A stretch of DNA of 63,566 nucleotides, counting the filler, from Reclinomonas americana ATCC 50394 (lineage: Eukaryota): assembly GCA_048213135.1 (NCBI GenBank). It is 26 parts of 26 records of this genome, joined end to end, with 100 filler letters (N's around TTAATTAATTAA, not from the genome) between each part and the next. Parts side by side here need not be neighbours in the genome. Positions count along the whole stretch, not along the records: positions 58,175 to 59,954 come from AFZH01022209.1; 25 more parts are not named here. The stretch is one strand, 5' to 3'. Positions 1 through 63,566 of this stretch are shown one piece after another (positions within the stretch are counted from its first letter, which is position 1; each line of letters starts with the position of its first letter). The translations under genes and the position numbers were made by a program. The notes beneath the pieces are model-generated. The model saw nothing but the letters and a program-made list of their open reading frames with translations, had not been told where the DNA came from and made no database searches.

Positions 1-44
1 TCTGCATCACTCGCCCTCTCTCTTTCTCTTTCTCTCTCACTCCC

Positions 45-66
45 TGTGTGTGTGTGTGCGTGTGTG

Positions 67-97
<31 letters not shown>

Positions 98-283
98 ATG
101 TGTGTGTGTCTCAAGACGCAACGAGCATCGACCAATGTTGTTGTCACTGCGACGAGAATGAGCAGGAGAGCAGTGGCGGGCACTGCGCGAGAGGAAAGCA
201 TTTTCGTTTTCTTCTTCTCTGTGTGTGCGTGTCTCTCTTGTTTGTTTGTTTGTGTGTGTGTGTGTGTCTCTCTCTCTCTCTTT
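45..283. repeat. (GT)n and (CT)n microsatellite-rich tracts (eukaryotic)
   Basis: Long tgtgtg runs at ~45-108 and ~250-267, followed by a ctctct run. Confidence 0.9.
120..201 (-). CDS. Possible first exon of a secreted eukaryotic protein (signal peptide only); exon end uncertain
   Basis: MLSSRAVPATALLLILVAVTTTLVDAR looks like a signal peptide and runs into an intron-like (AC)n tract. Confidence 0.4.
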
Positions 284-1373
284 CTCCGCGTGTTGTACAC
301 AGGTGGAAGCAGGTGCGAGGGCGGTTGCGAGACGAAATTTGTGTCCGGCTCTATGCCCCAATACATGCAATGCATTATCTGTGTCCAAAAAACACTTCAA
401 CCAAATTCGTCGCGTGGCTGTTGTGTGTGGGTGTGTGTGCGTGGGAGGCGATGGCGGAGAGGGGGGAGAGTGGGGGTGCGGGTTGGTGGTGGTGTGAGTC
501 GTGGAGATGGGCGAGAAGAGGCATGAAGAACCGAACATTCGAAATCACCAAATCGAGCGGTGCTGTGCTGGTCTTCGACATTTTGCCTCGTCCTCGACCA
601 TGGCGCACTTGTCTACGCTGCTGGCAGGCAGAGCAAGACTTGCTCGCCACGTACCGCTCTGTGAACAAAGCGGATTCCGCGGTACCGCGGCCGCTGCGGT
701 GGCGATCGCACGCTGCGATCGTGACTTGAAAGGCGTGAAACAAACGAGTCCATGCATGGTTTGTTTCCGAAGAGTGCACACCTTGCCGATTGTCGCTAGC
801 GTTGTTTCCGATCGCGACGGGTTGAATCGGGTGCTGGAAATGTACGTGCACGTGTGTGTTTCGCGATCGATATCGCTCGGACCGGTACCCTGCGCCAGCC
901 GGTGTCGACGACAACAAAAGTAGCAAGCGCTTGATTCTGAGGGATCGGGTTCCGGATCCTTTGTTAGCGCGAGCTGCTTGCGATCCGGATCCATTGCGAA
1001 CTCGATATCGCGGTCGATCGCAATACCGAAGCTGTCGAGACCGAAAAACATGTGGTGCTAACAAGCAACAGCGCCATGAGAGACGCACGCAGCAGCGACA
1101 ACGACTGCCCTTTCTCCCCACTCTGTGCACAGCGATCGTGCATTTTCCACGATCCATTCCGTCGACAGCCGCATCTTTTCCCACTGCTGCATCGTAAAGG
1201 CATCGCAAGGTCAGTCGCCGCTCTTCACGAGAGTACCATATGCATACAAGAGAGACACACACCGAGAGACAGAATCCTCTTTGTGCGCAAAGTGGGGGCG
1301 GGCGTCGGTCTTGTCTCTGTTGATGTGAATGTGCACTTGCACAACTCACACTCTCTCACAGACACCGCGGGCA

Positions 1374-1523
1374 ATGAGGTGGCTCTCCACTGTGCTCTCC
1401 ATATGTACCACGCGATCGAGCTGGCCCACAGGACAACGGCGATGGGCGTCGCGTGATGCAGTTGCTGCACCTGCACACTTGATTCGCAATCTGGCGATTG
1501 TGGCGCACGTCGATCATGGAAAG
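1374..1523 (+). CDS. typA: Translational GTPase TypA/BipA, exon 1, with mitochondrial-type presequence
   Basis: MRWLSTVLSICTTRSSWPTGQRRWAS (Arg/Ser/Thr-rich, no acidic residues), then IRNLAIVAHVDHGK (G1 motif); GT donor at 1524 followed by a (GA)n intron. TypA rather than EF-G/LepA is inferred from the C-terminal exon on the next contig. Confidence 0.75.
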
Positions 1524-1533
1524 GTGACTGAGA

Positions 1534-1578
<45 letters not shown>

Positions 1579-1701
1579 AGAGAGAAGAGAGCTGCAGTCT
1601 CTCCTCCTCTTTGACTCTTTTCTCAGTCATTGCAGTCATTGCAGTCGCGTAGTGGTAGTCCTCCTCCTCCTCCCCCCACCTCTCCTCCCCCCTCCTTCCC
1701 C

Positions 1702-1801
1702 NNNNNNNNNNNNNNNNNNNNNNNNNNNNNNNNNNNNNNNNNNNNTTAATTAATTAANNNNNNNNNNNNNNNNNNNNNNNNNNNNNNNNNNNNNNNNNNN
1801 N
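1702..1801. other. Artificial contig spacer (N-run + TTAATTAATTAA + N-run), first of 25; others start at about 2841, 6909, 12688, 14318, 16638, 18950, 25352, 26496, 32609, 33778, 36645, 39181, 40611, 41967, 43187, 45606, 46750, 48502, 51453, 53668, 54838, 56380, 58075, 59955
   Basis: Same ~100-bp structure each time; TTAATTAATTAA gives stops in all six frames; genes are cut at the spacers. Confidence 0.98.
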
Positions 1802-2542
1802 GAGCAGAGGAATGAGATGACATGGGTTGAAGCTGGAGCAAGTATTCTTCTTGCGCTCGTGCAGAATTCTGTTGTTGCGTGAGAGGGAAGCAATGAGAAG
1901 AAGACGGAGGAAGAGAACAGAAGAGACGAGACGTTAGGCAACGCTGGCGATCTTTTTCTTCTTGTGATCTGTTGTTGTGTGTGTGAGAGGAAGAGATGAG
2001 AGGGTAAGGGGGAGTTGAGAATGAGAAGATTTGAGAAGAGAATAGATGGGAACGAGAAAGAAGTGCTTTTGGATGAGAAGAGAACATAAGAGAGAAGACG
2101 GACGAGATTATGATCGCAGCCGGCGCTGTGATTTATTTGTGTTCTGTGCGTGAGATAGGAGATGAGAAGTGAGGGTCTTGAGAAGAGGGAGACAAGAGAC
2201 GAGACAGGCAAGGAGCATACGAAAGAGAAGAGACCAGACAACATGAGCCGGCGCTGTTTTACTCCTCGTGCTGCAGTCTGGTGTTTGTGTATGTGTGTGG
2301 GAGAGAAAAAGAAAGGAGAGGAACTTGAATGCGGGAGACTTGAGATGAGAGACACAAACAAGAGAGAGAGAGACCAGTAGCACGACAAGAAGAGAGATAT
2401 GAGACGAGAGATCTCGCCCTTGTTGCTGCTTTCGCCAGCCTGTTACAACCCAGTCCTCTCAGAGTCTTTGAAAGAATAGCCTCTCTTTTTCTCTCTCCCT
2501 CCCTTTTCTCGCCTCCCTCCCTCCCTGACCCTCGCCACACAG

Positions 2543-2782
2543 ATCCGCAACGAAACGCACGGCAGCGCCGTGGTGAACTCGCTCTTCCTGCGCAAGGATC
2601 GCCACTGTGGCGCGCTGGGCACGGAAGGCCGTCGTGGCAAGCTGATTGCCATGGAAGCCGGCAAGACGACGGCATACACCCTGGCGCAGTTGGAGGCGCG
2701 CGGCGCACTGTGGGTCGGATCGGGCGAGCAGGTCTACAGCGGAATGATTATCGGCGAACACACCCGACCAGGCGATCTGGAG
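2543..2782 (+). CDS. typA: TypA/BipA C-terminal-domain exon (80 codons)
   Basis: cacag acceptor and gtgcgc donor; GKLIAMEAGKTTAYTLAQLEARGALWVGSGEQVYSGMIIGEHTRPGDLE matches the BipA C-terminal domain. Confidence 0.85.
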
Positions 2783-3566
2783 GTGCGCTCGATGAGAGAA
2801 GCTCGCCAGCAACTTGAGGTTTTCCCTCACCGCCCTCCCCNNNNNNNNNNNNNNNNNNNNNNNNNNNNNNNNNNNNNNNNNNNNTTAATTAATTAANNNN
2901 NNNNNNNNNNNNNNNNNNNNNNNNNNNNNNNNNNNNNNNNAAAGAGTGGTGGGAGCGAGGATGCAGAACGGCAGTGAGCACTCAGGCATGAGAGGCGAGA
3001 ACTATGAGAAGCAAAGGGGAGAGAGGTGGGGACTAAGTGATCCAACTTCATAGAGCGCGAGGACGAGAGGGAGGGAGGCATGGGAACAGTAAGAACGAGA
3101 GTGGTGTTGTCGAATAGATAGAGTGGCAAGTTGCCTTGAGGCGAGAGCGAGAGAGAGAGAGAGAAAGGGAGGGAGGAGAGCCTAAAGGATAGAACGGCAT
3201 TGAGCACGAGTGCGAGGGAGGGAGGGAGAGAGAGAGAGTAGCAGCGCGGAAATAACAGCAGACCACGCGTTCGTGCAATGACGTGTACGTGAGTGATCTC
3301 TACTATGCAGCGTCTGTGGTCCGTGGTCGAAAACAAGATACAGTGGTTCATTAACACGCCTCGCCTCAAGGTCAGTGCAAATGCATATGGATGTGGAGAT
3401 CCAGAGAGAGAGAAAGAGAATGATCACCGACAGAATAACAATATCGACATCAAGTCGAGCCAGAACCGGCAGCCTCATGTGCGGCGTTGACGTTGATTCC
3501 TGCAAAAGAAATGCACAAGCAGACTTAGGAGTCAGTCCTTCCGTGTGTGCATGCACCTCACGTCTC

Positions 3567-4767
3567 TTAAGATTCAAAATAAAAATCACCAGTGTGCCAG
3601 ACAACAGCCGAGCTCTCGCTGATCGACGTGACGACAATGCGTCCGTCATGCAGGATGCCCATCATGCTGAGAATTGGCACCCCTCCAGTGCTCGGGACCA
3701 AGGCGACAGGCTCGCCAGACTGCGCATCGTAAATGCACGCTCGCCACTGGGTAGCCTCTGTTGTGACAGCAGCGAAAACATCATTGTTGTCAATATTTTC
3801 GAATTCATGGTCAACAGCAGAACCAGCACTCACGCATAGTCAGGTCGGTCGCGATGAACCTGAAGTCCGTCGATATAGAGGCGGCCATGCAGATTGCACG
3901 GGAGTCACCCTTGCGGCTTAGCAAGGCACCGGCTGCAGAGTAAACGCTAAAGGTTCCGTCGTTGCGCACCACAACAATGTTCCGGTCTGGCAGAACTGCC
4001 ATGGCGGGCGTGTTACAGGGCTCGATGTTGATGCGGGAGACAGTCACGTTGCCGGAGCCTGCAGCCCCCAGGTCGACAATAGTCACCGCACTGCCCATGG
4101 CAGTCTGCTGGCCCACAGTAGAGAACAGCACCGCGCCAAAGGCAATCAGGCTTCCGTCGGCCGACACCGCCAAGGCGTGCACCACGTACAAATCGCCCGC
4201 GGCCGGTCGGGGAAGAGCGGCGGCAGTGTCCGACTCCGGCGCATCTACTTGGATGACTCGCACATGTTCTCCGTTGTCCGCACGCCAGACACGAACAGTC
4301 TTGTCTTGGCATGCGCTTACAATAAAGCGCCCGTCGGCGGACGCCGCCAGCTTGTTAATGCGCTCGAACTTGTGCTCTCGACCACTCCACACCAACTTCC
4401 CGTCGCCGGTCTCGCCCGGCGCGCGCGGCAAACTCTGCGCAAGGGCGTTGGAGATGTCCCACACGGCCACCTCGCCGTTGTCATGGCCGACCGCCACCAG
4501 CGTCTGTTTCGCGGATGGCACGAAAACCGCGGCGCTGATACTTCGTGCAGCACGCACACTGCACAACAACGAGAGGGTGTCTGCGTCGAAAACGCGAAAG
4601 TGCTCGTCGCTGCTTGCACAGCAGATGAGTTGCTGGTGTCCGTGCGGTGCTTGCAGCGGCGCCGGTGACACGGTCATGGCCGTCACCTTTCCCTCAATGC
4701 CATGAATGACGCCGGCGGTGGTCGCCACATGCACACGAGCGGAACCTGACGATGAACAGCAGCCCAT
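3567..4767 (-). CDS. WD40 beta-propeller protein with N-terminal MGCCSSS; exons 4767-3834 and 3757-3567 (~374 aa)
   Basis: WD repeats (ASADGRFIVSACQDKTVRVW, VGHDNGEVAVWD); a 76-nt GTGAGT...ACAG intron (3833-3758) joins two ORFs in frame. Confidence 0.8.
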
Positions 4768-4837
4768 TGCTTTGGCGTCGTGATTGAAGAAAGAGAGTCG
4801 CTAAAATTCCAATTTTTCGACAATTGATATTAAGCAA

Positions 4838-6363
4838 TCACTTTTTCACTCTCGCTTTCCTTGCTGGAGGCTCTGCCTTCTTTGCCTTCTCTTTCGCCTC
4901 CACCATCTCCTTCTTTGCTACCTTCTTCTTCTGTTTCCTCTTTGCAGGCGGTTCTTCGTCCAAATCTTCCTCCTCTTTCCGCGGTCTCTTGGCCTTTTCG
5001 AGTCGTTCACGACCAATCTTGCCGAGTCCGCGCTTGGCCAGTGCGTCGGCATTCAGCCCCTCCACCTGGCATACACACATGCCGGTCAACATCGTAAAGC
5101 ACCCTCATTCCCTTATCCGCCCCCGACAAACCATATCCGTCCTCTCCTTGAACTGCGGCAGGCGGGCGGCAAAGAGCACCGCCTGCGCCCATCCCGCATG
5201 CGATCCGAAGCGGTCGACAAAGGCCTGCGCCACAGTCGCCATCTTGCGCTCCGTCAGGCTCTTTGTCGAGTCACTCGAGCGGTCCATGTACAGCGCAAGC
5301 GCCAGCTGCCAGACGTGGGTGTCGACCGGCACCTCCGACGGCTGGTCGAGAGAGTACAAGGCGACGCAGGAGGCCACCTGCAAGCGTGGGAGGGAAGTGA
5401 GAAGACAATCACTCTCCTCTTCTCCCTTCCCTTCTCCCTCCCCGCACTCGCCTTCCTCCCCACCCCCGACAGCACCCGCAGCTGCGCCCTCACATCCTCC
5501 GCATCCCTGTTCTCGCGTCGCACACGCATCCAGTACTCCTCCACGCTCGTGCCCGCCTCGTCGGCCCAGCGACGCAAACACGCCAACGACTCCGCCACAA
5601 ACTTGGCGCGATACCCGAATCCCAACGAGCGCAGCTCCTCCTCCGTCGCCGCCTTCTCCATCTGCTCAAACGTGGGGAACGAGTACCACTCGCGCCCATC
5701 GTACCGCGCCACAACGTCGCCAAACCGCCGACACAGTGCCTCCACCATGCCCGCGATGCGCGACACGTTGTTGTTGGAGGAGCACACAAACGACAGCATG
5801 CACTCGAACGGCGCCTGCTGCAGCACACGCACGCCGGGGTAGTGTGGCGCCAGCAGCGCAAAGTGCGTCGGATCAGCACGGCTCCACTGCTCGTAGAGGG
5901 GAACGAGAGGCACCGACAACTGGAAGTAGTCGTGCAGGATCGGGAACAAGGCGAGTGAGTCCTTGCAATCATCATCACCGTCGTCTTGAATGGTGCGGAA
6001 GAGCACATCGGTGGCGGTCTGATGCAGCTCCACGAGGTGGTGGAGAAGGACGCCGACAAAGGAGCACTCTAATGTACGAGTGAGAAAGAGATTGAGGGGG
6101 GAGAGAGAGAGGGATGCGACACACTGACCAACGACGGACGGGTCGCACTGGGTGGCCACAGTGGGTGCGTTGGGGCGCACAAAGGTGAAGGGTCGAGTGG
6201 GGAGCGGAGCGGGCGACCATCTGTGACAAGGGAGGAGTGAGAGGAGGGAGGAAATGCAAGGAAGGAGAGGCAGGGAGACTCACCGAAAGGCTTGCCCGCC
6301 GAGAAGAGTGACGTCGAGACGCAACTCGGCGGCGCTGGTGAGGCACAGCGACACAAGTCGCAT
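4838..6363 (-). CDS. OGG1: 8-oxoguanine DNA glycosylase/AP lyase; exons 6363-6284, 6220-6129, 6068-5452, 5377-5132, 5065-4838 (~420 aa)
   Basis: ELRLDVTLLGGQAFRW, PFECMLSFVCSSNNNVSRI, HhH GVGRK|VASCVAL, VPVDTHVWQ, AGWAQAVLF; splice phases consistent; Lys-rich tail with NLS-like PPAKRKQKKK. Confidence 0.93.
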
Positions 6364-7747
6364 GGCAGAGTGCAGTGATATTGTTGATCGCGTGAAGTTG
6401 TCGTGATACTCCGGCGGGACGATGTGCGTCGCGCTTCACACGGAGACTCGGCTGGTGCGTGTTGCTGCTGCAGCCACCAGGAGCCTGCATGCCCCCCCTC
6501 TATATTGTTACGATGCGTTTTATCGCCTTCGATGTATTCGTGATCTCGAACGCCTCCGGATCCGGAATGCACAATTGCAATTGGTCGCGAAAGAAGCAAT
6601 CAGCGGCCGAGGTTTGTGCGTCACGATGCGCCCAAAGGCCAGTCGCACACCGTGCGCGTGCAGTCGCCTGTGGTGTTCTGAAGGGCGCAGAGAATGCAGA
6701 CATACCGCACTCGCCGGTTCGTGAATTGCGTCCGACGAAGGAGGCGAAACTCTCATCCGCGGACGTGATATGCGTCATTGGAAGGCGCTCGCCTTTCGCC
6801 CGTCGTTGTCCCTCTGCCGTGGATGCGAATCCAAACGAGCGGTGAACGAATAATGTTGTGCGCATTGCGCCACACTCTCTTGCGCGGCTCCGATAATAAT
6901 AATAGAAANNNNNNNNNNNNNNNNNNNNNNNNNNNNNNNNNNNNNNNNNNNNTTAATTAATTAANNNNNNNNNNNNNNNNNNNNNNNNNNNNNNNNNNNN
7001 NNNNNNNNGCGGTGGTGGTTATAATGGCAAAAAGCCAAAGGCACGTGCTCTCACAGGGAGTCTCCCGGTTTACCACTCACTCCCCACCATCACTTTCTTT
7101 GGGAGGCACTGCTTGCTGTCTGTGGGGATGCGGTGGCGGCAATTACAAAGTGAAAAGCGATTTCGCCATTCGGAAAATCCTGCATCTGCACTGTTGCACT
7201 CGAGCTCGTCGCCGCCACCTCTCTGCATGGCTGAATCACGCGCACAGCACGCGAGAGTGGTGCACATTCTTGACCCGCCTTCGGCACTGTCGACGTCATC
7301 GCATGCACATGCGCATATATCGCAGTGGGTCAGAATTCGAATCTGGATCGATATCGCGTCATAATCGAAACCAGCCGCCAGCGCTGCGTGCCCTCCACAC
7401 TGCACTGCACCTCCCCGACGAAGCCTTCCATCCTCTCGCCCTATCCCGCGCCGCCGTATCTCCGCATCTCGCACAAACAGCAATCATCGCAGCGCGTGTT
7501 CGAAAAGAGTAACCACCACCACTCAATCAACGCCACTGCTGCAGCTAACTGCGCTAAACTGCTCCAGTGTCGCACTCGCGCGCAGTGCGTGGAAAAGGAG
7601 AGCACAATGAACGGGCGCATACAGAGTGAGGAGGGAGAGGGAGAGGGAGGGTATATTTTCGAGATGCGGCGACGCATCTCGCCAAATAAGTAAATCGCAC
7701 AAGTCACTTTCTATCGCACCTTGTGAGCAGAGACCACCTCGATCCAC

Positions 7748-8410
7748 ATGGGCAACGAAGCCAGCTCCTCCTCACCCTCCTGCGTGATCGCTGGGGCGCC
7801 CAACAGCGCACCCGACGCCACCTGGACAGCCTCCGCACTGCCGGGCACACGCTCATCTACCCCCACCACCGACTCGGCGGTGCACCAGTCGCCATCACAA
7901 AAGTGCGACGCTTGCACTCTCGGCCCACAAGTCGCCTTGCCCCCGTGCCCGCGCACTGTGCTGGTCATCATGTCGTCGCCACCACCATCATCAGCGACAA
8001 CAACAACAACAACACCGTCGTCCTCGCACCTTCCGCTGCGTTCGGCACTGCTAAAGGTGCTTCCGCGGGCGCGTCCTCTGGCTGATCGCGTCACGCGCTG
8101 GATGAACGACGTGGAGGCGGCGGAGCAAGTCAACGCGCACTGGTACCAGCGCTCCTCCTCGCCCTCATCAACGTCGTCCTTGTCTTCCGCCGCCGCGAGA
8201 TCGTCGCCGCCTTCCTCGGCTGCATCGCCACCACCACCACCATCGACGGCGGCTTCGCAGTCGTCCCGCTCGGTGTCGTCGTCGTCGATTGGCTCGCTGT
8301 GCCAGTCGATGCTGCAGCAGGCGTTGCTGCAACAGCAGCAGGTGCCGAAAACGGATTCGCTTGCGAGAAGAGCAGCGGAGACGGAGACCGCCCTCGAATC
8401 TGCGCCGTGA
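7748..8410 (+). CDS. Low-complexity Ser/Pro/Gln-rich hypothetical protein
   Basis: 220-aa ORF starting MGNEAS (fits the MGxxxS myristoylation pattern); no recognisable domain. Confidence 0.45.
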   Translation: MGNEASSSSPSCVIAGAPNSAPDATWTASALPGTRSSTPTTDSAVHQSPSQKCDACTLGPQVALPPCPRTVLVIMSSPPPSSATTTTTTPSSSHLPLRSALLKVLPRARPLADRVTRWMNDVEAAEQVNAHWYQRSSSPSSTSSLSSAAARSSPPSSAASPPPPPSTAASQSSRSVSSSSIGSLCQSMLQQALLQQQQVPKTDSLARRAAETETALESAP

Positions 8411-9343
8411 CTGTGCATGTAGTTGTGTTGTTGTTGTTGTTGTTTAGCGTAATGAATGCAGTCCGTGCTGTTAGTTTACTTGGCGTCGTCGTCGTCGGGG
8501 CACGAGGCTCAAGAGAGGAGATGCGCACAAAATGTGTGGCGTCGACTGTGACAATACTTGGGAATGTGCGGCGTGGTGGAAACAAAAAGCGGTCGTGGAT
8601 GGCGATGTTTTTCACAATCACGAGAGGAGAGAGAGAGAGAGAAAGACAATGAGTCTGTGCTTGTGACTTGTTCATAGCGAGAGCCATGAGTGGTGCAACA
8701 AATACCGGACATGTACATAGTTGAACGACACACAGAGCGTGTGGCGTGCAGCGAAGGAGACAGCGTGGTGCTTCTCTTCCTCCGCCCTCCATCACAGCAG
8801 CGGTCATTGGTTGCGCCACCCACTGTGAAAGAGATGACGTAGTGCACGCTGTCGACGTTGCATTGTGCAGCGATCGCGTTGAACGAAGAGGAGAACACTG
8901 ATCGTGATGCACTCACTGGGAGACGCGACTGCTGTCGGCGACGGCCACAGACGACGCCATACGTGTCCGGACGATGCAAAACGTGAGATTGGTGCACAGG
9001 ATGAAGAGGTTGTGGACACAAAGTTTCTGTTTGAAAAAGCGAGAGAGATACCGCAAGACATACAATAACAACGAAGTGCGTGCAGACAGTGGCGACAGAG
9101 CAGCGATAGAGTACGTGCATGTGCTCTGCTTTCGTCGATATGCGGACACGCAACATCAATTGTGCGACATGAGAAAAGCATGCATAATGCATGTATTACC
9201 TTTTTCACTCTCACTCTCACTCTCACTCACTCTCTCTCATTTTCGGCGCATTGCACACAGCCGCAAATCAATTCTCTTCTCTTTCTCCTTCTTCTTGCAA
9301 TCTACTCTTTTCTTCCTCCCCCCTCTCTCACACCGTCACACAC

Positions 9344-12300
9344 CGCTGCAGCACCTCGCGCGACTCGGGCGACACTCCTGCCTGAATCGGCGACTCCAGC
9401 AGTGCACCGTGTTGCCGCAAGATGGCGCCGAGCGAGCCGGCCAAGTGCGCACGTGCGTCGGGGATTTCCGGGAAGGCGTCGATCTCGGGGCGCATGGCAA
9501 AGCGCAGCTCAGCGTACCCTGCCTCGTAGCCGGCGGCGCCCTCCTCGTCAATGCCCTCAAACAGCTCGTCCTCCGTGGCCTCATGCGACGGAGCGTGCTC
9601 CTGCAGACACACCATGTCAGTCGGAAATATGACTGCTATCATGCCACCTATCAGTGCTTACCTGCGTGGCGTACTGCAGTGACGTGTCGAGCAGTCGCAG
9701 CCTGCATACAATCGAAAAAGCAGGGATTGGATATCTGCAAACAAGACTTGTGCGGCAACAAGAACACGCACCAGAACGGCAAGAACGCCTCGGACAACAT
9801 GATCTCCGACTCGCACAGGAAGCGCGAGAGACCAATCAGTGCCAGCCTCTGCTCCTGCTCATCGTCAATCTGCTTGACCTCCGGCAACCATTGCTCACCA
9901 ACAATGACAAACAGCCTGCGCGCGAAGACGTGAGCAACACGTGACAAAACAAGACTCATCGACAAGAAAAAAACGCACCCTGGTTGGATCGACTCGATGC
10001 GGTCGATCAGCACATCGGCCGAGTATTGCACGGCAAAAGTGCAGAAGAAGAGGATCAACGAGCGCACAAACTTTGACGTCTTCAGGTGCATCATGCGCGT
10101 AAAGATGATCTTCAGGATCTCGGTCAGCTCCTCGTTGTAGGTCTCCCTGTGAGGCAAGGAAGGAATGAGACACCGCTGCTTTCAAGAAAGACCAAGCGAT
10201 CGACATTCGGCGCAACAGTGGCACATTCTTCACAATGGTGATCAGCATCTGGAAGGCCAAGTGATCGCTCAGGCGGCTCGACAGCAGCTTCTGCCACGTG
10301 CCCAGCAAGTGCGTGCGCAGCTGGTGATCCAGCAGGCGTTCGGGCATCTTGATGATGGAGGCCTCCACAAGTCTGCGATGAGGGGGCGGAAGGATGAGAA
10401 CCGAGGAGGATATAGGTGCCGGAATGACATAATGCCCACTCTGGATCGGAAAGAGCAGTGAAGAATGCAAGATTGCAGAGAACATGTGCCGGATCCACTC
10501 CAAGCTGGATGGAGCAGTGAAGAATGCAGCATTGCAGAGGCCAGGTGCCAGAACACCTCCAGGTAGGAAACAGCAGTGATGAATATGAAAGCAGCAGGTG
10601 CGAGAATGACATAATGCCACTCTGGATCACAAACAGTAGTGAACAGTGCAACAACTTCAGAGAGCACATGCCAGATCCACCCCCGGTTGGAACAGCAGAG
10701 AAGAATGCGACAGGTGCCTGAACGAGAAAACGCTCACGCAGAATAGAAATGAGCAGTAAACAACGTCGACTTCATCTGCAGGCGCTAGGCTCACTCCAGG
10801 ATGAGTACAGCAGTGAAGAATGAATGCAAGAACTATCTCCAAAACCAGAAAGAGCAGTGAAGAATGCAAGCGTTTCAGAGGGCAGGTGTCTGAACAAATG
10901 AACGCTGACTCCAGATTGAAAACAACAGGGAAGAATGCAAGATTGCAGTGGACTGGGTAGACATCCAAGATCAGAAGAAGCAGTACAGAATGAGCAAGGT
11001 TTTCAGAGAACAGGGGTCTAAACAAATGCATGGCTATTCTGCATCGAAAGCAGTGAACGCAGTGTCAGACCCACTCCCGGTCAGAAACAGTAGTGAAGAT
11101 AGATTCACAGGACAGGTGCCAAACGAAATAGCGCTCACTTTGGCAGGCACTGCAATGCACCAGTCCTCTCAAGGCTTCTTCGCTCTTCCCCTTCTCCCTC
11201 CCTCCCCCTTCCGCCACCCTTCCCCTTATACCCACAAACCTCGTCAAAGCCGGCAAATTGCTCTGTCGCTCCCACAACTCCTTGCTGAGGATCGGCTCAA
11301 ACAGCTCGCCATAAATGGCGGGCACTGGCGGCTGCCGTCTCTCCAGCAGTAGTGACAGCACCTGGAAAATGTACGGGTGGAACACTGGCAGGTCGGCCTG
11401 CAACATCTCCGTGAATGTCGGCAACAGCGCCGCCTCGAATCCCTCAGCACGACCGGGCAAGAAGTGCACGAGTGCCACAATCGTCTCGAACAGGAAGCGA
11501 TTGAAGCCCGGCAGGCGCGGGTTCTTCGCAATCGCGGTCAGAATCAATTTCAGGTGCTCCAACATGACATCGGCGAACGGCTCAATGGCGTCCTCGACGA
11601 CCGAGGTGATTTTGAGAATGCCTGTGTGATGGGATGAGCGACAAGGAGCACCGATGAACGCGGAAGAGAGAAGTGGGGGACCAAACAATAAACCAAGACA
11701 CACACATCCCATTCTCTCCTTTAACGCAACAGCGCATGGCGTACTCGTTCTCGTTCGACTCCTTCGGGTACACAATGCCAAACAGAGCACCCATCAGCGG
11801 CTCGAGCATCGGCGCCAGCTTCATCTTGTCCATGCTGCGACACAACAAAAGAGACGTAAGCAGCACATTTCCAATGATCTACATGCGCACCGAGACTGAC
11901 CGTCGAACTCCGTCGTCGCGCACATTGAGGAAGCGGTCGATGCATGCGGCAGCGTACGAGTGGACGACAGTGGCGGAGGAGCCGAGGTAGCGAATGAGAA
12001 TGTTGAACATGTCCGGATAGGAGGCAGGCGGGATCTATTCCGGGAGAGCAATGTCAGCAAAGGTGGGAGAGCGACGTCAGGGAAAGGTGGGAGAGATTGA
12101 ACAGGTGGGAGATATTGGACAGCCAACGGTGGAGAGATTGGACAGTAAAATGTGCAGAGGTTGGACAGTCAAGGGAGGGCGAGAACGAGGAGCCAACGTT
12201 GGAGAGGACAGAGAAAAAGTTGGGAGAGACTCGACAGTAAACGCAGCGGACGTTGGACAGTAAAAGAGGGAGAGAACGGAGAGTCAAATGTGTGCGAGAA

Positions 12301-12654
12301 AGGCAAGCCAAAGATGGGAGAGATTGGTGAGCAAAAGGTGAGAGCGAACGGAGACATAAGGAACAAAGCCGACTTCATAATGTCGCCACCCTCCCCTTCC
12401 CTTCAGACACACACCTGATTGCGGAACGCCGAAAGGAAGCGGATGCAATCGGCCTTGATAATCGGCAACGCATCAACGTTCTCCGACGCCAACTCGCTGA
12501 GCACATGCTGCTCCATGAACTCGAGCAGATTGATGAACTCGTTGACCTCCGAAGCACCCTGCGTCTCCGACGAGCGCTTGAGAGCCATGGCAGTGACCAG
12601 ATACAGCGCCACGTCCTTGGCCATCCAGTTGTTGGCGGGGTCGGCGGCGTATTG
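9344..12654 (-). CDS. CSE1: Exportin-2 / CSE1 (importin-alpha re-exporter), partial; exons 12654-12415, 12034-11901, 11834-11731, 11621-11240, 10372-10217, 10146-9979, 9915-9772, 9701-9662, 9600-9344
   Basis: NWMAKDVALYLVTA, PIIKADCIRFLSAFRNQ, VVHSYAA, ENEYAMR, KNPRLPGFNRFLFE, FHPYIFQVLS, LWERQSNLPALTRL, QKLLSSR match CSE1/CAS; all junctions GT-AG and in phase; 5' part lost at the contig edge, final exon not located. Confidence 0.9.
10410..11120. repeat. Degenerate ~60-bp minisatellite inside the 867-nt CSE1 intron
   Basis: Core AGCAGTGAAGAATGCAAG or variants recurs about 12 times (near 10453, 10512, 10570, 10633, 10692, 10751, 10807, 10851, 10924, 10978, 11048, 11087). Confidence 0.8.
12060..12330. 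repeat. Short degenerate repeats (GGAGAGATTGGACAG-like) in a CSE1 intron
   Basis: gagagattgaacag, gagatattggacag, gagagattggacag, gaggttggacag, gagagactcgacag, gacgttggacag. Confidence 0.65.
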
Positions 12655-12655
12655 C

Positions 12656-12686
<31 letters not shown>

Positions 12687-12787
12687 TNNNNNNNNNNNNN
12701 NNNNNNNNNNNNNNNNNNNNNNNNNNNNNNNTTAATTAATTAANNNNNNNNNNNNNNNNNNNNNNNNNNNNNNNNNNNNNNNNNNNN

Positions 12788-13133
12788 CGCATCGAGGAAG
12801 CCGCCGGCATACATCTCGGGTGAACCAGCCCGAGTTCATGATCAGGATGTCGTACTAGCCGCGCTGGGCGCGCACCGAGTTGCGCTGCTTCTCCAGCGAG
12901 CCGGCGAAGGGATTAACGTCGAGCTCGACCTTGTTGCCAGTCGCCGCCTCATAGGCCTCGACCGTGCGGCGGAAGCTGGCGAACCAGGGCGACTGGTTCA
13001 CCACGATGGTGATCGGCGCCTGGCCCTTGGCGTAGAGCGGCCGGATGCTGCCGGTGCCGAGCGCAGCGCCGAGACCGGTGGCCCCCATCCCCTTCAGGAG
13101 ATCGCGTCGCGGCAAGCGAAAGTCGAAGCTCAT
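12788..13133 (-). CDS. Sugar ABC transporter substrate-binding protein, N-terminal fragment with Tat signal
   Basis: RRDLLK twin-arginine leader; ITIVVNQSPW...YEAATGNKVEL; in-frame TAG at 12855-12857 followed by YDILIMNSGWF, near the contig end. Confidence 0.75.
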
Positions 13134-13204
13134 GTCATCCTCCCTGCGAAACCGTTCCACGCTGGTCGGCCGTCAGCTTAACGGCTTTCCGACATCCCGT
13201 GTTC

Positions 13205-14317
13205 TTACCGGCAGAAGACCGGGCTGGCCCAGGCCCACTGGCCGTTGGCCTGGCGCATCCGAACATAGACCCAGTCGCCTGATCGCAGCGGTTCGAGTGC
13301 GATCTTACCCTGCCATTGCCACTGATGCGGACGGGGCAGGGGGAAGAGCCTGAAGGCGGGGCTGTCGATCGGGCCGAGATTGGCCGCAAGCGCCCCGCCG
13401 AGCAGGCGCTCCGCCGTCACCTCGAAACGCTGGCCGTTGGCGTCGAGCACGAGGCGGGCATCGCTGCCGAGCCGCACGCGCGCTGCGACCGCCTGCATTG
13501 CCGGCGTCAGGTTGTTCGGGTTCGACGAGGCGGTGATCGAGAAGCCGATCCGGTTGCCGTCGAGAAAGACCTCGTCCTCGTCCTGCCCGTCGGCATCGCC
13601 TTCGAGCGGCGAGACGACCTCGTTGCCGCGCAGGCGCGGTTCGACCGAGAGAATCTCGCCGCCCTCGACCCGCAGCGATCCGCTCCAGCGATGCTGCCTG
13701 CCGCGGGCACCCCAGCCCAGTTCCAGGACGACGATGGTCTCCAGCCCGGCGCTGTCGCCATCGATCGGGGATGCCTCGACCTCCGGCACCACGCGCCGCA
13801 CCAGCGCGCCGTTCCGGATGACGTCGATATAGTCGATATGGCCCGGCGCGACGGCTTCGAGGCGAAGAGTCTGATCCGCGGCCGCCTCGACCTCGCCACC
13901 CGGCATCGCCCCGCCGAGGGTGAAGAAGAGATGGGCATTGTCGCCGGTCAGCGCGCCGGTGCGCCGCTGCATGATCGCGTCCCAGAGCGCGCCGCGATCA
14001 TTGCTGCCGGCATAGACCACGGAACGGCCATGCCCGTAGGAGCCGGGATAGCCGCTATGGTGGTCGGTGTTCCCCAGGAAGCCGAAGCGGTGCCCGAGAT
14101 CGAGCCCGTGCCGCACGGTCGAATGGCCGTCGCTCGGGCCCATCGAATGCAGGAAGGCCGGTCCATGATCGAGGTCTCGGAGCAACCATGCATGGAGACG
14201 ATCTCCAGCACCGGCGACAGCTCGGGATCGAGCGAGGTCCAGTTGATGCCGCGGGCGCCGAGCCGGTAGCCGAGTATGATGGCGGAAGGCGAAGGCGCCT
14301 ACCGGCTTCGGCCTGCA
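13205..14317 (-). CDS. PHP-like metallohydrolase (DUF3604-like), C-terminal part, apparent frameshift near 14170-14185
   Basis: EIVSMHGCSE, GFLGNTDHHSG, LWDAIMQRRTGA and terminal WVYVRMRQANGQWAWASPVF. Confidence 0.65.
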   Translation of the reverse strand, partial: CRPKPVGAFAFRHHTRLPARRPRHQLDLARSRAVAGAGDRLHAWLLRDLDHGPAFLHSMGPSDGHSTVRHGLDLGHRFGFLGNTDHHSGYPGSYGHGRSVVYAGSNDRGALWDAIMQRRTGALTGDNAHLFFTLGGAMPGGEVEAAADQTLRLEAVAPGHIDYIDVIRNGALVRRVVPEVEASPIDGDSAGLETIVVLELGWGARGRQHRWSGSLRVEGGEILSVEPRLRGNEVVSPLEGDADGQDEDEVFLDGNRIGFSITASSNPNNLTPAMQAVAARVRLGSDARLVLDANGQRFEVTAERLLGGALAANLGPIDSPAFRLFPLPRPHQWQWQGKIALEPLRSGDWVYVRMRQANGQWAWASPVFCR

Positions 14318-14417
14318 NNNNNNNNNNNNNNNNNNNNNNNNNNNNNNNNNNNNNNNNNNNNTTAATTAATTAANNNNNNNNNNNNNNNNNNNNNNNNNNN
14401 NNNNNNNNNNNNNNNNN

Positions 14418-14829
14418 TGTCGGCCTTGAGGATCGGGCGCTGCGTCAGGTCGCGATAGACGATCGTGTAGTCGCCATGGGCGAAGGAATGGATCTCGTAG
14501 CCGGGAAAGACGATGAAGCGGCCGGGTTCGTCGGCTGCGGCGAGCGTGGCGAAGTGCCCGGGCCAGAGCCTGTCCAGCCGGGCGAAGCCCTTGACGTGGA
14601 AGTCGACGATATGGGCGACGCTGGCGTCGTCGACCGGCATGTCGGGCCAGTAGGCATGACCGGTCACCGAGACGAAATCGAGCTGCCGGCGCGCCCGCTT
14701 CAACGCCTGCTCGAGGCTGCCATGCCCGTAGGAAATGCCGCAGTGATTGTGCAGATCGCCGTAATACGGCCTGACCCCGGCCTGCGAGGCCAAAGGTGAC
14801 AGCCTTTCCGGAAGGCGCTCGCCAAGCAT
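14418..14829 (-). CDS. PHP-like metallohydrolase, N-terminal part (probably the same gene as 13205-14317)
   Basis: YYGDLHNHCGISYG, LDFVSVTGH and FPGYEIHS metal-binding motifs. Confidence 0.7.
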
Positions 14830-14938
14830 GCCGTTCCCACCCGCTTATTGATCTTTCAGGTGGGCACGCTAGCGCGGGTCAATATATATTGCAATGTACC
14901 TCTGACGCGATCTCGCCAGAGCCCGTTTGGAGCCCCCG

Positions 14939-15057
14939 CCCTCGTCCTGAGGAGCCGCGCCAGCGGCGTCTCGAAGGATGCTCCAGATGGTTTCGGAGCC
15001 TCCTGAGCCATCCTTCGAGACACCATTTCTGACGAAATGGCTCCTCAGGATGAGGGT
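14939..15057. repeat. Rhizobial intergenic palindromic element (REP/RIME/MITE-like)
   Basis: Nested inverted repeats ccctcgtcctgaggagcc...gtctcgaaggatg / catccttcgagac...ggctcctcaggatgaggg. Confidence 0.8.
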
Positions 15058-15080
15058 TCGCAGAGTTTTCAATCCGAATC

Positions 15081-16184
15081 TTAGAGGTGCTTCGGCTGCG
15101 CCGTGCTGCCCCGGACGACCTGGTCGCAATGCAGGTAGACGATCTGCGGCGAGAGCTGCGGCTGCTCGATCCGGCGGCGGATCGTCTCGACCAGCTTCTC
15201 GGCCGCCTTGCGCTGCGAGCTGCCGGCGATCGTCATGACGCCGAGATGCTCGCTGGGGACGTCGCGATGGCCGAGCACGACCACGCTCAGATCGTTCGGC
15301 CAGTCGATGCCGAGCCTTTGCAGTCCCTGGGTGACGCCCAGCGTGTCGGAGATGCCGAGCGTCAGCAGCGCGGTGAACGGCAGCCGGCCATCCTCGGACA
15401 GGAGCGGCTCCAGCGTGTCGGCGACGGCGTCGAGCACACTGTGGCTGGGATGCTGGACGCGCTCCAGCACGATCGGCGGATGGAAGCTGAACCGGCCCCG
15501 CTCGATCGCTGCATGACGGCCGAAGGCGCGGCGTGCTGCCAGGATCGGCTGGGCCATGGTGTTGATCGACACCAGGCCGAAGGAGCGATGGCCGAGATCG
15601 ACGAGCTGGCGCAGCGCCATCTCCAGCGCATCCTCCCAATCGGTGCCGATACGGTCGATATCGACGCCGGAGACGGTGTGGCCATCGACGACCAGCGCCT
15701 TCGCCTTCTGCTGCAGGAGGTGCAGCAGGCGGATGGGGATGCTCTCGTAATGCGACTGCAGCACGACCGCATCGAAATCCGGGATCGAATTGAGGATCTC
15801 GAGCAGATGATCGGTGTGGTGGTAGGAGATCTGCACCACCTTGGCGTCCTGCCGCGACATCTCCTCGACGATGTAGTTCTGCACCAAAGCGCAGCGCTCG
15901 TTCATGCTGGCGTTCGACAGGATGAGAAGGCTGTCGAGCCCGGTCTCGCGGCTGCTCTCGCCGGCCCGTGCCGCGCCGCCGCGGGTGACATAGGTGCCGC
16001 GCCCGACCTGCGAGACCAGGAGGCCTTCGCTCTTCAGGTGATCGAGCGCTTCCTGGACGGTCGCCTGGCTGACCTGATGCTTCTTCATCAGGTCCCGCAC
16101 GGTGGGCAGGCGCGCGCCATCCTCGAGCCGCTCGATCATCTCGGAGAGCGTCTTCAGGACGATGTTCGCCGATCCGTTGCGCAT
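15081..16184 (-). CDS. GntR-HTH regulator with LacI-type periplasmic-binding-fold effector domain
   Basis: RLPTVRDLMKKHQVSQATVQEALDHLKSEGLLVSQVGRGTYV; C-terminal LVDLGHR, PNDLSVVVLG. Confidence 0.85.
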   Translation of the reverse strand: MRNGSANIVLKTLSEMIERLEDGARLPTVRDLMKKHQVSQATVQEALDHLKSEGLLVSQVGRGTYVTRGGAARAGESSRETGLDSLLILSNASMNERCALVQNYIVEEMSRQDAKVVQISYHHTDHLLEILNSIPDFDAVVLQSHYESIPIRLLHLLQQKAKALVVDGHTVSGVDIDRIGTDWEDALEMALRQLVDLGHRSFGLVSINTMAQPILAARRAFGRHAAIERGRFSFHPPIVLERVQHPSHSVLDAVADTLEPLLSEDGRLPFTALLTLGISDTLGVTQGLQRLGIDWPNDLSVVVLGHRDVPSEHLGVMTIAGSSQRKAAEKLVETIRRRIEQPQLSPQIVYLHCDQVVRGSTAQPKHL

Positions 16185-16312
16185 GGGTCCCTCTCGACAG
16201 CCTCCCGATGCGACGGCGCCGAAGCGTCCTGGCCGCATACAATCGCCGCCGGCGCGCTGCAACCGCAGATACCGGCTTCGACTCGCCGAGCCTCATCATA
16301 CGCGCTCAAATA

Positions 16313-16333
16313 CAAATTGCACTTTACAATTTG
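16313..16333. promoter_or_regulatory. Candidate operator, inverted repeat CAAATTG-N7-CAATTTG
   Basis: Perfect inverted repeat in the divergent intergenic region; similar ATTGCAATGTAC at 14888-14899. Confidence 0.5.
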
Positions 16334-16389
16334 CCTTCTTGCATTAGCCTAACCTGAGGGCCGGCTCGAAGACCGGGGGAGGAGTGCCG

Positions 16390-16637
16390 ATGAGCTGCGC
16401 CGGCGATATCTCGATGCGCGAGCCGGACGCGACGCCCCAGGCGGGCCGTCGGACGCGAGCGCCGTTCATTCGGATCGAGGCCGTGCACAAGGCCTTCGCC
16501 GCGCGCCAGGGCGGCGAACTCATGGTCCTCGACAGTATTGACCTCGACATCGCCGAGAACGAGTTCGTCTCCCTGATCGGTCGCAGCGGCTGCGGCAAGA
16601 CCACGCTGCTCAACATCATCGCCGGCTCGACGCCGCG
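16390..16637 (+). CDS. ABC transporter ATP-binding protein (NitT/TauT-like), N-terminal fragment
   Basis: [22 protein letters not shown]alker A; GGAGG RBS upstream. Confidence 0.85.
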
Positions 16638-16737
16638 NNNNNNNNNNNNNNNNNNNNNNNNNNNNNNNNNNNNNNNNNNNNTTAATTAATTAANNNNNNN
16701 NNNNNNNNNNNNNNNNNNNNNNNNNNNNNNNNNNNNN

Positions 16738-16867
16738 CGGAGATGTCGAGCTCGGCGCGGGACAGGGCCTGCACCCGATCCCCGCCGACGCGCGACAGCG
16801 CCCGGGCGAGCCGGCCGCTCCCGCCGCTGACGAGAACCCGGATGCAGGGCTGTGGCCGCTCGGGCAT
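16738..16867 (-). CDS. dTDP-4-dehydrorhamnose reductase-like SDR, N-terminal fragment
   Basis: RVLVSGGSGRLARAL...LSRAELDI is an RmlD-type N-terminus. Confidence 0.6.
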
Positions 16868-17221
16868 GGTCTCTTCGGCAAGCTGGGTGTTCACGGCTAC
16901 CAGCTATTGGCCAATTGTGTTGAAAAATGCTTGGCCGAACCATCTGCTTTGGCCGGGCGATCATCGGCTGGGCTCAATATGAGCCGTTCGCAGCTTCTTG
17001 CCGCTGTTGGAGATCTGCTCGATTGCCGGCTCCGCTCCATGCAGCTCGGCGGGCCGGCCAGCCCGACGGCTGTTGCCAAAGCGGCCTGATCCGCCGATGT
17101 TTCCGAGGCAGGATCGCCGAGCGTTGTTTGGCGAGCCCTTCCTTGACTGTCGTCACACGGGTTGCAGACTCACCTGCTATCGACGTCGCTCCATGATGGG
17201 TTCGAGCGACATTGCACGACC

Positions 17222-17899
17222 GTGAAGGGGCATGATTTGCACCAGCCGATACAAGGGCGCTTCCACTTCAATCGCGCCGAGCTTTGGGCCGATGGCCTGA
17301 TCCATGTGCTTGGAATCGTGCTGGGCATCGGCGCGGTCGCGTATCTGATCGCGCGCGTCGGCGCAGCGGCCCCGGTGCCCGCGGTGATCCCGGTTGCGAT
17401 CTACAGCACGGCGCTGATGGCAGTGCTGATCATCTCGGCCGTCTACAACATGCTGCCGGTTTCACCTTTGAAGTGGCTGATCCGGCGCTTCGACCATTCG
17501 GCGATCTACGTTTTGATCGCGGGAACCTATACGCCTTTCCTGGCGCGAATGGGCGAGAGCGCGGTGGCGCATATCCTGCTCGCCGTCGTCTGGATCGCAT
17601 CGGCGGTCGGAGTCCTGCTCAAGGTCGCCTTGCCCGGCCGATACGATCGCGTTTCGATCGCGCTCTATCTTCTGATCGGCTGGAGCGGCGTCTTCGCCTG
17701 GGAGAGCATCGCCCAGCTTCCGAGCGTCGCCTTGTGGTTGATCGTGGCGGGCGGCCTGCTCTACACGCTGGGCGTGGTCTTCCACGTCTGGCAGACGCTC
17801 CCGTTCCAGAACGCCATCTGGCATGCCTTCGTTCTCGTTGCTTCGGGCTGTTTCTACGGGGCCGTCTTTCAGGCCTATGCGATCACGCCATCGAGCTGA
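17222..17899 (+). CDS. Hemolysin III / PAQR family membrane protein (start approximate)
   Basis: ELWADGLIH, RRFDHSAIYVLIAGTYTPF, GGLLYTLG, AIWHAFVL. Confidence 0.92.
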   Translation: MKGHDLHQPIQGRFHFNRAELWADGLIHVLGIVLGIGAVAYLIARVGAAAPVPAVIPVAIYSTALMAVLIISAVYNMLPVSPLKWLIRRFDHSAIYVLIAGTYTPFLARMGESAVAHILLAVVWIASAVGVLLKVALPGRYDRVSIALYLLIGWSGVFAWESIAQLPSVALWLIVAGGLLYTLGVVFHVWQTLPFQNAIWHAFVLVASGCFYGAVFQAYAITPSS

Positions 17900-18413
17900 C
17901 CGCGCTCTCGACCTTCCGGATGGTCAAAGCCGGACAGCTCGCAAAGCTGGCGCGGCGTCACGCGCGTGCGAATTGCAGCCGATGAAGGCGGAGTGCGACC
18001 GGCTGAACGCGAGCTCGCAGCGACGCTGCGCTGGGCGGCGGTGAGCCACCATCGCGCTGCGATCGAGCGGCTGGACGCCTGATCACGGCGGCGAGGAGCA
18101 GGCCACTTGCGAGAGCCAATTTTTCCCAATCTGTCTGGTCTACGCCCGCCAGGGGCTGCTGCCGCTGAAGGCACGGGTGTCCATCGACTGGACGGCGCCG
18201 CGGCTGAAGCGCGCCTTGAAGAACCTCGCTGCGCCCGGGCCTGCGGAAGAACGGCCCGGCGAATAGACCTTCCTCCGTTGGCCCGCCGTTGAAAGCTGAT
18301 CGTGGTTTCCATCTCAGCCCTTGAGAGGCTGCTTATCGCTTTCACTGTCTGCTGACCGGCTGAAGTCTCCCCTAGGTATTGGGCATCCTGAAGGCCCAAA
18401 CCGGAGACTTAAC

Positions 18414-18836
18414 ATGACTGCCAAGACGCTCTTCACCGCCAATGTCCACACCGTCGGAGGCCGCGAAGGCTGGGCCAAGAGCTCGGACGGCCAGCTCGAC
18501 GTCAAGCTGTCGGTGCCCGGATCAAACCGCCCCGGCACCAACCCGGAGCAGCTCTTCGCGGCCGGCTGGTCCGCCTGCTTCGAGGGCGCGCTCGCCAATG
18601 CGGCGCGGGAACAGGGCATCAGGCTTCCGCCGGAGACCGCGGTCGATGCCGAGGTGAACCTGTCGCTCGATGAGGCGGACGGATACGTCCTGAGCGCTCG
18701 CTTGAACGTCAGCATCCCCGGCGTCGCCGATGATCTCGCACAGCGGCTCGTCGATCGGGCGCATGCGACCTGCCCCTATTCGAAGATGACCCGCAACGGC
18801 ATCGCCGCCAGCGTCGCGCTCGCCGTTTCCGCCTGA
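18414..18836 (+). CDS. ohr: Organic hydroperoxide resistance protein
   Basis: GGREG, GTNPEQLFAAGWSACF, AHATCPYSK; GGAG RBS. Confidence 0.95.
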   Translation: MTAKTLFTANVHTVGGREGWAKSSDGQLDVKLSVPGSNRPGTNPEQLFAAGWSACFEGALANAAREQGIRLPPETAVDAEVNLSLDEADGYVLSARLNVSIPGVADDLAQRLVDRAHATCPYSKMTRNGIAASVALAVSA

Positions 18837-18844
18837 GCCCGATG

Positions 18845-18885
18845 GCTGTCTCGGCGGGCGGATCGTTCCCTCGCGCCGAGACAGC
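18845..18885 (+). terminator. Stem-loop just downstream of ohr
   Basis: 12-bp inverted repeat gctgtctcggcg / cgccgagacagc; no U-tract. Confidence 0.4.
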
Positions 18886-19091
18886 GGCGCGGAGGAGTGC
18901 CTCATCACCCTCCGCGTCCTCGCTCAAACCTGACGGCAATCCAAAAGAGNNNNNNNNNNNNNNNNNNNNNNNNNNNNNNNNNNNNNNNNNNNNTTAATTA
19001 ATTAANNNNNNNNNNNNNNNNNNNNNNNNNNNNNNNNNNNNNNNNNNNNTCTGTTGAAACGGCCTTGAGGCCTTTGGTGATCGGCGGTGTG

Positions 19092-19733
19092 CTAGCGCGT
19101 GGTCGTGGCGAACTGGCGTTCCAGGCGCGCGCCGTAGAGCGACAGCGGCCAGCACATGATGAAGTAGAGAACGCCGACGATCCCGAAGACGAGCAGCGGC
19201 GCGAAGATCTGGTTCGAGATGATGTTTCCGGCCCGGGTCAGCTCGGTGAAGCCGACGATGGCGGCGAGCGAGGTGCCCTTGATCAGCTGGACCAGGAAAC
19301 CGATCGTCGCCGGCAGCGAGATCCGGATCGCCTGCGGCAGGATCACGTCCTTCATGCGCGAGACATAGCCGAGGCTAAGCGCCTTGGCCGCCTCGGTCTG
19401 CCCCTTGGGCACCGCCTCGATCGAGCCGCGCCAGATCTCGCCGAGATAGGCGCTGGCATGCAGCGTGAACCCGATCGAAACCGCGACCCAGGCATCGAGC
19501 TTGAGCCCGATCAGGGCCAGTCCGTAATAGACCACGAAGAGCTGCATCAGCAGCGGCGTGCCCTGGAACAGCGCGATGTAGCCCGCGGTCACGCGCTCCA
19601 GCAGCGGAAGCTCGGATGTCCGCGCCAGCGCGACGGCAAGGCCTGCTACGCCGCCCCCGACGAAGCCGACCACCGATAGGGCCACGGTCCATTTCAGGCC
19701 GGTGAGGAGAAAGAGGAATTCGTCGGAACCCAT
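19092..19733 (-). CDS. Amino-acid-type (HisM/GlnP) ABC permease
   Basis: FQGTPLLMQL, SAYLGEIWRG, GQTEAAKALSL, LIKGTSL. Confidence 0.93.
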   Translation of the reverse strand: MGSDEFLFLLTGLKWTVALSVVGFVGGGVAGLAVALARTSELPLLERVTAGYIALFQGTPLLMQLFVVYYGLALIGLKLDAWVAVSIGFTLHASAYLGEIWRGSIEAVPKGQTEAAKALSLGYVSRMKDVILPQAIRISLPATIGFLVQLIKGTSLAAIVGFTELTRAGNIISNQIFAPLLVFGIVGVLYFIMCWPLSLYGARLERQFATTTR

Positions 19734-19743
19734 GACGTTCTCC

Positions 19744-20412
19744 TCACTTGACCGGGTAGCTGAAATAGCGCGCCGAGATCAGCCCGAAGCCGCGCATCAT
19801 CAGCCAGGAGATGACGAGGTAGAACACCGTGACGACGCCATAGACCTCGAAGCTGCGAAAGCTGGAGGTTTCGATCTGCTGAGCCACCGAGGTCAGCTCA
19901 TAGGCGGAGATCGCCGAGGCGATGCTGGTCGTCAGCGTTAGCAGCACGAACTGGCTGGTCAGCGACGGAAAGATTGCCCGCAGCGCCGGCTTCAGCACGA
20001 TCAACCGGAAGACCTGCGTCTTGTGCAGGCCGAGCGCCAGGCCGGCCTCGATCTGCCCGCGGCTGATCGACTGGACGCCGCCGCGAATGATCTCGATCGC
20101 GTAGGCGCCGCCATTGATGCCGAGCGCGATGATCGCGGTGGGCGTCGGGTCGAGCCGCAGGCCCGCCAGCGGCAGCGCAAAATAGATGAAGTAGATCTGC
20201 ACCAGGAAGGGCGTGTTGCGGATCACTTCGACGAAGGACTTGATGAACCAGCGCACCGGCGCGATGCGGGAGTCGCGCAGCATCACGCCGCCAATGCCGA
20301 TGACAATGGCGAGGGCCATGCCGCCAAGCGCCAGCGCGAACGTGCCGAGACAAGCGGCGAGCAGGCTCGGCAACCCCTCCAAGACCGGTGTGAAATCGAG
20401 CTTGTAGTTCAT
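19744..20412 (-). CDS. Amino-acid-type ABC permease
   Basis: IRNTPFLVQ, AYAIEIIRGG, GQIEAGLALGL. Confidence 0.93.
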   Translation of the reverse strand: MNYKLDFTPVLEGLPSLLAACLGTFALALGGMALAIVIGIGGVMLRDSRIAPVRWFIKSFVEVIRNTPFLVQIYFIYFALPLAGLRLDPTPTAIIALGINGGAYAIEIIRGGVQSISRGQIEAGLALGLHKTQVFRLIVLKPALRAIFPSLTSQFVLLTLTTSIASAISAYELTSVAQQIETSSFRSFEVYGVVTVFYLVISWLMMRGFGLISARYFSYPVK

Positions 20413-20572
20413 GGCGTTTCCCTGAACGGCCGACCTTCTGGATGGGTCGCTCCACGTCGCGGCAGTGCAATCTTGTCGTGGCAAGTCCGTCTTGGTTCCG
20501 GCGCCTCGTGTGGGCGCTTGGATCGCGATCCGCAGAAGAGGTTGCGCGATCGGCGATCGATGCTAAATGTAC

Positions 20573-20582
20573 GAACTAGTTC
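20573..20582. promoter_or_regulatory. Palindrome GAACTAGTTC, candidate TetR operator core
   Basis: Perfect palindrome in the AT-rich divergent region between the permease and tetR. Confidence 0.5.
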
Positions 20583-20664
20583 AATTGGTCAAGTCAAATT
20601 AACCGCATGGTCCATTTCTGCTGTCTCATGGCGGGAGGATGGCCGGGCGTCCGGAAGGTTCGAC

Positions 20665-21339
20665 ATGGAAGAGATGGCGCCGGCCGCGCCGAGACGGGCA
20701 GGCAGCGGAAAGAAGGCGGCGAGCTGGACACAGGACCCCGAGGGCGTCCGTCGCAACATACTCGCGATCGCACGCGCCGAGTTCGTCGAGAACGGGCTGA
20801 GCGGGGCGCGGGTCGACGAGATCGCAGCCAAGACCTCGACCAGCAAGCGGATGATCTACTACTATTTCGGCGACAAGGAGGGGCTCTACCGCGCCGTCCT
20901 CGAGGAAATGTACGCCCGCATCCGCAACTTCGAGCGCAGCCTCGACCTTGCGGCCTTGCCGCCGCGGGAGGCGATCGCGACGCTGGCGGGCTTCACCTTC
21001 GATTATCACGCCGACAATCCGGACTTCGTCCGTCTTGTCATGGTCGAAAACATCCATCATGCCCGGCACCTGGAGAACTCCGCCGAGATCGGTGAGCTCA
21101 ACCTCTCCGCGATCGACATGATACGCGAGGTCTACGAGCGCGGCCTGCGCGAGGGCGTCTTCCGCGCCGGGCTTGATCCCATCGACATCCACCTGACGAT
21201 CAGCGCGCTCAGCTTCTACAACGTCTCGAACCGGGCCAGCATCCTGCAGGTGTTCGGACATGACATGGGCGCGCCAGGCGCCCGCGAGCGCCGGCGCGCC
21301 AGCATAATCGATACGGTGCTGCGCATGCTCGCCCCTTGA
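20665..21339 (+). CDS. TetR/AcrR family regulator
   Basis: GLSGARVDEIAAKTSTSKRMIYYYFGDKEGLY. Confidence 0.93.
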   Translation: MEEMAPAAPRRAGSGKKAASWTQDPEGVRRNILAIARAEFVENGLSGARVDEIAAKTSTSKRMIYYYFGDKEGLYRAVLEEMYARIRNFERSLDLAALPPREAIATLAGFTFDYHADNPDFVRLVMVENIHHARHLENSAEIGELNLSAIDMIREVYERGLREGVFRAGLDPIDIHLTISALSFYNVSNRASILQVFGHDMGAPGARERRRASIIDTVLRMLAP

Positions 21340-21414
21340 CGGGCGAGGCTGCCGGCGCGCCATCAAGTCCATGTCTGCTATGGCAAGGAGGCGATCCATG
21401 ACGTGAGCGCGGCC

Positions 21415-21858
21415 TCAGCTTCGCTCGACCAACCCGGCAATGGCCTGAATGGCCAGTTCGTATCCGGCAGCGCCAAACCCGATGATGATCCCGGTCGCGG
21501 TCCGGGAGATCAGCGAGTTATGGTAGATGCTCTCGCGGGCGTGGACATTGGAGATGTGCAACTCGATCTTCGGTCCGTCGAACATCTTCAGCGCATCCAG
21601 AAGCGCGACCGAGGTGAAGGTGTAGCCTGCCGGGTTGATGATGATGCCGCAGGCCTCGTTGCGCGCCTGGTGCACACTTTCCACCAAAGCGCCCTCGAAA
21701 TTCGTCTGGCGGAACTCGACCTCGAAACCGAGCGTCCCGGACTTGTCGACGCAGCGCTGGCGGATCTCGTCGAGCGTGGTCGTGCCGTAGATGGCCGGTT
21801 CGCGCTGCCCGAGCAGGTTCAGGTTCGGGCCGTTGAGAATGTAGATGCGATTGCCCAT
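21415..21858 (-). CDS. aroQ: Type II 3-dehydroquinate dehydratase
   Basis: LNGPNLNLLGQREPAIYG, IINPAGYT, IELHISNVHARE. Confidence 0.96.
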   Translation of the reverse strand: MGNRIYILNGPNLNLLGQREPAIYGTTTLDEIRQRCVDKSGTLGFEVEFRQTNFEGALVESVHQARNEACGIIINPAGYTFTSVALLDALKMFDGPKIELHISNVHARESIYHNSLISRTATGIIIGFGAAGYELAIQAIAGLVERS

Positions 21859-22026
21859 GCCCGAATTCCTGCCGCCGCGACCCTGGCGTTGTCGCACCAG
21901 TTCGGACGAGTATCAACTGATAATAACAAAATCATCAGTCGATTGGATTTATGCCAGACATTGAGCGATCCGACTTTGCGTGGGCAGCGCGTCGTAGTAT
22001 CGGTCCGGAAAGATGCGAGCAGCGGC

Positions 22027-22716
22027 ATGCCGGATTTGATGACGGACATCGGAGGGGAGGAGGTCGCGCCGGCTTCGACAGGCGAGCAGGCCTATGAGCG
22101 TATTCGCTCTGACATCGTCTTCGGGCGACTGCGACCAGGGCAACGCCTTACGCTGGAAAAGCTGCGCCCGGCCTACGGCGTCGGCATCAGCACCCTGCGC
22201 GAAATACTCAGCCGACTTACGCCCGAAGGCCTGGTGACTGCAGAGGGGCAGCGCGGTTTCCAGGTTGCGCCCTGCTCGGCCGAGGATTTGAAGGAGATCG
22301 CGGCATTACGGCTTCTGATAGAGAAGGATGCGCTGGTGAAGTCATTTCAGGCCGGCGACATGGAGTGGGAAGGCCGCGTCGTCGCCTCCCATCATAAGCT
22401 GGCGCGACTGGAGGCGAGCCTTCTGGCCGGCGACGCCTCCCGCACACAGCAGTGGAAACGCTATGATTGGGAGTTCCATCAGGCGCTCGTCTCAGCCTGC
22501 GGGTCCAAGGCCCAACTCGACATCCACTCCGGCATCTATGACCGTTATCTGCGCTACCAGATGGTCTTTGTGATCTTCCGCGGGCTCGTTGCGGCTGACG
22601 AGCACAAGGCCCTGCTAGAATGCGCCCTGAAGCGGGACGCGCAGAAGGCCGAGGCAATCCTCGAGCGGCACGTCCAAGGCTGCCTCGATTTCGCGTTTCA
22701 GAATCGCCTTATTTGA
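22027..22716 (+). CDS. GntR (FCD subfamily) regulator
   Basis: AYERIRSDIVFGRLRPGQRL...TLREILSRL...QRGF; DWEFHQAL, DEH. Confidence 0.92.
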   Translation: MPDLMTDIGGEEVAPASTGEQAYERIRSDIVFGRLRPGQRLTLEKLRPAYGVGISTLREILSRLTPEGLVTAEGQRGFQVAPCSAEDLKEIAALRLLIEKDALVKSFQAGDMEWEGRVVASHHKLARLEASLLAGDASRTQQWKRYDWEFHQALVSACGSKAQLDIHSGIYDRYLRYQMVFVIFRGLVAADEHKALLECALKRDAQKAEAILERHVQGCLDFAFQNRLI

Positions 22717-22934
22717 TCATCTGAGGCAAGTAGCTTCCCTACTGCGGAACGTTCTCCCTGCGATCCGCGGCCGACCTGCCGATGCCATTTGCACGGCGCC
22801 ACGGATGCTGATCAAGTGCCGGGGAACAGCGATTTCGCGCCAGAAACTGACCTTGGCACCTTGCCCGAAGCGGACGTTATCAGCGTTAAGGCAGATGCCG
22901 GCTCCCGGCATGGCGACGTCATCCAATTATTGGC

Positions 22935-23870
22935 TCACCATTCGACGAGCGACATCGAGCCGAGCGTACCGGGTACACGCTCAGCGAGCAGTCGGTAATG
23001 TGCCATCTGGCCCGCCGCCCAAGTCTCGAACTCGGATAAAAACTCTGCTGAAACGGTCACTCTGCGACCACCACGGGCGACGCTGAAACAGCCGCGTCGT
23101 TCCGCATTCGCAAGGATATTGCCGACGTGCTGCCGTGAGACCCGAAAGCGTTCGGCCAATCCGCCATAGGAGAGGGGCGCAGGCGCAGCCAAGCCCGCCA
23201 CTGCGGCATAATGTGCGGCAAGAACGGCGGAGAGAACCGGATAACCGCAATCTTGCGCGGTGAACTCGACCACATTGGAGAAGGGAGCGAAGTAGAGATC
23301 CTCCTGCAAAAACATCTCGTAGGAGGCCCCGAGCCAATCCGCCAACCCGGCAGCATCCGACCGCAGCTTCGCCGCCATTGGCGAGGTAGCCGGATCGAGG
23401 CGTTCACAGGCTTCGAGAAAAGCCAGGGGTGAGCGGCCGATTTCCTGAAGCAGCGGCATCGAGGGACTCAACCGCAAAGCTCGGCCGTCTGCCGCAAGCC
23501 GGCTCGCGACGACATAACCGCTCAACTTGAGCGCGCCGACCAGTTCCGCGATCTGCCGGGCGCTGGCTGGCGCGATACGCTGGAGCGCCGCGAGTGTCGG
23601 CGCCTCGCCAATATTCCGGCGCCAGCGCGCATCGAGAGCGATCAGAGAAAAACAGACGAGATAGCGCAATCTCTGGCCGAAGAATTTGTCCGCTGGCCAC
23701 GACATGTCAGGCCGCTGGATCATCGCAGCGCAATATAAGCCCAGAGCCTCGCGAAAGCCGCTGCGGCAGATCAGGCTAGCGGCATAGGGCCAAGGACCCC
23801 TGTCGATGTAGAGCGCGATTGAGCGGTGGAGCATGCCGGCGCGGGTCGCCGGTTCCGAGACATCATGCAT
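22935..23870 (-). CDS. Hypothetical protein with probable HTH motifs
   Basis: 311-aa ORF; LSYGGLAERFRVSRQHVGNIL is HTH-like; divergent from an autotransporter. Confidence 0.6.
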   Translation of the reverse strand: MHDVSEPATRAGMLHRSIALYIDRGPWPYAASLICRSGFREALGLYCAAMIQRPDMSWPADKFFGQRLRYLVCFSLIALDARWRRNIGEAPTLAALQRIAPASARQIAELVGALKLSGYVVASRLAADGRALRLSPSMPLLQEIGRSPLAFLEACERLDPATSPMAAKLRSDAAGLADWLGASYEMFLQEDLYFAPFSNVVEFTAQDCGYPVLSAVLAAHYAAVAGLAAPAPLSYGGLAERFRVSRQHVGNILANAERRGCFSVARGGRRVTVSAEFLSEFETWAAGQMAHYRLLAERVPGTLGSMSLVEW

Positions 23871-23914
23871 AGCCGGATGCGTGCAGAGTTTGGACTTTGC
23901 GGGCTGATGTCGTC

Positions 23915-25351
23915 ATGGCCTTGTTCCATCGCATGCGGCCGTTTGATTCAAGACACCAATATCTCTTCGCTCAGGCGGTCGCCACACAGCTCGTGAGCGT
24001 CCTTGGCGCCGCGTCGAGAGAGCCCGTGATCGGATCGGTCGAACGTCGGCCTTGTGCTCGATCTCGGATCGTCCGGTTCGCGGCGCTTTTGGTCGCCTTC
24101 ACCTATGCCGGCGTGCAAGGTGTCCAGGCGCAATCGAATGGCAATATCGGCGGCTTCGACGAGGTTTCGACCAGTAATCCGTATCCTTACAGTTCGCTGA
24201 CTTTCATTGGCACCAACGGGCATATTCGTGCGCTGGCCGATCTAGATCTCGGAAGCCAGGTGCAGACCGAAGCCAACGCGGTCGCCCGGCTTTCAGCGAC
24301 AACTGGCCACACGATGAGCGTGACGCTCGACTGGCTCCGGCAGGGGACGACGCTCTATCTCGGCTCAGCAACCGACACCGGCACGATCAATGTCCTGAAA
24401 TGGACCGCCCGGTGGAACAACCCGACCGACCTGGTGATTGACGGGGGCACCGTGTTCGCCTCGCCGCTAAGCGTGTACGGGCTTCAGGATTTGATGGGCG
24501 TGATCCGATCGGTCACCATCAACAACAACGCCCGGCTTGAATTATCGAGCAAGGCGACGCGGATTCGCCGGCTCGAGGGCGGCGGCTCTATCGGCATCTT
24601 CGCGCCGCTGACCATCGATGGCGGAACATTCTCGACCAGCATAACGGGCGCGTCGCGCCTCATATTCACTGGCGACAGCACTTGGACAGGCACCGGCGGC
24701 AGCATCGGCACTCTCGAGGTTGTCCCCGGAGTGACGCTGACGACCAGCAATTCCGCGGCAGTGGAAAGCTCCACCGATCTCCAGATCGACGGTACGCACC
24801 AACTGAACGCTTCGCTGTCGGTCAATGGGCTCAGCGGCAGCGGGCTGATCGTCCTCGGTCCCGGAGTGAGTCTGAGTGCAGGCTCGCAGAATGCGAGCTC
24901 CGTTTTCAGCGGATCGATCTCCGGCACCGGCGGCATCGTCAAGGATGGCACGGGCAGGCAGACGCTGACGGGCATCAACACCTACACCGGCGGCACCACG
25001 ATCAACGCCGGAACGCTCGCGCTGGCCGACGCTGGCAGCTTCGCCGCGAGTGGCGGCCTCAATCTCGCCGGTGCTGGCGCAGGGTTCGACATCGGCGCCG
25101 CCATTGGGAGCCGAACCATTGGCGGGCTGTCGGGCGTTACCGGCAGCACCATCTGGCTCGGCGCCAATACGCTGACCTTGGGCGGTGCCGGGAACACGAG
25201 CTTCGGCGGTTCGATCAACGGCACCGGCGGCATCGTCAAGCAGGGCACGGGCACGCAGACGCTGACGGGCATCAACACCTACACTGCTGTACCATACACG
25301 TCCTCGTCGGTACCGACGAGACAGTCGCGTCCGTACGTTACGTTCGGTTCC
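23915..25351 (+). CDS. Autotransporter passenger with beta-strand (PATR) repeats, N-terminal fragment; start uncertain
   Basis: Hydrophobic leader ending VQA; repeated GGIVKxGTGxQTLTGINTYT 300 bp apart. Confidence 0.8.
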
Positions 25352-25451
25352 NNNNNNNNNNNNNNNNNNNNNNNNNNNNNNNNNNNNNNNNNNNNTTAAT
25401 TAATTAANNNNNNNNNNNNNNNNNNNNNNNNNNNNNNNNNNNNNNNNNNNN

Positions 25452-26495
25452 CGCGGGCGGTACGGTGAGCGTGTCGGGCACGGTGAGCTTCGACACGCTG
25501 CAGTTCTCGACCAACGGCTATGTGCTGAGCGGCGGCACGCTCTCGATCGTGCCCGCGAGCGGAGGGGCCGGCAGCTTCAACGTCGACAACGGCGTCGTCG
25601 CCAGCATCGGCTCGACCATCGTCGATGGCAGCGGCACCGCCATCGTCAAGGTGGGCGGCGGCACGCTCATCCTCTCGGGTAACAACAGCTACACCGGCGG
25701 GACGACGATTGCCGGCGGCACGCTGCAGGTCTCGGCCGATGCCAATCTCGGCGCGATCTCCGGCGGCCTGAGCCTCGATGGCGGTACGCTGAGGACGACG
25801 GCGAGCTTCACCTCGGCCCGCAATGTCGCGATCAATGCGGGCGGCGGCATGGTCCAGACCGATGCCGATCTGTCCTGGTCCGGCGCCATCAGCGGCAGCG
25901 GTGCCCTGACGAAGACCGGCAGCGGCACGCTCATCCTGACCGGAACGAACAGCCATGCCGGTGGCACCACGATCGCCGACGGCGTCCTGCAGATCGGCGA
26001 TGGCGGCACTTCCGGCTCGATCACCGGCCCTGTCGTCAACAACAGCACGCTCGCCTTCAACCGCTCGGACGACATCGCCTTCGCCGGCGCGATCTCGGGC
26101 ACGGGCGACGTCCAGAAGCGCGGCATGGGCTCGCTGACCCTCTCCGGTACCAACACCTATTCCGGCGGCACAGTGATCGCGCAGGGCACGCTGATCGGCT
26201 CGGCCCGCAGCTTCGGCACCGGCCAGATCACGAACAATGGCACACTCGTCATCGACCAGCCGACGGATGCCGGCTTCGCCAATGCGATCGACGGCACGGG
26301 CACGCTGACCAAGCGCGGCTCGGGCACGCTGACGCTGACCGGCACGAACAGCTACACCGGCGGGACGACGGTCTCGGGCGGCAAGCTCGTCGTCAACGGC
26401 TCGATCGCGAATTCTGTGGTGACGCTCACGGGCGGCACGCTCGGCGGTTCCGGCACGATCGGCGGCGTCGTCGCCAATACTGGCGCGACGGTCGC
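25452..26495 (+). CDS. Autotransporter passenger, internal fragment
   Basis: Four KxGxGTLxLxGxNxYxGGT-type repeats across an open frame. Confidence 0.9.
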
Positions 26496-26595
26496 NNNNN
26501 NNNNNNNNNNNNNNNNNNNNNNNNNNNNNNNNNNNNNNNTTAATTAATTAANNNNNNNNNNNNNNNNNNNNNNNNNNNNNNNNNNNNNNNNNNNN

Positions 26596-26685
26596 GATCG
26601 TGCCGGAGACGACGGTGCTGCCCACGGTACCGGCGCCGCCGAGGCGCCCGCCCGTCCAGACGTCCAGCACGCCGCCGAGCTGGCA
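26596..26685 (-). pseudogene. 5'-truncated autotransporter fragment
   Basis: LGGVLDVWTGGRLGGAGTVGSTVVSGTI resembles a passenger C-terminal end; no upstream passenger, and an IS21 end lies ~100 bp away. Confidence 0.5.
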
Positions 26686-26782
26686 TAATTCGAGCCTGGA
26701 AGGTGACCCTTTCGGCTTTTTTGCTGGCGAGCCGATCATTTGCCCGAAGGCGCACCTCCGCCGCGTCGGCTAAGGGCCATGC

Positions 26783-27195
26783 TGTCAAACGGCTCGCAAA
26801 GTTGCCCCCGATCGGCGTCCAATGTTGACCCCCTGAGTATGTCGCGCGGCGAGGAGGTGGCGCGGCAGAGCGGGTCTGGATTGCGCAGCGCTGCGGCTCC
26901 GGATCGTTGGGGCGCAGAGAGTTCAGAGCCTGTTCTTGAAGCGCCAGCTCTCGTTGCCGGTTTCGACGATGTCGCAGTGCTGGGTCGGCCGGTCGAGGAG
27001 TGCGGTGGTCATCTTGGCGTCGCCGAAGACGGACGGCCACCCGCCGAAGGCGAGGTTCGTGGTGACGATGACGGAGTCTGCTCGTAGAGCCGGCTGACCA
27101 GGTGGAAGAGCAGTTGCCCACCGGACTGGGCGAAAGGCAGCTAGCCGAGTTCGTCGAGGACGATGAAGTCCATGCGGGCGAGATGGTCGGCCATG
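26783..27195 (-). mobile_element. istB: IS21-family remnant: terminal IR (26783-26832) and decayed istB 3' half (26923-27195)
   Basis: TGTCAA...GCCCCCGATCGGCGTCCAATGTTGACCCC end; [12 protein letters not shown]...[10 protein letters not shown] / [28 protein letters not shown]...[17 protein letters not shown] with one stop and one frameshift. Confidence 0.88.
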
Positions 27196-27326
27196 CGCTC
27201 CCGGCAGCAGGCGCGTGGCGCGTGCCCCGCCTCGTGTGAGATCGAGAGAGCATTTCGGGATCGAGGTCGCCGCTTCAGCCGTCGCCGATGGCCTCCTGAA
27301 TGGGATCCTCTTTCGCCATTGCGACG

Positions 27327-27611
27327 CTAGCCGTCGTTCGAAGAGTTCAGCTCGTCGGGCGTGACCGCTTCATCGCCACCGATGGCCGCGGCCTGCCGCA
27401 GCGCGTTGTTGATACGATCCTGCCAGCCTGGCCCGCCACTCTGAAAATGGTCGAGCACACTGCGATCGATCCGGAGCGAAACGAGTTCTTTCGCTCCGGG
27501 AATGCTCGGCCGCCTGTCGGCAGGCGTGGGGGCTTTCGGCGCGGCGGGCTTGAACAGTGCCTCGGCCTTGTCCCGGGCGCTGGTGGGCCTGCGCGTTCTG
27601 TCGCTGTTCAT
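27327..27611 (-). CDS. BrnA-antitoxin-family RHH protein, no adjacent BrnT
   Basis: [32 protein letters not shown]. Confidence 0.85.
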
Positions 27612-27673
27612 CGAGTCTCTTTGTCGTTGGCCGCCGCGTCGGCCGGTGACGCTCTATCGTGCAAGCGTCTCGG

Positions 27674-28132
27674 TCAGGCCTTGGCCTTCACACGCCGTGG
27701 GTTCTTGGCAATCACTGCCTTGCCTACAGCGGTTGCAGCTTTCCGACCAAGCCCCATCGACTTGGCCAAGGCCGAGCGCGCTTCGGCATAGTTGGGTGCC
27801 ACCATCGGGTAATCGGAAGGCAGGCCCCATTTTGCTCGGTACTGGTCGGGCGTCATATCGTACTTGCTGCTGAGATGGCGCTTCAGCGATTTGAACGCCT
27901 TGCCGTCCTCGAGACAGATGATCGCATCCGGAGTAACCGACTTCCTGATCGAAACGGCGGGGACAAGCGGCTGGACGGCAGGTGCGGCAACTTCCGCTCC
28001 CAAGCCAGCCAGTGCTGCATGAGTCTTCGCGATAAGCTCGGGCAGATCGGCGCGGGTGACATTGTTATGTGCCACGTAGGCCGCAACGACCATCGCTGAC
28101 AGCTCGATAAGCTGGTTGTTGTCTTCAGGCAT
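27674..28132 (-). CDS. mucR: Ros/MucR family regulator
   Basis: VVAAYV, LVPAVSIRKSVTPDAIICLEDGKAFKSLKRHL, YRAKWGLPSDYPMVAPNYAEARSALAKSMGLG. Confidence 0.95.
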   Translation of the reverse strand: MPEDNNQLIELSAMVVAAYVAHNNVTRADLPELIAKTHAALAGLGAEVAAPAVQPLVPAVSIRKSVTPDAIICLEDGKAFKSLKRHLSSKYDMTPDQYRAKWGLPSDYPMVAPNYAEARSALAKSMGLGRKAATAVGKAVIAKNPRRVKAKA

Positions 28133-28599
28133 GCGTATTGGTGATCCCAAGAGATGATCGGAATGGACGGTGACGCAGACGTTGTCCTCGCCGAGGTTGA
28201 AGGTGAGGTAGCCGCTACGCCGAGCGGCTCGCAACTATTTTCGGGGCTCTTTCCGACTATATCCTATTGAGCCAGAAGCCTGCAGCCCGTCGATTTCTTC
28301 CAATCGTTCGCGAATTAAATGGCGCTCGTCGATGCCGCAGGCGCGCCCTCGACGCTGCGCGAAGCGCTGGCGAAAAGGTGGGCAAGGCCCGCCACGTGTC
28401 GACATCAGGTCATCATCCAATGCGGCTGAAATCAGCCAGCAGCGGACGTTGGCTGAATTCCGGAAAGCGGCGTCTAGGCGTGCCAGAAGCGCCTAGGCTC
28501 ATAGGGGCGACACCGGTGACGTGAGGCCGTTTTTTGCTTGGGCGACTTTGAGGCGGAAGCGAAAGCTTTTGCATATCAGTATGCCATGGTTTTAGGTAA

Positions 28600-28615
28600 T
28601 TAACAGTCCGTTAAC
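28600..28615 (+). promoter_or_regulatory. CtrA-binding consensus TTAA-N7-TTAAC
   Basis: ttaa-cagtccg-ttaac ending 65 bp upstream of the pilin ATG, in an AT-rich promoter. Confidence 0.7.
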
Positions 28616-28680
28616 TTAGATCATGTAATCTTTCTCCTTGAGAGGATTTAATTCGCTAATCCTGCATGAGGAATTAGGCT

Positions 28681-29166
28681 ATGGCAAGAAAAGGTCTCTT
28701 GTCGGTGCTTGTAATGTGTATATCTGCTCCTTATGGAGCTGAGGCAGCGACTGCTACGGGAAACTTCCAAGTTCAGATCAATATTCAGGCGAATTGCATT
28801 GTCGTCAGTGCTTCGGATCTGAATTTCGGCAATGCCGGCGTCTTGTCTGCGAATATTGATTCGACGAGTGCGATCAGCGTGCAGTGCACGACGTCTACCC
28901 CCTATACGATCGGCTTCAACCAGGGTGTGAACGGCGGTTCGGTGACAACCCGGCAGATGGCGGGGGCGGGCGGGCTGATCAACTACTCGCTTTACCGCGA
29001 CGCCGGCCGCACGCAGAACTGGGGCTCGACGGCCGGCAGCGACACCATCGCAGGCGTCGGCAACGGGGCGGTACAGAACTATACCGTCTATGGCCGGGTG
29101 CCTGCACAGACCACGCCCGCGCCTGCGCTCTACACCGACACCATCACGGTGACGGTCACCTACTGA
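28681..29166 (+). CDS. Csu-type (spore coat U domain) major pilin
   Basis: Signal peptide; C..LNFG..C disulfide pattern, YSLYRD, VYGRVPAQ, YTDTITVTVTY. Confidence 0.92.
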   Translation: MARKGLLSVLVMCISAPYGAEAATATGNFQVQINIQANCIVVSASDLNFGNAGVLSANIDSTSAISVQCTTSTPYTIGFNQGVNGGSVTTRQMAGAGGLINYSLYRDAGRTQNWGSTAGSDTIAGVGNGAVQNYTVYGRVPAQTTPAPALYTDTITVTVTY

Positions 29167-29281
29167 CCACGGCCAGAGCCGCTGGCCTGCTGACGATCGA
29201 TTCATCAGGCAACCGAGACTGGACGACGCTGCTTGCGCGGCGCCGGTCGCCTCCGTTTTGCCGGACCAGGAGGAGGGCAGG

Positions 29282-29998
29282 ATGAGAAGCACGGCAATCG
29301 GCACGGCCCTCGTGGCCCTGGTCGCCGGAATGGCGGATGCGGCATCGCTGCAGGTGACTCCCGTGCTGTTGGATCTTCCGACCCCGGGGAACGCGGCGAT
29401 GATCACCCTGCGCAATACCGATGTCGAACCGATCACGGCGCAGGTCCGTGTTTTCCGCTGGATCCAGCGGGACGGAACAGAGCGGCTCGAGCCGACGGAC
29501 GAGGTCGTCGCCAGCCCGCCCGTCGTGCAACTGCGCTCCCGCCAGGACTACATGGTGCGCGTCGTCCGGGTAATCGGCGGCCCGGCCGGTGGCGAGGCGG
29601 CCTTTCGGCTGGTCGTGGACGAGTTGCCCAAACCGAACCGAACGCCGGGAACCGTGGCGCTGGTCATGCGCCATGTCATCCCTGTCTTTTTCACGGACCG
29701 CTCCGCGTCGCCGGCATCGGTGACGTGGTCGGTGAGCCAACACGGGAAAAGCCTGGCGATCGGTGCCGCGAACAGCGGCGATCGTCGGGTCAGGCTCGCC
29801 GCTGTGACGGTTCGCGACGGGGCCGGGAAAGTGGTCGCGGCCAACAAGGGATTGCTCGGCTATTCCCTCGGCCACTCCGCGATGCAGTGGGTTCTCCCCT
29901 CGCAGCCGGGCTCGAAATCGGGCGCTCACTTCACGATTTCCGGGTTGACGGAAGCAGGTCCATTCAATGCAACGCTGCCGATGTCAGTGGGCCGGTAA
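29282..29998 (+). CDS. Periplasmic pilus chaperone (CsuC/PapD-like)
   Basis: SLQVTPV, QVRVFRW, VVASPP, FRLVVDELP, IPVF. Confidence 0.9.
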   Translation: MRSTAIGTALVALVAGMADAASLQVTPVLLDLPTPGNAAMITLRNTDVEPITAQVRVFRWIQRDGTERLEPTDEVVASPPVVQLRSRQDYMVRVVRVIGGPAGGEAAFRLVVDELPKPNRTPGTVALVMRHVIPVFFTDRSASPASVTWSVSQHGKSLAIGAANSGDRRVRLAAVTVRDGAGKVVAANKGLLGYSLGHSAMQWVLPSQPGSKSGAHFTISGLTEAGPFNATLPMSVGR

Positions 29999-30002
29999 GG
30001 TC

Positions 30003-32423
30003 ATGGCGCTGGCGCTGGCGCTTGGATCAGCGTGGTGGACGGCTGCGCCGGTCCGCGGGGAAGACGCTCCGGATCGCAGCCTGCACCTGGACGTTCTTCT
30101 CAACGGCCAGTCGATTGGGCTGATCGGCGCATTCCGGCAGAACCAGCGCGGCGAGATCCTGGCGGTCCGCAAGGAACTCGAGGAACTCGGGATCAAGGTT
30201 CCCGCGAGCTTCAAGGTCGAGGACGAGGTTGCGCTCGGCGCGATCCCGGGCGTGAGCTTCCATTACGACGAGCCCGCGCAACGCATCGACATCAAGCTGC
30301 CGCCTGACGGCCGCTTGCCCAAGACCTACGACATGCAGCCCGGCACCGCACCCGGACCGGCTCCGGAACGCAGCAGCGTCGGCGCGGTGCTCAACTACAC
30401 GCTGTTCGGAACCTCGGAAGACAAGCAGTTCCGCAGCTTCTGGCGCTATCCCACGCTGTCGGCCAGCCTCGATGCCCGGCTCTTCAGCCCGGTCGGCGTC
30501 TTCTCGCAGACCGGAATCCTCAGCGACCGGTCACTAACGGGCGGCGGGACGGACGCGCTTCGCCTCGAGACAAGCTGGACGTATTCGGATCCCGGCAGCC
30601 TGGTGAGCTACCGTGCCGGCGATCTGATCTCGAGCGGCCTCGCCTGGACCCGGCCGGTTCGCCTCGGCGGTTTGCAGGTCCAGCGCAATTTCGGGCTGCG
30701 CCCGGATCTGATCACGCTTCCGCTTCCTGGCGTCACCGGCTCGGCGGCGGTTCCTTCGACGGTCGATATCTTCGTCAACGGGACGAAGACGATCTCGCAG
30801 GATGTCGGCAGCGGGCCGTTCCGCATCACCAACATTCCGATTCTGACGGGTAACGGCAATGCCAGTGTCGTGGTTCGGGACGCCTCGGGCCGCCAGAGCG
30901 AGTCGAACTTGCCCTTCGTGGTGTCCAGCAATCTGCTGCGGCCCGGCCTCGTCGACTTCTCTGCGGAAATCGGCCTGCCGCGCCTGCAATACGGGCTGCG
31001 GTCGAGCATCTACGACGAGGGCATCGCGGGCTCGGCGAGCGGGCGCTACGGCATCACCGACACGATGACGGTCGTGGCACATGCCGAAGGAGCACGGGGG
31101 TTTGGCATGGGGAGCCTCGGTGGGGTCTTCGGGCTCGGTGGATATGGCGTGCTGACAGCCGCCGGCGCGGGGAGCTGGCGGGACGGGCAACTCGGCGGCC
31201 AATCCTATATTTCTTTCGAGACCCAGCTCTGGGGTGTCTCGCTGATGGCCGCATCCCAGAGGACCTTCGGAGCCTACAGGGACCTCGCCTCCATCAGCGG
31301 GGCTCCCTTCGCCAACGACTATGGCAACTACGTCGCCTCAACGACCTCGACGGCAGTGACCGGGACCAGCTGGGAGCGGCTGCTGCTGCCACCGCGCGCC
31401 CTCGACAGGGCTTCGGTCAGCCTGCCGGTACCGCTGCTGGGAGGCGCCATCAGCCTCGGCGTCGCCTATGTGAAGCCGGTGCTCGGCCGTGCCAACCGGA
31501 TCGTCAATGTTAGCTATACACGCCCGCTTTGGAGCGGAGGCTCGTTCTACGCGACCGCCTACACGGATTTGGCGGATCGCAGCTCCGCCGGCGTTTTTGC
31601 CGGGCTGTCATTTCCGTTCGGGACCAATATCACCTCGTCCGCCGGCGCCAATCGCGTCGGATCGAGCTGGTCCCTGGCTGCCGACCTCAACAAGCCCATC
31701 GATCAGGAGATCGGCAGCGTGGGCTGGCGCATACGTGACGCCGAGGGGCAGGATGGACAGAAGCGCCGCTCGGCTTCGATCGCCTATCGCGGAAGTGCCG
31801 GGTTGCTCGAGGCAGGCGTCGCACAAGCCGCGCCGGGGTTCTCGGGCACCGTGCAGCTCGACGGGGCGATCGTCATGGCCGGAGGCAGCATCTTCGCCGC
31901 CAATCGGATCGACGACGCCTTCGCCGTGGCGAAGGTCGGCGCGCCCGATGTGGATGTGCTCTTCGAGAACAGGGTGGTCGCCCGCACCAACGCATCCGGC
32001 AACGCGCTCGTCGCAGGCTTGCGATCGTACCAGCCGAACAAGATCTCGATCGATCCGCGCGGCCTCCCGATCGACGCCCTCTCGGAAACCACGGTCGAGG
32101 TGCGAGCGCCTTCCGATCGTGCCGGCGTGGTCGTCGACTTCGGCGTCAGGTCAACCAGAAACTCGGCGATCGTCATCCTCCAGGATGCGGCTGGCCAGCC
32201 GATCCGGGTGGGGGCGACCGGTTCCCTTCAGCCGGGACTCAAGGGCACCAGCGCGGCAGGACCGGAATTCGTCGTCGGCTATGACGGTCGTGCGTTCATC
32301 GAGAATCTCGCGGCCGACAACGAGGTCCTCGTCAAGCTGGAGACGGGGAGCTGCAAGGCTCGCTTCTCCTTTGTCCCGCATGCCGATAGGCAAGTCTCGA
32401 TAGGAGCGGTGCCATGCCGATAG
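30003..32423 (+). CDS. Outer-membrane fimbrial usher (CsuD-like); start approximate
   Basis: ~800 aa; GDLISSGLAWTRPVRLGGLQVQRNFGLRPDL, GSAAVPSTVDIFVNG, FVVGYDG. Confidence 0.93.
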   Translation: MALALALGSAWWTAAPVRGEDAPDRSLHLDVLLNGQSIGLIGAFRQNQRGEILAVRKELEELGIKVPASFKVEDEVALGAIPGVSFHYDEPAQRIDIKLPPDGRLPKTYDMQPGTAPGPAPERSSVGAVLNYTLFGTSEDKQFRSFWRYPTLSASLDARLFSPVGVFSQTGILSDRSLTGGGTDALRLETSWTYSDPGSLVSYRAGDLISSGLAWTRPVRLGGLQVQRNFGLRPDLITLPLPGVTGSAAVPSTVDIFVNGTKTISQDVGSGPFRITNIPILTGNGNASVVVRDASGRQSESNLPFVVSSNLLRPGLVDFSAEIGLPRLQYGLRSSIYDEGIAGSASGRYGITDTMTVVAHAEGARGFGMGSLGGVFGLGGYGVLTAAGAGSWRDGQLGGQSYISFETQLWGVSLMAASQRTFGAYRDLASISGAPFANDYGNYVASTTSTAVTGTSWERLLLPPRALDRASVSLPVPLLGGAISLGVAYVKPVLGRANRIVNVSYTRPLWSGGSFYATAYTDLADRSSAGVFAGLSFPFGTNITSSAGANRVGSSWSLAADLNKPIDQEIGSVGWRIRDAEGQDGQKRRSASIAYRGSAGLLEAGVAQAAPGFSGTVQLDGAIVMAGGSIFAANRIDDAFAVAKVGAPDVDVLFENRVVARTNASGNALVAGLRSYQPNKISIDPRGLPIDALSETTVEVRAPSDRAGVVVDFGVRSTRNSAIVILQDAAGQPIRVGATGSLQPGLKGTSAAGPEFVVGYDGRAFIENLAADNEVLVKLETGSCKARFSFVPHADRQVSIGAVPCR

Positions 32424-32608
32424 GCTCCCGCGTTCTGGCGCTCTGCCTGTGGGCCGTGCTGATCGCAGCCGGCAGTCTGCTGGCAAGCCCGCCGGCCGTT
32501 GCACAATCCTGCTCGCTGAGCATCACACCGCTGGCTTTCGGCGACGTCGATGTCACCGCCAATGCCCAGGTGAATGGAACGGCCACTGCGACGGTCTCAT
32601 GCACGGGG
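32414..32608 (+). CDS. Second SCPU-domain pilus subunit (CsuE-like), N-terminal fragment
   Basis: Signal peptide, then QSCSLSITPLAFGDVD...TVSC; overlaps the usher stop. Confidence 0.8.
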
Positions 32609-32814
32609 NNNNNNNNNNNNNNNNNNNNNNNNNNNNNNNNNNNNNNNNNNNNTTAATTAATTAANNNNNNNNNNNNNNNNNNNNNNNNNNNNNNNNNNNN
32701 NNNNNNNNGCACCGCGCTCGGCCTGACCTACTCGGCCGACATGGGCAGCACCCGATATGGATCAATTCCGACAATCACGGGCGGCAATCGACTGGGGCCG
32801 GCGCGAGGCGGATC

Positions 32815-33777
32815 TCAGATCGCAACGTGCGGCAGGGCCTTCATGCCTTCCAGATGCAGCCGCATCTTGATGTCCTGGTTGTGGTTGCCGAAGCCGCGGC
32901 CGAAAATGTTGACGCCGCCAGGCCGGCCCTCCTTCTCGTCGATGCCGATGCGCACCTTGATCGAATGGTGGCGATCGAGATCGAGATCCGTGGTCGCGAC
33001 GTCGCTGAGCCGGCGCTCGCCGAGATAGGTGCCGTCCGCCGTGATGCGCCAGGTCGTCAGGATGCCGTATTGGGAGCCCTCGAGCTTCCACCAATGCGGC
33101 GTATAGGTGCCGCGCCGGTCTCCGTAATCGCCCGGGCAGGTCCAGGTACCGATCTTGCGGCCATTGACCCAGAGGCTGATGTCGGACGGCCAGTCGGCAT
33201 TGGTGCCGGGCACCTCCGACGACATCTCCATCTCGAATTCGAGCGCGGTGATCGCCTGGTTCAGGACCTTGGCATTGTTCGGGAACTTGTATTCGACATA
33301 GCCGCGCCCGAACCAGATCAACCCTGCCTGGACCCGGCGCGGGTCGAGGAAGAGCTCGGGAACGTCGAGCACGCCGAGGATGCGTTCGGTCGAGCACAGC
33401 CCGCAGGGCGCCGAGACGTTCGAGCTGGTGTAGAGCCCGAGCGGCATCTCGACCTCGACGATGTTGCGCTCGCGGCTCGGGTCCTCTGGATCGAGATTGA
33501 CGACGATCTCGGCATAGCGCGCCGAGCAGACTTTCTGCTGGCCCTTGGCCGCCTTGCCGAGCGAGGTCGAGATCAGCTCGGCCTCCTCCAGCACCTGGAC
33601 ATTGGTCACGATCGTCGATTGCGGCAGGCCGAGCACCTCGGCGATCTGGTTGATGTTCTTCGGGCCGTGGCGATTGAGCAGCCGCAGGATGCGCAGCCTG
33701 ACCGGAGAGGCCAGGCCGCGCAGCACCTGATATTGCCGATCGGCGTTGACGACGAGGAAGCTGCGGTCGCCCCGGGC
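32815..33777 (-). CDS. ArsR-HTH regulator with long effector domain (sugar-utilisation type); start at or beyond the contig edge
   Basis: LASPVRLRILRLL...NINQIAEVLGLPQST; APCGLCS, WTCPGDYGDRRG, SQYG, GGVNIFGRGFGN. Confidence 0.85.
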   Translation of the reverse strand, partial: ARGDRSFLVVNADRQYQVLRGLASPVRLRILRLLNRHGPKNINQIAEVLGLPQSTIVTNVQVLEEAELISTSLGKAAKGQQKVCSARYAEIVVNLDPEDPSRERNIVEVEMPLGLYTSSNVSAPCGLCSTERILGVLDVPELFLDPRRVQAGLIWFGRGYVEYKFPNNAKVLNQAITALEFEMEMSSEVPGTNADWPSDISLWVNGRKIGTWTCPGDYGDRRGTYTPHWWKLEGSQYGILTTWRITADGTYLGERRLSDVATTDLDLDRHHSIKVRIGIDEKEGRPGGVNIFGRGFGNHNQDIKMRLHLEGMKALPHVAI

Positions 33778-33877
33778 NNNNNNNNNNNNNNNNNNNNNNN
33801 NNNNNNNNNNNNNNNNNNNNNTTAATTAATTAANNNNNNNNNNNNNNNNNNNNNNNNNNNNNNNNNNNNNNNNNNNN

Positions 33878-34637
33878 TCTCCGGCGTCTCGCCGTCCTCG
33901 ACCAGGCGGCCCGCATACATGATGCCGAGCCGGTCGGTCAGCGCAGCGTGCACACCCATGTCGTGCGTGATGAACAGGACGCTCGACCCCATCTCCTGCT
34001 GGATCGAGCGGATCATGCCGAGCACGTCCTTCTGCACGATCACGTCGAGCGCAGTCGTCGGCTCGTCGGCGATGACGAAGTCCGGCTTGCAGATCGTCGC
34101 CAGCGCGATGGTGACGCGCTGGCGCATGCCGCCGGAGAGCTCGTGCGGGTAGGCGGCGAGCACCGATGGATCGAGCTTGACGCGCTCCAGATGCGCGGCC
34201 GCCCTGGCGTCGAACTCGCCCTTGCTGCCGCCGAGATGGCGCCAGGCGAAGTCGCGGAAGCTGTGCCTGATCCGCCGCAGCGGGTTCAGCACGTTCATCG
34301 ACCCCTGCATGATGTAGGACAAATGCCGCCAGCGGATGCGGCGGACCACCTCCGGCGGCGCGCGCCCGATCGCATCCCACTCCGGCAGGAAGGAGAAGCG
34401 GGCCGAACCGCCGACCATCTCCAGCGGCGGCTTCAGCAGCCCGGCAATGGTCTTGACCAAGGTCGTCTTGCCGGAACTGGACTCGCCGGCGAGCCCGTAG
34501 ATCTCGTTGCGGCGGACGTCGAAGTCGACGCCGTCCACCGCCCTGACTTCGCGATTCACGCCGAAATAGCGGGTGCGGAAATGGGCTTGCAGATCGCGGA
34601 CCTGCAGCACCGGCGTCTGGTCGGCCGCCTTGCTCAT
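33878..34637 (-). CDS. Opp/Dpp-family ABC ATP-binding protein, partial
   Basis: GESSSGKT, YPHELSGGMRQR, IADEPTTALD, FITHD. Confidence 0.95.
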
Positions 34638-35497
34638 CGGCCGCCTCCCATCCGGGCTAGGCGGCTGCGCGGGTCGATGTACTCGTTCATCGATACGGCG
34701 AGCAGGAAAAGCCCGACGAAGGTCATCACCACCAGCGCGATCGGGAAGGCGATCCACCACCAGATGCCGGCGACCAGCGCGGTGTGCTGGTTGGCCCAGT
34801 AGATCATGCCGCCGATGGTCGGCGCGTTGATGTCGGTGAAGCCGAGCACGGCGAGGGTGACCTCGATGCCGATCGACCAGTTCATGTTGTTCATCGTGGT
34901 CGAGAACACGATCGGCAGCACATAGGGCAGGTGTTCGCGGGCCAGGATCTCGTGCGTCTTCATGCCGGAGAAGATGCTGGTCTGGGTGAATTCGCGCGTC
35001 TTCAGCGAGAGTGCGACCGAGCGGATCAGGCGGGCGTCATAGGCCCAGCCGAGGCAGGCCATGATCGTCGCCAGCAGTGGCGTCGACATCGTGTCGCGCA
35101 GCACGAAATAGAACAGGATCAGGATCGGGAAGAGCGGGATGATGATAAAGGTGTCGTTGATCGACATCAGCACCCGGTCGATCCAGCCGCCGCTATAGCC
35201 GGCGAGCAGGCCGACCACGAGCGCGATGATCCGCGACAGCACAGCCACCATGATGCCGAAGCTCAGCGTGTTGCGGATGGCGAAGGTCAGTTGCCAGAAG
35301 ACGTCCTGCCCGCGCGAGGTCGTGCCCAGCCAGTAGGCGGCGGAGGGCGGCACGTCCGGCGGCACAACATAGACGTCGCCGGGCGGATAGGGCGAAACGA
35401 AGGAAAGTCCCGCCATCACGACCACGATCGAGACGAGGACGAGCCCGATCCTGAACTCGAGATTGTAGCGGATAAGGTCGCGCAGGATCGCCAGCAT
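34634..35497 (-). CDS. Opp/Dpp-family ABC permease (OppC-like)
   Basis: YWLGTTSRGQDVF, ARLIRS...REF. Confidence 0.93.
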   Translation of the reverse strand: MLAILRDLIRYNLEFRIGLVLVSIVVVMAGLSFVSPYPPGDVYVVPPDVPPSAAYWLGTTSRGQDVFWQLTFAIRNTLSFGIMVAVLSRIIALVVGLLAGYSGGWIDRVLMSINDTFIIIPLFPILILFYFVLRDTMSTPLLATIMACLGWAYDARLIRSVALSLKTREFTQTSIFSGMKTHEILAREHLPYVLPIVFSTTMNNMNWSIGIEVTLAVLGFTDINAPTIGGMIYWANQHTALVAGIWWWIAFPIALVVMTFVGLFLLAVSMNEYIDPRSRLARMGGGR

Positions 35498-36501
35498 CAG
35501 CGCAGCTCCACGCGCGGGTCGATCAGCGGATAGAGCAGGTCGATGACGAGGACGCCGACCGAGACCGCGATGATCGAGACGGTGGTGACGCCAAGCACCA
35601 GCCCGTAGTCGCCGGCATAGACAGCATCGACCAGGAGCGTGCCGACGCCGGGATAGCCGAACACCTTCTCGGTGATCACCGCGCCGTTGAAGATGCCGCC
35701 GAGTGACATGGCGAGCCCGGTGACCTGGGGCGCCAGCGCGTTGCGCATGACGTAGGAGCCGAGCACACGGCGGCTGTCGAGCCCCGCGATCTCGGCATAG
35801 ACGACATAATCCTCGGTGACGATGTTCGAGACCAGCGAGCGCATGCCGAGGAACCAGCTGCCGAGCCCGATCAGGATGAGCGACAGTGCCGGCAGGATCG
35901 AATGCAGCAGGACGCTCGAGACGAACGGCCAGTTCCAGCCCTGCTGCAGATTCATCGCCGAGCCGCCGGTGATCGGCAGCACCGGCCAGAGGAAGCCGAA
36001 GACGATCAGCAGCAGCAGCGCGACGATGTAGTAGGGGATCGGATGGACGCCCATGGCGACCACGCCCATCAGCTTCAGCGTGCGGTTGCGCTGGTAGTAC
36101 CCGGCGAGGCCGCCGAGCAGATTGCCCAGTACCCAGGTGATCAGCGTCGAGACGATCAGCAGCCCGGCGGTCCAGGGCAACGCCCGGCCGATCAGGGCCG
36201 AGACGGGTGTCGGGAAGGCGGAAAGGGATGGCCCGAAATCGCCGCGCAGCACCCGGCTCCAGAAGGTGAAGTATTGCTCGCCCAGACTTCCCTTGAGCCC
36301 ATAGAGCTCCTGCAGCGAGGTGCGCATCGCCGCGATCGCCTCCGGGGCGGTGTTGCCGAAGGAGGTCACCGCCGAGATCGACTGCTCGACCGGATCGATC
36401 GGCGAAGCATGCGTGATCACGAAGGCCAGGTTGACGCCGATGAAGACCACCAGGGCGAACTGGACGAGGCGTTTGGCGAGATAGGCTGGGTAGGCGCTCA
36501 T
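35497..36501 (-). CDS. Opp/Dpp-family ABC permease (OppB-like)
   Basis: LRGDFGPS, EDYVVYA, RNALAP, ITEKVFGYPGVG. Confidence 0.93.
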   Translation of the reverse strand: MSAYPAYLAKRLVQFALVVFIGVNLAFVITHASPIDPVEQSISAVTSFGNTAPEAIAAMRTSLQELYGLKGSLGEQYFTFWSRVLRGDFGPSLSAFPTPVSALIGRALPWTAGLLIVSTLITWVLGNLLGGLAGYYQRNRTLKLMGVVAMGVHPIPYYIVALLLLIVFGFLWPVLPITGGSAMNLQQGWNWPFVSSVLLHSILPALSLILIGLGSWFLGMRSLVSNIVTEDYVVYAEIAGLDSRRVLGSYVMRNALAPQVTGLAMSLGGIFNGAVITEKVFGYPGVGTLLVDAVYAGDYGLVLGVTTVSIIAVSVGVLVIDLLYPLIDPRVELR

Positions 36502-36744
36502 GCGATCCCGAAAGCTGCGCCTTGCCGAAGGCGGCGCGGCGCCGCCGGCTGGCGTTTGTCCTGGGCGGGAGGCGAGCTGCCGCTCGGAGCGGCGGCTCCG
36601 TTCAGTTCGCTGGCTTCAGGCGCACGAACATGTAGCGGGAATTGNNNNNNNNNNNNNNNNNNNNNNNNNNNNNNNNNNNNNNNNNNNNTTAATTAATTAA
36701 NNNNNNNNNNNNNNNNNNNNNNNNNNNNNNNNNNNNNNNNNNNN

Positions 36745-38452
36745 CCTTGGGATCGTCGAAGCCGATCTTGCGGATGTTCTCGATGATCTTGTCGAGCTCG
36801 GGATGCGACCAGCGCTGCCAGTTGCGCAAGGGCTGCGGCTGGCCGGGCTGGGCGACGAACTGCGAGTGCCAGCTGTCCATGAAATAGGACAGGTCCTGGT
36901 GGCCGCCCCAGGTCTCGACGCTCCAGCCGATGAAGGCGTCGAAATCGCCGGCAGCGCGCCGCGTCAGCAGCGTGCCTTGCGCCACGTCGATGCGCGCATC
37001 GATGCCGGCCTGCTTCCATTGCTGCACGATCATCGTGCCGGCGCGGGTCATCACCGGGCGCAGGTCGCCCTCGACCATCAGGCGCACCACGAAAGGCTTG
37101 CCGTCCGGCGTCAGCCACTGGTTGCCCTGCTTGCGGAAGCCGGCGCGCGTCAGCAGTTCGCCCGCCGCCGCGACATTGGGCTTCCACCAGCCCAGGCCGA
37201 AGGAGTTGGCGATCACCGCCGGGTCGGACGGGATCTGGTCGCCCATGGACGGTCGCAGCATGTCGGCGATCTGCTTGCCGACCGTGGGGTCGTAGGGCTT
37301 GATCTTGCTCTTGCCGGTGTCGATCTCGAAATCCTTGAGCCAGGCCTCCATCGGCTTGTGATAGGCCTCGGGATGGACGCCGGTCGGCGGCACGGCGATC
37401 GCCGAGATGGTGGCGGCGCCGCGATAGGCCGCCATCGTCACCGCCTTGACGTCGATCAGCAGCGCCAGCGCCCAGCGCACGTCGCGGTTCTTCAGATGCT
37501 CGTTCTGGGTGTTGAAGATCACCGCCGGCAGGGTCGGATCGGGATGGCCGTAGGGGAAGCCCTTGAACCAGGCGCGCGTGCCCTTGTCCTGCTTCGCCAG
37601 GGTGAACATGCCCTCCGGCGCGATGTCGTGGATCACGTCGAGCTCATGGTTGAGCTGGGCGATGACGCGCTTGTCCGGTGGGCCGGGGTCGATATAGGCG
37701 AGGTATTTCGGCCCCGGCTTGCCATGGCGGCCGAGCGAGGTGCGCTGCCAGTCGTCGCGCAGCTGCCAGATGTACCATTTCCCGTCGGGATCGAAGGAGT
37801 GCAGCGTATAGGCGCCGAGCGAGACCGGTTTGTTGAAGTCGAACTTGGCGGGATCATCGACCTTCTCGAAGACATGCTTCGGCAGGATCCAGATGGCGCC
37901 CCAGCGCACGGTGAAATTGGTGTGGAAGCGCGAATTCGGCTTCTTGAGCTTGAAGATCACCGTCTCGGCATCGGGCGTCTCGACCGAGGCGACATTGTTG
38001 GCCAGCACCGCCGAGAAGCGCATGCCGGTATTCTTGACCTGGATGTCGACCGTCGCCTTGACGTCGGCGGAGGTGAACTCGACGCCATCGCTCCAGAACA
38101 GGCCGCGCCGGAGCTTGACCTGCATCTCGGTGAAGTCGGCATTGTAGACCGGCTTGTCGGCGGCGAGCGAGTTGTCCCAGGCGCCGTCGAGGCCTTTCTC
38201 CGGGTCGATGTACCAGAGCGTGTCGAGCGCCGCCTGCTGCAGGCCGTTGGATTGGCTGCCGGCATTGATCGCCCAGATGTTGAACCAGCCGGCATTCTTG
38301 ATCGTGCCTTCCGGGTTCTCGAGGATCAGGAGTTCCTTGCGAGGAATATTCTGTGGGATGCCCTGTGCAGCCACGGGCGCCGGCGAGAACGCCGCCAAGG
38401 AGCCCAGCAGCGAAGCAGCAAGCAGCACTGCGCGCAGACGCGTCATCGTCAC
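36745..38452 (-). CDS. Family-5 ABC substrate-binding protein, 3'-truncated
   Basis: Signal peptide, LRRGLFWSDGVEFTSADV, DVRWALAL. Confidence 0.92.
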
Positions 38453-38536
38453 CTCCCGTCAAGACGGGGCGTTTTCCGCCCTTCATGACCGGAAGCTTAG
38501 GGTGCGCCAAAAACCGGAGCAACGACAGATGTGATC

Positions 38537-38557
38537 CATATCAGAACATTGGATATG
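38537..38557. promoter_or_regulatory. Inverted repeat CATATC-N9-GATATG upstream of the ABC binding-protein gene
   Basis: Seen directly in the AT-rich promoter; the cognate regulator is not established. Confidence 0.45.
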
Positions 38558-39017
38558 AACGATTTAAGTTTCTGAAATAATTACATAATTTGACCATTTC
38601 ACTGGTGCAGCCAAAACACGCTTCAATGGCGCGCATCTTCTATGTCATTGCAGAAAGCGCCAGAAATTGACCTTGCGTGCCACGCCGAAGCGGAACCGAA
38701 CGTTTGCAACTGAAGCAGCCACCGCATTCGATCCGCCAGATCGTGGCGGGCCTGCGCATAGTCATTCGTTCCCAGTGAGAGCCGCCCTGACCGACTGGGT
38801 GAGCAGACCTGAAGGTTTGGAGACGAGTTTGAAGATGGCAGCGTCCGCCTTCCCGGCGGGAGAGATGCGACGAGCGGGTCACGCGAAGCCTCGGAAACGA
38901 GAGGAAACGGTATGAGACATCCCTCTGAGATCTCTCATAATCCGCAGGCGCGAGGTGCTCTGAGAAGAGCGATCTATTTCAACGTCTTGAACGTGGTCGG
39001 AGGTCCAGGAAGGAAAG

Positions 39018-39094
39018 TGGTAGCGGGAGAGGGACTCGAACCCCCGACACGCGGATTATGATTCCGCTGCTCTAACCAGCTGAGCTACCCCGCC
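39018..39094 (-). tRNA. tRNA-Met(CAT), elongator type
   Basis: GGCGGGGTAGCTCAGCTGGTTAGAGCAGCGGAATCATAATCCGCGTGTCGGGGGTTCGAGTCCCTCTCCCGCTACCA: cloverleaf, CAT anticodon, encoded CCA, paired 1-72. Confidence 0.96.
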
Positions 39095-39280
39095 CCGATG
39101 GCGACGCGCCGAAGGACGGCGGTCAATCGCGACGGCGCGGATATAGGGGGCGGCAGGCGTCGGCGTCAAGCCTTGATGACNNNNNNNNNNNNNNNNNNNN
39201 NNNNNNNNNNNNNNNNNNNNNNNNTTAATTAATTAANNNNNNNNNNNNNNNNNNNNNNNNNNNNNNNNNNNNNNNNNNNN

Positions 39281-39961
39281 GCCCTGCAGGACGAGGCGCA
39301 ATTGCGCGGCTACACGGTGGTCGATGCCGCCACCGTGATCTCGACCCATCTCACCGAGGTGCTGAAGTCGCATATGCCGGAGCTGCTCTCGCATGGCGAG
39401 GTGCAGAAGCTGCTGCGCGAATTGCCCAAGGACCATGCCGATCTCGTCAAGGAGATCGTGCCGCAACAGATCTCGACCACCGGCATCCAGCGCGTGCTGC
39501 AGTTGCTGCTGTCCGAGCGCATCTCGATCCGCGACCTCGCCACCATCGTCGAGGGCATCGCCGAGGTCGCCGGCAGCGTCCGGAGCCCGCGCGACATCGC
39601 CGAGCATGTCCGCGTCCGCCTCGCCCGCCAGATCTGCGCGCAGTTCTCGAACCAGCACGGACAGCTGCCGATCATCACGCTGTCGCCGGCCTGGGAGAGC
39701 GTCTTCGCCGAATCGATCGTCGGCCAGGGCGAGGACCGGCACCTCGCCATGCAGCCCTCGCGGCTGCAGGATTTCGTCCATCAGGTGCGCGAGAAGTTCG
39801 AGGACGCGGCGCGGCTCGGCGAGATGCCGGCTCTGGTCACCTCCGGGATGGCGCGACCCTTCGTGCGCCAGATCATCGAGCGCTTCCGCCGCGAGACGCC
39901 GGTGCTGTCGCAGAGCGAGATCCACCCGCGGGCGAAGCTCCGGACGGTGGGGAGCGTGTGA
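39281..39961 (+). CDS. flhA: Flagellar export protein FlhA, C-terminal fragment
   Basis: RGYTVVDAATVISTHL, VLQLLLSERISIRDL, EHVRVRLARQI, VLSQSEI. Confidence 0.95.
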   Translation, partial: ALQDEAQLRGYTVVDAATVISTHLTEVLKSHMPELLSHGEVQKLLRELPKDHADLVKEIVPQQISTTGIQRVLQLLLSERISIRDLATIVEGIAEVAGSVRSPRDIAEHVRVRLARQICAQFSNQHGQLPIITLSPAWESVFAESIVGQGEDRHLAMQPSRLQDFVHQVREKFEDAARLGEMPALVTSGMARPFVRQIIERFRRETPVLSQSEIHPRAKLRTVGSV

Positions 39962-39989
39962 CGGTCAAATCGCGTTCGTAGGAACCGCA

Positions 39990-40095
39990 CCGTCTTTCCG
40001 GGGCTTCGCGTAGCGCCGACCTCGTCTGCCGAAACGGGCAGGAACGTCGGTTCTGGATTCCGGGCTCAGGCCTGTCGGCCTGCCCCGGAATGACG
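39990..40095. repeat. REP-like intergenic palindromic element between convergent genes
   Basis: ccgtctttccggg ... cccggaatgacgg terminal inverted repeat. Confidence 0.6.
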
Positions 40096-40103
40096 GCGTC
40101 GTA

Positions 40104-40610
40104 TTACCGCCTGCTTACGACCACGAGATAGCGCGCCGGCTCGGTGCCGGGATTGCTGAAGCGGCAATCGGCGGGCGGGCCGAGCTCCATGCAGTCGCCC
40201 GCTTCCAGCCGGGTGACGATGCCGCCCTCGTCGAAGTCGAGCACGCCCGACTGCATCCAGATCTGCTGGCGGATGAAAGCGTAGGAGCTGGCGGGGTAGG
40301 CGATCGCCGCGCCGGGCGGCAATTCGCCGGCGACCAGTTCGAGATCGCCATTGCCGGCCGGCGAGATGGCGCGGCGGACGAAGCCGGTCTCCGGGATCGC
40401 GCCAGAGCGGCTGATCCTTGGCGCGGCGGACGCGCTCGCCGGCATTCTCGATCCGCGCCAGCAGGTTCGACAGGGTGAGGCCGAAGGCCCCTGAGAGCCG
40501 GCCGAGCAGCACCGCGGTCGGGCTCGCCTCGCCGCGCTCGATCCGGCTGATCATGGCCCGCGAGACCCCGGAGCGTTCGGCGAGATCGTTCAGGCTCCAG
40601 CCGCGCGCCT
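40104..40610 (-). CDS. XRE-family HTH regulator with cupin domain, 5'-truncated, 1-bp frameshift near 40393
   Basis: SRAMISRIERGEASPTAVLLGRL, then WRDP/ETGFVRRAISP in another frame, RLEAGDC. Confidence 0.85.
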
Positions 40611-40710
40611 NNNNNNNNNNNNNNNNNNNNNNNNNNNNNNNNNNNNNNNNNNNNTTAATTAATTAANNNNNNNNNNNNNNNNNNNNNNNNNNNNNNNNNN
40701 NNNNNNNNNN

Positions 40711-41195
40711 AGATCGCCTCGCGCGCGGCGCCGGTGATCGTCGTCACCGGCCATCAGCAGGACGAGGTCCGGGCCGTGCTCGCCGGGCTCGATGTCACCC
40801 TCGTGCACAACCCCGCCTTCGCAGATGGGCTCGCCGGCTCGCTCAAGGCCGGACTCGCGGCGCTGCCGAAGGAGGTGCCCGGCGTCGTCGTCTCGCTCGG
40901 CGACATGCCGAACGTCACCGCGGGGGTGATCGACCGGCTGGCCCAGGCCTTCGCCGATCGACCGGAGGCGCTCGCCGTGGCGCCGACCCTGCTCGGCCAG
41001 CGCGGCAATCCGGTATTGCTGGCGCGAAAGCTCTTTCCTGAGGTGGCCAAGCTCGACGGCGACCAGGGTGCGCGCCGCCTCCTCGATGCCGCTGGCGACG
41101 CGGTCGAGGAGATCGCGCTCGACGATCCCGCCATCGCACTCGACATCGATACGCCGGAAGCACTGCGAGCCTTGACGGGGCAGGGGCCGCGCTGA
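40711..41195 (+). CDS. Molybdenum cofactor cytidylyltransferase (MocA-like), C-terminal fragment
   Basis: VHNPAFADGLAGSLKAG, LGDMP, RGNPVL, LDGDQGAR, DIDTPE. Confidence 0.88.
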
Positions 41196-41199
41196 GCGC

Positions 41200-41943
41200 T
41201 CACCGCTTCCAGAGCAGGCCGAGCGTGAGATAGGCGCCAGCCTTCTCGTCGCTCGTCTTCTGGATGCCGCCGGCCAGGCGCCAGTCGAGGCCGAACAGGT
41301 GCAGGCCGGTGAGATGCAGGCCGAGCCGCAGCTTGTGATAGTCGCGCTCGCGATAGCTCTCGATCTCGGGGCCGAGATAGAGTTCGTCGATCAGCCGCCA
41401 GCCTCCGGCGAGGCGTCCCCAGTAACGGCCGCGATCGGCCGGGACCGCATAGGCGTTGGCCTGCAGCAGCCAGTTCTCGGCCGGCTTCGACCAGAGGTCG
41501 GCCTGCAGGCGCAGCGAGCCGCGCTGCTCGAAACTGCGCTCGTCGCGGGTCTCCCTATAGCGGGCCTCGATCTCGGGGCCGGCCGAGAGCGTCAGGAACG
41601 TATCGTCGATCCGCCATTCATAGCCGAGCAGGGCGTTGAACTCGGTCCTGTAGAGGTGCCCCTGCGTCGGCCTGCGCCGGGCTGGCTCGACGCTCGCGCC
41701 CCATTTCAGGCCGAGACGGAAGCCGCTGGCGTCGAGCCCGCCGCTGTCGCCGAACGCCCATTTCAGCCCGACCGAGCCATAGGTCTTGCTGGCATCGGCT
41801 TCGAGCGAGCCGAAGATCGCCAGCGAGAGTGGGCTGCGCTCCATCAGGGCCGGATCGGCTTTCGCGGGCGAGGAGGCGAGCGCGACCGCCGCGCCGAAAC
41901 CGCGCGCGAGCAGACCCCAACGCCCCGCGACCCCCCACGCCAC
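41200..41943 (-). CDS. Cellulose biosynthesis protein BcsS-like outer-membrane protein
   Basis: Signal peptide, GLDASGFRL, LGYEW, YLGPE, RLGLHLTG, beta-strand pattern. Confidence 0.65.
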   Translation of the reverse strand: MAWGVAGRWGLLARGFGAAVALASSPAKADPALMERSPLSLAIFGSLEADASKTYGSVGLKWAFGDSGGLDASGFRLGLKWGASVEPARRRPTQGHLYRTEFNALLGYEWRIDDTFLTLSAGPEIEARYRETRDERSFEQRGSLRLQADLWSKPAENWLLQANAYAVPADRGRYWGRLAGGWRLIDELYLGPEIESYRERDYHKLRLGLHLTGLHLFGLDWRLAGGIQKTSDEKAGAYLTLGLLWKR

Positions 41944-42083
41944 GCCAACGCCTCTCCCGCCGAATANNNNNNNNNNNNNNNNNNNNNNNNNNNNNNNNNN
42001 NNNNNNNNNNTTAATTAATTAANNNNNNNNNNNNNNNNNNNNNNNNNNNNNNNNNNNNNNNNNNNNGGGGAGAAGGGAGCTGC

Positions 42084-43154
42084 CTACTCCACCGCCCCAA
42101 CCAGTCGCTCCAGGAAGCCGTCGATCGCGGCCTTGTCGATCCAGCGCAGCACGGCGACGAGCTCGTGCTCGGGGTCGATCCAGATCAGGTTGTTGCCCGC
42201 TCCTTGCGCGCTGAAGGCGCTCGCCGGCAGCTTGGGATTGGCGGCCGGGCCGCGGTTCAGCCACCAGAGGAAGCCGTAATTCGGCAGGGTCGGCGAGGGC
42301 ACGACCGACTGCGCCAGCCAGGCGGACGGGATCAATTCGCGCCCGTCCCAGACGCCGTTCTGCGCGATCAGCTGGCCGAAGCGGGCATGGTCGCGGGCGC
42401 TGATGAAGAGGCCGCCGCCCCAATGGCCGCCGCCGGGGACCGACTGCATGCGCTGCCCGTCGATCTCGACCCATGAGGTCTCGTAGCCCTCCCAGCGCCA
42501 GCCTTGCGAGGCGCCGATCGGGTTCATGATCCGCTCGCGCAGCACCTGCGGCAGCGGCTTGCGGAAGCGGCGCAGCAGCGCGTAGCCGAGCGCGTTCACC
42601 CGGACGTCGTTGTATTCGTAGAGGCTGCCGGGCTCGCTGAGTTCGCGGCGCTGGCCTTTTCGGCTGTTGTCGGCGCCGATGCCGATCTGCCTGTAATGGT
42701 CGACCTGGTCGGATTTGCCAAAAATCTCGCCCTGCCATTCGCTGTTCATGTTGAGCAGATGGCGCCAGGTGATCTTCGCATTGTGCGGGCTGGAGAAATG
42801 CGGGCCGTCGACGCTCCTGCCCACCGGCTCGTCGATATCGGCGATCAGCCCGTCGGCGACGGCGAGGCCCGCCAGCACCGAGAGATAGCTCTTGGCGATC
42901 GAGAAGGTCATGTCGGCGCGCTCGACATCGCCCCATTCGGCGATCGTCTTGCCGCCCTGGAGCACGACGCCGGCCGGCCCGCCGCGCGGCTCGACCGGCC
43001 CGACGATCTCGGTCCAGGGACCCTTCTCGTCCCATTCGCGATTCCCGACATAGGCGCCGTCCGGATAGAACATGCTGCGCGGCCAGGGTGAATCATGCGC
43101 CTGCGCGAAGTCGATGGCGGCCTGGAGGCGGGCGGGGGAGAGGGAGCTGGGCAA
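42084..43154 (-). CDS. Serine hydrolase (beta-lactamase fold)
   Basis: FSIAKS (SxxK), ITWRHLLNM, YEYND (YxN), YGFLWW. Confidence 0.92.
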   Translation of the reverse strand: MPSSLSPARLQAAIDFAQAHDSPWPRSMFYPDGAYVGNREWDEKGPWTEIVGPVEPRGGPAGVVLQGGKTIAEWGDVERADMTFSIAKSYLSVLAGLAVADGLIADIDEPVGRSVDGPHFSSPHNAKITWRHLLNMNSEWQGEIFGKSDQVDHYRQIGIGADNSRKGQRRELSEPGSLYEYNDVRVNALGYALLRRFRKPLPQVLRERIMNPIGASQGWRWEGYETSWVEIDGQRMQSVPGGGHWGGGLFISARDHARFGQLIAQNGVWDGRELIPSAWLAQSVVPSPTLPNYGFLWWLNRGPAANPKLPASAFSAQGAGNNLIWIDPEHELVAVLRWIDKAAIDGFLERLVGAVE

Positions 43155-43286
43155 GGCGGGGACTCGGGAAGCGAGGAAATGACAGGNNNNNNNNNNNNNN
43201 NNNNNNNNNNNNNNNNNNNNNNNNNNNNNNTTAATTAATTAANNNNNNNNNNNNNNNNNNNNNNNNNNNNNNNNNNNNNNNNNNNN

Positions 43287-44105
43287 AATATCGCCTTCCA
43301 GCTTTTCAAGATCATGCTTTACTAACCAATTGCCATCAGAATCCACGTAAACTGCTGGTGTAAGTCGCCATATATTCCAGAAAACAACTGGATCTATTCT
43401 TTCTTTAATGAGGTTATTATCAATTTTTGTGAAATCAAGAACAATATAATCGAATGGCGATCTAACAAAATTGTTAATATAATCTATTGACCTTGCATGC
43501 AGAGGTGCTTCCGTTATCAGGCCAAAAAATTGGGTGCTAGCTTCTTTTTCGAGTGGCTTTATGTCAAATCTTTTCTCAAATTCTGTAAAGAAAGCTTTTC
43601 GGCAAGCTATTAGAGTTGCTGCAAAATCGCGCCTCTGATAAGACTCATCGGCCTCTGTAAGCAAGTCTCGGATGGTTTTATTTTCAACTAAGGAAATAAG
43701 GTTGATTGAAGTAAAGTCAACCCGAAATATAAGTTGTGTAGCCTCGCGAAGAAATTCTTGAACGACAGTTACGAGAGTTTCAATCTCTTTCGCGTCGGGC
43801 GGAAGCGCATCGTGTTTTGCAGCTACTCTCAGCTTGTTTAGCTGGATCAGGCGCAGTCGAAACGGGAGGTTGCTGGGCGTGAGCTTCTCGTCAATTTTAT
43901 CCAGATAGGTAACGAAGTCAGTCCGCTTTTCGATCTTTGCGTTCATCTTCTCAGCAGCGGCTAAGAGAAAAATCTCTAATGCATCCTGAAGAAGATTGGC
44001 CGTCGCATAAGGCGCAAACTCATTATGCGCATGAGCGTGTTCCATCGCGTTGTTAAACAGGAAGCGCGATAGCATCAGACGCTTGATAATTGAGGGCGAC
44101 AGCAT
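43287..44105 (-). CDS. AT-rich hypothetical protein with HEPN-like motifs, 3'-truncated
   Basis: Sharp composition shift; LQDALE...LNKLRVAAKH (R-x4-H). Confidence 0.7.
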
Positions 44106-44283
44106 CAAGCAGATTCCACGGTGACAATGTCGTACAACTGTCGACGACGACGTTCAATCAGGCAAGGTGGTCTAAAATGATACAGAGGCCCATCTGTCGT
44201 GCGATTGATCGGGCCATAAGCGTTGCGGTCTTGTAGTGCAAGATCAATCGCTCTACCGGCGCTAAGCGCGCACGCTGCCACCC

Positions 44284-45033
44284 TCACTCCTCCATCATCG
44301 TCTCCACGAACGTCGCCGGGTCCAGGCAGAACTCGCGGATGAGTTTGAAATGCCGGGTCTGCTCGATCGTCACCGGATCGAGCCCGTATTTGCTCAAGGC
44401 CAGCAGGCGGGCGCTGGGATAGGCCATCAGGATCGGGGCGTGCGTCGCCATGATCACCTGGCACTGGCCGAGCCGGTCCATGCGGCGCAGCAGCTTGAGG
44501 AATTCGATCTGGCGGGCCGGCGACAGCGCCGATTCCGGCTCGTCGAAGATGAAGATGCCGCGCCGCTGGCAGCGTTCCTCGAAGACGCGCAAAAAACCCT
44601 CGCCATGCGAATGGGAGAGGAAATCGGGGCCGTCCGCGCCGCCGACGCCGTCGAGATAGCGCGCCACCGAGAAGAAGCTCTCGGCCCTGAAGAACCAGCC
44701 ATCGGTGACTTTCGGCAGCCAGCTCGCCCTGAGCGAACGGGCAAGCGCGCCGCCCATGGCCTCGACCGCCTGGGCATGATCGACCGGGCGATAGCCCTTG
44801 CCGCCGCCGGCCTCGTCATAGCCGGCGAGCACGGCGATGCCTTCGAGCAGCGTCGATTTTCCGGTGCCGTTCTCGCCGACGATGATGGTGATCGGCCTGT
44901 CGAAGGAGAGCTCGAATTCCTCGCGCAGGAAGGGCAGGCACCAGGGATAGGCGTCGGCGTCCGGCACGGCGTCGCGGTCGAGCCAGATGCGCCTGAGATA
45001 AGGCGCGGGCAGGTGGGTCTGGGTTCGTCGCAT
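44284..45033 (-). CDS. Stand-alone ABC/AAA-type ATPase
   Basis: GENGTGKSTLLE, FFRAESFF, SHGEGF, IFDEPESALSP, MATHAP. Confidence 0.92.
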   Translation of the reverse strand: MRRTQTHLPAPYLRRIWLDRDAVPDADAYPWCLPFLREEFELSFDRPITIIVGENGTGKSTLLEGIAVLAGYDEAGGGKGYRPVDHAQAVEAMGGALARSLRASWLPKVTDGWFFRAESFFSVARYLDGVGGADGPDFLSHSHGEGFLRVFEERCQRRGIFIFDEPESALSPARQIEFLKLLRRMDRLGQCQVIMATHAPILMAYPSARLLALSKYGLDPVTIEQTRHFKLIREFCLDPATFVETMMEE

Positions 45034-45089
45034 CGGGGCTCGCGGGCGGGGTGGGGCAGTCAGTAGGTACCATGTTTGACGAAACCGCG

Positions 45090-45202
45090 AGTCATCCCGG
45101 ACAAGCGGCGAAGCCGCGCTGATCCGGGATCCATGCCTGAACCTCTATCGGGACTGTTCCGGAATGGGGCCCGGGTCTGCGCTGCGCTCCGCCCGGGACG
45201 AC
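45090..45202. repeat. REP-like palindromic element
   Basis: gtcatcccgga...tccggga...cccgggacgac nested inverted repeats. Confidence 0.7.
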
Positions 45203-45705
45203 CCGCGCTGAAATAGTGAAGGCCACGAAACGATCGACCATGCGTGATGCCCCGCCGGCTCGGCGCCGCGAGGGTTTGATGCTGGTCGCCATCCGAGGGA
45301 GGCGCGGGGTCAAGGCGGCGTCGCAGTCGACGGCTGCGTGCCGAATGTCGATGTCGATGATGTCGAGGCAGCGCCACTGGCCACTGCCCTAACCCCGCGC
45401 GCGGTTCTCTTTCGAGCTCTCGCCGTGTGTTGCGTCCGGCTGGACCGGGGTGCCTGCCCCGAACGACGAAACCCCTCCGTGGTGGAACGAGCCGGCCGGC
45501 CGCAAAGTGGATCGCACTCTGCGCGGCCGAGCTCGTTCGAGCTTGCGACGCTCCTTCGCCACGGACACCGCTCTCCCGCCCGGCCTCTCGACGCCTCGCG
45601 AAGCCNNNNNNNNNNNNNNNNNNNNNNNNNNNNNNNNNNNNNNNNNNNNTTAATTAATTAANNNNNNNNNNNNNNNNNNNNNNNNNNNNNNNNNNNNNNN
45701 NNNNN

Positions 45706-46749
45706 CGCTTGCCCGCGCCATCCTTGATCAGCGCGCCCGCGCCGGTGAAGGTGGAGGAGATGCCGATATCATGGCCATCCGTGTCGATGACCAGGCCGTT
45801 CGCGCCGATGGTGATGGTGCGGGTGTCGAAACCTGCGAAGAAATTGGGATTGTCCGCTGTGGTGCGCAGGAGGCCGCCATCGAAGGTGACGCTGACCGCG
45901 CCATCGCCACCGAAGATCCGTCTGGTTTCAAGAACGCCGCGATTATTCGCCGTGCCCTGCAGAAGCAGCGTCCCACCGGACCCCGAGGCAACGCCGAGCA
46001 GAACACCGCCTTCGGCGCGAACCTTCCCGCCATTCTCGATGGTCAGCGAGCCGGTGCCGATATTGCCGATGGTCAGGCTGTACGGTGACATCGACCATGT
46101 CGACCCCGCGCCTGTCACTGTGACCGTGCCGGTGTCGTTGGCGCCGATATAGCCCTGATTGCTGGTGACGATTGCGCCGTCTTCGATACGCAAGGTGCCT
46201 GGGCCGAAGCTGCCGACGGTGAACTGTCCGGTATTGGTCCAGCTTGTGCCCGCGCCGGTCAATACAGCGTCGCCGCGTGTGTCGCTGCCGATGACGCCAT
46301 ACGCGCTCGAAATCGTCGCACCGCCCTCGGCGCGCAAAGTTCCTGTCGAACCTACTGTGCCGTACACGCCGACGACCAGTTGGCCGCTGTTCTGCCAGGA
46401 CGAGCCCTGTCCGCTGATCAAGGCGTTGCTGCCGCCGCCGATGTTGCCAACGACATTTGAAACCCGGCCACCATTCCGGATCTCCAGTGTTCCGGTGCCG
46501 TCATATCCGACATAGAGATTACCGGCATTGGTCCAGGTCGAGGCCGTGCCGTTGCTGCCGACGCCGGAAACCGTGACCGTGCCCTGGCTGCCGGGATTGT
46601 AACCGATGTAGCCGCCGAGGCTGCTGACCGCGCCACCATTCAGGATGCTCAGCGTTCCGGCGCCGGCGCCGTCAAATCCGACATAGAGCTCGAAGGCGTT
46701 GGTCCAGGTCGAGGCCGTGCCGTTGCTGCCGACGCCCGAAACCGTGACC
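45706..46749 (-). CDS. Autotransporter passenger, internal fragment
   Basis: Repeated TVTVSGxG..STWTN..LxVG..GTLxIxNGG; ~50-bp direct repeat near 46528 and 46699. Confidence 0.88.
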
Positions 46750-46849
46750 NNNNNNNNNNNNNNNNNNNNNNNNNNNNNNNNNNNNNNNNNNNNTTAATTA
46801 ATTAANNNNNNNNNNNNNNNNNNNNNNNNNNNNNNNNNNNNNNNNNNNN

Positions 46850-47262
46850 TTGCTGACCGCGCCGCCATTCAGGATGCTCAGGGAGCCGGACCCGGATTGA
46901 CCTATGGTGAGGTCACCGTTGTTGGTCCAGGTGGATGCGTTGCCGCTGCCGTCGGCGCCCGAGACCGTGACCGTGCCGTTGCTGCCAATGCCATTACCGA
47001 TCGTGCCGAAATCATTGGTCACGGTTCCGCCGGCGGTGATGTCGAGCTGGCCAATGCCGGTATTGCCGACAGTCAGATCTCCGGTAATCGTCCAGTTCGG
47101 CGTCTGGACAGAGCCAGGACTCAAATCGCCGAGGCCCGTGACCGGTTGCGCGCGCGCCGGAAGGCCGGTGGCGCAGGCCAGCGCAGCAAGCGCGGTCGTC
47201 TGCAACAGGGCTCGGCGATAGCTGCGAGCGGCAGTGCCGCCTCCCATGAGTTCTCTCGCCAT
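46850..47262 (-). CDS. Autotransporter N-terminus (probably the same gene as 45706-46749)
   Basis: RRALLQTTALAALACATGLPARA signal peptide; same repeat type. Confidence 0.85.
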
Positions 47263-47659
47263 CGCGCTCCCCGGCCGACGATCTCCAAACGTGGTCAGCT
47301 ACTTCACATGGACGCGACAGGTAGCCGTGAATTCAACCGAATAGAGAATCGACGATGACGGTAATTCATAAATTGTTATCCAAGAATTAAATGGAGGTGG
47401 GGGGACCCTCCCGGCATTCTGCGCGGCGAATAACCGCAACCCTCATCATTCAGGCCTTGGCGTTGCCTCCGGCGAGACATGGCCGGGCGTGATTGGCGCG
47501 AAATGGCAAGACGGGCAGGCTGCTCATGCACGAAATGCTCGCGACGACATCCCCGGCCGAGCGGATCACGGGCATCTTCCGCCCAAAGCCGACGATCAGC
47601 CGAAGCGCGGGCGCTGGCCAATCCGGCCTCGCCGGGTGAGCAATGGATAAAAGACGCCG

Positions 47660-48501
47660 ATGAGGTACGGTTTGATGCGAACGACGCTGATCTATGGCCT
47701 GGGTTTCCTGGCTTTGGCGCCATGCGCGGCGAGCGCGCAGCCGGTTCCTGTCAATGTCGGCAACTTCAAGCGAGCCGAGAGCGATTTCTATATGCGCAAG
47801 ACGGCCGACGCCGGCGCCCTCGGCAAGTTCGCGCATAGCAGGACGCCGACGCCGATCGACAACCAGCCCGTGGTCCGGATGAACCGGGATACGCTCTATT
47901 CCCAGGCGCTCTTCGACCTCGACGCCGGCCCGGTGACCATCACTCTTCCCGATGCCGGCAAGCGCTTCGTCTCGATGCAAGTCATCAGCGAAGACCATTA
48001 CACCCCCATGGTGGTCTACAGGCCGGGCCGCACGACGCTCACCAGGGACAAGGTCGGAACGCGCTATGTGTTCGTCGCGGTCCGTATCCTTGTCGACCCC
48101 AATGACGCCAAGGACCTCGCGCAGGTTCACGCGCTGCAGGATGCGCTGAAGGTGGAGCAGACATCGGCCGGCAAGTTCGAGACGCCGAATTGGGACCTGG
48201 CGCAACAGAAGAAGATCCGTGATGCGCTCGAAGCCCTGTCCGCCGCATCAGGCAGCTTTGCCAACGCATTCGGCCCGAAGGGAAAGGTCGATCCGGTGAT
48301 GCACCTGATCGGCACGGCCGCCGGCTGGGGCGGCAACCCCGACAAGGACGCATCCTACCCTTCATTCACCCCAGCCAGGAGCGACGGCAAGACGGTCTAC
48401 AAGCTCAGGGTCAAGGATGTTCCCGTCGACGCGTTCTGGTCGATCAGCGTCTATGACGACAAGGGCTTCTTCCGGAAGAACGATTACGACGCCTATTCGG
48501 T
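47660..48501 (+). CDS. DUF1254/DUF1214 periplasmic protein (likely C-terminus at 48602-48654)
   Basis: NFKRAESD, VVRMNRDTLYS, GTAAGWGG, VPVDAFWSISVY. Confidence 0.85.
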
Positions 48502-48800
48502 NNNNNNNNNNNNNNNNNNNNNNNNNNNNNNNNNNNNNNNNNNNNTTAATTAATTAANNNNNNNNNNNNNNNNNNNNNNNNNNNNNNNNNNNNNNNNNNN
48601 NCGGAGATCCTGAACGGCACGTGGAAGATGCCGGAGGCGCAGCCTGCTTCGTAACAGGCCATCCGCCCTGGCCGCTGAGGCCGCGGTTCTGTCCCGGCGG
48701 TAACGGGCGCCCTCATGCAGGGCGTCCAGAACGCTCTCCGGGTTCACCATCCGTTTGGCACCGACAGGAATGTCGTCGACTTCCACGCGAGACTGAGACC

Positions 48801-50603
48801 ATGGCTGCCGACTTGCGGACCGACGAGCTCGAGGCTGCAACCGCGATGCTCCATCGTTTCTCGATGCTGATCGAGGACGGTCTGGCGGCGCGATTCTCCG
48901 GATGGCTCTCTTCCCGCGAGGCATGGCACGATTTCATCAAGGGGCTGGAGGCTGCCGGTTATCGTCCCGCATTGCTCGCTCTCAGCGTCCTGGCGATTTG
49001 CCTCCTTGCCATCGCTGCCACGGCTGCGGCTGGCCGTTCCATGACGGCCGGATTGAAGGCTCGGCCATTTCTGTCCGCTGCGGCCTGGTTCGCGGCCACC
49101 CTGCTCGTGGTGCTGACGTTCTGGGTCCTGCTGCTGAGCCTCGTCCCCGATCCAGTGCTCCGCCGCGCCTTGTTGAACTGCGTCGTGATCTCGGCCGCGG
49201 CGACAACGATATGTTTTCCCTTGGCCATGGGTCGCAGGTCGATCTTCTCGCGTTGGCGGCGTGATCTCGCCGTCGCGATTGGCCTCGCCTGCGGCGGCCT
49301 GTTGGTGCTGGCCTGTCTGCGCGTATGGAATGCGGCCGATCCGCTACGCGATCTCTTCGCTACATTCGCGGTGTCTTTGCCGTTCACGGTCCTGGTCGCA
49401 GCGGCGTATCTTCGTCATCGCGAACTGGTCACGAGGGCTCTCTCCTTCGGCAGCAGGGCAGGCTCCCTGCGCCGGAAGCTGGCGGCAATTTGGCCCTGGC
49501 TCGCGGTCGCGATCGTCACACTCGCCTTCGTCTTCATCCAGCTGGATTTGACGATCGGAAGACCGACGCGCGGGGGATTGCTGCTGATTTCGCTTCTTCT
49601 GGCTCTCGCCGCCCCCCATCTCGACATCGCCATCGAAAGGCGCGGCTGGCTGGTGGCTCGATCGCGGGGAGGCGAACTGGCCGGCGCGCTGTGGCGGACG
49701 TTCCGCATCGTGGTCGCCTCATCGATCCTCGCGGTCTTGGCGATGCTCTGGCTGCTGCCCATTCTGGACGTCGTCGGTATTGCGCGTGGCACCGTCGTGT
49801 TGAAGGCCGCCGAGATCCTGATGCTCGTGCTGGTCATCGCCTTCTGCTGGAACTGGGTGGCGATCGTGACCGCGCGCATCAAACCCCATGCGTCGGGCGA
49901 TCCCCATGGCAGCACCGCCGTGATCGGCACGCGACTGACCACTGTCGGCCCGCTGCTCGTGGGTCTCACCAAGGCCGCGCTTCTGACGCTGGGGGCTCTG
50001 ACCGTTCTGGTCATGTTGGGCATCAATGTCTGGCCGCTGATCACCGGTCTCTCGATCTTCGGCCTGGCGATCGGTCTCGGCTCCCAGACCTTGGTCAAGG
50101 ATGTGGTGGCCGGTCTGTTCTTCCTCGTCGACGACGCCTTCCGCCACGGCGAGTACATCGAGACCTCGGGGGCCAAGGGCACTGTCGAGAGAATCTCGCT
50201 GCGCTCGGTCTCCTTGAGGCATCCGCGGGGGCCGGTTGCGACGATTCCCTTCGGGCAGATCGGGAAGATCCAGAACTTCAGCCGCGAATGGGTCGTCGAG
50301 AAGATGCTGTTCCGCGTGGCTTTGGACACCGATGTCGAAGCCGTGCGAAAACTGTTCAAGAAGATCGGGCAGGAGGTCGCGGCGGATCCGGATCTGAACG
50401 CCGATCTCATCGAGCCGTTCAAGAGCCAGGGCATCGCCGCCCTCGAGGAAGGCACTCTGGTGATCCGCGGCAAATACAAGGCCCGGGCCGGGCGGCAATT
50501 CCAGATCCGCAAGGCGATCCTCTCCAAGGTGCGGACCACGCTCGCGGAGAACGACATCAAGCTGGTGCCGAAGCCGCTTCACGTCCCGCAAATGGGTGGA
50601 TGA
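48801..50603 (+). CDS. MscS-family mechanosensitive channel
   Basis: Many TM helices; GLAIGLGSQTLVKDVVAG, GTVERISLRS, TIPFG. Confidence 0.9.
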   Translation: MAADLRTDELEAATAMLHRFSMLIEDGLAARFSGWLSSREAWHDFIKGLEAAGYRPALLALSVLAICLLAIAATAAAGRSMTAGLKARPFLSAAAWFAATLLVVLTFWVLLLSLVPDPVLRRALLNCVVISAAATTICFPLAMGRRSIFSRWRRDLAVAIGLACGGLLVLACLRVWNAADPLRDLFATFAVSLPFTVLVAAAYLRHRELVTRALSFGSRAGSLRRKLAAIWPWLAVAIVTLAFVFIQLDLTIGRPTRGGLLLISLLLALAAPHLDIAIERRGWLVARSRGGELAGALWRTFRIVVASSILAVLAMLWLLPILDVVGIARGTVVLKAAEILMLVLVIAFCWNWVAIVTARIKPHASGDPHGSTAVIGTRLTTVGPLLVGLTKAALLTLGALTVLVMLGINVWPLITGLSIFGLAIGLGSQTLVKDVVAGLFFLVDDAFRHGEYIETSGAKGTVERISLRSVSLRHPRGPVATIPFGQIGKIQNFSREWVVEKMLFRVALDTDVEAVRKLFKKIGQEVAADPDLNADLIEPFKSQGIAALEEGTLVIRGKYKARAGRQFQIRKAILSKVRTTLAENDIKLVPKPLHVPQMGG

Positions 50604-50721
50604 GCTGGTCTTCTGCCTGCGTTCAGGCATCGGAACCGCAAAGGCTTCGACTCAGCTGACGGCAAGGGCGGCATCGTCCTTGCCGCTATTGTTTTGGCGA
50701 AAGCAGCGGTCTGCCGGGTGC

Positions 50722-51048
50722 TTACTTGACCGCGGAGAAGGCCGTGGGCGCCAAAATCTGGCTGACGATGTTCTCAATAATCTCGCCGTCCGCTTCGCTC
50801 CTGGTGCGTGCCTCGGCCCAGTCCGGGTCGGTCGCGAACGCCGTCCATTTCGTCTCGCGCTCGGCGAGCGATTCCCAGGCCAGGAAATAGGTCAGCTCCT
50901 GATTGGACGCCCCGATCAGCGTGGTGAAGAAGCCGGCTGGCCGGATGCCGTGCTTGTCCCACAGCTTCAGCGTGGCCTTCTCGAAGCGGTCGAGCAAAGC
51001 CGGCAGCCGGCCGGGCAGGCAGCGATAGACGCGCATTTCGTAGATCAT
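50722..51048 (-). CDS. NIPSNAP family protein
   Basis: MIYEMRVYRCLPGRLPALLDRF...WESLAERE...FATDPDW. Confidence 0.92.
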   Translation of the reverse strand: MIYEMRVYRCLPGRLPALLDRFEKATLKLWDKHGIRPAGFFTTLIGASNQELTYFLAWESLAERETKWTAFATDPDWAEARTRSEADGEIIENIVSQILAPTAFSAVK

Positions 51049-51152
51049 TGAAAATCGCTTTCTGTCGTTGGCCTTGCGGCAAGCGATATGCCGCAGCGTG
51101 GTCTGCCCGCCTGAATGGCGCGATCCTGCTCGCGCTGGCGCAGTAGCGGATT

Positions 51153-51452
51153 CTATCCCCGCCGGTGCTCGACCTTGGGCAGGAACCACGCCAGCAGCCC
51201 GATTGCCGGCAGGAAGGCGCAGATCCGGTAGACCGCCTCGATGCCGATCCAGTCGGCGACCTCGCCGAGGATCGCCGCCGCGAGCCCGCCGAGGCCGAAG
51301 GAGAGGCCGTAGAACAGCCCGCCGATCAGGCCGATCCGGCCCGGCATCAGCTCCATCGCGTAGATCAGGATGGCGGCGAAGGAGCTCGCCATGATCAGGT
51401 TGATCACCACGGTCAGCACGCCGGTCCAGAACAGGTCGGCGAAGGGCAGGAT
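51153..51452 (-). CDS. MFS transporter (Fsr-like), C-terminal fragment
   Basis: YAMELMPGRIGLIGGLFYGLSFGLGG, VYRICAFLP. Confidence 0.85.
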   Translation of the reverse strand: MLPFADLFWTGVLTVVINLIMASSFAAILIYAMELMPGRIGLIGGLFYGLSFGLGGLAAAILGEVADWIGIEAVYRICAFLPAIGLLAWFLPKVEHRRG

Positions 51453-51552
51453 NNNNNNNNNNNNNNNNNNNNNNNNNNNNNNNNNNNNNNNNNNNNTTAA
51501 TTAATTAANNNNNNNNNNNNNNNNNNNNNNNNNNNNNNNNNNNNNNNNNNNN

Positions 51553-51736
51553 CCATCTCGGCGATGGTGGTCAGGCTATGGCTGAAGAGCAATCCGGGCT
51601 GGCGCTGGAAGGCCAGCGCGACGTCGAGCGGCGAGGGCAGGATGTAGCGCGGCGGCTGGAACAGAAGGACCGCGCCTTGCCACGCCAGGAGCAGGACGAG
51701 AATCGTGCGCAGGGCAGCGGCGAGCGGGGCCACCAT
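51553..51736 (-). CDS. NitT/TauT-type ABC permease (thiamine-precursor uptake, ThiX-like), N-terminal fragment
   Basis: WQGAV...YILPSP; lies directly downstream of the TPP riboswitch. Confidence 0.75.
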
Positions 51737-51839
51737 AGGCCTCGCGGAAGCCGAGTGCCGCTCTGTCGCGCCCTGCGTCGTCAAGGTCCGCCTTTCCGGT
51801 GGAAGGCGGCGCGGGGACAAGCGTTTGCGAGGCTGCCCC

Positions 51840-51924
51840 GAGCGACTCCCTCCGCCAGCATGATCTGGTTCAGGTTCGAAGGGTGCTTCTCAGCTCGCCT
51901 CCCGGCGAACGCCCCCGTCTCTCG
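51840..51924 (-). ncRNA. TPP riboswitch (THI box)
   Basis: GGGGCG...GCTGAGA..ACCCTTCGAACCTGAACCAGATCATGCTGGCGGAGGGA conserved core; thiamine-gene context. Confidence 0.93.
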
Positions 51925-51986
51925 TAAGCGCTTGTGGCAAGAAAGGCTTGCGCCTGTCACGCCTGTCTCAGGCCGCAGCTCGCGGC

Positions 51987-52631
51987 TCAGGCCTCGTCAT
52001 AGGCCGAGTCGAAGAAAGCCTTCTCCAGCGCCACCGTGCGCAGGAAGAAGTCGCGGCTCGTTTCCGCTTCGCCTGGGCCGACGCGGTCGAGCTCGCTGCG
52101 CAGGAAGCCGACGAAATCGCGGAAGTCGGAATTGTCGTGCAGGGTGACCCATTCGGCGTGGATGAAGTTCGCCGGCAGCGGCTGCGAGGCCTGCTGCGCC
52201 CAGTCGAGATAGAGCCATTCGGCCACGACCAGCACGGAGAGGGCGGCGGCATAGGAGCGCGTCGCGGCGGCCTCGCGCATGATCGCCTTGAAGCCGGCGG
52301 TGGCTTGGCTGTCGGGCGGCGCCGTCCGATCCTGCTCGCTGACGCCGAGCGCCTCGAAGGACCGCAGGAAATAGGTGTTCTCCTCGCCGCTGACCATGCC
52401 GATGAAGCGACCGAAGCGGATGCGGGCCTCGAAGCTGTCTGCACTGGCGAGCGCGCCGCCGAGCAGGGTCAGGAAGCTGTCGATGAAGCGATGATCCTGG
52501 ACGAGGTAGCGGACCATGACCGCGTCGGACACCGATCCGTCGAGCAATTCGCGGACGAAGCGGTGGCCGACGGACTGCGACCAGGCCGGCTGGCTGGCCT
52601 GGCGGAGAATCTCGGTGAAACGTTCGGTCAT
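51987..52631 (-). CDS. tenA: TenA/thiaminase II family protein
   Basis: HRFVREL, YLVQDHRF, AEWLYLDWA, EWVTLH, LEKAFF. Confidence 0.92.
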   Translation of the reverse strand: MTERFTEILRQASQPAWSQSVGHRFVRELLDGSVSDAVMVRYLVQDHRFIDSFLTLLGGALASADSFEARIRFGRFIGMVSGEENTYFLRSFEALGVSEQDRTAPPDSQATAGFKAIMREAAATRSYAAALSVLVVAEWLYLDWAQQASQPLPANFIHAEWVTLHDNSDFRDFVGFLRSELDRVGPGEAETSRDFFLRTVALEKAFFDSAYDEA

Positions 52632-52689
52632 CGGCGTAGCCTTCTGCTGATCGGGCTCTCCCTATCAGCAGCCGAGCCGCGACCGCACG

Positions 52690-53667
52690 CTATTTCAGCC
52701 GCGCTGCGACGATCTTGGCGAGCTTGCCGACGCGCGCCTTGGCTTGATCGTGGAGGGCCTGGTCGCGCTCGCCGCCCGAGACTCGGACTTCGACCGTTGT
52801 CAGGCCCTGGCGGATATGGATGCGGTTCATGATGTCGAGCGCCGCCTCGTCGCCGAGGTCTGCGACCGGCGTCCTGGCTTCCGAGACCTTGATCGCGCTC
52901 TGGAACCAGCGCTTCGACAGCTCTTCGGTGGCCGCGACGTTGCGCACGCTGACATGGATCTGGTTCAGCTCGACTGTGCGCTTGCCGTCCTTCTCGACGG
53001 TGCGCTTGGCGTCGAACTGGCAGCCTATCGGGTTCGGCAGCGCCTCCTGCCGGTTTTCGCGGCTCTCATGGGTGATCTTGCCCATCAGCTTGCGGGGGTC
53101 GCTGATGGTCATGCCAGGGAAGGTGGCCTTGACCTCCTCCGGCGTCAGCAGGGCACAGGCGTCCGGCCACTGATCGGCCGGGGCGACCGAGGAGGGGCGG
53201 GTGTCGGCCGATACGGTCACGGCGCTGTTGGCAGCGACCTGCTGGGGCGCGTCCACCATGCCGGTGCCGCCCTGCCAGCGCGCCGCTGCCTGTTTCGCCA
53301 GAGCGAGCGCGTTCGGTGCGGTCTGCTCGGAGTAGAGGTCGAGCGAGACGGCATAGATCAGGTCGTCCTTGCGGGCGCGGACCACCACGCTGGAGGAGCT
53401 GGTCTCCTGAAAGGCCTCGTCGCCGACGCCGCTGACCGGTTCGAGCTTGAGCGTGATCTTGGGATCGGCGGTGAGTTTCTCTCGCGAGGCCTTGATCGAG
53501 GCGAAGGCCTGCGCCGGGGTCTCGCGGCCCTTGGCGACGCCATCCCAGCGGATCACCGTGAGCGAGGCGAAGCGCGCGAATTCGAGCTTCGAGGTCGGGC
53601 TCGGCAGCTTCACCGAATACATGCAGCTCTCGGCATATTGCGGGCCGCGATGGATCGCGCTCAGTGT
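52690..53667 (-). CDS. Hypothetical protein with two similar domains, 5'-truncated
   Basis: DACALLT...C and PVSGVGDEA / PVADLGDEA duplicated motifs (DUF3558-like). Confidence 0.65.
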   Translation of the reverse strand, partial: TLSAIHRGPQYAESCMYSVKLPSPTSKLEFARFASLTVIRWDGVAKGRETPAQAFASIKASREKLTADPKITLKLEPVSGVGDEAFQETSSSSVVVRARKDDLIYAVSLDLYSEQTAPNALALAKQAAARWQGGTGMVDAPQQVAANSAVTVSADTRPSSVAPADQWPDACALLTPEEVKATFPGMTISDPRKLMGKITHESRENRQEALPNPIGCQFDAKRTVEKDGKRTVELNQIHVSVRNVAATEELSKRWFQSAIKVSEARTPVADLGDEAALDIMNRIHIRQGLTTVEVRVSGGERDQALHDQAKARVGKLAKIVAARLK

Positions 53668-54110
53668 NNNNNNNNNNNNNNNNNNNNNNNNNNNNNNNNN
53701 NNNNNNNNNNNTTAATTAATTAANNNNNNNNNNNNNNNNNNNNNNNNNNNNNNNNNNNNNNNNNNNNTATCGGCAGCGCGGCTCTTCCTCCATGCTCGAA
53801 CTGTAAGCTGGGGCTGCACCTCTCCACGGCGTGGGCGACGCACGGGAGGCGGCGCGGTCCCAGCTTATCAAATAGCTCTATTGATTTGACTGGCCGCATG
53901 GTGCCTCCCGTCCTGCACCGGTCAAAACGACTTAGTGATAGATCTTTTGAGATTTGATCGCTTCGGTGATCAATGATTGTAGATAACTATCAATTCCGTC
54001 ATCGCTTTATTTTGTCGATGGCGGAATTTTTTTGTCTATACTGAAAAATTTGGCATTTATTTACTTTGTCAGCCCAGGGTTTTTCTCGTCATCCTTGGGT
54101 GTTGGACATC

Positions 54111-54837
54111 ATGGCCATCTCTGCATTCAATCTGAGCAATATCCGTATCGGCACCAAGATCGCCGCGGCCGTCACTCTCGTCGGCCTGATCGGGCTAGCA
54201 GCGTCTTTCTTCATCAGCCGGGAGCTCGCCCGCGCCGATGCTGTCTATAGCGAGATGCTCGCTACAGCGCCGGCCGCCATTTACGCTTCGGGACGAGGGA
54301 GCCGGAGCGTCAACGATATGCTGGCGCAGACTTATAAGGTCGTTGCCTATCCGGCAGGCTCGAAAGGGGTTGCAGACGGCGTGGCTCAGATGGGCGCGAG
54401 CTACAAGATGGCCGTGCAGCATTTGCAAAACGCCATTGCCAAATTGCCGGTGAAGAAGGCTGAGTATGAGCGCATCCTCGCCGAAACGCAGGTGCTCAAG
54501 GCCACGCTCGACAAGGCCGTCGTTTTGGGCGCCCGTGATGAGAATGCCAAGGCGCTGGAAATCCTGGATACGGCGGATGCCCAGGTCACCGCAATGGTCG
54601 ATGCCATCATCGCGCTCAATACCAGAATACTGAAGGAGCTCGACGACGCCTCGAACGGGACGACGGACGACGTCAATTTCACCATCAGGTTGATGATGGG
54701 GCTGAGCCTCGCCGGCATCCTGCTCGGCATCGGGCTCGCGCTGCTGATGTCGGACAAGACGATCACCGGCCCGCTGGCGCGCCTGCGCGGCGCGATGGAC
54801 AAGCTCGCGGGCGGCGATTTCGATACCGCCGTCGAGG
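54111..54837 (+). CDS. Methyl-accepting chemotaxis protein, N-terminal fragment
   Basis: NIRIGTKI-TM, helical periplasmic domain, TM, HAMP (ITGPLARLRGAMDKLAGGDF). Confidence 0.85.
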
Positions 54838-54937
54838 NNNNNNNNNNNNNNNNNNNNNNNNNNNNNNNNNNNNNNNNNNNNTTAATTAATTAANNNNNNN
54901 NNNNNNNNNNNNNNNNNNNNNNNNNNNNNNNNNNNNN

Positions 54938-55645
54938 CCCTTCTCGGCGGCGACCTATGCCGATGCGCTCAGGGTGACGGCCTATGCCTGGCGCGGCACC
55001 GCCTGTGCCGCCGACGTCAACATGGACCAGGCCGGCCAGTTCCGCAGGTTCCTGCAGCAGGCGGACGCCGTGCTCGACAGCCAGCCCGATCCGCAGGACT
55101 TCTCCTGGCGCGCCAGCGATTTCCGCCGCGGCGCCGAAACCGGCTCGTTCAGCGAGTACCAGCGCCGGTTCGAGGCGGTCTGGGCGCTCGACCGCTACAA
55201 TATCGACCTCTGCCGCAACTTTGCGCGGATGATCATGCCGCGCTGGCTCGGCCGTGACGAGCACGATCTCGAGGTCTTCGCCCGGCGTGCCGCAGAACTG
55301 ACCAAGGACCGCTTCGGCTATGGCTTCTACGCCCTGATCCAGGCGGCCAACACCGAGGTCGGCGAGCATGAGATCGAGGACACGCTCTGCGATCGCGCCT
55401 TGGTCAAGCAGGGCTTCGAGGATCTGCTCGCCCGCTTCCCGGCGCCGAGCAACTTCAACCTCTATGCCGACATGCTGGAGTGGATGAAGGACACGCAGGC
55501 GCTGGCCGACCTGCTCGAAACCCGCTTCCGCACCATCGTGCCGGAGATCTGGTATGGCGACACGATCGACGACAAGTTCGTCTACGCCTTCGAGACCCTG
55601 CTGGAGGCCGACGAGGTCCTGAAGGCGCGGCGGCGGCCGGGGTGA
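54938..55645 (+). CDS. Hypothetical protein, C-terminal fragment (DUF4034-like)
   Basis: AYAWRGT, MPRWLG motifs; open frame to the stop. Confidence 0.55.
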   Translation, partial: PFSAATYADALRVTAYAWRGTACAADVNMDQAGQFRRFLQQADAVLDSQPDPQDFSWRASDFRRGAETGSFSEYQRRFEAVWALDRYNIDLCRNFARMIMPRWLGRDEHDLEVFARRAAELTKDRFGYGFYALIQAANTEVGEHEIEDTLCDRALVKQGFEDLLARFPAPSNFNLYADMLEWMKDTQALADLLETRFRTIVPEIWYGDTIDDKFVYAFETLLEADEVLKARRRPG

Positions 55646-55850
55646 TCCGGGTCTGTAACCTCCCGGCCGCGGCTGGGGCGGGGGCAGATTTTCGGTTTTC
55701 TCAGGTGTTTTCCGGCTTTGCTCCGCGGGATCATGCGGTTAGCCTGATTCTCCGGCCAGCATTCCGCGGCCGGTGCCGTAGCGGACGATGCCGGGCCGAG
55801 GGGGAAGGTCAGGCCGCGCCGGCAAGGCGCGCGGCTGGCCGAGGGCTGAG

Positions 55851-56379
55851 ATGGTGCAGGCTAATCTCGACAGGGTCACCGGCTCCATCGACAGGTTGCT
55901 GGATGCGGCACTCGACTTTCGCGAGATGCCGGGCGCGATCGAGCAGGTCCGCCATCTCTTCGACGGCTCCAAGATCTGCCTCGGTTATTTTGGTCCGGAC
56001 TCGCATCCCGACGACGCGATCACCAATGCGTCCGATCCGGATCTCAATGCGTTCCTCTATCGCGAGCTGATGCCGGACGCTGCGCGCTTTGCCGCGCGGG
56101 TGGCATCGGTGCCGATCGGGTCGGCCTACCGGGACCAGATCCTGTTCGGCGCAGATTTCCGCGACAGCCGCCTTTGGCGCGAATGGATGGCGCCGCAGGA
56201 CATGTTCGGCGGGATGGCCAGCCGCGTGCTCGATGTCGATGGTTCGTTCTGGATGTTCGACGTCCAGCGCGGACGCCGGCAGGAGCCCTTCGACGCGGCC
56301 GAGTTCGCATTGTTCGAGCGGGTGGCGGGGGTGATGCGGCGTGTGACGCTGCTGCATCAGCAGCTCGGCGGCGTCAGCA
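55851..56379 (+). CDS. LuxR-type regulator, N-terminal sensor part
   Basis: WREWMAPQD, QRGRRQEPFD; the C-terminal HTH is probably on the next contig. Confidence 0.65.
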
Positions 56380-56479
56380 NNNNNNNNNNNNNNNNNNNNN
56401 NNNNNNNNNNNNNNNNNNNNNNNTTAATTAATTAANNNNNNNNNNNNNNNNNNNNNNNNNNNNNNNNNNNNNNNNNNNN

Positions 56480-56962
56480 GATCCGGCGGGTCCGCTCGGC
56501 TTGCGAGGCGGCAGGCTGTGGGCCCGTGCGGCGTCCGAGCAAAGCGGGCTGAAGGACCTCGTCGTCAAGGCGAGCGACCTCATCGGCGCGCGGGGGCAGA
56601 TGCTGCTGCGGACGGGCGACGCGGAAGGGCGCGACCTCTCGCTCTGTGTCACGCCATTGTCCGCGGCCTACGCCCTGCCGGGGCGGGCAAACGACGTGAT
56701 GATCGTAGCCCGTTGGTTCGAACCGGCCGGCGGTGGCCTTGCTGCCGCAAGGCAGATGTTCGATCTGACCGAGGCCGAGGCGAAACTGGCGCTGGGGCTG
56801 GCTTCCGGGCTGTCGCTGACGGAGGTGGCTCAGCAGCAGGGTATCAGGATGACGACGGCGCGCACCCATCTCGCCAGGGTGTTCTGGAAGACCGGAACGC
56901 GCCAGCAGAGCCAGGTCGCCGCCTTGTTGCGCGCCGCCGAACTGCCGTTGCGGATACGATAG
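56480..56962 (+). CDS. LuxR-type HTH regulator, C-terminal part
   Basis: FDLTEAEAKLALGLASG...TARTHLARVFWKTGTRQQSQV. Confidence 0.88.
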   Translation, partial: DPAGPLGLRGGRLWARAASEQSGLKDLVVKASDLIGARGQMLLRTGDAEGRDLSLCVTPLSAAYALPGRANDVMIVARWFEPAGGGLAAARQMFDLTEAEAKLALGLASGLSLTEVAQQQGIRMTTARTHLARVFWKTGTRQQSQVAALLRAAELPLRIR

Positions 56963-56983
56963 CGTGCTGCCCCGATCCATTGC

Positions 56984-57985
56984 TCAGCGCCGGACCAGCC
57001 CGACACGGCGGTTGCGCGCGCGGCCCGCTTCGTCGGCATTCGACGCGACCGGCTGCTCCAGCCCCTTGCCGAGTGCGTTGAGCCGGCTGCGATCGATGCC
57101 GTAGCGGGTCGACAGCTCGGCGACGACCGAGAAGGCGCGCATGTCGGAGAGCTTGAGGTTGTAGGCGGCGCTGCCCTGGTTGTCGGTGTGTCCGACGACA
57201 TCGAGCCGCAGGGCCGGGCTCCTGCTCAGCAGTTCGGCAATCGCCTTGAGCTGGGGCTGCGATTCCGGCTTGATGTCGGCCTTGTCGTAGTCGAACAGGA
57301 TGCCATAGACGTTGGCGCGGCCGTTCTGGTCGATCTCGCGACCGAGCTGACTCGCCTCGACCACCTGGATCTGCCCGGTCTGCATCGCGCCGGCCTCGAT
57401 GACGCGCGCAATGACCGTCCGGCCTCGGCTCTCGTCCTCGGAGAAGGCGAGGCTGACATGGACCGTGCCGCCCGGCCGGTTCAGCCTTGCATAGAGATAG
57501 CGGCCGGTGCCGTTGCCGAAGAAATTGCGGACGAAATCGCCGAGCTGCAGCTTCGGCAGGTCGGTGGTTCCGTCGAGCGCCAGGCCGAGGAACAGGCCGG
57601 GATATTTGCGTCCGTCGCTGAAGCAGCTTCCCGCCTCGGTCGAGCAAACGAAGGGCACCTCGAAGCCGGCACCCGTCAGGCTCGCCTGGTAGTTGCGCAG
57701 CGCCTCGAGGCCGGTGCGGCCAGGCGGCAGCTTGTAGTAGAGCGTGAAGACCTTGCCTTCGACCGTCTGCCAGCCGGCGCCGCTCTGCTCGCGCGAGCTG
57801 CGCTCGTCGATCGGGCCGATGATGATCCGGGCCTCGTCGAAGGCAGCCTCCTTGAAGCCGACCTGCTGCGCACCCTGGAACCGGCCGAGGAGGGGATGAT
57901 CCTGGGCCAGGCCCGGCATCGCGAGATGGCAGGCCAGCATCAGCGCCAGCCAGAACAGGGTCTTGCTTTCATGACGCATGCCCAT
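56984..57985 (-). CDS. OmpA-family peptidoglycan-binding protein (DUF4892-like N-terminus)
   Basis: Signal peptide, DHPLLGRF, ILFDYDK, VGHTDNQG, NLKLS, GRARNRRV. Confidence 0.92.
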   Translation of the reverse strand: MGMRHESKTLFWLALMLACHLAMPGLAQDHPLLGRFQGAQQVGFKEAAFDEARIIIGPIDERSSREQSGAGWQTVEGKVFTLYYKLPPGRTGLEALRNYQASLTGAGFEVPFVCSTEAGSCFSDGRKYPGLFLGLALDGTTDLPKLQLGDFVRNFFGNGTGRYLYARLNRPGGTVHVSLAFSEDESRGRTVIARVIEAGAMQTGQIQVVEASQLGREIDQNGRANVYGILFDYDKADIKPESQPQLKAIAELLSRSPALRLDVVGHTDNQGSAAYNLKLSDMRAFSVVAELSTRYGIDRSRLNALGKGLEQPVASNADEAGRARNRRVGLVRR

Positions 57986-58345
57986 GCTGAAAGGGATCGG
58001 CAGGCGACGCCGAGCGGTGGGCGTCGACATCCGATCCTGGCGGGAATGCCGGCGGCCTCGCGTCCTCCATTCGANNNNNNNNNNNNNNNNNNNNNNNNNN
58101 NNNNNNNNNNNNNNNNNNTTAATTAATTAANNNNNNNNNNNNNNNNNNNNNNNNNNNNNNNNNNNNNNNNNNNNCTGAGGGGGCCGAACAGGTCAGGGCG
58201 AGCGAGAGGCTCTCAGACCTCCACAAGGTATCTATCGACCGGCTGCTCGCCGCCTGACCTTCGGGCGGCGTTGCCGTATGGTCGTCCTGATGGCGCTGCG
58301 GTGGAGGGCTCCGATGCATCCATGCCAAGGATCGGATGGCGAGCC

Positions 58346-59290
58346 ATGAGTGCCCGCCGCCCAGAGCTGGCGGAGCTCGATTTCGCCAATTTCGCCCGGC
58401 AGTTCGATCGCTGCCTGCGGCAGGACAGGGTGATCGCCTTCTCGCGCTGGCGCGACATTGTCGAAGCGGTTCCGCCTGGCCTGCAGGATTTCTTCTGGCG
58501 CGTCGTCGAGGCCCATCTCAGCCCGGCCGCCGAGACGCGGCTGCGGGGCCTGCGCGACTGGCGCGACTTCCATGGCGAGATCCTCGATACCCGCTTCCGC
58601 CGGCCTTCCGCCGATCGTCCGCAATTCCGCACGCCGAAGCAGGCCTTCGATTCCTATTCGGCGATCTTCTGGCGTTTCGGCTCGACCGATGCGCGCTTCG
58701 ACCAGAGATTCGGCCGCCTCGTCCTGCTGGCGTTGCGCAAGGAAAGCAGCACGATCGCCAATCGCGGCAAGGGCTCCTATGACGACCTCGTCGTGGTGAT
58801 GCGACGGACCGGGCGTTTCCGCGAGCTCACCACCTTCCCGATCTGCACCGAGCCGGGCGCCCAGTACTCGCAGCGCGCCAGCGGTGGTGATGCGCGCTAC
58901 AAGGGCGTCGCGTTCAAGAAGGCCGACGGCGTCGACATCAACAAGGATGGCATCAAGGATGCCGGCCGCCTGACCGAGGGCACCTACCAGTATTTCGAGA
59001 AGAAGGGCGGCTTCCTCGGAGATCGCGCCTTCCAGGTGAAGACGACGCAGGTCGCCGAGCGCGATACCGACGGCGACGGACGCTTCACCCAGGACGACAA
59101 GAGCCGGATCGATCCGTCAGGGGCGGGGACAAGCATGTATATCCACCGCGGCGGGGCGGACAATGTCCTGGAGCCCAACACCTGGTCGGCCGGCTGCCAG
59201 ACCATCCCGAAGAACCGCTATCCGACCTTCCTCAAGGCGGTCGGGACCCCCAATGCGTTCTATTATGTGCTGGTCAATGCCGCTTCGTGA
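58346..59290 (+). CDS. Hypothetical protein with L,D-transpeptidase-like catalytic motif; start uncertain
   Basis: GRLTEGTY, MYIHRGG-x10-SAGCQT; two DxDxDG-type loops; no signal peptide. Confidence 0.7.
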   Translation: MSARRPELAELDFANFARQFDRCLRQDRVIAFSRWRDIVEAVPPGLQDFFWRVVEAHLSPAAETRLRGLRDWRDFHGEILDTRFRRPSADRPQFRTPKQAFDSYSAIFWRFGSTDARFDQRFGRLVLLALRKESSTIANRGKGSYDDLVVVMRRTGRFRELTTFPICTEPGAQYSQRASGGDARYKGVAFKKADGVDINKDGIKDAGRLTEGTYQYFEKKGGFLGDRAFQVKTTQVAERDTDGDGRFTQDDKSRIDPSGAGTSMYIHRGGADNVLEPNTWSAGCQTIPKNRYPTFLKAVGTPNAFYYVLVNAAS

Positions 59291-59954
59291 CGCCTATGCC
59301 GCGGCCGGCCTGATCGCCGCCCTGTTGCTGGCAGCTCCCGCCGTGCGGGCGCAGTCGGAGAGTGTCGCGCCCGCACCGGCCGGACAGGTCGCCTGTTCCT
59401 TCGGCGCCTTCGTCAGCGAGACCGACCCGGAGGGGCTCAATGTCCGCGCCGGCCCGGGCACCAATCACAAGGTGCTTGGCACCTTGCCGCCGGTGAAGCT
59501 CAGCGGCGATGATCCGCCCGTGCGCGCCATGGTCGAGGTCGAGGTTTCGGCCGGTGCCAATGGCTGGTTCAGGATCGCCAAGGCGCGCGACAACGAGATG
59601 CTGACCGATGCCGCGCCACGGCCGATGTTCAAGGGCTCGGGCTGGGTCAGCGGGCGCAAGCTGACGGTGAAGTCGCAGGCGTCCGCAGGCCGGCAGCGCC
59701 CCGACGCCAAGGCGCCGGCTATCCTCTCCGGTCAGGACGGGGCGAGCTTCGACGGCGACGCCTTCGTCCAGAACGGCCACGTCCTCGGCTGCAGCGGCAA
59801 ATGGGTGCTGGTCGAGTACGGCCTGCCGGCGGATAGCGAAGTGCTGACCGGGCTCACCATCGCTCCGGCCGCCAAGGCGGGGGCCGAAGCCGGCCGCTTC
59901 CGCGCCTGGGTCGACCGCATCTGCGCGACGCAGGAGACGAGCTGCGACGGGGGG
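59277..59954 (+). CDS. Secreted SH3b-like domain protein, stop not reached
   Basis: Signal peptide ending AVRA; GLNVRAGPGT, GWFRI, GWVS; second repeat CSGKWV...AWV. Confidence 0.8.
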
Positions 59955-60059
59955 NNNNNNNNNNNNNNNNNNNNNNNNNNNNNNNNNNNNNNNNNNNNTT
60001 AATTAATTAANNNNNNNNNNNNNNNNNNNNNNNNNNNNNNNNNNNNNNNNNNNNAGTAG

Positions 60060-60204
<145 letters not shown>

Positions 60205-60253
60205 GTCGAATGTCGCTGCTGTGTGTGTGTCTCACCGCGAGTGATCGACACAG

Positions 60254-61291
60254 ATCATTCAGAGTCTCGCGACTGTGGTGCGATCCGTCACCGTCACCCC
60301 TGACTGCCAGCACATTGTCGGCGGATGCATGGACAAGACGATTCGAGTGTGGTCTGTGGCGAGTGGCAAGGAGGTGCGACGGCTGGCGGGACACATCAAT
60401 TCGGTGTTTTCTGTCGCCGTCACTCGAGCTCCCGATGGCCAATGCATTGTCAGTGGGGGTCGAGACAACACAGTGCGGGTGTGGTCGCTGTCGAGTGGAG
60501 AAGAAATGCGACGGCTGGAGGGACACACCAGCACGGTGTACTCTGTCGCCGTCACCCCTGATGGTCAGCACATTATCAGTGGGAGCTGGGACTGCACAAT
60601 ACGAGTGTGGTCTCTGGCGAGTGGGGAGGAGGTGCGACGGCTGGAGGGACACACCGACATGGTGTGGGCAGTCGCCGTCACTCCTGATGGTCAACACATT
60701 GTCAGTGGCGGTGGAGACAACACAGTGCGAGTGTGGTCTCTGGCGAGCGGCGAAGAGGTGCGACGGTTGGAGGGACACACTGACTGGGTGATGTCAGTCG
60801 CTGTCACACCTGATGGTCAGCATATCGTCAGTGGGTGCGACGACCGCGCCGTGCGAGTGTGGTCGCTGGCGAGCGGGGAGGAAGTGCGACGGTTGGAGGG
60901 ACACACTGGAAGGGTGCGCGCCGTCGCTGTTACTCCCGACCGTGAGCATGTCGTGAGTGCGGGTGGGGACAGCACCATTCGGGTGTGGTCTCTGGCGAGT
61001 GGCGAGGAAGTGCGACGGCTGGAGGGACACACTTCATGGGTATCGTCTGTGGCCGTCTCTTCCGATGGTCTCCACATTGTGAGTGCGGGTGGCTACGACA
61101 AGACCGTGCGAGTGTGGTCCACGCCGCGTGGCCTTGCTCGCCTTGAACTCGACGCCACGCGCTCGGCCATGCAAGCTGTGCAGGAGATGCAGGAGGACGA
61201 GGAGGAAGTAGATTCACGATGCCTTCCCGAGCGGTTCTGCGCTGTTTCATTGTCGAGGATGCCGAGGTCGTCCTTTTCCGGTGCTGAGGAG
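60254..61291 (+). CDS. Exon encoding seven highly similar WD40 repeats (HET-E/HNWD-like)
   Basis: cacag acceptor; ~126-bp units RRLEGHTxxVxxVAVTPDGQHIVSGxxDxTVRVWSLASGEEV; gtgagt donor at 61292. Confidence 0.88.
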
Positions 61292-63277
61292 GTGAGTTGG
61301 AGAGAGGGAAGGTGGCTGCTGGTGATTGTGAGTTGTTTTTCGTGTCTTGCGAGGAAGAGTGGGTGATCATGCAAGGATCAGATTGAAGAAGAGAGGATGA
61401 CAGACGAGAGGAGAGAAGTCGACGTGGATGATGCAGAATTGTTCTCCGTGTTTGTTTCGCTGTCATGTGAATGTGAGTGTGCTGGCGTGAAGCGTGTCTC
61501 CCTCTGTATGCGTGTCTCATTCTCACCTCGTCTAGTGTATGCAAGCGCGATGAAGCACTTGGGTGTCTGTTTTGTCTTTCTGTCTCGTTGTGATGTCTGT
61601 TGTGCGTGCATCTTTCGTCGCCCATGAATGTGCCTCAGGAGAGCGAGTCGCCGTTGTCTATTTCCTCGCGTCTTCTTTTGCGCACCACTTTAGCATCACT
61701 GCTCTGCTTCCCATTGTGCCTGTGCGCCGTGGGCATTCTCCTTCCGACTCTGAAGAATGCATGTCTTGCAGCTCTCTCTCTCTATCTCTCTGTCCCTTAC
61801 AGAGTCTCTCTCTTTCCCCACCGTCTCCCTGCCGTGCGCGCTCATTTGCCTCCCCAGTCATCCACCCCATCCCTCCCGCACTCGCTCAAGGCCGAGCATG
61901 CTTCCCTACTCATGATGCACCGACTGCCATGCTGCCAGTTCATCATGGTGAGCTTCCCGATGCCGAAGTGTGTGAGATGGCCTGACTGCATGCTGATTCT
62001 TCTCTCTCTCCTTTGCAGGATGGGTGTGTGTACAGAAGCATCCCTTGGCTTGCCTCTTGACAAAACCGCGTGTTGGTAGCAGATGCTAATCGGTGTGTTC
62101 GTCGTTGAGACAGAGCAGATATCTCTCTCCTTCCTCCATTCTTCGCTCACATGCAGGCACCTTAGGGGCAGGTCCCCCTCGTTGTTCCGTAATGATTGCA
62201 GGCGTGCTGTGCATCGCCCGCTGCCGGCTGTCACCTCACTCAGTCGGCTCCACACCTGAATCCATCCCATCATGCACGATGCAGGTGTGTGGACTTTTTC
62301 GTCGTGATCTCTCTTTCCGCTTTCCCTCCCGCTCACCTCAGTCGTGTAGGTCGTGCAGGCCATGGAGAGCGTGGCGAGGGTGGCATGCGTGCCGTGATGT
62401 GCGACATGGTGGCCTGGCCGGTGGATCGTTCAATCTCGACTGGCAAGTCGGAGCGAATCGATGATGTGCGCACCTTGGTTGTTGCTGTCACTGTCGAGTG
62501 ACGATGGTGGTGGCCATGGGTGACTGTTGGCACGTGCTTGGTCAGCAACACATGGTGCGTGCGTGTTCTGTATCTGCGTTGAGGTGTAAGTTGATGAGAC
62601 TCGGTGATCGACTGACTCAGTTCGGTGTGTGCCATGAACACAGGCGTGCTGGCAAGTGACTGGCATGCGAAGACACGTGGTGCCGTGCCTCACAGTGCCT
62701 GCATGAGACGATTCACCGACCAACTGTGAGTGTGACTGAAGGGACGAGGCATTGATTGTGATTTGGGTGGGAGGGGATGCAATTCTCACGACACAGCTGC
62801 CTCGTCCATCGCTGTGCTGCTGTGGTGGTCGCTGCTCTTCTGTTCCCTGTGACTCTCCTTCTTCGTCGTACCATCATGACGTGCACCTCGTCAGCTTCGC
62901 TATGGGCCGATCCAAGGAGGCGTGCGGTATCGATGACTCGTCGTGCTTACTCGATTCTCCGATGTGCTCTGCGGTGGCATCAGCACAATAGGGCCATAGC
63001 TGCGTATCCAAGCAGCCCGACATTCCTGTCCTCGTTGATAGAGAATGCAAGTCAGTCGAGGCTGGACATGCACAATGCAGTGCAGCGCCACCATGTGCAT
63101 GTCCATTATGCCGATTTCGCATCGATGAGTCCCGTGTCGGTCATCGAAAGCCCACACGTCGGTCACACTACCGTATGGTGTGTTGGGTGCTGGCTGCAGC
63201 ACGGCGAGCGATGGACGACGTCTCAGAGCAAGGCGGGAGAAGAAAGGCGGGAAATGGTGACAATCCGGAGCGAGCAA

Positions 63278-63316
<39 letters not shown>

Positions 63317-63566
63317 GAGAACAGACTCTTCGTGACCACCACCGCAATAGAGTGCCGACCAGGTGGTTTGCTCTCCGTAGAGCGCAAGTCAACAGACGCG
63401 AACCTGCAACGAGAGGACACGAGAGTCATTTATCCTTCCTCTTTTCCAATGACAACCAAGGTGCGCTCACACGCGCGTGTGTGACAGGGGATTCGTGTAT
63501 GTGGCTGCTGCTGCTCTCTTCCTCTCTCTGTCTCTCTCTCTCTCTCTTTGTGCCCATCTCAGTGTG

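What the first reader, a model, noticed from the sequence alone, without database searches (positions are those of the whole stretch)
58346..59954. Candidate peptidoglycan-targeting toxin/immunity pair
Seen: a protein of ~314 aa with no signal peptide, an unrecognised ~110-aa helical N-terminus, two DxDxDG-type loops (DINKDG, DTDGDG) and a C-terminal H-x13-S-A-G-C motif. It overlaps by 14 nt a gene for a signal-peptide protein with SH3b-like repeats and four cysteines. Known: H...SxGC is the YkuD/L,D-transpeptidase catalytic motif, reused by Tlde1-type antibacterial effectors whose immunity proteins are periplasmic and adjacent. Inference: a divergent wall-attacking effector with an SH3-fold immunity or partner protein and an unknown export route. 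No secretion genes are visible on this short contig.
Basis: partly seen in the sequence, partly recalled or inferred. Interest (0 to 1): 0.72.

Follow-up and report, generated by a model that had tools for sequence, protein, structure and literature searches.

The report
Bacterial cell-wall toxin with SH3 antidote
This two-gene cassette from a Bosea bacterium most likely encodes an undescribed type of cell-wall-cutting weapon against rival bacteria plus a periplasmic antidote built on an SH3 fold, a fold better known for binding cell walls than for protecting them.

Summary
The 1,780-bp contig is Bosea DNA inside a 108-Mb mixed assembly; its 314-aa protein is 100% identical to a B. vestrisii protein. 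The protein has no Pfam hit, but its model matches YkuD/L,D-transpeptidase-fold enzymes (Z 8-8.7), with family-wide His267/Cys284 and two conserved DxDxDG loops. Homologous domains are fused to XVIPCD, LysM and lysozyme-type domains, and occur in phages.

The downstream secreted SH3b protein behaves genetically like immunity. It follows the enzyme in 26 of 26 Bosea genomes and in 18 of 18 near-full-length copies in a second genus. It also occurs as orphans, tandem paralogues, behind enzyme remnants, and after a clean enzyme deletion. An enzyme without it was never seen in enzyme-seeded loci.

All 26 Bosea carriers have TssC (58 of 85 non-carriers), and the assembly holds a matching T6SS contig, but no secretion gene lies next to the pair. 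It is not Tlde1 (no DUF2778 or DUF2195; Z 5.9).

Verdict: probable new wall-targeting effector/immunity family. Toxicity, binding, bond cleaved and export route are inferred, not shown.

The parts
58175..59954 (.). Whole contig (1,780 bp, GC 0.68), Bosea DNA within a mixed assembly
   Evidence: Contig bounds; 96.8% DNA identity to B. vestrisii record L001; G000:C6742
58346..59290 (+). P0001, 314-aa signal-peptide-less Cys/His enzyme of YkuD-like fold; putative wall-targeting effector
58370..58615 (+). N-terminal helical cap (about res 9-90), weakly related to the N-termini of XVIPCD-bearing homologues; role unknown
   Evidence: Helices in model; hhalign E 6e-4, score 22 against a maximum of 14.2 in 60 column shuffles; found on no other toxin domain, 34 hits
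58628..59287 (+). Catalytic domain (res 95-314), the module shared with XVIPCD, LysM and lysozyme fusions and with phage proteins
58934..58960 (+). DxNxDG loop 1 (D197-D205), putative Ca2+ site (motif meaning recalled)
   Evidence: Conserved: D197 122, D201 124, D205 118 of 140; weak Dockerin_1 matches in 10 of 50 homologues
59063..59098 (+). DxDxDG loop 2 (D240-D251), EF-hand-like 12-residue pattern, putative Ca2+ site
   Evidence: D240 129, G245 128, F247 120, D251 101 of 140
59144..59197 (+). Putative catalytic motif H267-x13-S-A-G-C284
   Evidence: Invariant in 77-sequence alignment A1; H 135 and C 134 of 140
59277..59954 (+). P0002, 226-aa exported SH3b protein; putative periplasmic immunity protein (stop codon lies just past the contig end)
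59277..59348 (+). Predicted Sec signal peptide of P0002 (cleavage after AVRA read by eye)
   Evidence: Hydrophobic leader in 71 of 80 homologues against 1 of 77 enzymes; lipobox-like pattern in 29 of 80 (crude window and pattern test)
59376..59672 (+). SH3b domain (res 34-132)
   Evidence: VIA Z 8.5, rmsd 2.3, 69 aligned to 4epc; SH3_3 in 80 of 80 homologues
59673..59954 (+). C-terminal beta domain with C172, C216, C223 and a conserved C-x-x-Q-E-T-x-C-D-G tail; possibly a degenerate second SH3
   Evidence: repeat test inconclusive, E 0.067

Best explanation
A two-gene antibacterial effector/immunity cassette. P0001 is made in the cytoplasm without a signal peptide and is delivered into the periplasm of neighbouring bacteria, most likely as a cargo of the host's T6SS encoded elsewhere. 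There its YkuD-fold His267/Cys284 site forms an acyl-enzyme with peptidoglycan stem peptides and hydrolyses an L,D bond (mDAP-D-Ala trimming, or mDAP-mDAP cross-links), weakening the wall; the two DxDxDG loops probably bind Ca2+. P0002 is exported by Sec (some homologues as lipoproteins), is probably disulfide-stabilised, and neutralises incoming enzyme from kin or rivals. Shown by computation: fold class, conserved dyad, contrast in leader sequences, linkage, asymmetric loss and duplication, T6SS co-occurrence. Inferred: toxicity, bond cleaved, Ca2+ binding, direct inhibition, T6SS delivery (about 0.65 given the pair).
For: Fold: the first 19 rows of the wide structural search all align to the C-domain and are L,D-transpeptidase-type entries by title or recall, except 4xxt whose title does not say; best Z 8.7, rmsd 3.9, 126 aligned. 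Dyad conserved. Domain context: of 113 homologues scanned, 33 carry LysM, 14 phage lysozyme, 11 PG_binding_1, 8 XVIPCD, 7 the VgrG3-like C-terminal toxin domain and 3 SH3_3. Linkage: 15 of 15 loci, 26 of 26 Bosea carriers (these overlap the 15), 18 of 18 near-full copies in the genus of G535. Asymmetry: there SH3 gives 44 matches in 22 of 29 genomes; 5 genomes have SH3 and no enzyme match, none the reverse. Of 79 SH3-seeded metagenome loci, 32 have a full enzyme upstream, 5 are cut by the contig edge, 7 have partial or remnant enzyme, 29 have none, 6 have no room. L064 lacks a 1.07-kb block holding the enzyme gene of L073 (flanks 98-99% identical) and keeps a 97.5%-identical SH3. Tandem SH3 paralogues are 53-68% identical. 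An enzyme with internal stops precedes an uninterrupted SH3 match in G681. The cassette sits at many unrelated sites. TssC: 26 of 26 carriers against 58 of 85 others, p 4e-4; 15 of 15 carriers in the second genus; the own assembly has a TssC contig 99.6% identical to B. vestrisii's.
Against: No VgrG, PAAR, Hcp, adaptor or VirB gene was among the flanking genes scanned, whereas 43-77% of Tlde1-family genes lie near T6SS genes (10.1101/2020.02.18.954545, passages). No structural VgrG, PAAR or Rhs fusion in 113 homologues. The T6SS correlation is confounded: TssC is common (84 of 111; 27 of 29), carriers are related and large genomes, and one carrier (G677) has a split tssC. Z 8-8.7 is only moderately above the background the tool gives, and Foldseek against the PDB gave no hit under E 1e-3. 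The 40 kb fetched around B. vestrisii tssC gave no TssJ/K/L/M hit, so a complete machine was not verified. In one Bosea clade the pair sits at one fixed site with 89-100% identity and ordinary GC, more stable than typical polymorphic toxins. SH3b is usually a wall-binding module and is fused in cis to this domain in 3 of 113 homologues. The orphan count includes redundant loci and distant SH3 proteins that may do something else.
Confidence: 0.7

Rival explanations
1. Same toxin/antidote logic but no injection machine: a domesticated phage-type lysin released by cell lysis, vesicles or another route, acting like a bacteriocin, with the SH3 protein protecting kin.
For: The closest structural matches are phage proteins (BFVD E 1.8e-9 to 3e-4, one named Lysin). 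Atlas neighbours are 75-100% viral clusters. phrog_3000 matches 16 of 50 homologues. crAssphage cr8_1 gp62 is a homologue (E 2e-11). No secretion gene lies beside the pair.
Against: No holin, spanin or prophage gene among the flanks scanned. P0001 itself matched no phage or plasmid record and only 1 viral contig, distantly. Carriers are all TssC-positive. A 35-kDa enzyme outside a Gram-negative cell needs help to cross the outer membrane (general knowledge).
Confidence: 0.12
2. A housekeeping wall-remodelling enzyme of the producer itself (like Csd6, Pgp2, Bd1075 or DpaA) with the SH3 protein as its periplasmic activator or anchor.
For: The top PDB matches are shape or remodelling enzymes. One Bosea clade keeps the pair at one site.
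Against: The enzyme lacks a leader (1 of 77 hydrophobic, no Tat-like pattern), so it has no evident route to its own wall. It is patchy (26 of 111; 2 of 151 in the wider family sample), often decayed while the partner is kept or duplicated, and sister clades carry XVIPCD.
Confidence: 0.08
3. A split lysin: P0002 is a free wall-binding subunit that aims the enzyme at its substrate, not an inhibitor.
For: SH3_3 is fused to the same catalytic domain in 3 of 113 homologues. P0002's fold matches wall-binding domains of autolysins and endolysins. Pairwise identities of the two proteins track each other (Spearman 0.77 over 72 pairs; shared descent alone would give this).
Against: The two proteins are routed differently. 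A targeting subunit has no use alone, yet orphans and tandem copies are common. One orphan lies among other secreted-looking genes near a weak LprI lysozyme-inhibitor hit (L158).
Confidence: 0.05

Closest known systems
Tlde1/Tldi1 (Tae5-7, DUF2778 with DUF2195-type immunity), Salmonella SPI-6 T6SS
   Same: YkuD-fold His/Cys enzyme without signal peptide, in a two-gene unit with a periplasmic partner; orphan immunity genes are also reported (10.1101/2020.02.18.954545 and PMC9638812, passages).
   Different: No DUF2778 or DUF2195 hit; Z only 5.9 to Tlde1a; 314 aa against 173 aa, with a helical cap and two DxDxDG loops; partner is SH3b and lies downstream; not beside T6SS genes.
Tox-LD-peptidase polymorphic toxins (Zhang et al. 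2012, PMC3482391, passages)
   Same: L,D-peptidase domain with H, S, C predicted to damage the wall, with linked immunity.
   Different: Those carry RHS repeats and Imm16/Imm57; none seen here.
XVIPCD (Xanthomonadales T4SS) effector-like homologues, e.g. Stenotrophomonas koreensis WP_152981244.1
   Same: Same catalytic domain and loops, and a weakly related helical cap.
   Different: P0001 has no XVIPCD and sits in a separate clade. These homologues are uncharacterised as far as the searches show, and their immunity genes could not be fetched.
Cellular YkuD-fold enzymes: Bd1075, Pgp2, Csd6, DpaA, Gluconobacter 1,3-LDT
   Same: Best PDB fold matches, Z 6.6-8.7.
   Different: 10-15% identity. 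They are exported housekeeping enzymes without immunity genes (recalled, except Csd6 activity).
phrog_3000 / crAssphage gp62-type phage proteins and 'C82-like' DUF5675 candidate lysins (10.64898/2026.04.11.717860, passages)
   Same: Nearest structural and profile relatives of the catalytic domain.
   Different: About 200 aa, no cap, phage-borne. DUF5675 entries match only weakly (E 4e-3 or worse).

Membership tests
YkuD / L,D-transpeptidase (C82) fold | YkuD beta-fold | tested here: met
   Model pLDDT 90.8; Z 8.7, rmsd 3.9, 126 aligned, and a run of L,D-transpeptidase rows at the top. Moderate Z.
YkuD / L,D-transpeptidase (C82) fold | Conserved catalytic His and Cys | tested here: met
   H267 135 and C284 134 of 140. 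Superposition on known catalytic residues was not inspected.
YkuD / L,D-transpeptidase (C82) fold | Canonical motif HXX14-17[S/T]HGCh | tested here: not met
   Here H-x13-S-A-G-C-Q; spacing 13 in 111 and 8 in 96 of 261 proteins; Ala replaces the second His.
Pfam YkuD (PF03734) | Score over the curated cut-off | tested here: not met
   No hit for P0001; weak hits in 7 of 50 homologues, best E 0.006.
YkuD / L,D-transpeptidase (C82) fold | Activity on peptidoglycan stem peptides | not testable with these tools
   Needs a muropeptide assay.
Tlde1 (DUF2778) | DUF2778 domain | tested here: not met
   None for P0001 at E up to 1; not among the 25 of 29 families shown for 50 homologues.
Tlde1 (DUF2778) | DUF2195-type immunity (Tldi1a) | tested here: not met
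   80 of 80 partners are SH3_3, none DUF2195.
Tlde1 (DUF2778) | Structural closeness to Tlde1a | tested here: inconclusive
   Z 5.9, rmsd 3.2, 111 aligned, rank 19.
Tox-LD-peptidase (Zhang 2012) | RHS architecture with Imm16/Imm57 | tested here: not met
X-T4SS effector (X-Tfe) | C-terminal XVIPCD | tested here: not met
   P0001 ends at the catalytic domain; 8 of 113 homologues have it.
X-T4SS effector (X-Tfe) | Host carries other XVIPCD substrates | tested here: inconclusive
   0 of 5 genomes, but no control genome rang.
Effector/immunity pair (general) | Adjacent same-strand partner routed to the compartment of action | tested here: met
Effector/immunity pair (general) | Partner kept or duplicated without enzyme, never the reverse | tested here: met
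Effector/immunity pair (general) | Toxicity rescued by the partner; direct binding | not testable with these tools
T6SS cargo effector | T6SS genes in the host genome | tested here: met
   TssC in 26 of 26 and 15 of 15 carriers (split in G677); TssA, B, C, E, F, G, Hcp, VgrG and a ClpV-like ATPase clustered in G001; TssJ-M not seen in the 40 kb fetched.
T6SS cargo effector | Linked VgrG/PAAR/Hcp/adaptor gene or fusion | tested here: not met
T6SS cargo effector | T6SS-dependent secretion | not testable with these tools
   Needs a secretome or competition assay.

The most novel reading that the evidence does not exclude
The domain defines an unnamed Ca2+-loop clade of C82-like wall hydrolases shared by crAss-type phage lysins, T4SS effectors and T6SS cargo, and it cuts L,D cross-links (3-3 bonds or outer-membrane tethers) instead of trimming stems. 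The SH3b partner is a wall-binding module turned into immunity, possibly working by shielding the stem peptides, not by plugging the enzyme, which would explain why it is hoarded as orphans and diverged tandem copies as broad protection.
Probability: 0.15. Interest if true: 0.8.

Novelty: new variant of a known kind. Interest (0 to 1): 0.55.

Why it matters
It would add a second, independent YkuD-fold lineage to bacterial warfare besides Tlde1, with an immunity fold (SH3b) that the literature searches here did not find in that role (listings and passages only). It also gives a testable function to a Pfam-less domain present in about 300 clusters at 50% identity, including XVIPCD proteins and a crAssphage gene. 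The pair is small and suits a standard E. coli toxicity and rescue test. The principle (wall-targeting effector plus periplasmic immunity) is well known, which caps the surprise.

Tried and rejected
Expression is untested: one search listed contig-only holders, 2 on record as RNA, and no reads were laid; this is not used as evidence.

Sequence searches of the PDB gave nothing; NCBIfam gave nothing for P0001 or P0002.

The idea that the helical cap is a general trafficking marker found no support: all 34 hits were proteins of 234-373 aa, 33 already known from the family search and the last (P0383) not examined; the Atlas gave no usable hit for the cap.

I could not reach the gene neighbourhood of XVIPCD-fused homologues: class-wide searches gave 2 of 400 and 1 weak hit of 300, the family of G555 gave 0 of 301, plasmids none. 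So whether they use an SH3 immunity is open.

A second SH3 repeat was not established. One search was set aside because alignment A5 contains P0001 and two close relatives. The upstream TTG start (58271) was rejected because the homologues at 80% identity or more that cover the whole query are all 314-315 aa. The promoter scan found no site. Earlier scan notes had nothing.

Paper searches with 0 hits: XVIPCD+YkuD (44), XVIPCD+transpeptidase (66), SH3 domain+immunity protein+T6SS+transpeptidase+periplasm (79), Bosea+T6SS+effector+immunity+peptidoglycan (107). The library lacks most subscription journals. No supplements were read; the tables of the Tae5 preprint could list members of this family.

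Full report
Setting. The window is a chain of short contigs joined by N-linkers; the finding fills one of them, 58175-59954, GC 0.68. The assembly has 108 Mb in 16,441 contigs and the window's last contig looks eukaryotic (WD40-like repeats, microsatellites). The finding's contig is 96.8% identical in DNA, and its first protein 100% identical, to a Bosea vestrisii record. It is therefore bacterial DNA in a mixed assembly, and its context has to be read from relatives.

Observation. The second ORF lacks only its stop codon, which follows directly in L001. Two details change. The helical cap is about res 9-90, since distant homologues align from about res 95. Only one SH3b domain is demonstrable (Z 8.5); the second half is beta-rich but the repeat test gave E 0.067.

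The enzyme. P0001 has no Pfam, NCBIfam or PDB-sequence match. A model from 77 homologues is confident (pLDDT 90.8). Foldseek gave no PDB hit under E 1e-3, though its five best rows are Bd1075, the Gluconobacter 1,3-L,D-transpeptidase, Pgp2, Csd6 and DpaA. The wide structural search put L,D-transpeptidase-type entries in the first 19 rows (by title or recall; the title of 4xxt does not say), best Z 8.7 (rmsd 3.9, 126 aligned), with Tlde1a last of them at Z 5.9. These Z values are moderate, but the consistency and the motif make the assignment safe. Among 140 distant representatives His267 is kept in 135 and Cys284 in 134; both acidic loops are also kept. That the loops bind Ca2+ is recalled from the Dx[DN]xDG motif. 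The motif departs from the canonical HXX14-17[S/T]HGCh quoted in the Tlde1 papers (passages read).

The wider family. The library search found 300 clusters at E up to 1e-3. Of 113 homologues scanned (126 intended, 13 dropped for size), 33 carry LysM, 14 phage lysozyme, 11 PG_binding_1, 8 XVIPCD, 7 the VgrG3-like C-terminal toxin domain and 3 SH3_3; none showed a structural VgrG, PAAR or Rhs domain. Only 7 of 140 have a hydrophobic leader. The best structural matches overall are phage proteins (E 1.8e-9), phrog_3000 matches 16 of 50 homologues, and crAssphage cr8_1 gp62 is a homologue. So the domain works on peptidoglycan and travels with conflict and lysis machinery. In a quick tree of 94 domains that I picked from 228, the 19 capped P0001-type rows form one clade (SH-aLRT 100), apart from a 31-row clade holding all 8 XVIPCD fusions (99). 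The cap is weakly related to the N-termini of that clade (E 6e-4; score 22 against a shuffle maximum of 14.2) and was not found on other toxins.

The partner. Homologues occur in Bosea, Lysobacter, Roseateles, Mitsuaria and Aquabacterium (names). 71 of 80 have a hydrophobic leader, against 1 of 77 enzymes, and 29 of 80 have a lipobox-like pattern (crude tests). Cys40, 172 and 216 are invariant and Cys223 nearly so.

Linkage. Seeded from the enzyme, the SH3 gene follows directly in 15 of 15 loci including Nevskia, in 26 of 26 carriers among 111 Bosea genomes (overlapping the 15), and in 18 of 18 near-full copies in 15 of 29 genomes of the genus of G535.

Asymmetry. The reverse does not hold. 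In that genus the SH3 profile gives 44 matches in 22 genomes; 5 genomes have it with no enzyme match and 2 with fragments only. Four of six enzyme fragments sit directly before an SH3 gene, and in G681 the enzyme has internal stops while the SH3 match is uninterrupted. Of 79 SH3-seeded metagenome loci, 32 have a full enzyme upstream, 5 are cut by the edge, 7 have a partial or remnant enzyme, 29 have none despite room, and 6 have no room (the set includes near-duplicates and distant SH3 proteins). L064 and L073 are the same locus at 98-99% identity, but L064 lacks 1.07 kb covering the enzyme gene and keeps a 97.5%-identical SH3 gene; L090 against L076 is a second, more diverged case. Tandem SH3 copies are 53-68% identical. 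This pattern is what immunity genes show: the antidote is useful alone, the toxin is not.

Export. The flanks scanned are unrelated metabolic and regulatory genes at many different sites, with no secretion genes. TssC is present in all 26 Bosea carriers against 58 of 85 non-carriers (p 4e-4), in all 15 carriers of the second genus (27 of 29 overall; split in G677), and in the Nevskia genome; the wider family sample has 41 of 151. The own assembly holds a TssC contig 99.6% identical to the B. vestrisii one, and that locus has TssA, B, C, E, F, G, Hcp, VgrG and a ClpV-like ATPase, with TssJ-M not seen in the 40 kb fetched. The correlation is confounded by kinship, genome completeness and a high base rate, so T6SS delivery is the leading guess only. 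XVIPCD was not found in 5 carrier genomes, but the control did not ring.

Mechanism. Most likely (0.7): a cytoplasmically made effector is delivered to a neighbour's periplasm and hydrolyses an L,D peptide bond through a Cys284 acyl-enzyme, and the Sec-exported SH3b protein neutralises it. By analogy with Tlde1a and Csd6 stem trimming is plausible; fusion to lysozymes and the phage relatives make cross-link cleavage equally possible. Rivals: release without injection (0.12), housekeeping remodeller (0.08), split lysin with a targeting subunit (0.05). Binding, toxicity and expression were not tested.

Comparison and novelty. It works like Tlde1/Tldi1 but is not a member: no DUF2778, no DUF2195, different size, motif and gene order. 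It also differs from Tox-LD-peptidase, which has RHS repeats and Imm16/Imm57 (PMC3482391, passages). UniRef labels one homologue 'YkuD domain-containing protein', so the fold is not wholly unnoticed. Four searches gave no paper. Passages of PMC13340143, PMC13055248 and PMC10433429 mention SH3 only in effectors, an uncharacterised vgrG-linked protein or the accessory protein TagV, and PMC11148199 not at all. A 2026 preprint proposes 'C82-like' DUF5675 lysins (passages). Other papers were seen as listings only, no supplements were read, and most subscription journals are outside the library. I rate it a new variant of a known kind, interest 0.55.

Noticed in passing
L160:5073-5681 (crAssphage cr8_1 gp62, NC_055877.1): Hypothetical protein homologous to the catalytic domain (E 2e-11), two genes upstream of a DUF2746 gene and near the terminase; a candidate C82-like crAss lysin.
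   Followed up: partly
P0156, P0162, P0196, P0206, P0225, P0229, P0238, P0243: XVIPCD-fused homologues, one named from Stenotrophomonas koreensis: an apparently uncharacterised class of T4SS wall-targeting effectors.
   Followed up: partly
P0130, P0135, P0141, P0147, P0176, P0180 and others: LysM plus lysozyme-type or VgrG3-like toxin domain plus this domain, mostly without a leader: bifunctional wall hydrolases of unknown export, one from Sphingobium.
   Followed up: no
L158:3353-8591 (Rhizobium plasmid CP041205.1): Orphan SH3 homologue behind two paralogous secreted-looking genes, with a weak LprI hit nearby; may be a poly-immunity array.
   Followed up: partly
L058; proteins P0298, P0300, P0304, P0307: Lysobacter SH3 homologues are about 66-70% identical to the Bosea protein, closer than most; L058, a locus at that identity level, is an orphan. 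Suggests horizontal capture of immunity.
   Followed up: partly
L156-L157 (G001:C9:55000-94999): B. vestrisii T6SS cluster with a peptidase M23 gene beside the ClpV-like gene and DUF6931 after vgrG; membrane-complex genes not seen in this stretch.
   Followed up: no
window 56984-58030 (-), 51987-52631 (-), 52690-53622 (-): Neighbouring separate contigs carry an OmpA-family protein with a weak DUF4892 hit, a TenA protein and a 310-aa protein with no Pfam hit. They are not physically linked to the finding.
   Followed up: no
window 60055-63566: Eukaryote-like contig with WD40-type repeats and GT microsatellites, showing that the window mixes organisms.
   Followed up: no
L066:1769-9912: Orphan SH3 gene beside three Uma2 nuclease copies, a HEPN/nucleotidyltransferase pair and a reverse transcriptase: a defence-island-like setting.
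   Followed up: no
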